From Blepharisma stoltei ATCC 30299 (Eukaryota; Protista; Ciliophora), in contig CBFDEM010000057.1 in assembly GCA_965603825.1 (NCBI GenBank), forward strand, positions 372,001-436,000: DNA of 64,000 bases, given 5' to 3'. This document shows, piece after piece, positions 1-64,000 of the stretch (position 1 is its first letter; every line of letters begins with the position of its first letter). Under the pieces are notes generated by a model. It did not search any database, had not been told where the DNA came from, and was given only the letters and a program-made list of their open reading frames with translations. The translations under genes and the position numbers were made by a program.

Positions 1-1074
1 TATGAGCCATTAAACCCTAATAATGAGCTTGTACAATTAAACTCGTGCAATGGTATAGTTATTGTATCAACCATGACAAGAAGCATTATTATTTCATCTG
101 GACAAGCTTTTCCAATAGGCAAGAAAGAAAGAAATGCCCCATATAGTGCTTGCATGGTAGATGAAGATATTATTTTTGCATCAAGTCCTACTGGTGACTT
201 GTGAGAAGCTAATAGTCAAGGTGTTGTTTTGAAAAATCGAAGCTATAAGAGCAAAACAGGCCAAAAAGTAAAATTTACACTATGATTTCCAGTTGATAGC
301 AAGTATGTTTTATCATTAGATGGAGATGAAAAATCATTAATTTTACTCGGGATTGATCAAAAAAGTATAGTTTGCAAAGAAATTTCAGTTGGGAGACTAT
401 GATTTAATTGGCAAGAAAAAAAATTATTCCAGTTAAATGAAGATAGCATACAAATTTTAAAAATATACACAAATATTGAGTACTTGCAAAGACTTATATC
501 ATTAAAAGATGCAGAAAATTCTATTAAATTGCTTATGAAAGATAATTCTTTGCACAAACTTGAAAATCTGCAAGATCTTTGCAAGCTTGTATTCATAGAA
601 AGAGTATCAATAGGCCAAGAGTTTTTTGATTATTTTACATCATTAATTGGACAGCTTGAAGATGAAAATTTTATATTAAAAATTGACCAAAAAATAGAAG
701 AAAATTATGATGAAAATATCAATGAATTCGAGGAACTCTCGAAAGATATAAAAATACCTAAAGAAACTGTAGTTGAGGTAAGGCCAAAGAGAAAAGGAAG
801 AAATATATTGAGCTTATTATGAGAGGCATTTTTTGTTTGGAAGCCTTTGAAAGGAAAGGATCGGATTAGAGTGATAAAATTTTTGAGTGTAAAAGTATAC
901 GTTTCAATGATTGTAAAAAATGATTTATTGATTCTAATTTCAAAAAAATATGATGGGCTTGAAAAAATTAGACGGATGAAATCTATAGCATATGATTCAT
1001 ACGATAAAATAAAATATCGCTTGATATCAATTGAAGAGTATAATTATATTCAAAGAATTTCACAGATTTTATAA
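1..1074 (+). CDS. HPS5/TECPR2-like beta-propeller protein (5' truncated by window edge)
   Basis: Frame 1 is open from base 1 to TAA at 1074 if TGA=W. VQLNSCNGIVIVSTMTRS..IGKKERNAPYSAC..FASSPTGDL(W)EANSQG resembles the HPS5 segment VQLD..LLISSLTRS..IGNKERDGEYGAC..ARPGSRMWEVN, with the W encoded by TGA at 202-204. Confidence 0.6.
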
Positions 1075-1621
1075 TTTAATTAAAATATATTATTCCTTTA
1101 ATTAGAGAGGAAAAGCATCATTATTAAGATAGCTTTAATATTCATTAATTTTTATAATTAATTAAGATAAAATTGCATTCTTAAAATAGTTTTATTTTTA
1201 ATGATGTCAAAATGGAGTATTATGTCCAGCTATGCGCAGTGCTGGATGCAACCTCGAAGAGGGGATTTTCTGGGAGTGTATCGAGGATCTTTAGAGTCCA
1301 AGATGGCTCAATTTTTTCTCCAAGAACAGAAGGACGATCGACTTAGAAGCCGAAAGCTGTTGAAGAAAATTTATTCGTGATCAAGATCATACCAGGTTTA
1401 AAATCTGATAAAACTTGTGAAATCTTTATTGGCGAAATTGCTGACAATAGATTTGGTATTTAGATGTTAAACTTAAAGCTAAAGTAAAAAGTAAGCATTG
1501 ATGCCTGATTCAAATTCCTTATATTCCCTTGATAATCTCATATTTTTGCTTTGGAACTTTTAAAAGATTAAAATCCTAAATTTTCCTATTAATTAGCTTG
1601 ATTTATTTTTAAAATCAATAA

Positions 1622-2317
1622 ATGTCAGAATTGATGCCAATCATATTCAGTAGTTTTGGCATAGGAATCTGCTTCTGCCTTAATCTGACGCCAATTCCTT
1701 CGTTAATCAAAGCAAGTAAATCGAAAAATCTTACAGCCATCTCTCATTTATACTTGATAGTTTCTGCTTTCAACTACATGTCATGAATCATTTACTCACT
1801 AAAAATGAATTTAATTGGAAACTTGGTAAACAATTGTGTTTGTTATTGCTTAGACATGTCATGGGTGATTATCTATCACAGAATTAAAGGTAATTTGCTG
1901 AGCTTTTTACCTCTTTTTTTGATTTCAACTTTTAGCGTTGAAATTGCAATATATCTTCTTTGCCCAGGTTTTGTCATGGGAATTATTGCACTATCATTTT
2001 CTATTTGCTTATATGCAGCACCTATTGAGCAATTAAAATACGTATTCAAGCTAAAAAGCCATCATTATATTGATATTTATGTGATACCAGCATTAATGTT
2101 GAATGCTGCAGCTTGGATATGCTATGGATTTTCAGTCAATGATTGATTTGTTATATCCCCTAATTTTCCAGGGCTTTTATTTTCACTTTTCCAAATGATC
2201 ACTTATTTTTGGGCTCGTGGAAATATTCGTTGTCCATTTTTTGAATGAATTTACACAAAATCAGGAAAAGAGCATTTGGTAACTGAGGAAGATTCGTCAA
2301 AAAATCCTCAGGTTTAG
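1622..2317 (+). CDS. SWEET/MtN3 sugar transporter, paralog 1 (231 aa)
   Basis: Two MtN3 repeats: LTPIPSLIK..ISHLYL..NYMS(W)IIY and YAAPIEQLKYVFK..NAAAWICYG..D(W)FVISPN. About 7 TM helices; ends at TAG. Confidence 0.9.
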
Positions 2318-2549
2318 CAGAAAAATTAAAATTTGGAAATACTTTATTAAAACACAAGAATATTAAAATCATTTCCATATGCTTATTATAATAATGCCAA
2401 AACAATTTTGCAGTTGAATTATTATTTATTTAAATATATCTTTAAGTTAATATTTATAAATTTTAGCTACAGATCTATTTTTTATCTATTTTGGATATGA
2501 AAAACCAAAGTAGACAAATTTTTAGAATATGGTGTAATGGAATCATTTT

Positions 2550-3254
2550 ATGTCAGACACACAAGCAGCAATTTTCAGTGCTCTGGGCATTGCATTCTGC
2601 TTTTCCCTTAATTTGATACCTATAAAATCTCTCCTTAGAGCGAAGAAAACAAAAGATTTAAAAGAAATCTCCCAACTCTATCTTCTTGTATCAGCATTCA
2701 ACTATGCTTCATGATTATCATATGCAATCAAAATGAATCAAACAGGAAACTGAATAAATAATTCGATATGCTTGATTTTAGATTTATCGTGAGTTATTTT
2801 TTATCACGTTATAAAAAGTGATTGGAAATCATTTGTTCCAATTTTTATCATCCTGCTTGGATGCATAGAAGTTGCGTTATTTATGCTATTTCCTGCTTAT
2901 GTTATAGGATTTTTTGCTATCGCATGTGCTATTAGTCTATACGCAGCACCAATAGAGCAACTTGGATATGTTTTCAAGCTAAAAGACCATAAATATATTG
3001 ATGTCTTAATAACATCTGCACTGATAGTAACAGCAGGATCATGGCTGCTGTATGGAGTTGCGGTAAAAGATTGAATAATTATAGGCCCAAATATTGCTGG
3101 AATAGCTTTTGCAATATTTCAAGAAATCGTTTATTTCTGAGCACGTGGAGTGATTCCATGTCCTATTTTTACTTGCCTTCAAAATAAAATGGCGAAGAAG
3201 CCACTGATAACAAGTGAAGAAAAATCAGAAGAAATACAGAAAGACTTAGTTTAA
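2550..3254 (+). CDS. SWEET/MtN3 sugar transporter, paralog 2 (234 aa)
   Basis: Colinear with paralogs 1 and 3. Several internal TGA codons align to TGG in the paralogs. Confidence 0.9.
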
Positions 3255-3427
3255 GTAATTTATTAAGGTATAAAAGGCTTTATTAAGATCCTTTAGTTTT
3301 TAATAGAGTCTTTGTTGTCTGATATTCAAGAAAAATTAAAATTTTAGGTAGTTTGTTCAATAAAAGCATATGCTATTTAAGAAGAATAAATTTCAACTTT
3401 TCAAGTATGGTGTAATGCAATTATTAT

Positions 3428-4132
3428 ATGTCAGAAACGCAAGCAGCTATTTTTAGTGCTCTAGGAATTGGATTGGCTGTTACCCTTAATTTGACACCTA
3501 TAAAATCTCTTCTTAAAGCAAAGAAAACAAAAGATTTAAAAGAGATTTCTCATCTTTATCTTCTTGTGGTAGCATTCAATTATGCATCTTGATTTTCATA
3601 CTCAATCAAAATGAATCAAACAGGTAGTTGGGTAAACGCTTTAGTGTGCTTAATTTTAGACTTAATATGAGTACTTTTTTATCATATTATAAAAGGAGAC
3701 TGGAAATCATTTGTTCCAATTTTTTTAATTCTGCTTGGGTCTATAGAAGTTGCGTTATTTATGCTATTTCCTGCTTATGTTATTGGATTTGCTGCTATAG
3801 CACTTTTAATTAGCCTATTTGCAGCACCAATAGAGCAGCTTGGATATGTTTTCAGGCTAAAAGACCATAACTATATTGATGTTTCAATAACTTCTACGTT
3901 AATCATAACTGCTGTGGTGTGGATAATGTACGGGTTTGCAGTGGGAGATTGAATTATTGTAGGTCCAAATATTGCTGGAATGGCTTTTTCAATATTTCAA
4001 GAGATAGTCTATTTTTGGGCACGTGGGGTAATCCCATGTCCTATTTTTGCTTGTCTTCACAGTAAAATGGGGAAGAAGCCGCTGATCATAAGTGAAGAAA
4101 AATCAGAAGAAATTCAGAAAGATTTAGTTTAA
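3428..4132 (+). CDS. SWEET/MtN3 sugar transporter, paralog 3 (234 aa), recent duplicate of paralog 2
   Basis: Same length (705 nt) as paralog 2, with a near-identical C-terminus (EEKSEEIQKDLV). Confidence 0.9.
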
Positions 4133-4204
4133 GTAATTTATTGAATTTTGAATATATATTAAGATTCTTCAATATATTTTAGCTGACTCTTTTTTATTAA
4201 TATT

Positions 4205-4723
4205 TTACTTATTTAAAACCCCTTTTTCTCTTTTGAGTTCTTCAATGGCCTGTCTTCTTGATTTCAATAATTTTTCTATTTGTTCATTTCTTTCACGCCT
4301 GACTTTTTCAATTTCCCTAATATTCTCACGCTCAAGCTTCTCCCTGGTCATTGCTTTATGCACGCTTCTGTATATATAGACTGATCCTAAAACAATTAAA
4401 AATCCGATAAATTTCATAACATTTCTAGCCTGCTGAAAGTTATTGTTCTCATGGAATCTTTCATATTGCGTTTTTCCACCTTCAGGAGTTCCAGCTCGAG
4501 GAACATGTAAATCATATTTTTCATCTGGAGTTTTATAGTCTTGGCCAAATTGATTTTTCATATCAGCGAAATTTTCTTTTAAAGAGCTTTTTACTTTCAT
4601 TGTAGGGTGGATATATTGCTTGTCAGGGTGCTGATAAAATTGATCTTTTGGCAAGCTTTGTTGTAGCTTTGCAAGTTCTTCTTCTCGGGTTGCAAATCTT
4701 CTTAAAGCTCGCCGAATCAGCAT
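4205..4723 (-). CDS. Hypothetical single-pass mitochondrial membrane protein
   Basis: Arg-rich presequence-like N-terminus (MLIRRALRRFA), one TM (FIGFLIVLGSVYIY) and a C-terminal coiled coil. Confidence 0.7.
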   Translation of the reverse strand: MLIRRALRRFATREEELAKLQQSLPKDQFYQHPDKQYIHPTMKVKSSLKENFADMKNQFGQDYKTPDEKYDLHVPRAGTPEGGKTQYERFHENNNFQQARNVMKFIGFLIVLGSVYIYRSVHKAMTREKLERENIREIEKVRRERNEQIEKLLKSRRQAIEELKREKGVLNK

Positions 4724-5063
4724 TTTATTATAGTTTTAATAAATAAAAATGCTGAGACACACTGTATAGCATTAACTGAAAAGAATTGAGAAAAGATATA
4801 TAATGCATTAGGTAATTATTATAAAACTGATTTAGAATAAATAAAGCATTAAAAATATAAGTGAATTTACTAAATATAAATCTTATGATGGATTTGCACT
4901 TGTGCTTAAGTTGTTTCACCAATATATTGGGCCAATTTTATTATGATTAATATCTGAGATGTTTTTAATAAAATATAAAAATATAAGATATATGCTTATT
5001 CATGGACATGCTGAATGCAATTTTTTATACCTCAGAAATATCAATTAATTTGGATTAACAAAA

Positions 5064-5762
5064 ATGAATTTTCTTATCACAATTTTTAGCACCACAGGAA
5101 TCTTTGTGTCTTTTATGCTCAATTTGACTCCAATTCCTTCTCTCATCAAAGCCAATAAAACTCGAGACATTTCAGAAATTTCTCATCTATATTTCATAAT
5201 GGCAAGTGCAAATTATCTCAATTGATGCCTTTATGCTACCAAGGTAGATTTGCTCGGTCCTCTAATTAATAACTTAATCGGATTGTGCTTCACAATAGCA
5301 TACATTATAGTTTATCACAAAATTAAAGGTGATATTTGGAAATTTGGCCCAGTTTATTTTGGTTGCTGTACATGCATCTCATTAATAATGTTCAAAGTGT
5401 TTCCAAGCGATTTATTAGGGCTTCTTTCTGTAGGACTGTCAGCATTACAATATATGGCACCGATTGAACAAATAAAGCCAGCTTTGATGAATAAAGATCA
5501 TAAATATATAGATATTTTTATTATCCCTGCTTTAATGAGTAACGCTGCTGTTTGGGGATTTTATGGATTTTTAGTTCATGACTGATTTATTATTATACCA
5601 AATTTGATGGGCTTATTATTTTCTTTATTTCAAATATTAGTATATGCATGGGCACAAGGATTTTTACCCCATCTTACATTTTCTTGGCTTGCGAATAAAA
5701 TTAGAGAAAAGCCCATAAAAATGACTGAGGATGACGCAATTGAGTTTCATAATAATGTTTAA
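5064..5762 (+). CDS. SWEET/MtN3 sugar transporter, paralog 4 (232 aa)
   Basis: LTPIPSLIK..ISHLYF..NYLN(W)CLY and YMAPIEQIK..NAAVWGFYG..D(W)FIIIPN. Confidence 0.9.
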
Positions 5763-5879
5763 CTAAACTTTAAATGCCAGAGTGATGCTCTTTCTAATAT
5801 ATCTGTCATGCAATCATAATAATATTATTTTCATTAATATATGCAAAAAAGTAACAATTATTTCAAGGTTCTTATAATA

Positions 5880-7196
5880 TTATACGTGGATTCTTTGGTA
5901 GCGAGTAGCACCCTCATCAACATCAAATTCTTGCCATTTGTAATATAGAATCGATGATCCAATAAATAGTAAAGTTAAAAAGAACATTGGAAGTATTGAG
6001 CTTCCAAAGCCGAAATCTGCAGTAACTACCACAGTCGATTTAGCTGCTAAAGCAAACCCAACTTTACTATTTTCAGCGTCATAAATTGAATAATATTTCC
6101 TCAAAAATACATCTCCTAATATTCAGAAGTTCCCTTTTTGTAATGAAGTCAGCAGAAGTTGGCAATAAAGTCCTTCCTTCATAAAGTATTCTTCAGGCTT
6201 GAGGACAAAAGCATGTCCTGACCCAAGCTCAAACGAAATATCAGGGTAATCAGTGATTTTGTGTGAAATCCCACAATCACACACGAGAAATCCAAAGGCA
6301 AGGTAGCACTGACCTTTTTGGTGAATTCGCATCATAATATCATTAGCTTCATTTTTCGGAGCCATAATAAGACTTGTTCCAGTGTCCACAATTGCCAAAA
6401 ATGATACGTAATCAATCAGTGTATAATCCACCTTTATGTTTGTCAACAAAACAGTCCAGTAGCCAGTTTCTGGAAACACACTCATTCATATGATGTCTGA
6501 GTTCTGAGCATATGAAGCCAAATCATATCCTCCGAAAATAATTGCAGAGTTAGGACTCGTAATTTTACTGTCCCCAAAAAAATTATCACCAAAATAAACA
6601 GAGAAAATTTTGTTTGTAATCAGTCCTTGTAATTTTATATTGTCCAATAAAGTGTTATATCCTTTAGAAAGCTTTCTAAAGGCTAAGCCTAAAATTCCGT
6701 CAGCTTGCATTCCTTCGAAGTCTTTATTTTGATTGACAGAGATAAATGCTTGATTAGAAACATTTAGAGGGTTCCTATCGCCAATAATAACCCGCTCTTG
6801 GCTTAAATCGCCTTGTGCAAATCCCATTCCATATGATAACGTGATTTTTTCGCCAAGAGATTTATAAGATGAGCTATTAGACGTGTTTAAATAATTAGAA
6901 CATGGGTGACATGCAGTTCTGCAATTTGTTGAAGGAACCCAAAGCCAAGAAGAACCTGTATCAAAAATCACTTTAAATTCTACTGGAGGTGTTCCAAGTC
7001 TTATTTTCCCACTGTATTGCATATTCATGACGTTTTCAAAATAGCTTGATGTGTTGAGATCAATAAGGTTAAGTGAAAGCTCTGCAAGTTTGATAGAATT
7101 TATGTCAATCATTTTCATTGGCTGCGATTTTTCAAGTGGAATTACAATATAGCAAGTCACTGCTAGAGCAAAAATTCAGCATAGTAAGAATCTCAT
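5880..7196 (-). CDS. Pepsin/cathepsin D-like aspartic protease (family A1) with C-terminal TM anchor (438 aa)
   Basis: Signal peptide MRFLLC(W)IFALAVTC; catalytic motifs FDTGSS and VDTGTS; YGMG flap; DGILGLAF; (W)ILGDVFLRKYYSIYD with W=TGA; C-terminal TM followed by a tail ending YQRIHV. Three track ORFs join in one frame. Confidence 0.93.
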
Positions 7197-7506
7197 ATTT
7201 AATTCAGAAATTGAAGAAAAACTATAAAACCTATGCAATCTAAATTATTTTGCTCCTTAGAAGATTTTTATAAATGATTAAATGAGCCTTAAATTTGTGT
7301 TTCTTATGGATATGCCTGTAGATTTGGCAAGCTAATAAAATCCTTTGGATTATTTTTTGCATAGGAAAATAAATTATGAAAAAAATGAAAATTTTAAACT
7401 TTTTATTAATCTTAAAACAAAAATTGGAATTTAGTTATTAATGTTGGAATAAGCATAATTAATTATAAAATAGGTCTCTAAAATCTTATCTTCTCTCTTA
7501 TAAGCT

Positions 7507-9642
7507 TTAAGTAATTATGGCATAGCAATTAGGACACAGCGCATGCTTGGATTTTTTCTTTGTTCAATCATTCAAACAATCTTTATGAAATATATGATAG
7601 CACACTGTGATTTCTTTTCTGCTCTGGGTAACTTTTTCCAAGCAAATCGTACACATAGGCTCTCCATAAAAATCAAAGCCCTGACCGTGCTCGACAACTG
7701 ATCCTTCTTTATCTTTCGAATCAATGCTATTACAAGGCTCAGAATCCTCAATAATATTTTCATCGCTGTTGATTATTTCTGGATTTTGATTATCAATTTC
7801 TTGCTGAAGATTTATCCTCGAGGGCAGATGCTGCGCATGCTGCTGATGAGCAGCAGACTGCAAGATCATAGTTTCATTAAGAGTTAATGGATTGCCTCTT
7901 GGCCCAGCCTCTAGATGGGTGGCTTCACGTGTGCGATCGCATGCTCTGCAATACATAATTATGAGTATAGCAATACCAATAATGCTAAATAAAAATTACC
8001 AAAGAAAAATAAGTCCTCCAATTATACTAGCGATTAAAGCAATTTGAGAAGCAGTAATGCTTGAATCGTCATTATCTCTTTTATGAGGGCCCCCATGATC
8101 ACCATGATTGCCAGGACCACCAGGAACAACAGGACCATTTGGAATGCCGGGATCACCTTTACCGTGGCAGGCTCAATTATCAAAATTACATTCAGGATTA
8201 TCACACTTCTTATCACATTCATTGTTATATAGAAGCTCATCTGAGCATTTGCACTTTTTTGATATATTACAATCGCCATTATCGTAATTACAAATCTCTT
8301 TATTGCACTCTGGATCGCATTTACCATTTGTAAGTAAGGATTTATCGCATTTACAGACACAAGATCATCTGTCATAATCAAATTCTGTATAATTACAGGA
8401 AGGATCACAAACTGAGTTCTTTAACATCTTTGGGGTGCAGGCTAGAGGCGGTGAGTTGCCTCTGCAATCCTCAGCATCGTTTGCACACATGCCGATATTG
8501 CATTTTTTATCACATTTCCCATTATTTATGTCTGATAAATTACAAAGATATGAGCAAGCGTTGGTGCATGATAAGGGCCGAGAGGATTTGAAACTTCCGC
8601 AGAATAAATCCCCGAAATATGAAATGTTTCCCAAAAATTGTATAGAGTTAATACTAATAGAGGGTGCAAATTGGAATTTATGGGTACTTGAACCACTAAG
8701 CTCACTATCAATCATATTATTGCTTTGGTGATTGCCCTTTCTTCATGAATCGTCAACAAGCGATCTTATTTTTGCAGCATTAGCATCGAGCCATTCCAAA
8801 ATAGATGAGCTGCAACTATCTGAGTAATCAGCCTTACAATTGGATGCTACTGCATTTAAATATACAAAAAAGTCCCCCCAATAAATTTTTTTCTTCATGA
8901 CATAATTAAATAAAATTAGCTCAAAAACTGTTTGATTAATCATATTTCTCCCTGTGCTTACATGTGTAGAGTCACTTAGACAGTATTTTCCATTTCCATA
9001 GCAATTTTCTGGGCTACAATTTTGACAGGTAAAATAATTAAAAAACACTCTAATGTTGGCTTGGTGAATAGGCAAAGGAATCATGTACTTGTAAATTTCT
9101 GAAATAAAATGAGCATCGATGTTATGGTCACCGGTAAGCCGAATGTCAATGTCTAGCTTATTTGAAACTGATATCTCTGTATTAAATTTAACAATAATTT
9201 CATAATCCTTATAGCTTTTCCAAATATTGCCATTAGCTTTTGAAATTATTACAGCAAAAATATCAATATTCTTATCCCAATCGGGGGGTAGTGAAATAAA
9301 ATCGCATTCTACCTCATTATCGTTTTTATTGCTTTCAAAAATGACACCTCCAGCGCCAGTTTGTTGGATATTATAGGTAGCCAATGCATAGTCACAGTCT
9401 TCATTATTTACAAACACTACTATGCTCGAGTTAAACCTAGAATTCAAACCAGAGCATGGATTTTCATACTGTGGCAGAAATGCAACGAATCCTTTAAATG
9501 TGTCCTTGATATGAGGATTGCCAAAATTGGCAGTGGTTGCTGGAACTATAATATTAGGATAATTTTGGAGAAGGCTCTCAGGCCCTATAAGTTCTAACCT
9601 ACAAGTTGCAATTCCGAAAAGCAAAAATAAAAATTTGTTCAT
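7507..9642 (-). CDS. VSR-like PA/thioredoxin-core - 4x LNR - TM - RING-H2 receptor E3 ligase, paralog A (about 706 aa, one intron)
   Basis: Signal peptide; PA domain (ANFGNP..IQQTGAGGVIF); VSR-like core (NCYGNGKYC..TGRNMINQ..FAPSISIN..LFCGSF); 4 Cys/Asp repeats of the form NGKCDPECNKEICNYDNGDC; TM; RING-H2 CTICLE..CYHIFHKDCLND(W)..LCPNC. Confidence 0.85.
7985..7999 (-). other. 15-nt spliceosomal intron GTAATTTTTATTTAG
   Basis: Removing it eliminates an in-frame TAA and restores a continuous TM (GGLIFLCIIGIAILIIM). The same position is used in both paralogs. Confidence 0.9.
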
Positions 9643-9687
9643 ATTTTGAAGTTTATAAACTTCCACCAAACTACGATTATTAACTTC

Positions 9688-11775
9688 TTAATCTAATGAA
9701 TTATCTTCAAATAAATGTTTACTGCAATTTGGGCAAATAGGCTCTTTGGCAGCTTTAACTATCCACTCTGATAAGCATTTCTTATGGAAGATATGATGAC
9801 AATTTGTGATTGCTTTATCCTTCTTCGTGATTTTGTCAAGGCAAATCGAGCAGACAGGATCTCCATAAAACGCATAACTTAAATCAGAATTTACTCCTAT
9901 TTTATTTTCCATTCTGCCTTCAGTCTTCGAAAACTCTGATTCTTCATTGCTTTCAACGACCTCCTCATCGCTATTTATAATGCATGGCTCTTGGACTAAC
10001 TGAGGATCTTGAACTTTGCTCTTCCAATGCCTTCTTGAGGACAGTCTAATCATATGCCGCTCATGGGTAGGTGGTGCTCCATCAGGCTGCTGAATTTCAT
10101 TGATAGTTAAGGAGTCAATTTCAGGATCACTCATTGTTCTTGCATTCTTCTTTCTTCTATACAAAATATAGTAGACGACAAAACTGATAATTCTAAATAA
10201 AAGTTACAAAACGAAGACAAAACTTCCAGCGATTTCTGCTATTAAAGCTATTTGCCAAGTAGCAAGGCCATCATCTCCTGAGCTGCTTGTCTCATTTTTG
10301 CAAGCATAATTGTCGAAATTGCATTCAGGGGTATTGCAATCTGAGTCACACACATCATTATATAGCAAATCATCACTACAGTGACACACTATTGTTGATG
10401 AACAGTCTCCGTTGTCGTATTCACATATTGCTGAGTTGCACTCGGGGTCGCATATGTCGTTTTCCAATAAAGTGGAATTGCATCTGCAAACACATAACCA
10501 ATTATCATAATTATATTCAGTCACATTGCAGACTGAATCGCAAACGGAATTACTTCTTAAAGCCTCAGTGCACAATGTAGATGTACCTTTGCAGTCTTCA
10601 ACGTCATTCGAGCATTTTTCACTTGCACAGTTAATTTCACAGTTTCCATTATTTATTCCTGAGAGTTGGCAATTATCTGAGCAATAACCATAACATGAAG
10701 AAGGATGATGGAAAAAACTCTCACAAAATAGCTGACTGAAATAAGAAAGGTCTCCAAGATATGCTATCGAGTTTACAGTTATTGATGGCGTAAATCATAT
10801 ATTTTTATTAGATTTTTCAGCCATTTGAGTATCAATTACTGTGTTATCCCATAACTCATCATTGTGATTTTTTCTCCAAGAATAGTCAATAGATGTCCGA
10901 ATATCCTTGATATCGGCGCTAAGTCAATGTATGACAGACTCGCTGCAGGCATCTGAATAATCATTTTTGCAATTAATTGTCATAGCATTCAAATAAGCCA
11001 AAAAGTCTCCCCAATAATCGTTATTTCTTTGAACATAATTTAGCAAAATAATTTCATACAAAGTTTGATTAATCATAGCTTTTCCAGTGCTAGAATTAAT
11101 GGAGTCTTTTAAGCAATATTTACCATCAGCATAGCAGTCATTTGCATTGCAATTTTGACATGAAAAATAGTCAAAATATATTTGAATGTTAGCTTCACCA
11201 ATTTTTAGAGGTACCAAAAATTTATAAATTTTTGAAATAAATTGAGCATCTAAAATATTGTCTCCTGTAAGACCAATCTCAATGTTTGGAGAATTTGAAA
11301 CTGAGATTACTGAGTAGAATTGGACCTTAATAGGATTATCCTTATAGCTTTTCCATAAATCACTATGGGTGCCAGAAATCATCACAGCAAAAATTGTGAT
11401 CGATTTATCCCAGCCATCTGATAGAGAGATTAGCTTGGTGGCTATTTCAGTATCATTTAAGGCACTATTAAAGATAGCACCTCCAGCACCTGACTGCTGT
11501 ATATTGTATGTGATTAAAGCGTAATCACAGTTTGCCTGATTAATGAAAATTGCTATGCTTGAACTATATTTGGAATTCAAACTGGAGCATGGGTCTTCAC
11601 TGTCAGGTAAAAATCCAATGGAACCTTCGAAATCTTCTGAGATATAAGGGTTGCCGAAATTGGCAATGACTGATGGAACAACGCCCTCATCATATTTTTG
11701 ACGCAGTGCTAAAGGCTCGATAAGAATAAGCCTGCAAAAAGCTCCTCCTAAAAGTAAACTGTAAAGGTGTTTCAT
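9688..11775 (-). CDS. VSR-like - 4x LNR - TM - RING-H2, paralog B (about 690 aa, one intron)
   Basis: Colinear with paralog A. RING-H2 CSICLD..CHHIFHKKCLSEW..CPNC. Confidence 0.85.
10193..10207 (-). other. 15-nt intron GTAACTTTTATTTAG
   Basis: Same position inside the TM as in paralog A; removes an in-frame TAA. Confidence 0.9.
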
Positions 11776-12156
11776 TTTTAGAAGATAAAATTTGGATAAA
11801 ATCATTTAAAGCTAATTTTTTTAGAGAATATTTGCTAAATTTTATTTAACTAAATAAAGATTTTGCGATTTTTGCTTCAATTAAGCTAATATGTTTTATT
11901 TAAATTTAATCACACTCTTTAATACCTTATTGAGTAGAAAAATTCAGATAATTTGATAAAGAACTGCTGCATAAAGTTTAATGTAATTTAAAAAAAATTA
12001 AAACTAAATTTAATTTAATTACAATCATTTACTCTAAATATCTTACATATATTATGCAAAAGAGTTGTAATTGTTAATGAGAATTCAGAATTTTCTCAAA
12101 TTTGTTTAAAGCTTTTAGTATAAATTATGGCTTCTATCAATTAGAGTATAGACAGT

Positions 12157-14229
12157 TTAACAAAGGTTTTTGTTGCAATTAGGGCACAAAGATGCCTTAC
12201 CCTTTTTATTCTTCCATTCCTTTAAACACCTTTTGTGAAATATATGGAGACACCTTGTTATTTCTTGCTTCTTCTTTGATACTTTCTCTAAACAAATTGT
12301 GCAAATTGGCTCTCCATAAAATTCATAGCCCAATTCACCTCCTTCAGCTGGTCTTGAGGCTTCTGATTCTTCATTGCTCGCTATTATTTCACTGTTCAAT
12401 ATCTCTGGATACTGCATTATTCTGGGACTATTATTAACTCTCTGTTGTGAGTTTATTCTTGATGGCAATCTAATTGCATACTGCTGATAAGGGTTTGCCC
12501 CTTGATTCTCTGCATTATTTCCATTAAACGAACTATTTCTTGACTCTCCTCCAGAGTCGTTATTTCCAGGTGATGATAAATTCCTTGACCTTCTGTATAC
12601 AACGCACAAAATAATAGATCCTAATATTCTAAATAAAAATTACAATAGCAGAAAGCTTCCTCCAACAATACCAGCAATTAGTGCTATTTGTGAATTTGTA
12701 ACGCTTACACTTTTATCATCATCGTCATCATCTTTGGTGTAGTTTTTGCAATCATAATTATCATAATGGCATTCGGTTGTATTACACTCTTTGTTGCAAA
12801 CACCATTATATAATAAATCATCAGAGCAACTACATTGTGAGGTACTTGCACAAGCGCCGTAGTCGTAGCTGCAAATTTCTGAGTTACAACCTGAGTCGCA
12901 CTTCCCATTATTTAATAAGGTAGAGTTGCATTTGCAAACGCATGCCCAGTTATCATAGCTGAAATGAGTTGTATTGCACTCTTGATCACAAACAGAGTTA
13001 TCTAATAAAGTACTATTGCACCCAGAGTTTAAGCTTTTACAATCTTCGATGTCAAAAGAGCACTGAGATTTGACACACTGTGATTCACAAATTCCATCAT
13101 CTATCATGGATAAGCTGCAATATTCAGAGCAATATCCATCACTTGACACAGGCTCATCTGTAAAACTGTCCTTAAAAAATTCAGGAAAATATTCCATCCC
13201 TCCAAGAAACTTCACATCATTTATAGTAATTGATGGCGCAAATCACAAATTATTACTTTTTCAACTATTCATCTGGCTTTTAAGTATTTGATTATCTGAA
13301 AAAGCATTATTTTTAGTGGATGACCACGATGCATTATTCAGTATTTGTATATCTTCTGAATTAAAGCCTAGCCACTCTAAGACATAATTGCTGCAAGAAT
13401 CTGAATAATCTGACTTGCAGTACTCGGAAATGACTTTTATATAAGTAAAAAAATCTGCGTATGCATCTCTGTATTGTGCCACATAATCCAGCAGATTGAT
13501 TTCGAAAAGTGTTTGGTTTATCATGCTTCTCCCTGAAGATGCACTCATAGAATCATTTAAGCAATATTTTCCATCAGAGTAGCAGTCATATGCACTGCAA
13601 TTCTTGCAGGAATAATAATTAAAATAAATTTCTATGTTTGCATCATCATGTGACAATGGCATCATATACTTATAGATGTCTGAAAGAAATTTCAAGTCAA
13701 GGACATGATCTCCCGTAAGTTCAATCAAGATTTCAGGCATTTGAGATTGACTAACTGTAGAAAAAAATTTAAGCTGAATTTTATAGTCCCCATAGTATTT
13801 TCAGGTGAATGTAGAAGTGTATGATGCCATTACAGCAAAAATTTCAATGTCATTATTCCATCCATCTGGCAAGGAAATTACTTTGCCTTGCACTTGATAG
13901 TTGCTGGAGGTGCTGTTAAATATAACACCTCCGCCGCCACAAAGCTGAATTTCATAAACGACTTGGGCATAGCTGCATGCTAAATTTGTGTTAGGTATAA
14001 ATACAATAGTGTCTAAATCAAACTCCAAAGTTAGCTCAGAGCATGGATCTTGACTATCTGGCAAAAAAACAACGTATCCTGTAAAAGTATCATTAAAGTA
14101 AGGATTCCCAAAATTAGCAGTGACTGATGGGACAATTTGATTTGGATAAAAATTAGCCAGTTGGCTTGGTTGCTGTATTTGTAATGTGCAAAAGACCGCA
14201 TCAATTAGAAAAATAAAAAATTGTATCAT
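12157..14229 (-). CDS. VSR-like - 4x LNR - TM - RING-H2, paralog C (about 685 aa, one intron)
   Basis: Colinear with paralogs A and B. RING-H2 CTICLE..CLHIFHKRCLKEW..CPNC. Confidence 0.85.
12629..12643 (-). other. 15-nt intron GTAATTTTTATTTAG
   Basis: Identical in sequence to the paralog A intron and at the same TM position; removes an in-frame TAA. Confidence 0.9.
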
Positions 14230-14533
14230 ATTTATATGTGCATTCTCAAATTTTTAATGTTTTATGCTAAAGTTGCAATTTTTCAATTATTAATATTATT
14301 CTCAATTTTTATATTGATTTTTGGATATTTTACTTTCTAACCGAAAGACTCTTTAATTAATGATTCCCAGTCTTTGATATAGAAATTCATGCTTTCCAAA
14401 AAATGAAACGAATGATCATGACGTCTTCATTTCTCTAAGGAAGTTTACTCCATTATTTGCTAAAATTCTATTGGGATATTTATCTCAATGTTGGAATTAC
14501 TATAAATTCCTATTACCTTTCACAATTTAGAAA

Positions 14534-15106
14534 ATGAACTCAGAAGAAGAGAATAAAGAAGAGAAAGACATTGAAGATGAAGGAATCCATGAAATAAGGA
14601 CAATTTCATATATTTTATCAAACGGAAATCGCTATGAAGGCGGATTTGTGCATGGGAGCAAGAATGGAAAAGGGAAATATTATTGGAGTAACGGCGATTT
14701 CTATGAAGGAGATTACGAAAATGGACTTAAGCATGGTTTTGGCATTTTTTCATATGCGGACGGGTCCAGGTATGAAGGAGAATATTTTAAAGACGATAAG
14801 TGCGGGCAGGGCAAATTTTATTATAAGAACGGAGATTCTTATGAAGGAGAATTCAAAAATAACTTAAGGGATGGATATGGGGTTTATAAAATGGTGTCAG
14901 GGAGCATATATGAGGGATACTATAAAGACGGAATTGCTGAAGGGCAAGGAAAATATATATTCTCAGATGGTACAGTTTTTGAAGGGGTTTATGTAAAAAA
15001 TGAAAGAGAAGGAAAAGGAATTCTAACGAAGCCAAATGGTGAAAAGTATCAAGGGACTTGGAAAAATGGGAAAAGAATCAGCAAGCTCGTTGCTTTGCCG
15101 AAATAG
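14534..15106 (+). CDS. MORN-repeat protein
   Basis: About 7 repeats of YEG.F..G.K.G.G.Y...NG. Confidence 0.9.
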   Translation: MNSEEENKEEKDIEDEGIHEIRTISYILSNGNRYEGGFVHGSKNGKGKYYWSNGDFYEGDYENGLKHGFGIFSYADGSRYEGEYFKDDKCGQGKFYYKNGDSYEGEFKNNLRDGYGVYKMVSGSIYEGYYKDGIAEGQGKYIFSDGTVFEGVYVKNEREGKGILTKPNGEKYQGTWKNGKRISKLVALPK

Positions 15107-15187
15107 TTAAATAAATATGTCAAATAAAAACACAAAGGACTAAAATTATTAAACTTTTAAAAATCAATATAAATTATATTTTAGCTG

Positions 15188-16288
15188 ATGAATATGGAAA
15201 AAGATAAGAAAGGTCAAAAGCCTCGCCAAACGGAAGAGCGGAAAGGCTTCTATTCAAATCAAAGCAACGATGCTATAATAAATTTGCAAAATATAGAATC
15301 ATCAAATAACTCAGGAGAGGAGCTTCGAAGAGGCATAGATAGATGCTCCAAGCCTGCAAATATGCAACCTAAAGGAGGTTATAACTCTATGAATAATTTC
15401 TATCAGCCTACCTCTCATACTCCAGCAGTTATTGAAGCTAATGAGCATATTCATTCTAAGTCTTTAGAATATAAAGAATACCCTGTGTTTCCTATCAGTC
15501 AAAATTGGGATGATTATCCGGAAACAATTAGCAAAAACTGAATCCAGCTTGAAAAGATGAAAGAAATTGCAAAATTTAACCCTAATTTTAGGAAAAATAT
15601 CGATTTTATTAGATCAAAGGGTTTTGCTGGCTGGAAAAAAAGCAGAGGTGATGGAAATTGCTATTTTCGTGCAGTTATGGTTAGATTCTTGGAGTTTCTT
15701 TTCAAAGTTTCAACTCCAATATACTATACTTTAAGATTCCTTAATACTATTAAAAAGCATACAGAAATATTTCTTAAATCAGGACTATGTGTGTCTGAGC
15801 AATTTATACGTGAAAAAGAAAACCTTGATCGGTGAATTAATTATTATTTAGAGATAAAACAAAAAGACCCTGTAAGTGCTTTCCTCAGTTTAATTTTTTT
15901 CACTCAAAATTTGGAGTTTGATAAGGCATTTATACACACTGCAAGACTAATAACAGCATCTTTTCTGCTTTCCCAAGATGAAAGAATTTCAATGTTTTTT
16001 GACGAATCTCTGAATTCCCAAATCAGCAAAATCCTAACAATGGGCGAAGAAGCTGAAGGACTCGCGCTATTAGCACTTCCTTTATCTTTGGAGATTAAAG
16101 TTGTCCAGTATAATTTATTTGATACTGCTGTCAACGTCCTCGAGTTCCCAGATGATAGCCCAGGAAACTTCGAAGTCTCAATTATTAGAAGAGGAGGCCA
16201 TTATGATATTCTATATAAAATACAAGAATTAGAAGATGAACAATATAATTTTGAAACAGCATGCTACAATTTCCCTCTTAATTCTTAA
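15188..16288 (+). CDS. Otubain-type OTU deubiquitinase (peptidase C65), 366 aa
   Basis: Catalytic RGDGNCYFRA and RRGGHYDILY. Three track ORFs join via TGA=W. Confidence 0.85.
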
Positions 16289-18123
16289 ATTATTATGCAC
16301 TTGCACCTCATATTCCCTTCTATTTGTTCTTCATGCCTTTTCTTTTTAGTGTCGTTTTTTGATAAAATTCTTTTTAAGTCCCCAATTTCTTTTTGATCGT
16401 CAGATCCTACGTTTTCGCAAAATACTGAGCGAAGTAGGGCATCAGCTTTGATTCCGTATACAAAATCGTTAAAACTGACAACACCGTTGCATTTGTCAAC
16501 TAGTCTCATCATTCGGCTTCAGACTTCATCAATCATTGTTTTGAGCTCTTGAGAATCTGTTTTGGCGAGCTCATTTGCATAGGGTCTCAAAAGATTTTCA
16601 AGCAAACTTTGGACTTCAGGTCTTTGCAAGTAGCCAGAATGGTCAGCGTCGTAAGCACCAAAACAAACACGAAGCTTGTCTTCAAAATTGCCTTTTGACA
16701 GAATAGATAAACAAATGGTCAGTTCTCTGAAATCCAAATACCCAGATTTGTCTTCATCAAATTGATCAAACATCACTTCTGCGCTGCTCGCAAGTCCTGG
16801 GGACAATTTTTGGATAATTTCTAAAAATTCTGGCTTTGAAAAACCAACTTCTCCTTCTTCTTTATTTTCTTCTACTTGCTTGCTAATGTTTTGAGGCAAA
16901 TATACAGTTTTCCTTTTCACTAAGCCAGCTGGAGCTGGTTGTTCTTTTGGTTTGTTTTTCTTTTTTTCTTGCATAACTCTGTTAAACTCTTCTTGAAGCT
17001 GCTTGATTTCAGCTTCCGAAAAATTTGAGCATTTTTCAAGCCTTTTTACTATAAGTCTCTCACAGGTTTTCCATTGTTGGGCTCTATAGTCTCTAGCCTC
17101 TCCTCTTAGCCTATTAACTCTTGTTTCAGTTATTTCAACGGAAAATTCTCGATAGAAATCAGGGAGTCTTTCTGAAACAACGGAATCAGAAAAATTTTTT
17201 AAAATTTTGATGGGGTGCTCACCTTTGTCAATTAGGTCGACCGAGATACCGACTAAGCATGTTACACCTTTTATTAAGGCTAAAGAGCCTTCTAATGCTA
17301 GTTTATCCCATAAGAAAATGGTACTGTCCAAGTCAACTGTGTTGACAAAAAGCTGCACTAAGAGTTGCAAGGAGAAAAAATCAGAAAACTCGCTGGAAGT
17401 TAAGTTGTTGTTTTTCATAGATGGAATTAAATGGTCTAGTAGCCCTGCAATTACAGTCGATTCAATATAAAAACCATTTAGTGAGTTACCATGCTTGCTC
17501 CCGATATAAAAATCTGGTAAAAGCCACTTTTCTATCAAATAGCAAAGCATCCAAAATGCATTATTGTGGTCTAAAAATAGCAGAAGCCACGTGCATACAT
17601 AATTCAGTCCTTGACAATACCCAATATTCCCATTCCTTCCACAATATGCTCTGAGGACTCTTGACAAATCATTTTTATAGTTTTCGCCAATAACCCGTAG
17701 CAGTGTTTCATGAAGATCAAAAATAAACGTCTCAGGATCTGTCCTTCCTGTCATTATATCTTTTCTGATACCTTCTTCATCATCAGGAGAAATTTCCACT
17801 GATGCATAAGTATCGATATTGCCTTCATGAGAGTTCATATAGTCCCAGGCTCCAGAACTTCTCATCCATGATTCCCCTCTTGAGGTGTTATGACACCACA
17901 TAATAGAATCTCTGCTGATTATTTTTCCTATGGTTGAAATTCTTACGTAACACTTTTGGCATACTTCATGCTGGCCTCTTCCTTCTTGACAAGAAAATAG
18001 CTCAATTGTTTGATTCACACAGTTGGAACAATAATTATTCCTGCAGCGTTTGCAGAGAGCTGATGCCTCGTTCTCATTGCAGATCGAACAAGGAAGTTCT
18101 TCGTACTCTGAAACTTGTTCCAT
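16285..18123 (-). CDS. Zn-finger (FYVE-like) - TBC RabGAP - EF-hand protein with C-terminal CaaX (612 aa)
   Basis: CxxC..CKRCRNNYCSNC..EVCQKCY; TBC motifs IRKDIMTGRT and YCQGLN; EF-hands DEDKSGYLDFRE and DADHSGYLQRPE; ends CKCIII. Confidence 0.85.
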
Positions 18124-18228
18124 TTATAATTCAACAAAAATTAATAAGAATTCGCTGCTTAAAATTTGAAAAATCTGAAAAATTAAAAATTACGTGCTCT
18201 CTAGTTTAGCCGTTTGGCTTAGTCCAGA

Positions 18229-19836
18229 TTAATTTAGCTCATAATTGAGAATTATGCCTTCAAACTCTAATGGACTAATATCATTAGCCATTGAGTAAAG
18301 GATTCTTTCTTCGGGGCTTGAATCTAAAGGAAAGCCAGCCTTATGAGCATGTTTTTCTATCATACAATCTTCTGATGTTTTTTTCTCGAGATTGTCTCTG
18401 CTTGGATATACCTCAGATTCATTATACAGAATTTTTTCAGCTTCTTCTGGGCTCACTTTTTTGCAAAATTCTAATTTTGTTTCAGTCAATATTTTTTCAA
18501 TTTCATTTTGTGTACTCTTTAAAAATACTCTTTGAATCAGCTTGAAATCTTTATTTGTTTTTTGCAGAAATTCAACTGGTTTTAAATTTACTAAATTTTG
18601 ATAATATTTTGACGTTTCTAAAATAATTTTTTCATGCAAGAGCTCATACAAACCATCAGAATAAAATTGTGAATGATTGATGAAATGGACACTTAATTCA
18701 TTTATACTCATATCTACTATTGATTGAACGATTTTCACTAGTAAATATGTAAATTCTTGGCTCATATCCTTTTCCCTTGACAGTTCTATCAAGATTAAGG
18801 CTTCTTCAACTAGTCGATCTTTAAATTTATCGAAAACTTTGCGCCTCCATTGTAAAGCCATAAGTCTCATAATAGAAAATTGAGGACCATTAGGAGATAT
18901 TTCTGCTTTTTTTTTGAAAACTTTGTTAAAAGCTTCATTAAAAGACATATACATCGCATTCAATTCTTTCATAGATGCGCAAAATGCGTTTCACTAGATA
19001 GAATTTACCTTAATTATGTATTGATTACACTGTTCAGCCAGATCACAATAGTCCAAAATTGATGCCAATGCAATTTGGCAGTATTTAGAAATTGTGCATT
19101 TGATTGCACGATGCAGCTTGAGGACTACAGGTTTTGCGTTTTTTAATGGAAAAGTGAAATAAATATTCATTAATTCACTTTCTTGATCAATCGATACAGC
19201 TGTAGACTTAGATGACAGTGCTCCTATGCTCATTTTCCTCAGAACAATCTCACTTTTAGCTCGCAAATTTCATTTCGCAATAATAAGTTGGCTAATTTCT
19301 ACTTGAGTAGCAAACTAAATTTCTCTTACCTCTACTTCTAAGTTCTTATGATTTTTGAATAATTCAAAAATGACTGATTCCGTTAATGCATTCGTTGATA
19401 ATCTCAAAGAAGGTCCAGATTCTTGATATGCCAGCATTTCCTGGAATAAAGTTGAATAGATTTTTTTATCTCTTCTAAGGACTGGAAACGGGATATCTGG
19501 CTCCTTTAGGATATTTATAAATTCAGAAAATAGGTTTGTTGCATCTTTACTTTTATTGGGAAAGTCAATGCAGAGTCAGTTTTGTTTTGAATTTAGAAAA
19601 TCTAAAAGATTTTGCTTTCAGTCAGTGGAGCCAATTGAGAAATGGGAACTTCCACTTTGATCTAAAGGTCTGCCATAAAAAATTAAATTACCAGTTGCAA
19701 TCCTCAGTGCTTCGCGCCTTCATGTAGATGAAGCTTTGCTCACGCGATTGAAAAGTTTACTGACTTTAGCACACATGCTGAGGTCAATATATGATAAATA
19801 TGAAAAGATCTCAGATAGAATGTTCAAGGATTTCAT
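18229..19836 (-). CDS. F-box - cullin N-terminal-repeat-like fusion protein (about 525 aa, two introns)
   Basis: N-terminal F-box LNILSEIFSYLSYIDLSMCAKVSKLFNRVS..T(W)RR. The central region matches cullin repeats 1-2: QYIIK(W)NAF..MKELNAMY..N..SIMRLMALQWRRKVF..LILIELSRE..IVQSIVDMSIN..IILETSKYY. Confidence 0.7.
18994..19008 (-). other. 15-nt intron GTAAATTCTATCTAG
   Basis: Removes an in-frame TAG and joins IIK|W(TGA)NAF, matching the cullin 'W..Y' helix. Confidence 0.85.
19315..19329 (-). other. 15-nt intron GTAAGAGAAATTTAG
   Basis: Removes an in-frame TAG and links the F-box exon to the downstream exon; A at position 10. Confidence 0.8.
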
Positions 19837-20101
19837 AAAACGTGATTCTGTTATATTAGTATAGATGGAACATTATATGATCTCTAAAAATGGCGATTTA
19901 TTAAGGTTTAATAAAAATATTGAGCCTTTTTAGCATTCAGGAAATAATATAATCAGTGGTGATTCTTAGATTGAAAATTATTAAATAAATATAAAATAGA
20001 AAAATCTTGAAAAATCTGCTAAAGTATGCAGGGATTATTTAAAATGTTATTTGATTAAAGATTCAAAGGGACCAAACTGTATGACTATTATTTGAATAAT
20101 T

Positions 20102-21301
20102 TTAAATAGACAGCAATGCTTTTCTTGCTGAGTCCATGATATAAAAACTTCCACACACTAAGAGAATTTCATCATCTGTCATATCTCTTATGGCTTCACC
20201 CATAACAGCATCGATGTGCCCTGAAATACTTATCTTATCTCTATTCAAACCTAAAGCATTATTTTTCAAAATTTCTGAGTCAAATAGAAGAGGATCATCA
20301 TTGGAGACTAAATGAATTTTATAAGCATATTTGCATATCACATCTAATATCTTTGTAGGATCTCTTGATATTCCATAAGCTAAGATAACTCTAATATTTT
20401 TATTTCTGCATATTCTCTGTAAATCATTGAAAAGCCTTTCAAAAGCCATTGGATTGTGCGCAACATCAAAAACAACTTTTCGTCCTAAAATCACTTTTTC
20501 CTCCATTCTAAAAGGAGGCCTGGATTTTATCCCATTCTCAATAGCTTGGTCAGGGATTGAAACTCCTTTATTTTTAAGGGCTTCAATTACTGTCTTTGTG
20601 ATTCTGCTATTTTCCTCAATTGCAGTCTCATAGCTATCTCTTTTATCCACAACAATTAGCTCAGATGCTTTCTCCTCAGCAATCTTACGTAATAGATCTA
20701 TAGGAGTATTCGGCCCAATAACGCAAGGCTTTCCTGGTTTTATCACCCCTGATTTTTCAATTGCAATATCTTCAATTGTGTTTCCAAAATATTCGCAATG
20801 ATCCAGTCCAACTGAAGTAATAACAGATACTTCAGGATTGACAATATTGGTAAAATCACTAGTCCCTCCACTCCCAACTTCTATAACTGCAAAGTCAACA
20901 TTGTTGTCGTGAAAATATTTGAATCCTAAGCATGCCACTATAAGCGAATAATTCATCATAAGTTTCTCATCTTCTATAATTGCTTTTATTATTGGCGTGT
21001 TTTCAACTATGTACTCTTTTGGTGCTTTTTCAGCATTTATTTGAAATCTCTCACAAAAATCAAATAAATGAGGAGACATCATAAGACCAGTTTTATACCC
21101 AGAATGATGCAAAATTGATGCACATTGAGTAGCCACAGTGCCTTTTCCGTTTGTCCCTGTTATGTGTATAGTTTTAAATGGGAGATGAGGATTCTGCAGC
21201 TTTTTACAGACTTTTGTAATATTTTCCATAGGATTTCGACATCTAGTTCTTTTCAAACTATAAAGAAAATCGAGCCATTTTTCATAGCTTTGCACAGACA
21301 T
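20102..21301 (-). CDS. folC: Folylpolyglutamate/dihydrofolate synthase
   Basis: IHITGTNGKGT, SPHL..ERFQIN, AVIEVGSGG, ITSVGLDH, IAIEKSGVIK, DVAHNP, CGSFY. Confidence 0.93.
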   Translation of the reverse strand: MSVQSYEKWLDFLYSLKRTRCRNPMENITKVCKKLQNPHLPFKTIHITGTNGKGTVATQCASILHHSGYKTGLMMSPHLFDFCERFQINAEKAPKEYIVENTPIIKAIIEDEKLMMNYSLIVACLGFKYFHDNNVDFAVIEVGSGGTSDFTNIVNPEVSVITSVGLDHCEYFGNTIEDIAIEKSGVIKPGKPCVIGPNTPIDLLRKIAEEKASELIVVDKRDSYETAIEENSRITKTVIEALKNKGVSIPDQAIENGIKSRPPFRMEEKVILGRKVVFDVAHNPMAFERLFNDLQRICRNKNIRVILAYGISRDPTKILDVICKYAYKIHLVSNDDPLLFDSEILKNNALGLNRDKISISGHIDAVMGEAIRDMTDDEILLVCGSFYIMDSARKALLSI

Positions 21302-21304
21302 TAT

Positions 21305-22093
21305 TTAAGATTTATTTAAATTTGTTTGAGAATAATAAAAATGCTGCAGAGAAGCATAGTTTGGATATTGCACATTATGCGGCTGATATCTCAATGCAAT
21401 ATTCCTGAAGTATTCTTGAGGAGGAACTTTGCTGTCTTGATACATAAATCTCAATAGATCGCGTGCTATTCCTTGAGCTGTCTCATTTATAAATCTATCA
21501 AACGGAATCCAGCAAGTGTCAATCACTTCGACTTTATCTTCTTTTATCTCGAAATTCAAAGGTTCGAGATATACTAGAAAATAAATGTCAGGTTGGCCGA
21601 ATTGAAACTTCAGCACCTCTCTGAATCCAAGCACACCAATTGCTCTGGTATCGATTCCTGTTTCTTCTTTAACTTCTCTGACAACTCCTTCCATTATTGT
21701 TTCATTTGATTCTACCAATCCTCCAGGAACTCTTCATAATGGCTTTCCAAATTTATCATAAGTGTTCTTTAGTCCTAGCATCTCATTCTGATTTCTGAAA
21801 ATTATTCCGCCAGCTCCTATATAATGGCTTGAATATCCAGGCAGCTTATTTTCTGAGTCTAGCAGCCATTTAGCCATCATAATTCCATTTTCTGATACGT
21901 GATGAGGGTAGAAACCTTTGTCCTTGCAAACTTTTACAAATTCTAATTGCGAATTCGGGATCTCTATTCATACAGCTTTCGTGTCTTTTTTCCAAATATC
22001 TAATGAAGCTTCTAGAACTGCTGGGAAATTTGGAGGTAGCAAAGTTTTGGCGACATGAAAACAGTTGTAAAGGTCTTTTATACCTTGGAGCAT
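21305..22093 (-). CDS. NUDT6/AtNUDT2-like Nudix hydrolase, paralog 1 (262 aa)
   Basis: N-terminal domain AV(W)IEIP..GFYPHH..MAKWL..LPGYSSHYIGAGG; Nudix box (W)RVPGG..E....GVVREVKEETGI. Confidence 0.9.
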
Positions 22094-22123
22094 TTTTATT
22101 AAAATTATAGACGGATTAACAAA

Positions 22124-22915
22124 TTAAAATGTATTAAAAGGTAAATGCAAGGATATCGTTTTTGTAAAGTTTGGAGTTTCATATTCATATTCTTGATTTT
22201 TTAAAGCTATTTTTCTAAAAAGCTCTTTAGGACTTTCTTGAGAATCTCCGTAAAGCCTTGCTAGCATATTTCTACCTTCTCCTATTGGTGTTTCTCTTAG
22301 CCACTCTTCAAAAGGCTTCCAGCATATCTGAGTTAACTCTTCAGTGTCTTGTAAGAGTTCAACGTTTTCTGCATCTAGCAAGGCAATAAAATATGTGTCA
22401 GGTTTATTGAAGATGTAATTTCTGATTTCTCTGAAGCATAAAATCCCTATAGGTGTTGCATTGATGCCTACTTCTTCTTTGACTTCACGACATGCAGCTT
22501 CTAAAATCATTTCGTTAGCATTAACAAGACCTCCTGGGAGCTTTCATTGGCCGATTCCAGAATTATCAAACATTTCCCTCACAAGCAAAATGTTTCCTTC
22601 ATTGTTGAAAATTACTCCACCTACGCCAATATAATGACTTGAGTAGTTTGGAAGCTTATTTTGGGTATTTGCAAGTCATTTAGCGGTGACAAGACCGTTT
22701 TCAGAGACATGATGCAGGTAGAATCCTTTATGTTTGCAAATCGAGACTAATTCTAATTGTGAGCTTGGGATTTCTAATCATACTCCTCGAATTCCATCAC
22801 TTTGCCATGATATCAGAGAATTCTCTAAAACTAATTCAAAATTAGAGGGAAGGGTAATATCAGTTATGTGAATGCATCTATACAGATCTATTTTCCCTTG
22901 TAATATTTCAGTCAT
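22124..22915 (-). CDS. NUDT6-like Nudix hydrolase, paralog 2 (263 aa)
   Basis: Q(W)KLPGGLV..EMILEAACREVKEEVGI; colinear with paralog 3. Confidence 0.9.
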
Positions 22916-23264
22916 TGTTTTCTAATTATAATATCTTTCATATTCTGCATGTTAAAATATTACAGCATGTGAAAAATTCAATACTTATGCTATCCATAGA
23001 GAAAATGCTATTTATAAACAGCTCTGAGAATTATTAGAAATATTTATATTAAAAATCTGTACAGAAATCAAAAAAACAGACAAAATGACTTAGATGATGA
23101 TTATTATTTTGCAATGAGAGCTTGAGAAAAATAAGATTATGGATGATCTTAGGTGGGTTTTTAAATATATTGAAAGTATGAAATCAACACATAGTAATTT
23201 CTGAAGGAAATTGAATTTTTAATTTAAAGAGTCTAAGTAACTTTAATGTCGATTTAATTTTATG

Positions 23265-24050
23265 CTATATAGACGGTAAATGCAAATAATGAGTTTTTGT
23301 AAAATTTGGAGTCACATATTCATAGCTTTGGTTTCTCAAAGCTACTTTCCTAAAGAAATCCCTCGGGTTTTCTTGAGAATCCCCATAAAGTTTTGCCAGC
23401 ATATTTCGACCTCCTCCATTTGGTGTGTTTCTTAGCCATTCTTGAAAAGGCATCCAACATATATGAGATATTTCACTCGTATCAGAATTGAATTCAAAAT
23501 TGTCAGCATTCATCAAAACAATAAAATATATATCTGGTCTATTGAAATATAAGCTCTTAATCTCTCTGAAGCATAAAATCCCTATTGGAGTTGCATCTAT
23601 TCCTGTCTCTTCTTTTACTTCTCTGCATGCAGCTTCTAAAACTAACTCTCCAGGGTCTAATAGCCCTCCTGGCAATTTCCATTGATCAATCCCTGTTTTA
23701 TCAACTCTATCTTTTATCAGCAAAATGTTTCCTTCATTATTAAAAATGACTCCACCAGCACCCATATAGTGACTTGAGTATCCTGGCAGCTTATTTGGAG
23801 TACTTAATAATCATTTTGCCATGACAAGACCATTTTCAGATACATGATGCATGTAAAATCCTTTATTTCTGCAGATTGGGGCTAGTTCTAACTGAGTATT
23901 TGGTATTTCTAATCAAACTCCTCGGGTTCCATCACTCTGCCATAACATCAAAGAATTATCTAAAACTGACTCAAAATTAGGAGGTAACATAGTATCAGTT
24001 ATATGAACGCATCTGTATAGGTCTCTTCTGCCTTGCAATATTTCAGTCAT
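23265..24050 (-). CDS. NUDT6-like Nudix hydrolase, paralog 3 (261 aa)
   Basis: QWKLPGGLLDPGELVLEAACREVKEETGI; extends upstream through TGA=W to the ATG at 24050. Confidence 0.9.
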
Positions 24051-24159
24051 TTTATTACTTGTAATATAAGAGTTATATTACATATTTACTTAAAAAAAAT
24101 CTGGAATAGGAATTATATGAATAATTAGCATAGCTAGGATTTTTAATCTACCAAAAAAT

Positions 24160-25695
24160 TTAATTATGACGGCCAAGATGCTCTTTTAAGACCTCCAAAG
24201 CTTCGTTAGCCTTTGAGTTTAGCAGCCTTTTCTCTTTTAAAAGACCAAGTAGCTCCGTTTCTGGCATTTCAAGAATCATCCCAGTGACCTTACCTGTGAA
24301 TTCTTTAAAATGTGGGAGAATTTCTGTGTAAATTGTTTCTCCAAGAATTTGCTTTCTTGTAGGACCATCTGAAATTTGATAAAATTCATAATTGAAATTA
24401 ACAGGCTCACATTCTGGACTTCTTTGAGGAGTGTCTTGAGTATATTTTTGATTTTGATATATTTGCCTAGGTCTGGCTAACTGCCGATACGAAAATTTAG
24501 GCTGAATCCACGGGTTGAAAAACCTCTGCCCATTTTGCTTTAAAATCTGTTCAGGAGGCATCTTTTGAGTATTTTTATGCTTTTTAATTGACTGTATCAA
24601 CTCTGCTCTAGGTTTCCACTTGAAAACTTTTATTTCTAAATTATTGATTTTTAGATGCTGCAGCCTATTTAAAGCTTTTTCTGCTTCCTTTTTATCTTTG
24701 AAACATACTAAAACAGTGCCGGTAGGCTTCTTTTCTAATGTAACAATATCATCAACCCTGTAGTTGTCTATAGTGGCTATTTTCAAAGACTCAATTTCTC
24801 CATACTCTCTCAGGATTTCTTTCAGCTGCTCCTCAGTCAATCCAGTCGGTATCCCTTTTAAGCACAAATTTCGCTTTTTCCAATCTTCTCTTTTCTCTGC
24901 TAGTTCTCGTTTTATCATGAGACTTCTTTCAAATTTGTTGACAGCTTGACATACAAATCATTCGAACCCCAGCTCATTTGTTTTACCATGAAGCGCTTGA
25001 ACTGCTTGCTCAGCACTTTTTGAGTGTTCGAAGCACACGAAGCCAAAACATTTGGAGTTTCCATCTGGGTCCTTGCAAATTATTTTACTAGTGACTTTCC
25101 CATATTCTGAGAAAATTGCTTCTAGGGATTCTTCACTAAAGGCTTCATTGAATCCTCTGACATACACATTATTTTTGGATGAAATAGCTCTATCTTGTTT
25201 GGGGATGAACCTTTCTGCTGTAATTATTGTGTCTTTTACTACTATTGGAGCTTGAACCGCTTTATCTGCTGCATCTTTTAAAGTGAATTGGATAAATCCG
25301 TACCCTAAAGGCTGTCCATTTGCATTGTAACATATTTTTGAACTTACAATTTCCCCATATTTAGAAAATCAGGCTTCAAGGTCTTTTGTTGTAAAGTCTT
25401 TTGGGATGTTTTTAACGAAAATATTAGCTTTTTGGATTTTCTGGAGCGCTGCACTATAAGGAATTACTAAAATGTGCTTGCTTTTCAGCATAATTCCATT
25501 CAATTCTAAACGAGCCATTTTAGCACAATTCTCATCTGAGTAGGTGATTATAGCGCTTGACAGGTTTTTTTCCTTTTTACGATTCAAGCTGATTTTTTCT
25601 ATTCTACCATAAGGTAGAAAAAGATTATAGAGTTCTCTTTCAGATATGTCATATGCAAGATCGCTAACGAGCAATTGTCCTAAGATACCATCCAT
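24160..25695 (-). CDS. Divergent cytoplasmic poly(A)-binding protein (4 RRM + MLLE/PABC), 511 aa
   Basis: RRMs (ANIFVKNIP, GYGFIQF, SKCFGFVCF, NLCLKGIP) and an MLLE domain KQILGETIY..GKVTGMILEM..ELLGLL..KANEALEVL. Confidence 0.85.
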
Positions 25696-26063
25696 TTTTG
25701 TTTTATAATTTCAAAATACTAAAGCAAAAGAAGTAAAATAGAGAATTATGGGAATTAAATATGCAATAGTTTGATTAAATATGAACTTTGATTAATTTAA
25801 ATTTTTTAAAAATAATTATAATATCAAAAGATAATTAAATATATCTTTAATCAAATGTGCAGAATTGCTTTGAATATTTATAAATAATTCATTTGGATTA
25901 TTTTTTAATTCTATTTTTAGAGATTCATTATTATTAGATAAATACAAATATTTCATAAAATTTTCCATTTTATTAAAGGAGCAATATTTTGGCTTTTTGA
26001 TTGAGATTGCCTCAACAGATATAAATAATTCTCCTTCCATTTTCTCACCTCTTATAATAATAA

Positions 26064-26690
26064 ATGGCTACCAGATTCCACTATTTTGACGCCTTTGGGA
26101 GAGGAGAAGTTACCAGGCTGATTTTGAAGCACTTAGGTCTCGAATTTGAAGATGTAAGGCACACTTACGAGACCTGGGGGAAAGAAAAAACAACTGGAAT
26201 CGCTGAATTCGGCCAAGTTCCTTTGCTTCAAATTGACGGTCACAATCTTGTGCAATCCAGAGCCATCGAAAAGTACTTACTTAGAAGGGCTGGACTGCTT
26301 TCACAAGATGCTTATGAGAACTACCTCTCAGAATCCCTTGTCGGGTACTTAGATGATATAGGGCAAATTATTGCGAAATTCGTCTGGGTCGACAAGGACT
26401 TTGAAGGGCTTGCCAAATTCAATCAAGAGCAGCTTCCTGAAAAGTTAAGAATTATTGAAAAAAGACTTAACGATAGCAATACCCACTCTGCTGGAAACAC
26501 AATTAGCCATGCTGATTTTGTTCTCTTCCAATTTGTTCATGATTATTTCTTAAGACCTCAAAGGGCTGAACAGTTGAGACCAATTCTCGAAGCTAGCGCT
26601 CCAAGACTTATTCAATTCGCTGAGAATTTCAAGAATGCAAGTCACAACTTGTCTGCTTACCTTGCAACAAGGGCTGAGATGCAGTTTTAA
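26064..26690 (+). CDS. Glutathione S-transferase (sigma-like), copy 1
   Basis: YFDAFGRGEVTRL, FGQVPLLQIDG..LVQSRAI, ISHADF. Confidence 0.93.
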   Translation: MATRFHYFDAFGRGEVTRLILKHLGLEFEDVRHTYETWGKEKTTGIAEFGQVPLLQIDGHNLVQSRAIEKYLLRRAGLLSQDAYENYLSESLVGYLDDIGQIIAKFVWVDKDFEGLAKFNQEQLPEKLRIIEKRLNDSNTHSAGNTISHADFVLFQFVHDYFLRPQRAEQLRPILEASAPRLIQFAENFKNASHNLSAYLATRAEMQF

Positions 26691-27268
26691 GTCTTAAATA
26701 AGCCTGAGCTTGATTAATAATGCCCAATAAAATTAATAGTAAAATGGTAGGAGGCTATAAACAGATGCTTATAAATGGGTATTTATATTGAATAAAGCAG
26801 ATCTAATTGACTGAAATTTACAATTTTTCGATGCTATTTTTTATTTTGAGTTTATATAAATTGAATAATGCTTTTGAATTTATAAAAGAATATAATGCAT
26901 TTCAAATTTTATAAAATCTTGAATTTCTTATATTTTTAGCTGTGGTATATTTAAATAGACTTTAAACTGTGATGAGCTTAAAGGACTATTTATTATCAAT
27001 TTGAATTAAGTTTATTATTTTTTTTTTCTATATGAATTCAAAATATTTGAGGAGATTGTATTCAAACATGTATTTTGGCTTAGATTTAGAATATTTTGGT
27101 ATGGCATTCTAAATTCAAACCCTTATAAATATAAATTGGGATATTAAAGAAATTTTAATTATTCCAATAGTTACAGTCATTATCAGATAGTTATAAAAAT
27201 TCTTTATAGTTCTTAATAACTCTTAACAAGCCAATCTTCTCCATTTTCTTGCCTCAAATAATTAATAA

Positions 27269-27898
27269 ATGGCGCATACGAGATTTGTCTACTTTGACGG
27301 CTTCGGAAGAGGTGAGGTCACAAGATTGATCTTGAAGCACCTTGGTCAAGAATTTGAGGATTTTAGGCACACTTTTGAGTCTTGGGGAAAAGAAAAAGCA
27401 TCTGGAGTGGCTGAATTCGGTCAACTTCCAATGCTTCAAATTGACGGTCATAACCTTGTGCAGTCAAGAGCCATCGAAAAGTACTTACTTAGGAGGGCTG
27501 GACTGCTGTCACATGACCTATTTGAACTTTACCAGGACGAGTCACTTGTCGGATATTTGGACGATATTGGGAACATTATCGCTAAATTTGTTTTTGTTGA
27601 CAAGGATTTTGAAGGGCTTGCCAAATTCAATCAAGAACAGCTGCCTGAAAAGCTTAGAATCCTTGAAAGAAGGCTTAATCCAAGCAATAATCATAGTGTT
27701 GGGAACTCAATTAGCCATGCTGATTTTGTTCTCTTCCAATTTGTTCATGATTATTTCTTAAGACCTCAAAAAGCTGCAACAATGCGGCCACTTCTCGAAG
27801 CCAGTGCTCCAAGGCTTATTCAGTTTGCAGAGAATTTCAAGAATGCAAGTCACAACTTGTCTGCTTACCTTGCAACAAGAGTGGAGACGCAGTTTTAA
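27269..27898 (+). CDS. Glutathione S-transferase (sigma-like), copy 2
   Basis: Highly similar to copy 1, including about 70 nt of 3' flank. Confidence 0.93.
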   Translation: MAHTRFVYFDGFGRGEVTRLILKHLGQEFEDFRHTFESWGKEKASGVAEFGQLPMLQIDGHNLVQSRAIEKYLLRRAGLLSHDLFELYQDESLVGYLDDIGNIIAKFVFVDKDFEGLAKFNQEQLPEKLRILERRLNPSNNHSVGNSISHADFVLFQFVHDYFLRPQKAATMRPLLEASAPRLIQFAENFKNASHNLSAYLATRVETQF

Positions 27899-28198
27899 GT
27901 CTTAAATAAGCATGATCTTAGTTAATAATGCCCAACAAATTTAATAGTAAAATGGTAGGAGGTTATAAAAAGGTTTATAAAATTGCTATTTTGGTTTTAA
28001 AATGATTGATAACTATCTATTTTTAAATTATAAGTAAGTCAAACTACTTATAACTAATCGTTTTTAATTGTTCCCTATAGAATCGATTTTATAAACATAA
28101 ATAAATACTTATAATAGTCTCAAAAAATTGCCTATCCAAAGTGCTGCTATTTATTTGATAAATGGAGTTCTTTTGATTTTCTTATTTTCTTAATTGGA

Positions 28199-28625
28199 AT
28201 AGTGCATATAAAATTGGTTCATTTTGAGGGCTACTGAAGAGCTCGAGTGTGAAGAGTGATTTTGAGGCACTTGCAAACGATTTTGAAGATTTTAAACATT
28301 GCATTTGGAAATAGGATAAGAAAAACATCTGGATTTGCAGAGTTTGGACAACTTCTAGTGCATCAAAAAGATGGGAATAATCTCATGCAGTCTAGAGCTA
28401 CCCAAAATGTTTTGTTTAGGAGAGAGCTGGACTTCTTTTAGAATATGTCATCAATATTATCTACCAGAATCACTTCTCAGAAAATTAGAGGGGATTTGGC
28501 TTGCTATTGCTATAATCAGTTTTGCTGACAATCACTTTGAAGGATTTGCACAATTCAATAGCGGTAAGATGTCTGAGAAACTAATTATTAAGCTTTTTTA
28601 TCAATCCTGGCTAATTTTTATATAG
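28199..28625 (+). pseudogene. Degenerate third GST copy
   Basis: ATA GTG CAT ATA AAA TTG GTT CAT TTT GAG GGC aligns to the GST2 start with ATG changed to ATA. SGFAEFGQL..DGNNLMQSRA continues in one frame to a TAG at 28441, while HFEGFAQFNSGKMSEKL lies in another frame; the copy is truncated. Confidence 0.8.
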
Positions 28626-29040
28626 CCAAAAGCAAAGATTGCTTTCCATCTTTGCTATTTTTGATATTGTTGTAGATTGGAAGTTAGCTCAAACAAAGAG
28701 AAGTGCGTAGCATGAACTAAAATATTATTTAAGGAAATAATTATTCAATTTTGCATTTATTATAATTATAAATAGAACTCAAATAATTTCAATTATTATA
28801 AAAATCCTCTGACCGATTATACTCATTTATCTTGCATTCTAAAATTGCAGCATCCTCTCTTATGTTTTATTTTAAATATATTAATTTCCCAATCAAAAAT
28901 TGTATAAAATTAAAAAAATATTTAATAAAAAGCTTTCTTATGCCTTATCCAGTACTAAATAGTTGCACAAAATAATAACTGACACTCCAAAATCCATTTT
29001 TACTTAATTTCCAAAAAATGCGAATCAATTATACAATAAA

Positions 29041-30159
29041 ATGAGATCCACTTTACTAATTGAAGGTCGCAAAAAAACTACTCCGCTACTCCCACTAGAC
29101 AGAAACCGCCACACATCACAGCCTAAACAAGAAAAGCCGAAGCCCTACATTTCTAATGAAGATGAAAAATTATATGGCGACCGATTTCCTTCAGGATTTC
29201 GAAAAATGAAACTTTTAGGCAAGGGAGGCTGTGCCATGGTATGATTAGGAGAAGACGAGCTGACAGGCCAGCAAGTAGCTGTAAAGCAAGTTAGCCGCAA
29301 CAACAGTTCTGCAGCGGTTGAAAGCTGCAAAAGAGAAATTCACTTCGGAAAAATACTTAACGAGATTCACCATCCTGCAACACAGAGCATTGCCCGTTTA
29401 ATTTCGTCAAAATCTGACCGACAGGACATTTGGGCTATTTTCGAAGTAGGCGGATCAAGCTTAAGCAAAGCGCTTTTCCAACTGAAAGGAGAATTCGTTA
29501 GAGGGGAAAGAATGTATCAAGTCATTCACTGCCAATTGTATGAAGAAATAAAACGAAACCCAGAGATTTTGAAAGAATTTGTCAAAGAAATGCTGGAGGT
29601 TCTGCAGCTTTTTTCAGAGTTGAATATTGTGCATAGTGATTTGAAGCCTGATAATATTTTGGTTAATGAAGAATACTATGATGGGGTTAAATTGATAGAC
29701 CTTGGTTCAGCATTTAGTTGCATTGGGAATGGAACTATAAATACAGCTACTCCTGAATATATGCCGCCTGAAGCTTTAGAATTAGCACATTCTCCAGGAG
29801 ACCATATAGCAGAATTGGCTGAAATAAGCAATCCTTGGTCATTTGATATGTGGTCACTTGGGATGATTTTACTTGAAATCGTTTCTGGAGTACCATTATG
29901 GATGTCACTTAAATCTAGAGTAAATAGATTTGGAAGAATGGTTACATGTAAAGGACTTTTAGCTGCAACAGGAAGAGATCCAGCCACTATATTGAGACTA
30001 CAGCATGAAGTAACCCAAGATCTAGAGCAAACAATAAACAAATATGCAGCTTTTTCAGTGACTCGTGATTTTCTTGACTTATTAAGCAGAATGCTAACTT
30101 GGAACCCTGCAACTCGAATTTCCCCTGAAGACGCCCTGAATCATGAGTATCTAAACTAA
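29041..30159 (+). CDS. Ser/Thr protein kinase (CMGC/DYRK-like), 372 aa
   Basis: LGKGGCAMV(W)LG, VAVK, HSDLKPDNIL, DLG, TPEYMPPE, DMWSLG, RISPEDALNH. Confidence 0.9.
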
Positions 30160-30456
30160 CAGCTTTAGATAATTAAATAATGTAATTTATTACATTTTAT
30201 CAAGCCTTAATCAATATATCTTAATCAATTAAAATTCCAATTTCTCAAGCAACAAATCCAGGGCATGTGAGAATAGTCAAATTAATCATAAATTTAAATT
30301 GAGTATATGAAATAAACTTAATGTTTTAAAGCAGATTTCTCAATGAAGATAATAAAACTTTTTCTCGAATCTTCAGAAACAATTTATTATAGTAACTACG
30401 CCCATATTTTCTAAGCCAATCTTGGTTCAATTATGTTCAATCTTTGATAATAAAAT

Positions 30457-31512
30457 ATGTTGAAGAGGTTCTTTAGCAGTTCAGGACTCAGAGGTACCCT
30501 TATCAAGTGTACACAATCAGACATGCCAACTGTCATTGCTTTTCCTGACTTATTAGAAAATCCTGAAAGTCTTCGCCCACTATTTAACAAAAAGCTCCAA
30601 GAAATCAGGAACATTTGGCTTTTGAATTACAGGAACTCTTGGCTTGGAGAAAGGACTGACTCCATGAGTCCAGAAAACCTTGCAGACGACGTTATTCACT
30701 TCATGGACAAAAATCACATCACAATGGCTTCTTTAGTAGGCTGTGGATTCGGAGGAAGAGTTGCCAGCATAGCAGGAATCCTCAAATATCACAGAATTAC
30801 CTCAGTTGTAGGACTTGATTATTCTCCAATGGACTTAACAAAGCACGCTGCTTATAAAGAGCTCAAAGCAGCAATTGAATTTTGTGCACAGCTGGACTTG
30901 ACTGGGAAAAGCAAAAATGAAGTAGATGCGATTTTAAAGAAGAATGTGCCAAATCCAAGACTTTTGGTAGCATTGAGGGCAAATTTGACAGAAGGAGATG
31001 GAAATAAACTGTTTTGGAAGAGCGGAATGAAAGAGCTAGCTAAGAATATGAACGCCAAAGACCCTAATCTGAACATTGGAAAATTCCCTATGGTAGGGCT
31101 GTTTCCAGGGAGGGCGCTATTTTTATATGCAGAACGTTCGCAATGGGTTCATCAAGGAAGCAATACTATCCCAATGTACAACATTTTCCCTATCCTAAAA
31201 GGATCATATGGCTCATTCATCAACCATATTGACACTGACTGCCACCACTTGCACGAGTGCTCAGATGTCCATTCCATTGCAAGAAAAATTCATGAATTTT
31301 ATAAGTGGTATGATGGGGTTCATCCTACCCTGCTGAATAGAAGTGAAATCGGAAAAGTCGCTTTGCCGTTGAGAAGCTTTAATACTATAACTAAAGAAGA
31401 GAGAGAACATCTTATTAATGTAGGAGATCCAACTATACCAAAGATGATCCCAGTTCATAGACACCATAATTGGGGATATGCTCCTGAAGCAAAAAACATT
31501 CATTATCCTTAA
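30457..31512 (+). CDS. Mitochondrial ABHD11-like alpha/beta-hydrolase-fold protein, probably catalytically inactive
   Basis: Presequence MLKRFFSSSGLRG; fold motifs (LADDVIHFMD..ASLVG..GG..DYSP). The nucleophile elbow reads GCGFGG instead of GHSMGG. Confidence 0.75.
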   Translation: MLKRFFSSSGLRGTLIKCTQSDMPTVIAFPDLLENPESLRPLFNKKLQEIRNIWLLNYRNSWLGERTDSMSPENLADDVIHFMDKNHITMASLVGCGFGGRVASIAGILKYHRITSVVGLDYSPMDLTKHAAYKELKAAIEFCAQLDLTGKSKNEVDAILKKNVPNPRLLVALRANLTEGDGNKLFWKSGMKELAKNMNAKDPNLNIGKFPMVGLFPGRALFLYAERSQWVHQGSNTIPMYNIFPILKGSYGSFINHIDTDCHHLHECSDVHSIARKIHEFYKWYDGVHPTLLNRSEIGKVALPLRSFNTITKEEREHLINVGDPTIPKMIPVHRHHNWGYAPEAKNIHYP

Positions 31513-31785
31513 GCTAATATATTTGGCTATTCTAGATATCTATTAGGAAAGGCTAATTTCTAATTCTTTACGAGTAATATCTCTGAGTTAACATTTAAGA
31601 AACTATCTTAGTAGTCACTAGATAAATCATTAAAATCAGATTCATATTTAAGCTGCTCTACAATTAATATTTATCAATTATTTTATCATTAAAAAGCACA
31701 ATATATGACAATGATTAATATCATTAAATTGAAACAAATAAAAAGCTTTCTTCTATCTATCTACATTAAATAATATTAAAAAGAA

Positions 31786-32634
31786 ATGTGAAAGCTTAAT
31801 GAATTTGCTGAATTTGCTAAAAATAGTGGCATTTTATATAATCAAAAAAGGCAATTTGTGCGCTGCAAAGAGAGTATCAACTCCTACATAATATCGTATA
31901 AGCTTAAATTCAAAAACAACATCCTTATAAAGGTTTCATTAAAAGAAGTGAAATTCTTTAAATTGACATCTTTCCCAAAGTCTTTAGTTTCTAAAGCCTT
32001 AAAACATACAGGAGATTATTTTATATATAAATCAGCATCAAATTTTGTATGAAAAAATGAGCTACTTAACAGCTATCCGAACTTGATTTATGATAATCTC
32101 CAAGTCAGGCTGGGACAAATTACACAAAAGTTTATGAAGCTATTAAGAAAGATAAGAGAGCTTCTTGATGATTGCAGTGCAGATGCGAACAACGGCAACT
32201 CAAATAGAAATAATGACGAATTTGAAATATTAAAATTCCCACCGGCAATCAAAATTGATGCTAAGAAGTTTCAAGAGCTGTTCCATAAGGACCCACCAGT
32301 GAATTTTATCGAGAATATAGTTTTGATAAAAGAAAAAGCTCATCATATATATACCGTGAAATGCTTCTACATTTTTAATGAAATTAGAAAGGTTTTTATT
32401 GGGATAGGGGATTATAAAAGAGTATGTGAGGAAATTAATGCCCAAGGTATTGGAGAATTTTATAATAAACTCTATTTCATTCAGCTAAAATTGTGCGTCT
32501 TAAATGATTTTGCAAGAGAAGAAGGCCCTGCTAAAATGCCATTACAATTCGGAGAAGAATACAGCGAAAGATGCTTCGCAGCGATAGACCCAGGGATTTT
32601 TGCATTATCAATGAAAGATTTTCAGGAATTATAA
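31786..32634 (+). CDS. Hypothetical protein (282 aa)
   Basis: Track ORFs 31858 and 32083 are in one frame and join via TGA=W; upstream ATG at 31786. Confidence 0.6.
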
Positions 32635-32879
32635 TCAAAAATTACAAAGTTATGTATTTTAAGTTGCAAGTATATTAAAATCTAATTATCAATAATGATA
32701 ACAGAAATTACTATTTTTTATTTAATTCTACTAATGCTTCAAATAAACAATCAAATAAAGAAATTAATTTTTTTAGCCTTGGCTATTTTGTAATCAAGAC
32801 GAGTAAAATACATTTGTTTTGGTATAAATTTGCTATTATCTGCCATTATTAATATTAATCAATAAAAGTAAATATAAAG

Positions 32880-33212
32880 ATGAGATGCTATAATGAAGAT
32901 TGCAATTTAATTCCTGATTTTGTATGTGCTTGCTCCCTTCCTCCAGTCCGATCCTGCAGCATTCATTTATCAGCCCACTTGGAATCTCAATCAAATGATC
33001 CTCATTACTTTCAGCCTTTAAGATCCAGAGTAAAATTAGGCCACATGTCAAAACAGAAAATGATTAGTGGCATATCAAAAAATGCTCAAATGCTGAATTT
33101 TCCAAACCTAAGTCTTCTTCCCCAGCATGCTGCTCATAAATCAAAAAATCAAAAAAAGATTGAAAAAACTTTAGCCAATATGAGTATCAGAAACCAGAAT
33201 GAAAATGCATAA
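32880..33212 (+). CDS. Small protein with N-terminal Cys/His zinc-binding motif
   Basis: MRCYNEDC..FVCAC..RSCSIHLSAH (C-x4-C..CxC..CxxH-x3-H). Confidence 0.6.
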   Translation: MRCYNEDCNLIPDFVCACSLPPVRSCSIHLSAHLESQSNDPHYFQPLRSRVKLGHMSKQKMISGISKNAQMLNFPNLSLLPQHAAHKSKNQKKIEKTLANMSIRNQNENA

Positions 33213-33510
33213 ATAATAAAGAAAAATATTAGTATTTTCGTTATTTTTGGATAAAAAATTACTTAAATTATAAATAAAATTCAATAGGTTGGTGAACAAT
33301 TTTAGTGTCATATCACTTGCACTGATCATTATTTAAATTTAAATAAGCATTTCTTGATAGCTGGCTAATATGCTAATTATATTAAAATTGTAAGCATTAA
33401 ATCCTTATGCAATCGTTGCTGCTATGGATCATTCCTAACTTCTTCTAGAATCTCTAATTTTCTTGTATTTCTATTGATTTTTCCTTCTTTGAATTCATAT
33501 CTCATACAAT

Positions 33511-35697
33511 ATGTCTAATCAAGGCAAAAGAGGATTAAATTCCGCCTACATGCGAGCAACCCTTCAAATGTCCAAAGAGCAAGCTCAAGAGACGTGGCAA
33601 TCTCTTGAAAAATCAATTTTTTTAATCTTTGATTTCCAAAATTCCAAGCTGAGTTTCGAAGAGTTATATCGGAAAGCTTACGATCTTGTAATTCAAAAGC
33701 ATGGAGATTTGCTCTACAAAGGCCTTTCTGAGACAATCCGTCAGCGCTGCCTAGTAATTTCTGCAATGATTTTATCAGAAGCTCAAATCTCACTCTTTCC
33801 TGTGCTAAACAAATCATGAACAGACTTTAAATACGCAATGAATATGATCAAAGATATTTTGATGTATATGGACCGAAATTACGTAAAAAGCAAAAACACC
33901 ATCCCTGCATATGAACTGGGGCTAAATATTTTCAAACAAGAAATCCTCTATAGCCCAAACATAAAAACTAAGATTTCTGAACTGCTGATCCAGAGTATCC
34001 AAAATGAAAGAAATGGGGAATTTATTGAAAAAGAGCTAATAAGAAGTATCGCATTTATGCTAGTAGAGGTGGGAATAGGGACGAAAAACGTGTATATTGA
34101 ACTCTTTGAAGACTCATTTTTAGATGAAACTAAAAGATTCTATGAAAAAGAAGCTGAAGACGCAATTATTAAATTATCTTGCCCAGAATTTTTAGGTCAA
34201 GCTGAAAAGAGGCTAAAAGAAGAAAAAGCTAGAGTTGATAGCTATCTAGATCCCTCCACAGAAGAAAGGCTACTCCAAATCGTCGATCATTCCTTTATAG
34301 AAAAGCACTCAAAGACTTTAATTTATATGGAAAACTCTGGATGCCAAAAAATGATAGAGCAGATGAAAATTGATGATTTAAAAAGGATGTTTAAGCTGTA
34401 TTTAAGAGTTCCCTCCTGTCTCCGACATATCTCTGACTGCATGTCTGCCTTTATCCAATCTGAAGGTTCTCTCATAATCGCTTCTTCAGAATACAAAAAA
34501 AATCCAGTCGAGCTTGTAGGGGCTCTTCTTAAACTCCGAGATATGTTCAATACCATCGTAACCCAAGCTTTTGACAGAGACTCTATGATGGAAACAGTCA
34601 TGAAAATCAGCTTTGAAAACTGCATCAACGCGAACTCTAGAACTGCCCATGCTCTTGCATTATATGTTGATAAGTTATTAAAAAAAGACATCAAAGGCAT
34701 GAGAGAAGAAAACATTGACATTCAATTAGACCAAATCATTATTCTTTTCAGGTATATTTCTGACAAAGACGTTTTCGAAAATTTCTATAAGCAGCTGCTT
34801 GCGAAAAGACTTTTGCAGTCACGATCTTTGTCTGATGACGCAGAGAAGCTGTTTATCACGAAGCTGAAAACTGAATGTGGGTCACATTTCACGTCAAAAA
34901 TTGAAGGGATGTTTACAGATATGAGATTTTCCAGTGAGTCAGTAGAAGATTTTCAAACAAATGGCGATATGGAGATCGAGCCAAGTGTACTTACAGCTGC
35001 ATATTGGCCTTCTGATGTGGTACTGCCTATTAGCTTGCCAAGAGAAGTGATCCATGAAGCAGAACGATTCCGAAAATACTATTTGGGAAGACATAGTGGA
35101 AGAAGACTCTCATGGAAAACGAACATGGGCACTGCTGAAATCCGAGCTATACTTGGAATAAACAGTTCTCGCCATGAATTATTTGTATCTACCTATCAAA
35201 TGTCAGCGTTGCTTCTTTATAATGACCGTGAATCGCTAGTGTACGAAGAAATCACTCAAGTGCTGAACTGCTCTGACCCTGACTTTGAAAAGCATATGCT
35301 GGGACTTGTAAAAGCTGGGATTTTAGCTAAGTCTACTGCTGGAAAAGAAGTCTCAATGTCGACTGAGTTCTTTTTAAATCCTGAGTTTAAATCTAAACTC
35401 TATAGAGTAAAAGTTCCTGTTTTAGCCAAAAAAGATAATGAAATATCTACTCAGAGTGAAGTTCCAGAAATAGTTGAAGACGACAGAAAGCACATGATTG
35501 AAGCTACCATAGTTAAAATAATGAAAACGAGACGTAAAATTGATCATGCAGGGCTGCTAGGAGAAGTTACCAAATTAATATCATGGAGGTTTGTGCCATC
35601 GCCTAAGCAAATCAAGAGTAGAATTGAAAATTTGATTGAAAGAGAGTATATCCAAAGAGATGCAGAAAACCCTAATTTTTATAATTATGTCGCCTAA
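33511..35697 (+). CDS. CUL3: Cullin, CUL3-like (728 aa)
   Basis: LSFEELYRKAYDLVIQKHGDLLY, S(W)TDFKYAMNMIKDILMYMDRNYV, DKDVFENFYKQLLAKRLL, neddylation motif IEATIVKIMKTRR, IENLIEREYIQRD..YNYVA. Confidence 0.9.
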
Positions 35698-35715
35698 TGT
35701 CTCTTTTTATAATAA

Positions 35716-38700
35716 ATGTCTAAGTGGAACTATTTAGCTAGTGCTCATAAATCAAGTGCGGTTGCTGCATCTTTAGTCTGCAATTTTACGTCCCCTGACG
35801 AAAGAAATCTTCTAGTTGCTAAAGGCAATAGAATTGAAGTTCATACTCTGACCCAAGAAAACATCATTCCAATTCAAGAATTTTCCCTGTTCGGCACAGT
35901 TCTGTTTATGGACAAGCTGCATCCTCAAACTGGGTCAGATTTTTTATTAATTGCGACAGAACCGTTTAATCTCAGTCTGGCGGTATTTGAAAATGGAAAA
36001 TTAACATTGAAAGAATCATATCCTCTGAAAGAAAGGCAGGCAATTAAACTGGAGTATTTTTCACTTGTAAATTTGGATCCTCACCAAAGAGCGTATGTTA
36101 TGCATATATATAAAGGATTGATAAGAGTGATAGGGATCAAGCAGAATTTTACAGTAGGAGTTTCGTTCAATGCAAGGATTGAAGAAAGTCCTGTCATTGA
36201 TATGAGATTCTTACAAAATTATCAAGAACTGCAGCTAGGGATTATTTTTAAAAAAGAAAGTAATTTTGTGTTTAAAGCTTTCCCAGTCAGCTTGTCAGAG
36301 AAAAATCTAGGAGAAGCTTTATGGAGTGTTACTATTGCAGAACCTTGCACAAAGTTCTTAAGCTTAGACCAAAGTAGTATTGGCATTATCGACATGAATT
36401 CAATAAAAATCTATCGAGAACAAGAGAATGTCCCTTCATTGTCCACAAACGCAGAATTCGGAAAAGTTTGTGTAGTGCATAATATTGATAACCAAAGATG
36501 GATTGTGGGAAACCAAGGTGGAAATTTGTTTATTATTTTCTTGGGGTGTGAACTTAAAGTTGAGTGTCTAGGAAGATGCTCAATGGCAAGTAGCATTTCA
36601 TACTTAGACAATAATTATCTTTTTATTGGGTCTGCTTGTGGTGATTCACAATTAATTAAAGTGCTGACAGAAAGGCAAGAAAATTCTTTTATATCAGTTG
36701 AACAAAAATACCAAAATATTGGCCCAATTTTGGATTTCAAAGTGATTGAAGGCGAAAAAAAGGGTCTTTGTAATATAATTTCCTGCTCAGGTTATAACCT
36801 TGATGGTTCTTTGCGTTTAGTTAATAAAGGAATTAGCGTTACCACAGAAATCCAAATGGAGATCGGCAATGTAATTGGTCTATATACCCTGCAAGTAGAA
36901 AATACTGATTACAATCATATAATTTTAAGCTTTATAGATGCTACTAGGATACTGAAAAACCAGAACGAAGTTTTAAAGCCAATCACGTACCCAGACATAG
37001 ACTCAAAAATATCATCAATTTACATTGCAATGACAAAGTTTGGAATAATCCAAGTTACCCGCTTTTTTATTCAGCTCTTAAATTTCCAGTGGCAGCGGGT
37101 TTTCATTATAAATTCTGAAGAAATTCGAGAAAATTCTGAGATCACGCTTGCCTCCTCATCTGACGATAAAATGTGTGTTGTGCTTAATGGGCTGGAGATA
37201 TATGAATTTTCTATAAGAGAAAACCTTTTAGAAAGAACTATCCAATGAATTTCTCATAATGAAATTGCTTGCATTGGGATGTCAAATAATCTGGTTGCGG
37301 TTGGACTATGAATTGAGCTAAATATCATTGTATTTGACGCAAATAGCTTCACTGAGATATGGAGAGACCATTTAGGAAGCGAAGTTCTTCCTCGATCTCT
37401 AATGTTTGCTGAGCTTGAAGATATAGAATACTTATTTGCAGGCTTAGCTGATGGTCATTTGCTTACATATACCTTGCCACATTTTATAAAAAGAAGTCAG
37501 CTGATTGGCACTCATCAAGTTGTCCTAAAGACCTTTAAGTACCAAAATAAGGTTTCTGTATTTGCGGGATGCGATCAGCCTAAGATTGTGTATAGTAATC
37601 ACCATAGACTTATAACGTCAACAGTCAACTCAGACCCTGTACTTTGTGTTTCACCGTTTGGGACAAGAGACTTTCCTGACTGTCTAGCTCTAATCAGTGG
37701 AAGATCACTAATTATGGTTTCTATTGAGGATTTACAAAATTTTACTATAAGAACTTTTCCTCAAGGACTTACTATGAGAAGAATTGGGATGATTGATGAT
37801 AGTTTTGTATGCTTAGGCAGAAATCAGGCCGGAGTTGACAGTCTTTTATTGCTTTCTGGAGCGTTGACCATAGAGTCTACGCACTCATTTGAATACTCCG
37901 AGTTAGTGAATACACTTCTAGTAGATAAAAATAGAATATTTGTGGGAACTGGCATAACTGAGGAAAGGATTACAGATCCAAAATCAGGGTTTATCCGAAT
38001 ATTTGCTATCAGAGATCGGCATTTCTATGAAATTTCCAATTTAAACGTCCTTGGCGGTGGTGTTTCTTCCTTAGTCCCTATGAGCAATGACAAACTTATT
38101 GGAGGTGTGCATAGCGTAATTCATTACTGAAGAATTAACTCTGAAAATCAAATAACTTCAATTGATAGCAGCAACAAGATCACTTACGTGCTTTGTATGG
38201 ACACTTATAATAACTTTGTAGCTATAGCTGATTTAATAAAGTCAGTCACAGTTTTCTCTGCAGATGAAGAAGGACTTACGATTGTTGCAAAAAATTATTC
38301 CGCAATGTGGCCAACCTGCATCCAATTTATATCTAATACACTTATAGCAGTTGCTGACATGTTTGGGAATCTTTTACTACTGGAAATTCAAAATCATATG
38401 AAATTGAACCCTATTGGAGGAATCCATATAGGAGAAAATATCAACTGCATGAGAAAAGGGACACTTGTACAAGTAAGATCTGATGAATTTCCTGACAATG
38501 TAGAAAGTATCCTTTTTGCCACGACCAAAGGAACCCTTGGCGTTATAGCATCTTTACCTCAAGATATTTACAATATCTTGAATCTTGTTCAAGAAGAATT
38601 AGGCTTAAGGATACCACAAATAGGGAATATGAGTCTAAAAAGTCATAGAACTCCTGAGATTGAGAAACAAAGTATTAATTTTGATTTCTTTTTGGATGGA

Positions 38701-38838
38701 GATTTTATAGAAACGTTTTTAGATATTTCGCCTGAAGAACAGTCAACTATTTGTATGGATGTCGGGATGAAGCTTGGGAAAGACTTGAATGTGCAGGATC
38801 TCCAAAAACTAATTCTCTCATTGTCGAAAGTGCATTAA
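35716..38838 (+). CDS. DDB1: DNA damage-binding protein 1 (1040 aa)
   Basis: WNYLASAHKSSAV..CNFTSPDERNLLVAKGNRIE, ISYLDNNYLFIGSACGDSQL, NIGPILDF, GSLRLVNKGI, VGL(W), FLDGDFIETFLD, LSKVH. Three track ORFs share one frame. Confidence 0.92.
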
Positions 38839-39117
38839 AATTAAGGTAAGAAATTGAATTAAAAATTTATCCTTATCATATTGAATAAATATCACCAATA
38901 TCTCTTTTCTCAGCATCTAATTCAGGTAAGTTTCTTAAAAACCATATCAGATATCATATAATAGCTTACATTGCTATCAGTAGACATTTAACTCTGTTTG
39001 AGATATTGCAATTATTTTTCGACCAATGTATTTTGGCTACATTCTTTAATAATTTTCAGACACTTAACCGTAAGAAATAAAAAGTCCATTTAATATCTAA
39101 ATATAATAGCCATCAAT

Positions 39118-39675
39118 ATGAGCACCTCAACATACCCAGAAAACATTACTCCAGAATATGTAAGCCAACTGACTGAAGCAACCTCCACTTTTCTATGTCC
39201 CCTTTCCGCAAATGTGTATGGGATCGAGTTTGTCTATTTCAAAGTGAGAGATCTTGAATCAGGGATGGTTTTATTTGAAGTGCAAAGTGAAGAAGATTCA
39301 GTCTCTGAGCCGCCTCAGGATGATTCATTTAGAACAGTTAAATACCAACTAGGCCCAGATTTCCTCAAACTAAAAGCACTTGGAAGCACTATAGATTTCC
39401 TCGTAGGACCTCGCGAAGTAAGAAATTTTCGCATGATTGAAAGGCATTACTTCAGAAACGTTTTATTGAAAAGTTTTGACTTTAATCTGGACTTTTGTAT
39501 ACCAAACACAAGGAACTCATGGGAAGTGATCTACGAAATCCCAGAACTCCCTGCAGATCTTGAGCAGCTTATGATTGAAAGCCCATGGGAAACAAAATCA
39601 GATAGTTTTTATTTTGTGCAGAACCAGCTGATAATGCACAACAAAGCTGAGTATAATTACTCTGATTTATCTTAA
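39118..39675 (+). CDS. UNC119: UNC119 myristoyl-protein carrier
   Basis: FLCPLSANVYGIEFVYFKVRD, NFRMIERHYFR..LLKSFDF, ETKSDSFYFV..LIMHNKAEY. Confidence 0.95.
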   Translation: MSTSTYPENITPEYVSQLTEATSTFLCPLSANVYGIEFVYFKVRDLESGMVLFEVQSEEDSVSEPPQDDSFRTVKYQLGPDFLKLKALGSTIDFLVGPREVRNFRMIERHYFRNVLLKSFDFNLDFCIPNTRNSWEVIYEIPELPADLEQLMIESPWETKSDSFYFVQNQLIMHNKAEYNYSDLS

Positions 39676-39775
39676 TTAGTTTGAATTATTTCTTATTTTA
39701 AACAGAAATTTAATTTCCCTAGTTTCAGAGAATGCTTATAACCCTCTTTTAGTTATGAAAGAATTTAGCTCTTAC

Positions 39776-40201
39776 TTATGCTGAAAGAATGATTGATCCA
39801 CCTGCTTTTTTAATTCTCTCTTCAGCTTTTGCTGAGAAAATCCTCGCTTTAACATTCATTGGCCTTAAAAGGACGCCTCTTCCAAGAACTTTGAAAAATC
39901 CGTGAGCTCCAGCATCAACAAGTGGCACATCGCTTGAGGCTTTTTGTTCTTCAGTCAGCAAAGTGTTAAGAGTGTCGAGGTTCACAACAGGGCAGAATTC
40001 TGTGTTTTTCTTCAAGTGGAAGCGCCTCATACCGACTTTTCCAAAGTATCCTGGGTGGAACTTGTCAAATAAGATCCTGAGGTGATGTAAACCACCAGCA
40101 TTACCGCGGCCGCAAGGATGCTTTCTGTGCTTACCGATACGGCCATGGCCCATGCTAACGTGTCCTCTGAGCTTCCTGGTATGCTTGAGTCTTGCCACCA
40201 T
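39776..40201 (-). CDS. RPL27A: 60S ribosomal protein L27a (uL15)
   Basis: [47 protein letters not shown]. Confidence 0.97.
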
Positions 40202-40255
40202 ATTAATGTATTAAACCACCATAGATTAACATCTCTTATATACTTTTATCCATTT

Positions 40256-42214
40256 ATGCTAGTGCACAGGATTTTCAGAGCTTTTTCAGTCATAAGAAGC
40301 CCAACCATGATACCGAGAGCACTGGATAGAAGCAGGTACACAGGAAAAGTTTTAGATGTCTTTGAAACGCAATTTGAGTGTTTTAATGTAGCCTCTCACG
40401 CAAAATTACTTCTCAAAGCACTGAAGCGGACTAGCGATAACGCATCTTCAGAGCCTGAAACTGAACAAAATAAGCCAATGGCGAAAGTTCTTGAAGATCC
40501 GCGCTTTGATAAATTTTTGAAATTGCTCAATGAGACAGGCACTTCTTTTCAAGTCTTTCTAAATAATTTCCTGGCTTTGGCGTGAGTTTACCAAGCCGCA
40601 AAGCAGAAATTTGAAGCAGCTACATTAGCGAAGTTTATCGAAAGAGTAAAAGGCGAGAAAAAATTGAATCTAAGTGATGTATGCATTGCCCTCAAAGTCA
40701 TTTCAATAGCTGCAAAACGGGAAAATGATGTTTTAGAGCTTGTAAATGGACTGTCAAACCGTGCGGCTGAATTAATAGAACAGCGGATTCCATATGCCCA
40801 AAATGTCAAGACTTTGCTTATGCTTGACCTATGAAAAGAGTAAGACTTACTCAGAGAGCTGAAAAATAACCATTTGTTGACAGTCCTTGAGCCTTATGTG
40901 TTGAAAGTAATAGATATTTAGTACATTAATGAGATTGAGCCCAAAGCTTTGGTTATTTTTTTTAGAGTGTATTCTCGTAACAGAACTGGATCAAAAGAAT
41001 TTATAAAGCAACTTTTATTTGCGATATGCGTGAAATTAAAGGAATTGCAAAGTCATCAAATATCAAAAGTGATATATGATTGTGCTTATGTGTGAAATAA
41101 TGTGCTAGATGACACTGAAAATACTTTGAAGTTACTGTATCAAGAAATTATGAAAAAGCTAGGATCAATCGATAAGTTCAGTTTATATTCCATTTTTCCA
41201 GTGCTAAGCTGAACTAGAATAGGCAATCCTCATTATTACGAACTTCTAGGTGCGCAATGGGTTAAATTTATGGGCGATTATTCAGACAGAGAAATCTCAA
41301 AGCTTACATATCAAGCAGCAGAAGCAAATCTCAGTTCGATCACTTTGGTCAAAGCTCTCAACAGGGCACTGAAACCTTTAGTCTTAAACATCTCACCGCT
41401 CATTTATGAGATTTATGATAGCAAAGTTCAAGCTCCTGTAGGCTTAATTGAAGGAAAAGATGATTTTGAGGTCCAACTGTCCAAGCTGAAACAAGATATC
41501 ATGAGCTCTATCAAGCCTTCAAACCCGAAAAAGAATGAGTTGTTGACTATTAGCAGAATTTATGAAACAAATAATCACTCATTTTTTAAATTTGGAACTT
41601 TCATACAATTCATGTGGGGATTTATAAAAATTGCTGATCAAACTGATATAAAAATGTTGGACTCAGAAACCTGGAACCTACTTGTGCAGCTTTTAAAGAA
41701 GCATGTCTCAGAGCTTAATAGAAACGATAAACAGATTTCTTATGTAGGGTATGATATGTTATCACAAATAGCGTTTCTCTCTAATAATGCATTCCAAACG
41801 ATATCAAAGATTACAATTCCAAGAGACTTAGCAGACTATGCTCAACATTCAGATCATGAGTATTTCACAATCGCAAACTCTAACAGAAGCCAGTCAAATA
41901 AGGATTTTGAAAACCAGTTCGTTGAGTTTTGCAAAGAAAGTGGCATTTCATATCATCTCCCCAAAGCTCACTCAGCTGAAAAATCAACAAAAGAATTAAT
42001 CGTCGGTGACATTCCTTTTTATGTCAACGCAAAGGCTAAAAATCCTGTCATTGTATTAAGAGAATTTGATATCTTTTACGATGGATATATTAGAGGACTA
42101 ATGAAAAACAAATTAAAGATTTTATCCTCGCTTACACCAATCACAGTTGTTCGATACGATGAGTGGATGAATGGAAACATGAATAAAGATTATTTTAAAA
42201 AAATTCTTCAATAG
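40256..42214 (+). CDS. Mitochondrion-targeted helical-repeat protein with a RAP-like C-terminus (FASTK-like), about 642 aa, two introns
   Basis: Presequence MLVHRIFRAFS; the frame is continuous after TGA=W and removal of two 15-nt introns; C-terminus GLMKNKLKILSSL..ITVVRYDEW resembles a RAP domain. Confidence 0.65.
40840..40854 (+). other. 15-nt intron GTAAGACTTACTCAG
   Basis: Removes an in-frame TAA; A at position 10. Confidence 0.8.
40907..40921 (+). other. 15-nt intron GTAATAGATATTTAG
   Basis: Removes an in-frame TAG; A at position 10. Confidence 0.8.
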
Positions 42215-42234
42215 AAAATTTGTTATATAATTAA

Positions 42235-42555
42235 ATGGGATGCAATGCTTCAGAACTTCCTAAAGATATCGAAGAAGCACTAAACCAGCAACTTCAAGCA
42301 TTGGAGAGCATAGAAAACACTTTTAAAGCAATGGAAGAGAGCATTACAGTGGAAATTCAAAGAAGAAATGAAGCTGCTGATGCTCAAGAAAAGCTTATGA
42401 AATGAAAGGATAAGTCTGATAAAAAACTTGATGAGTTAGAAACACAGTTAGCAGAAATTATTGAAAAAAATCAAGTAGCACAAGAAAGACAACTATCTAG
42501 TAAAGCGAATTTAAGAAGACCTGATATATTTCCTATTGAAGCGAAGAAAGCATAG
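42235..42555 (+). CDS. Small coiled-coil protein with N-terminal MGCNAS dual-acylation motif (106 aa; absent from the ORF track)
   Basis: ATG GGA TGC AAT GCT TCA.., one internal TGA(W), ends at TAG; Glu/Lys/Gln-rich heptads. Confidence 0.7.
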
Positions 42556-42643
42556 TTTTGATTGAAGAAATAATCTAAATTTAAAATAAATGCCATATAA
42601 CGAAAAAATTTTGCATGATTTTTATATATAGAATAAAATTAAC

Positions 42644-43147
42644 TTATTTAAACCTTCCTAAAGATTTTACAAAAGCTTGCAGCATGGTTTTCCTTTGTAC
42701 CGATTTCTTTTTCGTTTTTTTTGGCTTTCTAGCTAATTGTGACCTAACTGGTATTTGGCTATTCTCATGAATATTTAGCGAGGCTTTCTCTTCATCTGAG
42801 CTGAATTCAGGTTCGTAAATATCGTAAATCTTTTCTTCATAAGTAATCATGGTCTTTGTCATATCTTTTCTTATCATCGATTTCTCTATAACCACTTCCT
42901 GAGCAATTTGGCCTTGTAAGGTTTCTTTTTTTCGCTTAAAATAGCTCCAATGGTTTAGCTTAGGAATAGGCCGAGATTCATTTTGAGGAACAGGGGTAAT
43001 TTCCATTGAAGAAATCGGGTGAAAATTAGCAATGAACGGTTTATACTGATAATCTGTGTATTTCTGCAGTGTATCGTGGCTAATCTTTTTGAGAATAAGC
43101 TTTTCATCGCAGCATAGCAAGCAGTCAAAAATAGGTTTTATTGACAT
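42644..43147 (-). CDS. Hypothetical protein
   Basis: 167-aa ORF with coding-like composition and a basic C-terminus. Confidence 0.6.
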   Translation of the reverse strand: MSIKPIFDCLLCCDEKLILKKISHDTLQKYTDYQYKPFIANFHPISSMEITPVPQNESRPIPKLNHWSYFKRKKETLQGQIAQEVVIEKSMIRKDMTKTMITYEEKIYDIYEPEFSSDEEKASLNIHENSQIPVRSQLARKPKKTKKKSVQRKTMLQAFVKSLGRFK

Positions 43148-43170
43148 TTTAATAAATTTATTAAAATAAA

Positions 43171-45108
43171 CTATTCCATATTGGATTCGACTATTGTAAA
43201 ATTAGCAGTTCTTCGTCTTTTGGGGGAATCTCTCATTAATACAGTGAAGTCTCCTCTGGTTTTGCTTAAATTTCTTTTTAATGATCGTTTTACTTCTTGG
43301 GTTTCTTCAGTTTCGATCTAAATTATTTTTACAGTAGGTTGTGATCTAAAACCTAAAAATTTTTTAATGTGCATCAAATCCCTGAAAAATGTAGGCTTCT
43401 CTTTACTTTGAGGATTCAATTCAGTGCTATCCTCAGCCGAGCTGCTAAGTTCTTCTCTTTCAGATGATAAGGTTTCTGTAACAAATGACAATGGCAAATC
43501 TTTTGCAGTTAGAATATTCATTAATTTTTGACTAACATCGCTATCTAATGATTTTCCTTGCTTCTTTTTGATCCTAATATTTTCAAGCCTTTCATTTTCT
43601 TCCTCAATATCAAAATCAGTTTTCGCGTTAGGATCATATGGACAGCTTTTTTCATCATGTCCAGACTCCGAGCAGCTCTATATAATGATCACCGTGCAAA
43701 ATTGTTGCTTTCTCAGTCTTCTTTCTTCACGCAATATCTCTTCCTCATCATTTTTCGCGATATGCTTCGAAGTTCTACACCCTTTGGCTAGTTCTCCTTT
43801 TCTACCACAACACCATCACATTTGGCCTGAGTATTGGCTTGAATGAGTTTGGCAAGATCAATTGAAGTTTTCTGACTCCAGAAAGAATTTTTTACAGTTT
43901 TTACAAACTTTTTCTTCGATATCTCCATTTCGATTGACCTTAAATGTGGAAATTTTGTCTCGCATTCGATCAAATTGGTCTGTTAAAGCGTCATAATTGT
44001 TTTTGACGTCTTCATATTTAAACTGCAGTTTTTCTTTTTCGTTCTTTTCTTTTATCATTTCGTCTTTGATTTGTTGGATTTTTTCTTTAAATCGATTTAT
44101 AAACTTGTCTCTATCGTTTTTCATATAATCTTTTATTTCAGTCATTTCTTGCAAATCTTTTGACAATGTTTGGTTTTCATCAGTTAAGACTTTTAACTTT
44201 GCAATCAGCTCGACTTCTAGCTCTGCTAATTTTTTACAGCATTCAGCAAAGCTAGTGTACTCTTTAGTTGTGATTTCTTCAGTATTTTTTATTTTTAGTA
44301 GATCTTCTATGCAAGTTTGCAAACCCTTCAATCTATCTCCCATGATTTGATTTTGCATTTCGATTAGATCATTAAAATGTGTAATCTTTTGTAACTCTGC
44401 TTTGAGGCGATCATTTGCCATTCTTTCATTTAAGCATTCTGCTAAACTTTCTTCTAATTTTGATTCACTATTTGTTAACAATGCTTTATATTGGTCAATT
44501 TGCTCATTTAGAAAAAATATTTTCAGCTCGAATTTTTGGCTAAGTTTTACATTTTGGTCAAATTGGAATTTCAAAAGCTCAAAATTAGTTTCTAGATCTT
44601 CATATTTTGATTTTAAAACACATAACTCTGACTCAGAAGTAATTTTTGCCTGCTCTGAATCCTTCATTTTCCTTGTGGAGTCCTCGAGCTCGATTTTTAA
44701 TTTTTCAATCTCACTCATAAGTTTTTCTGAGAGTTTCAGTTCCGCATAGACACTCGTTTCAGCACTTGTTTCTCTGCTATCTAAGATGTCAGCATGTGAT
44801 CTTGACATATCAAGTGACTTGCCATATAAGTGTTTCTTTAAAGTTGATCTTGTTCTGCACTCGAACATAGGGAGTAAATACGATTTTACTACCTTTGCTG
44901 CGAGCTCTGGCTCGACGTTCATGATCGGCTTCAGTTTTCTTGTCTTTATTTTGCTAGACATTGAAAATTGACTTGGTTGTGTAGACAGGTTTGCCCTTTC
45001 GTTAAGTATATTTTGATAAACCTTATGCTTTAGCAGTGGATTTGCCAAAGGCAGCATTGAAAAAGAAGAGTTGAGGTTGTTACTTTTCGTAAATGACAGA
45101 TTATTCAT
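43171..45108 (-). CDS. Long coiled-coil protein with C-terminal Btk-like Zn motif and CCHC zinc knuckle (about 635 aa, two introns)
   Basis: Coiled coil; CKNCKKFFLESENFN(W)SCKTH..WWCC..KGC; splicing creates FCT|SCSESGHDEKSCP (C-x2-C-x4-H-x4-C). Confidence 0.75.
43318..43332 (-). other. 15-nt intron GTAAAAATAATTTAG
   Basis: Removes an in-frame TAG; the frame then stays open to the TAG at 43171. Confidence 0.7.
43678..43692 (-). other. 15-nt intron GTGATCATTATATAG
   Basis: Removal restores the exact CxxC spacing of a zinc knuckle. Confidence 0.88.
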
Positions 45109-45137
45109 TTTTAAATAAAAGTTTAGGTTAGAATAAA

Positions 45138-46880
45138 TTACGAGTCATCAAATCTAAATTCGCAGTTCCTAATCTCAGTCCCATCTTTATTAGTCGCTCC
45201 AGCATAAATATGGGTGCTTCCGAATCTTAGTGTGACTTTAACAGTTTTATCTTCAACTGACTGGAAAGGCCTTCCTATATCGATAGTCAGTTCTCCTAAC
45301 TGCTCGACTCCCTCCTCATCTACGAAATCTACATCTCTAGAATCAGTGCAGTAAAAAATGATCCTCATAACTGTTTGTCTGGACCTCACTGGACAATAGG
45401 TCTTTGTATGCACTTCTTCAGCGCCTACAGAGTCTCCAGCTCTCACAAAAGGATCGAAAACGTCTTCACAGAACTCTTCCCCTTCAATTATCACTTTTTT
45501 GGTTTCTGGGTGCCGCTCTGGGTCAAAAGTAGTGAGGGTGTTGATCCCATAAGTTCTCTTGACAATGCGAGAAGTAATGGAATGAGGGTCGAGGCCAAAT
45601 AAGCATGCCCCTCGGACCACACTTACTTGAGGACGCCGAGGAACAAGAACTTGAAGTTTTTCAGTTTCGAACTGTTTCTTTATTTCTTGTTTAAGGAAAG
45701 GACTTTCAGAAAACCCACCGACCATAAAGATGAAGCCAAGCTGCTCGTTTTTGTTGAGGACTTGAGATTCAAGCTGAGCTACTTTGGACTTGATATTTTC
45801 AAATAGAGGCTGGAAGAATGAAGCCATAAGAGGAGTCGGAAGGTCTAAGCTGGACGACCCTCTCTGCTTAAGCTCAAATTCTGGAGGGTGGGATTTGTTG
45901 TAGTTTTTTACTAAGCTTGACAATATTTGTGCAGTTAAATCTTCTCCCATATAGCTTAGCTGCAACCTCGATCTTTCATCAATTCCAGGGCAGAATTTCC
46001 GTTTAAGCATTTCAAAGTGTTTTAAGATATCAAGTCTTCCTACAGCGTTTCTCATATATCTTCCAAACAGTTCATCTCCAAAGAACTCTTTTAGAAACTC
46101 TTCAAAATACACGTCCACAAACTTCGACCCCCATTCGCAGCCTCCACTGCTTGGCAATAATTCTTCGCACAAAAATTTTTCTTCGGGCTCACATAGTAAT
46201 TTATGAATTGTGATATCCACTGTTCCTCCTCCACAATCAAGCACCATCACCACTGTATCTTTTTTCATTTGCTGCTTAATGCTTTCTTCACTGTCTTCTC
46301 TAACCGAAATTGAAGCTCCTTCAGGCTCTAAACACAGCAGTAAATTTGGTGAATTCAGCTCTGTAATAATCCCTGCTTCCACACAAGCGTTTCTCATGAA
46401 CTGCTTATGCTCTTCACTTCATAATGCTGGGACTGTTAAAACCCACATGATTTTTGTTTTTATGACTTTTCCCACTTGCTCTGATAGTTTCTGGATAGCT
46501 TTGTCAGAGATAAATCGAAGAGTCTCAGAAATTACTTTCATAAGGGGCATTTCACGACCATCTACAGAGACAGCGTTGCTGTGAAGATGGAGCAGATGCA
46601 TTTTGTAAGTTTGGAATAGCAAAGCGTTGTCGCCGTCATCAATGATTTCTGCGTATTGTTGGAGTGCTTGGGAGCCGAAAGCCAGGAATTTGAAGTTGGA
46701 GTCGAAGAGAATTGCTGTGATTGCCTTTTGATCGTCTGTGTCATCGCATGGATTAAAAACTTCGATGCGCGCTTTGCCGTTTTCTTTGAGACGAGGAGTT
46801 ATTGCGTAGCCTGATGCACCAGTTCCGAAGTCTATAGCGATTATATGGGTATATGAGGAGTCTTCTTTGAGAATTGCCAT
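45138..46880 (-). CDS. HSPA12-like atypical Hsp70 (580 aa)
   Basis: IAIDFGTGASGYA, WVLTVPAL(W)SEEHKQFMRNA, LEPEGAS, VLDCGGGTVDIT, FMVGGFSESPFL. Confidence 0.9.
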
Positions 46881-47025
46881 ACTTTATTTAATAATTGAAT
46901 TTAAGTTCAAATTTAGAAGGAAATGGAAATTTTTTAAAGAAGTATAAATTCATGAAATTACTAGACATAAATCAAAAAATTCATTTATGATTGGTATTAG
47001 CTTTAGAAATAATTCTTTATTTTTA

Positions 47026-48069
47026 TTATGATGAAAATCTTGTTTCTCCCAACTTATAAACTCTTGACGAACTGATTCCTTCAAGCCTCAATTCCACACA
47101 CAGCTGATGTCCAGGAACTTTTTGAAGTCTTTTATATTGTTGAGAGCTAAACGGTTTGAGCCTGGGGAGAGTCTTCGTGTCAACTCTTTCAGGGTAATCT
47201 TCAACCCAAAAGCAGAGATCTGGCTTGAATATGTCATGAAGATGGTTCATGATTTCAAAAGAATAGTAATCTTCATACTCATTGAGATTTGATATTGACA
47301 ATACACCTACCACACAAGTATTGCTGACTGGTCTTGAAAAAGAAAGGATCTTGAATCTCAAAGTTTTGTATCTGGCTAGGGACTCATACTGGAAAGTTAG
47401 TGTCAGGCTAATCTCTGAATTAGCTAGAAGCTGCGACATGGTCTTGTATCTTTTATTAGTTTGTTCTTCATAAAGAATAAGCGAAGTCCAGTCATATGAA
47501 GATTTATTGACGATTTTAATGACATGATCGCTTCTGTCTATGCTTTGGACCATTGAAAGCTCCATATATGACTCATCAAGCATTGTCGGGAACTTTATAT
47601 GGTTGATCTTGGTAAATGCCTTGCTGGTTGATGGGGCAAGATGCAGCTTATTTGCAGTTTCCTGGGCTACCTGTGCGTATTGCTCGATTTCATCAACTAA
47701 TTCTCTGCTTTTCAATGGTCTGATAGCTTCAACAATTTCAGAGGTCGGGTCAAAGCTTAATTCAATATCATTTTGCATTTTATACTCCGCTTGGGTCGCA
47801 GTGTGGGCAATCAGATCTAGGCTGTCTTTGATGTATTGCTGCTTTATTTTGCAGGCCTCATAGTTCGTATTTCTGCTGAAAAATAGTTTGGCAGTCGTGA
47901 TTATGATCTCAGGTATGAGCTTCTTGGAGAGTTCGAGCTTTCTTAGATTATCAACTTCTTCGCTTTCAACAAAAATTGGTCCAGCTTGATTGAGCTTTCT
48001 TTCTGAATCTACAGAAAACATTGAGTCTACATTGGAATTACCTGAAATTTCTTGAGATTCGCTAGCCAT
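47026..48069 (-). CDS. Hypothetical protein (start at the second ATG, MASESQ, preferred)
   Basis: Long open frame; helical N-half and beta-rich C-half. Confidence 0.7.
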   Translation of the reverse strand: MASESQEISGNSNVDSMFSVDSERKLNQAGPIFVESEEVDNLRKLELSKKLIPEIIITTAKLFFSRNTNYEACKIKQQYIKDSLDLIAHTATQAEYKMQNDIELSFDPTSEIVEAIRPLKSRELVDEIEQYAQVAQETANKLHLAPSTSKAFTKINHIKFPTMLDESYMELSMVQSIDRSDHVIKIVNKSSYDWTSLILYEEQTNKRYKTMSQLLANSEISLTLTFQYESLARYKTLRFKILSFSRPVSNTCVVGVLSISNLNEYEDYYSFEIMNHLHDIFKPDLCFWVEDYPERVDTKTLPRLKPFSSQQYKRLQKVPGHQLCVELRLEGISSSRVYKLGETRFSS

Positions 48070-48477
48070 TATTATAAGCTTTCTACAAAGATGATAAATT
48101 GCATTTTTGCATATTTTAAAATTTAATAAAGTTGGCTGCATTATAGGCTGACATTGAAGGTCTATTTGAAATAATAGAAAAGGGAAATAAAATTTAATAA
48201 AAAATGAGCATAATTAAAATTCTACAAGATAAACCTATAATTTTATACTCAATATATATGCTTGATATTAATTATGAACATATATAGCTGTGCATAATTT
48301 TAAAATATCAGATAATAAGCACTGCAATTATTATTATAATTGCTCTATAGCATTGTAAATTCATTAAAAAGTAATTTCATCTTTTTATTCTTCATTAGTT
48401 ATAATTTAACCTCTAAATTCCTATTCACTATCTTAAGCACTTCTCAATTCCTTCTTTCAATTTCATATGGTAAAAAT

Positions 48478-48846
48478 ATGGCCGCTGTATCACGCACAGA
48501 TCTCTCCAAAGCCGAGCACGACGAACTCAGTTGCGTCTTTGCTGCCTTGATTCTCCATGACGAAGGTGTAGAAGTGACAGCCGACAAAATACAAAAATTA
48601 GTATCAGCTTCAGGAAATGATATTGAGAAATATTGGCCACTTCTTTTCGCCAATGCTCTTAAAGGACAAGATATAAGCCGATTACTCAGCAACTTTGGAA
48701 GCGGAAGTGCCAGCTCAGCACCAGCTACAACTTCTGCACCATCAGGAGAAACCAAGACAGAGGAAAAGAAGGAAGACAAGAAAGAAGAAGCAGAGGAAGA
48801 AGTCCTTGATGGAGGCATGGATCTATTCGGAGGCGATGAATGGTAA
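48478..48846 (+). CDS. RPLP1: 60S acidic ribosomal protein P1
   Basis: ELSCVFAALILHDEGVEVTADKI..WPLLFANAL, Ala/Ser hinge, acidic tail with MDLFG. Confidence 0.93.
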   Translation: MAAVSRTDLSKAEHDELSCVFAALILHDEGVEVTADKIQKLVSASGNDIEKYWPLLFANALKGQDISRLLSNFGSGSASSAPATTSAPSGETKTEEKKEDKKEEAEEEVLDGGMDLFGGDEW

Positions 48847-48917
48847 TAACTTAACATATCCTTTTATTCTCAATAACTCTCAACTAATTATTGTTGACTA
48901 AAAAGTTGTTAATTAAA

Positions 48918-51434
48918 ATGAGTATCCCTAGTCTATCAGAGTCTCAGAGATTTGTATTCAATATCGAAGGAGAGTCACTTTTTGGAAAAAACCAAGATGG
49001 ATGGGATCACAGCGGTGAATCTGGAGTCAGCAGAAATTCTATTATTGCTCCAACTAATAAGTTGAGAATAAGAGTGTGTAAGAGAAACCATTTAGTGAGA
49101 GAGCAGGTGATAAAATTTAATACTAACGATGAGAGAGACTCCCTTATCTCTTTTTGCTTTGATGGAAAATACACATCAGGCCAAGAAAGCTTAAGGGCTA
49201 GCATTAAGTTGGACCAAAAGAGAGACTATTTCAAGAAAGCAAAGAATTCTGATACAGTTTCGTGTTTTAAATGGCACATTTTAACTGGAAAAGAGCTCAG
49301 AGATTTGATATCAGACTATGAAATTAAGTCATGCTTAAAAGCATTTAATGCTTTACTATTAAAAGCCCCTGATTGCCATGAAGCTTTATTTGGACTTGGT
49401 AAACTTCTCGCGAATATGGGAAAGCTCGATCAAGCCCTGGATTATTTCAAGCGAGCCTCAAGAATAAATCACTCTGATGAAATTTATAATATTTGCCACA
49501 GTATAACACATGCAAAATTATATAATCAAACAAAAGGAGAAATTATGACCAGCAAAAGCTTACTAGAGCGTTGCTTACAGTATGAAACTAGACAAATTGA
49601 TACCATATGAGCAATAATGCAGTTATCTGTTTCAAGCCTAGTTGACTCCTCTATGAGTTTTGAGGATGCTGAGTATTATGCAAGCTGAATCAAGCAGAGG
49701 CATTCTTATTATGGATATTTAGCTTGAAGCGAAGTATTTATTGCCAAAAAAGAAGAAAGAAAAGGAGTCGAAATCTTGAAAGCACTCATTGAGATTTACC
49801 CAGACAAACCTGAAGCATACTTAAAGCTTATTAATTTTTACTATAAAAATCGCCGATATGAAAATGCTGCCGAAATTGTTGTGCAAGCAATGAAAACGAT
49901 TTCAGGTATGGAGTATTATGTCATTTTTGCCATAAAGCATGCTAAAATCCTTTATCATTTAGGAAAAACACATGAAAGCTTGAAGTGGCTGCAAAAGAAA
50001 TACGAAATATTCCCTAAACATATAGCATATTTATATCAATACGGCAGAATTTGTGTAAAATCAGTTGATTTGACTTGCATTGGCTCCGCAATTGGAGCAC
50101 TTGAAGAATGCATTAAAATTTCTGATGAATCCAGGTATGGAACACTTTATTACTGGCTTGGAAAAGGGCAGCTATTAGTTAGACAAAATATTGAAGCCTT
50201 TTATTCGCTAAAAAATTCACTGAAATGGATAAACACAAACAAGAAAAATGTAAGTGAAATAAAAGACGAAATCCGAGCATTGAATGAGCATGTTAAGACA
50301 TATGAAATTGTTGAAAAATCTATTGCAAATGATACTAACACAGAAGAGCTAGAGCAGTGTAAAGAACTTTGTGAAGATATAAGAAACTTTGAAAGGTCAA
50401 GTGGAGAATTGCTATTAAGCAAAATTCTATGGCATGAAGGAAAAGAGGAAGAGGCCTTAAACATACTGGAAACTTCAGCTAGAGCCTCAAGCTCAAGAAT
50501 GAATTGCTATTTCCAGATGATTGAATATTTAATCATAATTAAAGACGAAAAAAGATTGAAAACCATTGCCAAAGAAATGATCAATAAATGCAAAAATAGC
50601 CAGATTCCGGCTTCTGTATGAGTAAAAGCACACAAATTTTATGCAAAAATACTTGTAATTCTACATAAACCTGATAAAGCTATCAATATCTTAAAATGCC
50701 TTGCCCAAGCCCTTCCATCGCTTGACAGAAAAGGTTTTCAATATACAAAGACGCTTAAAAAGGCCAAAAACTTACAGGAATTATTGAAAGTTGCTGGATC
50801 TGTAAATCAATTAACAGGAAACTATTGCTATTTTATTGACAAAATAAATTATCCCAGCCCAATTCAATTCGCAAGTCCTAGGCACAAGCATTTAACTCAG
50901 ACTCCCACTAGCCAAGCAGTACCTCAAGGAGCCCATCACCGAAGAAAATCCACCTTTAGCGACAGGCTAACTAAGCATAAAAATTGTAAAAGGTTTGACA
51001 GTTTAACTATTAATTCTATAATCGCTGATTTAGAAGAAGACAAGCAATCCCCACTAAACTCTGAAATACCTGTAATGACTCCTACTTCATACTCCCAAGA
51101 CAATTTTTGCGGCCTCTTTGTATGCTCTGATGTCACTTTTCTATATAAAATTGGCAAAATTTCAGCTAATCATAAATTGTTTATAGAAGATGGGCTATGT
51201 GCACTGGATGATTTTATTGAGTTTTTAAAATATGAGACACAAGAAGACTATAAAGATAGAATGACTGTAAAGGCACATTTTTGGAAGTCTTTGCTAATGA
51301 TGGAAACCTTAAAAAGTGATGAAGGGCTTAAGCTACTCCAAGAAATTACACCTGATTTGTACAGATTAAAATTAAAAAAAGAAATCGCCAAGTCTGAGAT
51401 GCTACATTATTTAGAAGAGGAAAGCGATTCTTAG
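48918..51434 (+). CDS. TPR-repeat protein (838 aa)
   Basis: TPR-like units (EALFGLGKLLANMGKLDQALDYFKRA; PEAYLKLINFYY; YYWLGKGQ). Three track ORFs join via TGA=W. Confidence 0.8.
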
Positions 51435-51495
51435 TATAAATTTATATAAAATTGTGTGTCATTATCACAATAACTTTACTTATCATTGATTGCCT

Positions 51496-53256
51496 TTAAG
51501 CTTGTCTAAGAATTTCATCGCTTTCATTAAACGCATCTTTATGTAGATATCTATTAATCGTGAGTCTATTGTTTTCTTTTTCAATCATTTTAATAATTGC
51601 TTTTCGAGAGTGTTTCTTCGCGTAGCTCAGCACAGTTAAACCACAATTATCAACGCAATTTAAATCAGCACCAAATTGTATCAGCAATGTAAATGCTTTA
51701 TCATTTCCTGCTTTTATAGTTTTATAAATTGACGATTTGCCAGATTTGTCTTTTTTATTTACATTTGCATTGTTTTTGCATAAGATTTGGATAATATCAT
51801 TGTAGCCTTTAGAAACTGCATAAAATAAAGCTGTTTTTCCTCTCGAATTTTCAATGTCAACATCAAATCCACAGCTTAAAATCTTTTTTATTATTTCAGG
51901 CTGACAACGAATGGCAGCAGTTATTATGAGTGGGTTCTGTTTTATCTTGGCATCAAGAGTTATATTGTCTAAATCTTCAAGTTTTGCTGTAAAGAGACTT
52001 TTAATAAATAAGCTATTTTCAGATTTCATCTGCTCCTCCAGTATTTTTGATTCTTTAAATTGAATTTTGTTGTATGTTAAAGCATCAATTAATTGAAATA
52101 TTTTGGGATCTTTATCTTTGAATTTAATGTAATATTGAGTGGCTTCGTAAAGCATTGAATTTGGAATATAATAAACTCTTGATGGGTTTGAAGATAAACC
52201 ATCAATAATTTCAGAGACTTCAAATAATAATCATCCATTGCAATGAAACAATGGGAAGTTTTTATCAAAAAGAAATCAAAATAGCTTCATTTTTCTATAA
52301 ATTGCTGCCTCATGCAAGAAGCTGCAGTAATTATAGGAATGCAATGATGATAAATAGCAGCGATGCAACCATTTATTTAATCCATTGCCAATTAAAAGTT
52401 CAAAAATTTCTATTAAAAAATCCTCATCAAGCTTGCTAATAAAATTATCATTTTCTTGATAGATTTCAGGAAAAATGTTTACATCAATTTCATTGGTAAA
52501 TCAGGATTTAATGGATTCTAAATCAGTGTGTGAGCTTGGTAAAGAATTTAGCTTAGCTCAAAGATTTTCTTTGTCGCCTTCATTTGCTTCATTATTGAGA
52601 TATATTTTCTTTATTTTTGAATTTTCTATCAAGCTATCCAGATCATCTTTATTCTTAATTTTTAAATTTGCACATGAACTAGTATCAAGAATTTCTAGAT
52701 TCTTGAAGTTTAATATAATAGAATATAGTGCATCTTTATTCAAAGTGGTCCCTCCTAAGTAGAGCTTTTTAATCTTAGGGAAAAATTCATTTAAATGCTT
52801 GAAATCAATAATATTTTTCTTATAATTTGTAAGTTTCAACTCTTCCAATGGAAATTCAGCAATAACCTGCTTTTTTACAAGTTTTTCGTAGTCTAAATAT
52901 CTTAAAAGTTCTTTTATATCAAATAAAGAATTTGTCAAGTTAAGCTTCAGAAGAAACTGTTGAGAGAATATAATTTTGACTAATAATTTTTCATTAATTT
53001 TTATGTTTCGTAGATCAAGAGATATCATTTTTCAGTTTTTTATCAGAAATTTATGCTCAATAATATTTTCTATGTGCGTTCGAGGATCTCAAGGCTTAAT
53101 CATTTTATAAGGAAAATTCTGAAAAGAAACTTCATGATTGAATTTTGATATTGCCTGATATCATCTCTTACATACTAAAGAGAGAAGCAGAGTTTCATAA
53201 AATGATTCAGCATAGCTTGATATGATTTCTAAGACTGGTCTCGGGATTTTTTCCAT
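51496..53256 (-). CDS. F-box - LRR - ankyrin-repeat protein (586 aa)
   Basis: F-box MEKIPRPVLEIISSY..LSLVCKR(W)YQAI; LRRs (LLKLNLTNS, IKKLYLGG, LEILDTSSCANL); ankyrin repeats (GKTALFYAVSKGY..ANVNKKD, GADLNCVDNCGLTVLSYA). The frame was checked continuous. Confidence 0.8.
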
Positions 53257-53332
53257 AATTTCTATAAACCATATAAAAACGCAAAAAGACTATATAAGTT
53301 TTGATCTATTTTATTAGGAATTGAAATGCTTT

Positions 53333-53611
53333 TTAAGTGTGAATTATTTGTGGAATAGGGTCTGCAATGTCTGGCAACTCCATAGCAGGGTCTTTTAATC
53401 CTAATAGCACCACTGTATCTCCTCTAATTATCATAATTTGGCAATCAATTTCATCTCTTGGGCAATCTTGATTCCACGATATCAATTTGCATTGGCTTAC
53501 AATCAGATTCACAGCTTGATCAAAACCTTTCAATATTCCTTGATATTGCCTTCCATCTGTTGAAATCACATAAATTTCCCTTTCCACGAACTGATCTAAA
53601 GTGCTAACCAT
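53333..53611 (-). CDS. LSM8: U6 snRNA-associated Sm-like protein LSm8
   Basis: TDGRQYQGILKGFDQAVNLI..IIRGDTVVLLG..ADPIPQIIH. Confidence 0.88.
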   Translation of the reverse strand: MVSTLDQFVEREIYVISTDGRQYQGILKGFDQAVNLIVSQCKLISWNQDCPRDEIDCQIMIIRGDTVVLLGLKDPAMELPDIADPIPQIIHT

Positions 53612-53626
53612 TTATGAATAAATAAT

Positions 53627-55561
53627 TTAAACTAGTAATCTTAATTCTTCAGTTCGCTGCGGAGAATCTACATATAAAGCTTTTACTAATTGCCTTATTT
53701 CATATAACGTGAACTTATCTTTAAATTTGTGATCTTTATGCATTTGGACTATCCCTTTTAATTCGCTATCAAAAATCTCAATTAAAAGTTCAAGCTTATC
53801 TCAACTTGGCGTAAACCGACCTGGAGTAGAATTGGTGAAAAGCTCAGAGCATTCAGAAATTTTATCCATTAAATGTTTCAGCATTGGGGTGTCCTCCGGA
53901 TAAATGTCTTCTAGCTTGATTATTAAGGAGATTATATGAGATATTAAAGAATCGAGGATCGTTCCAATTATAGTATGCAAATCTAGTCATGGCAAAATAC
54001 CATCACAGGAGTTTTTTATAGTGGTCAGCAAGTTTATAGCAGTATCTAGAGACCTCTCTATTTCTGGGCCCTTAGTATCAATCATTGTTAAATTTATATA
54101 TTGGACAGATTCTATTACCTTTTTCTTTCATTGGTCAACTATTGAAGAATAAGCTGTTTTTCCATCTTTTCTAAGTATCTCGATGAGGTCATCTAGATAC
54201 AAAATATATTTTAAATTATTAGGGAGATTTGGGGTATAGTCTGAGTCTATTAAATGGATTTGATCGATCATATGCTCGCAGTCATTATATAAAAGGGATA
54301 AAGATAAAAGAGATTTATCGTGAATATTTGCTGAATAAGGCCTCAAAGCCTGAAAAAGTTGCAAGCATTGCTTGGCCAGCTTTATTTTATGAAGTGCTAG
54401 AGGGGTTGTTTTCTGGCTGTTTGCATTGTCTAATAATGAAAATATAATATCAATGATCTTTTGGGTGTTTTCTGAAATGCATTTTGTTCCTGTACCTTTA
54501 ACTATAGATGTATCAATTATGCCAACTGTATTTCGATCCATAGGGCTTAATAGCAACTCTTTAACTTGTGATAGCACATTAAATTGTTCTTGCAAAATAT
54601 GGAATTCTTCACAATTTTCTATTATATGTGAAAGATTTCTATAATTGTTTGGGATAAATCCTTTAAGGCTAAGTTGATTTTCAAAATTTCAAAGTTTATG
54701 GTATGTGTAGTGATAGTTTTCAATTGAAAAAACGCATTTAGCCGAAATATTCTTTATATAAGCGATAAAAGGTTCAAGAAAATTCTTGAAATTAAATTTA
54801 GAAAAATACTTTTGATTTGAGCTAAATACTTTGCAGAATAATGCATTGATTATTTTCATAAGATTTTGCAAAATTTCATCAATAGAATGCTCTATTCCTA
54901 AATTTTCCAGTTTTAATATATAGGACTCGTCTTCAAAAGCCTCTGTGACGTTGATAAATTGAATATTTTTCATAATTAATTCTAAATTTTCATCAAGTTT
55001 TTTATATATGCTTTCAATCATTCCTGCTTCATTGACAAGTTCTAAAAAATGTTCAATAGTAAGCTTGCGAGGCTTTATAAGGTATTGCTTAATTATGATT
55101 TCAGACTGAGAAATTTCTAAAAATTTCATTCAAGTTAAGCTTACATTTTCTGAAATTTCTATTTCAGTCTTGTCATATTTTCTTCTTAAATTATTTATCA
55201 GTTTTGATTCAATCTGATTATAGTTTTTCATTTTTTGTCTTATTTCAAAGAATTTGAGCAGTGAGTTTTCTAAATCTGTTTTTGCTATTGCATCACTTTC
55301 GCAAATTAATTTGTCAAGATTTATAATTTCAAGTGAGTGCTTTAGCATTTCTTTTTTTTCATCTAATTGAATATTTATTATATCAATATCAGATAAGGTT
55401 AACCCATATTCCACAATTTTCCCAACTAAATTCACCATTTCTTCATCAATTCCTTTAAAAACTTCTCCAGCTTCCTCAAATAAATTATTTATCTTTTCCT
55501 TCCTAAATTCTATTTCAGCATTTGTTTCTTCGATCAGATTCCCCAACGTCGACTCTGCCAT
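53627..55561 (-). CDS. ZW10: ZW10/Dsl1-like kinetochore/ER-tethering protein (644 aa)
   Basis: KCISEN, LLYNDCEHM and a C-terminus LEDIYPEDT..PS(W)DKL..FTLYEIRQLVKALYVDSPQRTEEL matching the ZW10 C-terminus. Confidence 0.8.
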
Positions 55562-55584
55562 AATTCCTTTTATTAATCTTTACA

Positions 55585-57354
55585 ATGGCAGATGATAGCT
55601 CTGATGAAGAAATAAAGGTAAGGATAGGAGATATCCCTCTATCTTATTACGAAGATCTTCCTATCATTGGCTATGGAATCGATGGTAAAGCTGTAGCCAA
55701 AGTCGTGGAAGGCGACGCCCTTGAAAAACATATTGCTAAATCAGATGACCCCGAATGGTGAAGAACTTTGACAGACCATCTCAATGCGAAAAAAGTAAAA
55801 ATCACTGATGAGATGCTAGAAGTCATAAGAAAAATCCGCCAACGAAAATCATTTGGTAGCGACTTTGATCCATATAGAGATCTGGAGCCTGAAGCTAAGC
55901 CTCAGATTTCTGGATTTGGAACTGATGTCATGCCCCCTAAAAGAAGATTTGTTCCATCAAAATGGGAAAGAATCAAGATTGGTAGGCTTGCACGAGCCAT
56001 TGAAAAAGGCTGGCTTAAGCCAAAGTTAGAAAAAAAAGAAGAAGTCTTTGATATTTGGGCTGATGAAGATCAAGAAGAAAAGCCAGCCCCACCCAAGTGG
56101 AATTTGCCTGGGAATGCTGAAAGCTATAACCCACCTGATGAATATTTGCTTAACGAAGAAGAAGCAAAAGAATGGGAAGAAAAGGAGCCGATGAATAGAG
56201 AAAGCGAGTATATGCCGAAAAAATACCCTAATTTGAGGAGGGTTCCAGCTTATGAAAATATTATGAAGGAAAGGTTTGAAAGGTGCTTGGATTTGTTCTT
56301 GGCACCGAGAGTAACTCGGCCGAAAATAAATCTTGACCCTGATTCTTTGATACCAGATCTTCCTGACCCAGAAACGTTTAGGCCTTTTCCTGAAATTTTA
56401 CAAATGAAGTTTGTTGGGCACGAACACAGTATTACTCATATGGATTTTCTAGCAAATGGGGAATACATAGCTTCTGGGGACTCTTCAGGAGAAGTTAAAA
56501 TATGGGAATCACAGACAGGAAAATGCTTAGAGAGCCTTAAATTTAAGAAAAGAATTTATTGGCTTGCCTGGAACCCTATCAAGCCCCTATTAGCAATTTG
56601 CTGTGGAAAAAATGTTTATTTAAAATCCTTCGAATGCTCCGACAAAGTAAGCATCGACTATGCAGAAGCCCCTGAAAACCAACTTGCTACCTGGGAATGG
56701 AAAGACGACGAAGTTAAAATAAAAATGAGAAAAGGTGTCAGAAAAGTAATCTGGCATGGCAAAGGAGACTATTTTGCAACCTTATGCAAGCGAGAATCCA
56801 CAAGCAAAAAAGTTGCTGCCCATAGCTTAAGCAGATTTCAAACACAAAAAATTTTTTCAAAACAAAGTAAAGGCGATGTAAAATCGATTGCCTTTCACAC
56901 CAAAAAGCCACTATTTTTCGTAGCAACAGAAAAAAATATAATGGTTTATAACTTAAAACAAGGAGTTTTAGTGAAAAAATTCAAAGGCTTAGAAAACCCA
57001 ACTCATATTGCAATTCATCCTTCAGGTGATCACATTCTTGCTGCTTGCGAAGACTGTAAATTGTTGTGGTATGACTATGACTTGTCTTCAACTCCTTATA
57101 AAACTTTCCTTTATCATAAGAGAGAATTGACTTATACACATACTCATAAAAGATATCCGCTTGTTGCTACATGCTCTTTGGATAGCACTATACACATTTT
57201 CCATGCCCAAGTTTATCAAGATTATATGCAAAACCCAAGCATTATTCCGCTGAAAATTATAAAAACTGATGGAGAGCCAATACAGTGTTTATTCCATCCG
57301 AAGCAGCCGTGGATTGCAGCGGTAATTGGAAAAGAGATAAGCTTATTTATTTAG
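55585..57354 (+). CDS. BOP1: Ribosome biogenesis protein BOP1/Erb1 (589 aa)
   Basis: IGDIPLSYYEDLPIIGY.IDG, DDPEW(W)RT, PKRRFVPSKWE, LPGNAESYNPPDEYL, ERFERCLDLFLAPR, WD40 repeats, FHPKQPW. Confidence 0.95.
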
Positions 57355-57552
57355 ATAATATAGATAAGATTCAATTAATTTGGAATTAATGTTAATTATC
57401 TTCTATTATTTTTTTACAGTAATAACTGTGTTAATCTACTTGCTACTTTTCTGAAGCGAATTTTTAGTCAAATAATTCGTTTAGCTGATTATTTTAAAAA
57501 TAAGATAAATCTTATAACTTTACAAAACTATGGCAGGATAATGATTTAAAAT

Positions 57553-58233
57553 ATGTCGAACAAATATTTTCCCTCTATATATTCTCCAAATACAAATTTG
57601 AAGCCTTTAAACAACATAGCAGTGCAATCCCGGCATCCACAACCCTCTAAACTATCAATTCTTCCAAAAACTAGATCTTTATTACGTGCTGAATCAAGTT
57701 TCAGTCTCAATCTTTCTCCTTTAAGGTCCAAAAACTCTTCAAACGATCTAAGTTTATCATTTAGTAGGGAAAATTCTCAAAATCCAAACGATTTAAAATC
57801 ATTTATAAAGCCTTCAGACTATCCTGTATTTAAAATAGAAAGGCCTTATGGCCGAACTAACAGCTGGAGAAGCAAACTATTTGATGCACATGAATTTGAT
57901 TATCAGTCAAAATATTGCTTATATAAGAAGAGTTTCTTGAATAAAAAATCAGTTTTTTCATTAATGAAAAAACTTGAACCAAAACCAATTAATTTTGTCT
58001 ATGAAACTCCATGTGTTGTAAGATCTGTAAGTACAAAGAAAAGAGGGATTAAGGAACATAATTTTAAGGATGCAAATAGAAAATGGGACTTATTTAGTGG
58101 AAGACCTATGATAATAGGGTCAATGATTAAGAGAAATGGCCCTGCAAGGGTTAAAATCGAGAGAAAAAGAATATTGCCAAGAACTTCAAGCAATGTAAAT
58201 ACATCAACTGAAGAAACTTTTTGTTCATTTTAG
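57553..58233 (+). CDS. Hypothetical basic, Ser-rich protein
   Basis: 226-aa ORF. Confidence 0.6.
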   Translation: MSNKYFPSIYSPNTNLKPLNNIAVQSRHPQPSKLSILPKTRSLLRAESSFSLNLSPLRSKNSSNDLSLSFSRENSQNPNDLKSFIKPSDYPVFKIERPYGRTNSWRSKLFDAHEFDYQSKYCLYKKSFLNKKSVFSLMKKLEPKPINFVYETPCVVRSVSTKKRGIKEHNFKDANRKWDLFSGRPMIIGSMIKRNGPARVKIERKRILPRTSSNVNTSTEETFCSF

Positions 58234-58375
58234 ATTAAAATTTAAAGTCCAACCAAAGATACTTTATCCACACAAATAAATAAAATCAATTGTTATTTAA
58301 ACCATCTAATTTGTGAATTAATATTTTATTAGCATTTGTGTTTGGTAAAAGATAATTTCAGTAATTATAATAATT

Positions 58376-59551
58376 ATGGAGACTGAAGAAGATGAAATCA
58401 GAACAAGGCTTCCAGAAATACACTCTATCATTGCTGCCTCATCTGACAACATAAATTGGTCAGAAATCCATGACGATTTTGAACATCTCAACTGGCTTAA
58501 TTTTGATATGGCAAAGGCAATGACAATACTAGAAAGTGCTTTAGACATAATCGATTTAGTTTCTCTACTAGACTCAAACGAAACCTCTCGTTATAACGTA
58601 CTCCAGCATAATCGCGTAATCTTATTTTTAAACAGACTTGTATTTGAACTAACAAATGACAAAAAATCATTGAAATTGCTGTGTGCCCATCTCAAAAAGA
58701 AAATAAGCTCATTTATTTTCTTTAAAAGCGGAAAAAATGCTCTATATCACATAGAAGATGAAGACCTTGTTCCGTTTTTTAAATCACTTCACGAATCTTT
58801 CCAAAGCATGAAAGAAACGCTGCTTAACATTTTTTCTCATCTCGACAGTATATTCAAACAAGAAACTTATAAGTCTCTTGATTCTTATTTAACAGAAGAA
58901 TTCAATACAGACATCATTCTTAATAGAAACTCGACCTTGAGACAAATTCCAGAAATAAAAAAAATTATCAGTGAAAAATATGACAAACCCTATTCGCATT
59001 CATCAGGCATCAGAACTAATGGAGGAATGTGGAGCGGAGGAGGCATGGGTTCTTATTATTCATCTAATAGAGAAAATGATTATTTTGGGGAACTAGATGT
59101 GCATGGAAATCGCCAGGGTTATGGAAAAATCACATTTTTCAATGGAGATAAATATGATGGCTATTGAAAAGATGATAACATGCACGGCATTGGAATCTAT
59201 TTTTGGAAAGAAGGAGGCAGATATGAAGGAGAATTCCACGATGGAAAAATGCAAGGGCACGGGAAAAGAATATATCCTTCAGGAAATATTTACGAAGGAG
59301 ATCTAGTTAATAATAAAAAAGAAGGCAAGGGAAGCATGAAGTTTAAGAATGGCGACCAGTATGAAGGAGACTGAAAAGATGATGACATGCATGGAGAAGG
59401 AATATATAGCTGGAGTACAGGAGATGTATATCGAGGAAGATTCCAAGGAGACAGAAGAGAAGGAAAAGGGACACTAACCCTTGCAAGTGGAGAAGTATAT
59501 GAAGCTGAATGGAGAGATGATAAAATGATGGGAAGGACTAATATAATTTAA
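58376..59551 (+). CDS. Helical N-domain plus C-terminal MORN-repeat protein (391 aa)
   Basis: MORN repeats YDGY(W)KDDNMHGIG and YEGD(W)KDDDMHGEG with W=TGA; ends at TAA 59549-59551. Confidence 0.85.
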
Positions 59552-59555
59552 TGAA

Positions 59556-59924
59556 TTAGTGAATACCTGCGCGAAGTCTTGCTTCTGCTTGAAGGAGGTC
59601 TATTTCTGCATTTTTTTCTATCAATCTTGAAGCATCTGCATTAGAAATTATGCCAGCTCTTGCAGCATCGTTAAGGTCATTTATATCACGAATTTTTATC
59701 ATCATGGAATCCAGCCAAAAGACTCTTGAAACTCCTGGGTTTTTTAAACAACCTTCAAGATTTCCGTATTGTTTTCTGTAAAGATTGACAGGATCTATTG
59801 GGGGTAATTCTCTTAATATTTTTGATACTTCCGAGATGGAAAGCTGCATTCTATATTGGCAATGGTTGCAAAAACAGTTCACCAAGAATGCAATAAAAGC
59901 TCTGTCTGAAGATGATCCTTCCAT
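59556..59924 (-). CDS. Hypothetical protein (122 aa)
   Basis: Compact ORF with globular composition. Confidence 0.65.
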   Translation of the reverse strand: MEGSSSDRAFIAFLVNCFCNHCQYRMQLSISEVSKILRELPPIDPVNLYRKQYGNLEGCLKNPGVSRVFWLDSMMIKIRDINDLNDAARAGIISNADASRLIEKNAEIDLLQAEARLRAGIH

Positions 59925-60253
59925 TTTTATAATTTGGGCTTATAATTTGTGCAAATGAATTTAAGGTCATGAAAAGTGTCTTATATCTTAAATCTATTTA
60001 AGTATTAGACCAATTATCTATAGAGGAGCTATCATTCAAAGAGTAGCTTAAATACTTTGATAAATATTTAGATGCCATCATGGTGATTTAAGATTTATCA
60101 TTTTAATTCTGCATAAACTATGCTCTTTTTCTTAGATTTGAAATTCCGAAATTTGAAAAATAATTTCACTATGTCTCAAATTATTTTATTTGAGTTTTAA
60201 AATTTATTCAGCTCGCTTCTATATTTCCATCCAAAACTCATTATTTTATAAAT

Positions 60254-61060
60254 ATGCAGGCCTTAAGTGCACCTTATCAATGCAAAGCTTGTCATGTTAG
60301 CATCAGTTCTGAAGAATTCTTGATACATTGGGAGCCAAAATACGTATTCTCTGTCGTGTAAACTTTACTTAGTTCAAATGCAAAAATCGAAGCTGATAAT
60401 AATGTTTCTTGCTCAGGTTGTGGAAAGTATCTAGGACACAAAGAGGTAAATTTTTAAATCAGGGGTTTGCAATGGCACTTGGAGCCTAGTTCATTAAATT
60501 TGAAAAGTGTCGCCAAAGCAGAAGTCAACTTATTTTCTCTTAAGCAGCAAGATATGGCAGATATCAGTATGAAGATCACTAGACTTCTTGAAAATACTAA
60601 AATAGAGGTCAAGCAAAATTTGCTGCTGAAGAGCCAATTAAGAGGTTTTCAATACAGTTCAGAAACAGATTTGGTCTTACTCCATCATCGCTCTGAAGGT
60701 AGGCTGCTTTTAACAGATCGAAATGGCTTCTATAATGATTTTTTGGCAAGTGTGTATAGATTCATGGAAGGAAGAGTGCTAGTTTTAATAACGAATATTG
60801 AAGAAAGTCCACCTGAAGGAGCTTTAGTTTCTTCAGAAATATATGAATTATCTAAATTTGGAGACCAGCCAACTATAGGAATTTTAGGCGAGATGGGAAA
60901 GGTAGTGTGCTGGAAAAGCTCGCCTTCAGAGTATCAACTTAATCATATAAGAGAAAGTATTATGAGATCAGCCTTTTATAGAGAACCTGCTAATTATGCA
61001 AGATTGCCAGAAGCTTATCATCCTTCAGCTTCAAATAAGTTTAAGTGTTCATTACTATAA
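60254..61060 (+). CDS. Yippee/Mis18-like Zn-domain protein with C-terminal CaaX (about 257 aa, two introns)
   Basis: YQCKAC..YVFSVVSN..VSCSGCGKYLG..; requires the introns at 60358-60372 and about 60446-60463; ends CSLL. Confidence 0.6.
60358..60372 (+). other. 15-nt intron GTAAACTTTACTTAG
   Basis: Removes an in-frame TAA between the two CxxC pairs; A at position 10. Confidence 0.82.
60446..60463 (+). other. Atypical tiny intron: 17-nt GT..AG (frameshifting) or 18-nt GT..GG (frame-preserving)
   Basis: GTAAATTTTTAAATCAG(G) contains an in-frame TAA. Only an 18-nt removal joins the upstream exon to the 197-aa downstream ORF. Confidence 0.55.
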
Positions 61061-61841
61061 TAAAACTCTAATCTCCTTTGAAATAAAATTGGAAAAAATA
61101 AAGCTTGCTTTATAATTAATAAAGACGTATTATGGAATTTTATGAGGATAATATGATAATGGTGATTGGAGAGAAATTTAATTTAAGTCTCGTATGGGAT
61201 AATATTATTGAAAATTAAGAAATAAAGAGGCCAGGCTAAAATAATATAATTAATTCTAAAATAGAATTTAAAATAATTTCCTTTCTAACTTGTCGGTATT
61301 TCAAATTTCAATCAATTAATTTGGCATGGCAATTTTTTTAGTCAATATTCTGGATTAAAATAAGTTAATATTTCTGATGATCTAATTGTTGCACTTATTT
61401 TTGTAGCAAGAAGAGATCAATTATTACAATTGGCATTCAAAATATTAAATATTTGGCGTTAATGCAATATTATTTCACATTTATCATAATCTTTAAACCA
61501 ATTTCAAATCCACAGTCTTTAGGTGAAACTCTATGATGATTATTTTAAACAAATTAATTTGCATTTCCCATCTAGCTTTATACCATGAAAATATGCTTAT
61601 TTATATCTTCTTTATTACTAATTTCAAGCAATCAATAAATTCTATAATCTTTAATTAACCGGTTTTTCTGAAGCAAATAAACTTATATCTCATTAAATTT
61701 AAATATAGTTTTTTTTTTTAGAATTTGTAACAGACTAATTGCTTTCCTTTTATTTTCTATATCGCCTAAATTTGCTTCTAATCTTGCAAAAAGGCCTTTT
61801 TACCTATTTCGATTTAAATATCACTTTTCGACTATAAATAA

Positions 61842-62207
61842 ATGAATTGCTTTATAGTTTGCATCAAAGCAATTAAAAAGAAGTCAACGAAGCAAATTCT
61901 GCCGAAACCTGAAGAAACGTCTAATTCTCCAAGTTCACAGACACCAAATAATAGAGATCACTCGAGATCTCTAAGCTTAATCTCGATTCTTTCAGACTCA
62001 AGCAAACTCCCCGATGACAGCGTTGATTTAAGCAGTAATGTCCCTTATGTCCAAAGAAAAAGACCTAAGGTTTATAATTTAAGAAATAATTCAATCACAG
62101 TTCGACACACAAAAACAAATGAAGTTGTTTCTAGCCAAAAAACCAGGTTTATCAGAATTCTTAAAAATTGTCCATCGCCTCAACCAACTGCTCAAGTGAA
62201 AAATTAA
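61842..62207 (+). CDS. Hypothetical low-complexity protein
   Basis: 121-aa ORF, more GC-rich than its flanks. Confidence 0.55.
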   Translation: MNCFIVCIKAIKKKSTKQILPKPEETSNSPSSQTPNNRDHSRSLSLISILSDSSKLPDDSVDLSSNVPYVQRKRPKVYNLRNNSITVRHTKTNEVVSSQKTRFIRILKNCPSPQPTAQVKN

Positions 62208-63085
62208 TGTATTTTAAATTAATATAATTGAATTTCAAAAAAGCAGAAAATTTTAGTTATTTGAGATTTTCCTAGTTCTGTAGCTTTATGGTTATTCGCT
62301 TTTTTCAATTTTACAAAACAAATAAATGGTGTCAGGTTTTTAATCTTTCAACTGATTGGGTTTTGCCATTATTTTATCTTAATTTCTCCAAATATCTCAA
62401 CAATTTAATAAGGTACAATAAACTTGAAAGCTAGGTTCTTTGATGAATCTAAATTTAATAATTTAATTTTTTTCAATGAATTTTTTGTAGTATTTAGTCT
62501 AAAATATTTAGAAAATATTTAAAAATCTAGATTAATAGTTCGAAGTAATATGGACTTGCAAGTAAATTATAAAATAACTCAAAAGAATTAATCAGATATA
62601 CAGGTTTTATATAATTTTATTAGTCAAATTGCTCATTTACAATATTTATTTATTTATTTTATATTGTTATCGTCGTCATATGAAAGATCTCTAAAATTGG
62701 ATTCTAATTTTTCTCCTGCGTTATACTAACTTTAATCATTACCTAAACAACATAAATATTTTATTTTATATGAATATTTTTAAATCTAACACTATGATGC
62801 TTTTTACTAAACAGCTATAAGGATAGCTTGATGATAGAACTTTATTCATTATTTTTAAATCTCATTGACACTAGTATTTGATATTTCAATTATCATTTTT
62901 ATTAATAATAACTAATATTTAAACAAAAAAGCTTTAGAAAGCATTAGTGGATCATATTATGAAATTTTAATTGATTTTTACATAATAAGTGAACTTGTCG
63001 ATTATCTAATTATAATCAACAAGAAACATCTAAAAGGCATAACTGCATAAGTAAATATAAATGTCTTTTTAATTAAAAATTATAA

Positions 63086-63619
63086 ATGAATGCTGTTCCC
63101 AGTAAAGAAATTTTACTACGAAAAAATGAAAATTCTCTGAGCCCAAACAAGCTGATTATTTTATCTCCCAAAGACCAAAAACCTCAACGAGTTAAAGTAA
63201 AAATTACAACTTATTACGCTCATAGAGATAGATTAAAATCCGATAAAATAATGTCATTAAATTCTAGTCCAAAATCATCTCAAGACAAATCAACTGGATT
63301 TTATAAATTATACAACAGCAATGAATCAACTCCTAAAGCAGCTGAAAAACCTTTTAAATTTCCAAATTTGCCTATCTCACTGTCGAATAAAGTTATAAAA
63401 AAGCATAAAAATTTTTTGTTCCAAAATGACGACAATATGCTTGCTAGAGGTGTAAGTTTAAAAATTCTCCCAATCATAGTGTCTCCTTTAAAGCCAAGAG
63501 TGGTTAAAAACGAAATTAACGATAGAAGTTTAGGAAATTCACCAAATAAAAGATGAATTTATTCAAATTTTTCTTCTGCAAGTTCTATTAAAAGGGCTGC
63601 AAAATTGCAATCAGGGTAA
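63086..63619 (+). CDS. Hypothetical basic SP-rich protein (177 aa with TGA=W extension)
   Basis: The track ORF ends at TGA; the frame continues to TAA at 63617-63619. Confidence 0.55.
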
Positions 63620-63847
63620 TTTAAGAGTCTTGTATAGAATAATATAAGCTGCATAACTAAGTTAATTATAATAATATATGATGGAAATAAAAGAAAATCC
63701 TATTGAATAGTTAATGTTAATTATTTGACCCTTCTAAGCTTTAGAAATGATTTTTCTACTCTTGATATCATTTTTGCTATTAAACTGTATTTTTAATAAA
63801 TTTATGATGAATTAATTTATGTTGTAGCAAATAAATAAATTATCTTT

Positions 63848-64000
63848 ATGGCTAAGGGAAAATTGCAAAAAAAGCTTATGTGCAAGACTCTTGGCCCAAT
63901 GATATTAGGAATGATTTGCACTGTCTTTATTTCATATATTCCTTTTTATTTCCAGTACCCTTCTTGGATAGATTCTATTACAGACAAAATGTTAAATGAT
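63848..64000 (+). CDS. Membrane protein, 5' fragment (runs off window)
   Basis: MAKGKLQKKLMCKTLGPMILGMICTVFISYIPFYFQYPSWID..; basic N-terminus plus a TM; open to the window end. Confidence 0.55.
   Translation, partial: MAKGKLQKKLMCKTLGPMILGMICTVFISYIPFYFQYPSWIDSITDKMLND

Follow-up and report, generated by a model that had tools for sequence, protein, structure and literature searches.

Three neighbouring minus-strand genes in a 64,000-nt window of the Blepharisma stoltei genome each encode a protein in which a vacuolar sorting receptor (VSR) ectodomain is followed by LNR repeats, a transmembrane (TM) segment and a cytosolic RING-H2 domain. The reading we favour, with modest confidence, is that they are single-pass receptor E3 ubiquitin ligases of a heterotrich family, similar to GRAIL and ZNRF3 and convergently built from a VSR. 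Directly shown are the architecture, the splicing, the VSR fold, the intact RING Zn ligands and the tandem expansion; so are the missing recycling tail and VSR cargo arginine, and an intron and RING signature common to the trio and small TM-RING proteins.

Genes A (gA; 14229-12157, 685 aa), B (gB; 11775-9688, 690 aa) and C (gC; 9642-7507, 706 aa) share 43-47% pairwise protein identity and, as the preliminary description had proposed, are free of internal stops once TGA is read as Trp and one 15-nt intron is removed from each. These introns (12643-12629, 10207-10193 and 7999-7985 on the minus strand, respectively) are GT..AG, lie in phase 2 and occupy an identical position within the TM segment; in gA, retention would introduce an in-frame TAA. 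Seven of nine TGA codons align with Trp in a paralogue, and the conserved RING Trp of gC is itself encoded by TGA. For gB, the public model CAG9333852.1 is spliced identically and starts at an ATG 10 codons upstream (11805), giving 700 aa. Transcript evidence consists of assembled contigs from four runs of a single study, the run type being probably RNA; exactly the 15 nt are missing from these contigs in 4/4 runs for gB and gC and in 3/4 for gA. Such contigs drop rare variants and give no measure of intron retention. They span from ectodomain to RING exon, which bears out the earlier claim of a single polypeptide and, together with the public model, rules out an artefactual joining of two genes; contig depth is zero at intergenic positions 11838-12036. 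The three genes are expressed. Contig differences, treated as alleles without a matched DNA run, comprise 22 synonymous and 11 non-synonymous changes, with 20% synonymous expected (p = 6e-9).

All three proteins have a type I layout, with a signal peptide (judged by hydrophobicity and alignment), a luminal PA domain, one TM segment and a cytosolic RING-H2 domain. Pfam was run exon by exon on stop-free pieces, on which the PA (E = 2e-4) and VSR_TRX (E = 3e-5) matches remained below cut-off; Notch/LNR matched at E = 1e-14 to 1e-19 and zf-RING_2 at E = 1e-9 to 1e-11. The PA and VSR thioredoxin-like (TRX) domains lie at approximately 13167..14187 in gA (about aa 15-355; alignment to gB and gC, and tree), 10713..11733 in gB and 8580..9600 in gC (PA E = 2.2e-4 and VSR_TRX E = 3.2e-5 on the piece covering aa 1-299). 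As read in the genome, gB and gC exceeded the cut-off of the VSR TRX model PF25011 (46 and 40 bits), and a family-only profile matched AtVSR1 across PA and TRX (8R4Y, E = 3e-26) and the PA domain structure 4TJV (E = 4.9e-12). An AF2 model of the gB PA-TRX region, folded from the exon-1 part of the protein (P0001), to which its alignments and searches were likewise confined, with VSRs included in the underlying alignment, reached a pLDDT of about 83-98 and retrieved 9B1R in Foldseek (E = 1.9e-19). Its PA domain superposed on the VSR1 structure 7F2D in VIA-align (Z = 18.5, rmsd 1.9, 128 aa) and less well on GRAIL (Z = 13.1) and ZNRF3 (Z about 12), RMR being absent from the PA structures listed. 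Aligned to the TRX domain, GILT gave Z = 12.7 and DsbA Z = 12.0. The disulfide cysteines of this domain are kept, and the CxxxC of plant VSR TRX domains is missing both in the trio and in ciliate VSRs. Judged by family profile and predicted fold, the VSR identity of the ectodomain is settled. The PA-TRX unit of AtVSR1 is a domain-swapped trimer.

Four LNR repeats follow, at approximately 12747..13152 in gA (four Pfam Notch stretches, E = 1.9e-19; Notch2 NRR, E = 1.4e-5), 10293..10698 in gB (Pfam Notch E = 1.5e-14, with the Cys register) and 8160..8565 in gC (motif register and a genome Notch match), the last followed by a Gly/Pro/His insert ahead of the TM segment. The call of four LNR-type repeats holds, with a refinement: repeats 1, 3 and 4 have six Cys each and the Asp/Asn pattern of Ca2+ ligands (PF00066), but repeat 2 is reduced in all three proteins, lacking the fifth Cys and the last Asp, the latter also being lost in some of repeats 3 and 4. 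After a linker of about 100 aa come the RING-H2 domains, at 12175..12303 in gA (zf-RING_2 E = 1.5e-9), 9724..9852 in gB (E = 3.1e-11; the RING of RNF13 is the top PDB match, E = 1.9e-6) and 7525..7653 in gC. Each retains all eight Zn ligands together with the Ile, Trp and Pro that usually form the E2-binding surface. The residue following the last Cys is Asn, Ser or Tyr, whereas the usual activating residue is Arg or Lys, so ligase activity may be weak.

The trio resembles plant and alveolate VSRs (BP-80, AtVSR1) in its signal peptide, PA domain and thioredoxin-like centre, in equal order and fold, and in its single TM segment. It differs in carrying LNRs in place of the plant EGF repeats, of which it has none; ordinary ciliate VSRs have neither. 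All ten ordinary B. stoltei VSRs end in a YxxPhi tail and lack RING and EGF, whereas the trio has exchanged this short tail for the linker and RING-H2, leaving a single YxxPhi in the gA linker and none in gB or gC. The RGxCxF arginine is also gone from the trio, and from 20/23 family ectodomains compared with 10/47 ordinary VSRs; in AtVSR1 the equivalent Arg95 is required for C-terminal cargo binding, which R95M abolishes (PMC8740768). RGxC is kept in three family members (P0003, P0005 and P0089) and is missing from four of the ten ordinary B. stoltei VSRs, so its loss in the family does not prove a loss of cargo binding.

From its intron and RING signature, the TM-RING half matches small (LNR)-TM-RING-H2 proteins. 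In B. stoltei, twelve genes for small TM-RING-H2 proteins, which lack a PA domain and carry at most one LNR or an ectodomain of another kind, have the same phase-2 15-nt TM intron and the RING signature of the trio, the small relatives overall being (LNR)0-2-TM-RING-H2. These ATL-like type I proteins (L063-L078, several with LNRs) lack PA and TRX; in front of the RING they retain a GLD-like segment, which has disappeared from the trio. A RING tree on 75 columns was weak, with two starred branches, and gives no direction for the fusion. The ten PA-family matches in the genome, a lower bound, are all ordinary VSRs, with no RMR or simple PA-TM-RING gene detected among them. A merger of the two plant vacuolar sorting receptor classes, as first suggested, is unsupported, in view of this lack of a detected RMR, the small-protein features of the TM-RING half and the VSR1-like PA fold. 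GRAIL/RNF128, RNF13/167, RNF43/ZNRF3 and plant RMR likewise are type I proteins with a luminal PA domain and a cytosolic RING-H2, but there the PA domain makes up the entire ectodomain and adjoins the TM segment, whereas in the trio it is VSR-type and separated from the TM segment by about 350 aa of TRX and LNRs. By analogy, the two probably share a logic of capture outside and ubiquitination inside; in GRAIL and ZNRF3, substrate capture depends on the PA domain (PMC3937510). The likeness is probably convergent, given that the B. stoltei genome yielded no simple PA-TM-RING gene.

The family comprises at least nine loci in the B. stoltei genome, in tandem expansions. Members also occur in Stentor coeruleus and on other heterotrich-like contigs, and the fusion is seen again in Stentor coeruleus OMJ67287.1 and at four other loci; the preliminary description had called for a search of ciliates and other eukaryotes, and none were found outside heterotrich-like contigs. 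Word-index protein searches are nearly blind to this fast-evolving family (two matches, self only and four matches) and uninformative on absence. A metagenome pattern scan, limited by short contigs and introns, yielded 37 VSR-like loci, with LNR or RING downstream only in the one already known, and Atlas searches gave only sub-0.9 feature matches and structure matches to ordinary VSR clusters, with no VSR+RING cluster. The architecture had been described as new to the describer, and we too found no account of it in literature that excluded most subscription papers. In an unrooted quick tree, family ectodomains are set apart from 46 ordinary VSRs (SH-aLRT 99), with long branches and tandem birth-and-death. 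Members carry 0 to 5 LNRs; one relative (L040) lacks the RING, Stentor-type members have RING Cys2 replaced by Asp, L038 has His5 replaced by Cys, and frame-broken copies lie on one contig (C36).

In the receptor-ligase reading, a duplicated VSR ectodomain would have been fused onto an existing (LNR)n-TM-RING-H2 chassis. The ectodomain would use a surface distinct from the canonical carboxylate clamp to bind membrane proteins by their luminal or extracellular portion, or else a ligand, with the LNRs serving as a disulfide- and Ca2+-stabilised stalk where plants have EGF repeats. The cytosolic RING would then ubiquitinate the captured protein, the ligase itself or both, sending them through endocytosis and ESCRT to the lysosome or food vacuole, as with GRAIL and RNF43/ZNRF3. 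Binding partners probably vary among the three paralogues. A more far-reaching version, to which we give a low probability, is that a sorting receptor became a ligand-gated ubiquitin ligase, in which luminal cargo or prey or partner proteins bound by PA-TRX would cluster the RING tails, the LNR stalk would act as a Ca2+/pH switch, and the paralogue arrays, sharing an interchangeable TM-RING chassis, would diversify what is recognised into a repertoire.

Closest to the preliminary description, which saw a cargo-sensing receptor, is a one-way, RMR-like receptor whose TRX domain or changed PA pocket would go on binding soluble cargo, vacuolar or secretory. Receptor and cargo would enter the multivesicular body together, RING self-ubiquitination replacing YxxPhi recycling. 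The whole PA-TRX fold with its TRX disulfide, the three members with RGxC, the LNRs of GNPTAB (profile match E = 1.7e-12; its Stealth catalytic domain is absent from the trio) and the PSAP motifs, of the ESCRT-I-binding type, in P0002 and in the tail of RING-less L040 all speak for it. The missing arginine and terminal YxxPhi weaken it, ten intact ordinary VSRs are available for sorting, and the long branches and birth-and-death suit changing ligands better than housekeeping cargo; we regard it as possible but doubtful. It is improbable that the proteins are ER/Golgi quality-control ligases of Tul1/Hrd1-like logic, their GILT/DsbA-like TRX recognising misfolded disulfide-rich surface proteins for RING-marked degradation. 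The structural matches and the plentiful Cys-rich surface modules of the genome fit such a role, and one has been speculated for the VSR TRX domain (10.1101/2023.12.15.571892), but the CxxxC is lacking, there is no evident ER-retention signal, the proteins are single-pass, and fast divergence with broken copies is unlike core quality-control machinery.

A Notch-like receptor, in which LNRs shield a cleavage site until ligand-induced shedding frees a RING fragment, or intron retention yields a soluble decoy, seems very improbable. Four LNRs do adjoin the membrane, with the Cys/Asp pattern of the Notch NRR, and a retained intron would end translation mid-TM. However, in the gA and gB pieces next to the membrane Pfam detected Notch/LNR alone and no NOD/NODP (HD) domain, on which ground a Notch-type NRR is rejected, and the trio has neither the EGF array nor the ankyrin/RAM region of Notch. 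The LNR module is very common in the genome (at least 133 matches) and variable in number across members, and the protease-shield analogy drawn earlier falls with these observations. A decoy switch is not needed because the same stop-containing intron occurs in ectodomain-less paralogues (L066, L074 and L077); the contigs show the spliced form, within their blindness to rare variants, and an in-frame stop is expected anyway in 3n introns under NMD surveillance, as Jaillon and colleagues reportedly noted in 2008. Least probable of all are catalytically dead adaptors with a vestigial RING or one serving only as a heterodimer partner: the atypical residue that follows the last RING Cys, the substituted ligands elsewhere in the family and the frame-broken copies would fit, but the trio RINGs keep every ligand, none of the three genes is silent and most of the contig variants are synonymous.

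Under the receptor-ligase reading, the 'capture outside, ubiquitinate inside' design of GRAIL, ZNRF3 and RMR would have arisen independently from a VSR, and the probable donor of the chassis, a small TM-RING protein, would still be present in the same genome. The VSR ectodomain, known until now from recycling cargo receptors, could then acquire a ubiquitin output, and the TM-RING proteins of heterotrich ciliates would form a modular system whose ectodomains can be exchanged. For the question of VSR TRX ligands the family supplies a set of natural variants, and because Stentor has a member and is amenable to RNAi, its function is testable.

The three genes encode spliced, expressed type-I membrane proteins in which an ectodomain with the fold of a vacuolar sorting receptor (VSR) is joined to an intact RING-H2. 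Reading through TGA raised the summed length of long open reading frames in the window from 58% to 94%. Genes A (14229-12157), B (11775-9688) and C (9642-7507) follow one another head to tail on the minus strand. A single TAA breaks each gene and sits within a 15-nt GT..AG intron, at an identical phase-2 position inside the transmembrane (TM) segment; the spliced products of 685, 690 and 706 aa share 43-47% identity and contain 40-44 cysteines. Seven of nine TGA codons stand opposite Trp in a paralogue, among them the one that encodes the RING Trp in gene C. Contigs assembled from four sequencing runs, which belong to a single study and count as RNA by an automatic guess, lacked exactly the 15 intron nucleotides. 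The three colinear genes of about 690 aa that the preliminary description had read with TGA as Trp and 15-nt splicing are confirmed. That description had named a separate RING transcript as a refuting observation; this is not borne out, as the intron-less contigs run from the ectodomain into the RING exon and depth across the spacer between genes A and B is zero. Base differences in the contigs (22 synonymous and 11 non-synonymous, with 20% synonymous expected) fit purifying selection if they represent alleles. The public counterpart of gene B, CAG9333852.1 (Blepharisma stoltei, 'RING-type domain-containing protein'), starts 10 codons upstream at 11805; paralogue alignment prefers 11775, and the RNA contigs, among those listed, extend only to 11788.

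A gene for a pepsin-family aspartyl protease (5880-7244, -) directly follows gene C in the same orientation. Such proteases are typical lysosomal cargo, and the adjacency is probably chance. Elsewhere in the window are a TBC and EF-hand gene (16285-18123, -), a Mur-ligase-fold gene, probably folylpolyglutamate synthase-like (near 20102-21304, -), and a cullin gene adjoining an RSE1/DDB1/CPSF1-type beta-propeller gene (33439-38838, +).

On stop-free pieces, Pfam clearly recognized Notch-type (LNR) repeats (E 1e-14 to 1e-19) and RING-H2 (E 1e-9 to 1e-11), with PA and VSR_TRX only weak; when the genome itself was read, VSR_TRX exceeded the cut-off in genes B and C. An AlphaFold2 model of the gene B ectodomain (exon 1 only; mean pLDDT 85.7, LNR part mostly 47-79) had VSR1 as its top structure match. 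The modelled PA domain matched VSR1-PA with Z 18.5 and rmsd 1.9, GRAIL with Z 13.1 and ZNRF3 with Z about 12, and the modelled central domain was alignable to GILT and DsbA. Because ordinary VSRs were present in the folding alignment, independent evidence comes from a profile built from family members only, which covered PA and TRX of the AtVSR1 luminal domain (E 3e-26); the proposed PA and VSR central regions are thereby upheld. The claim of four LNRs stands with a refinement: repeats 1, 3 and 4 have six cysteines, and repeat 2 is reduced in all three genes, where Cys 5 and the final Asp are missing.

AtVSR1 grips its cargo at the C-terminus through Arg95 in the RGxCxF loop, and the R95M mutant no longer binds it (PMC8740768). 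An equivalent of this arginine is missing in the trio and in 20 of the 23 family ectodomains, versus 10 of 47 ordinary VSRs. The ten ordinary VSRs of B. stoltei are PA-TRX-TM proteins; they lack EGF repeats and a RING, and each has a short YxxPhi tail. The trio instead has about 100 aa of cytosolic linker, in which no sorting motif is common to all three; the plant TRX CxxxC is missing from the trio and likewise from ciliate VSRs. Lacking three defining VSR features, the trio is not a VSR family member in the functional sense. A one-way cargo receptor seems less likely than the reading favoured below. Since VSRs are already known from alveolates (PMC5264500), no special origin has to be assumed for the ectodomain.

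An exhaustive HMM search with the family returned 85 proteins. A second tandem cluster in B. stoltei (contig 36, 952.7-968.2 kb; L034-L036) holds five copies with Pro-rich cytosolic linkers and one LNR each, four with an additional reduced repeat; copies 1 and 2 are frame-broken, and copy 5, which lacks the TM intron, carries a stalk of SNSNPGKD-type repeats. On contig 50, a TRX-TM-RING gene has neither PA nor LNR. The same design, with the 15-nt TM intron and RING exon, occurs in Stentor coeruleus (OMJ67287.1, L041), in L043 and L044, and in a marine-metagenome contig (L038/L039) with two LNRs and RGxC kept; L042 shares the design without an intron and reads TGA as Trp. The second RING Cys is Asp in the Stentor-type members L041, L043 and L044, and the second His is Cys in L038. 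Protein P0005 (L040, 6001-8200), with close relatives P0088 and P0089, has a VSR ectodomain, five LNRs, RGxC and the 15-nt TM intron, and its RING-less tail contains two further 15-nt introns followed by two PSAP motifs. PSAP, an ESCRT-I-type motif, also lies upstream of the RING in P0002. Several further matches stop within the TM, presumably at the intron. From their 15-nt introns, we infer that contigs without a species label are heterotrich. In an unrooted quick tree, all 23 family ectodomains and one long-branch row were separated (SH-aLRT 99) from the 46 ordinary VSRs, which came from plants, algae and ciliates. Protein, cluster and metagenome searches, insensitive for this family, found no members outside heterotrich-like DNA. 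The trio architecture is conserved across a ciliate class.

All ten PA-family matches in the B. stoltei genome (41.5 Mb, 64 contigs) were ordinary VSRs, with no RMR/GRAIL-type gene detected among them. Family aside, the RINGs closest to the trio's belong to small type-I TM-RING-H2 proteins of the same genome, which share its RING signature. These signal peptide-(LNR)0-2-TM-RING-H2 genes (L063, L064, L066-L069, L071-L078; contigs 51, 62, 63, 31, 54, 11, 36, 16, 53, 20, 2 and 18) include 12 with the trio's phase-2 15-nt TM intron, whose ectodomains have one LNR, none or something else; L065 places a large Cys-rich ectodomain on a RING of this type. They look like a modular membrane-ligase chassis. 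LNRs are common in the genome, with 133 matches or more; many of these form arrays at ~7-8 kb spacing close to contig starts (C8, C30, C53), which suggests a large LNR-rich surface-protein family. In the simplest history, an LNR-TM-RING gene of a heterotrich ancestor would have acquired a VSR ectodomain by fusion, after which LNRs were gained and lost and the genes duplicated in tandem; the RING tree lacks the strength to prove in which direction the fusion went. A decoy function of the intron's in-frame stop is not needed, since the same intron occurs in genes with no ectodomain to release.

In GRAIL and RNF43/ZNRF3, PA domains help to recognize substrates, and the RING ubiquitinates membrane targets, leading to endocytosis (PMC3937510). 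We moderately favour a similar working for the trio, by analogy: the PA-containing ectodomain would take part in substrate recognition, and the RING would ubiquitinate membrane targets for endocytosis. The residue after the last RING Cys is atypical (Asn, Ser or Tyr), a caution on predicted activity. We give very little credence to a dead adaptor. A ligase for secretory quality control appears improbable. Pfam found no Notch HD domain after the LNRs on stop-free pieces, and Notch-like shedding or a decoy role is highly improbable.

Literature searches found no description of the trio architecture, and database labels of family proteins read only RING-type or hypothetical. The trio is at most a putative RMR/GRAIL orthologue, but it probably works in a similar way to RMR/GRAIL proteins. 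Its logic is already known, and domain shuffling onto a TM-RING chassis is common.
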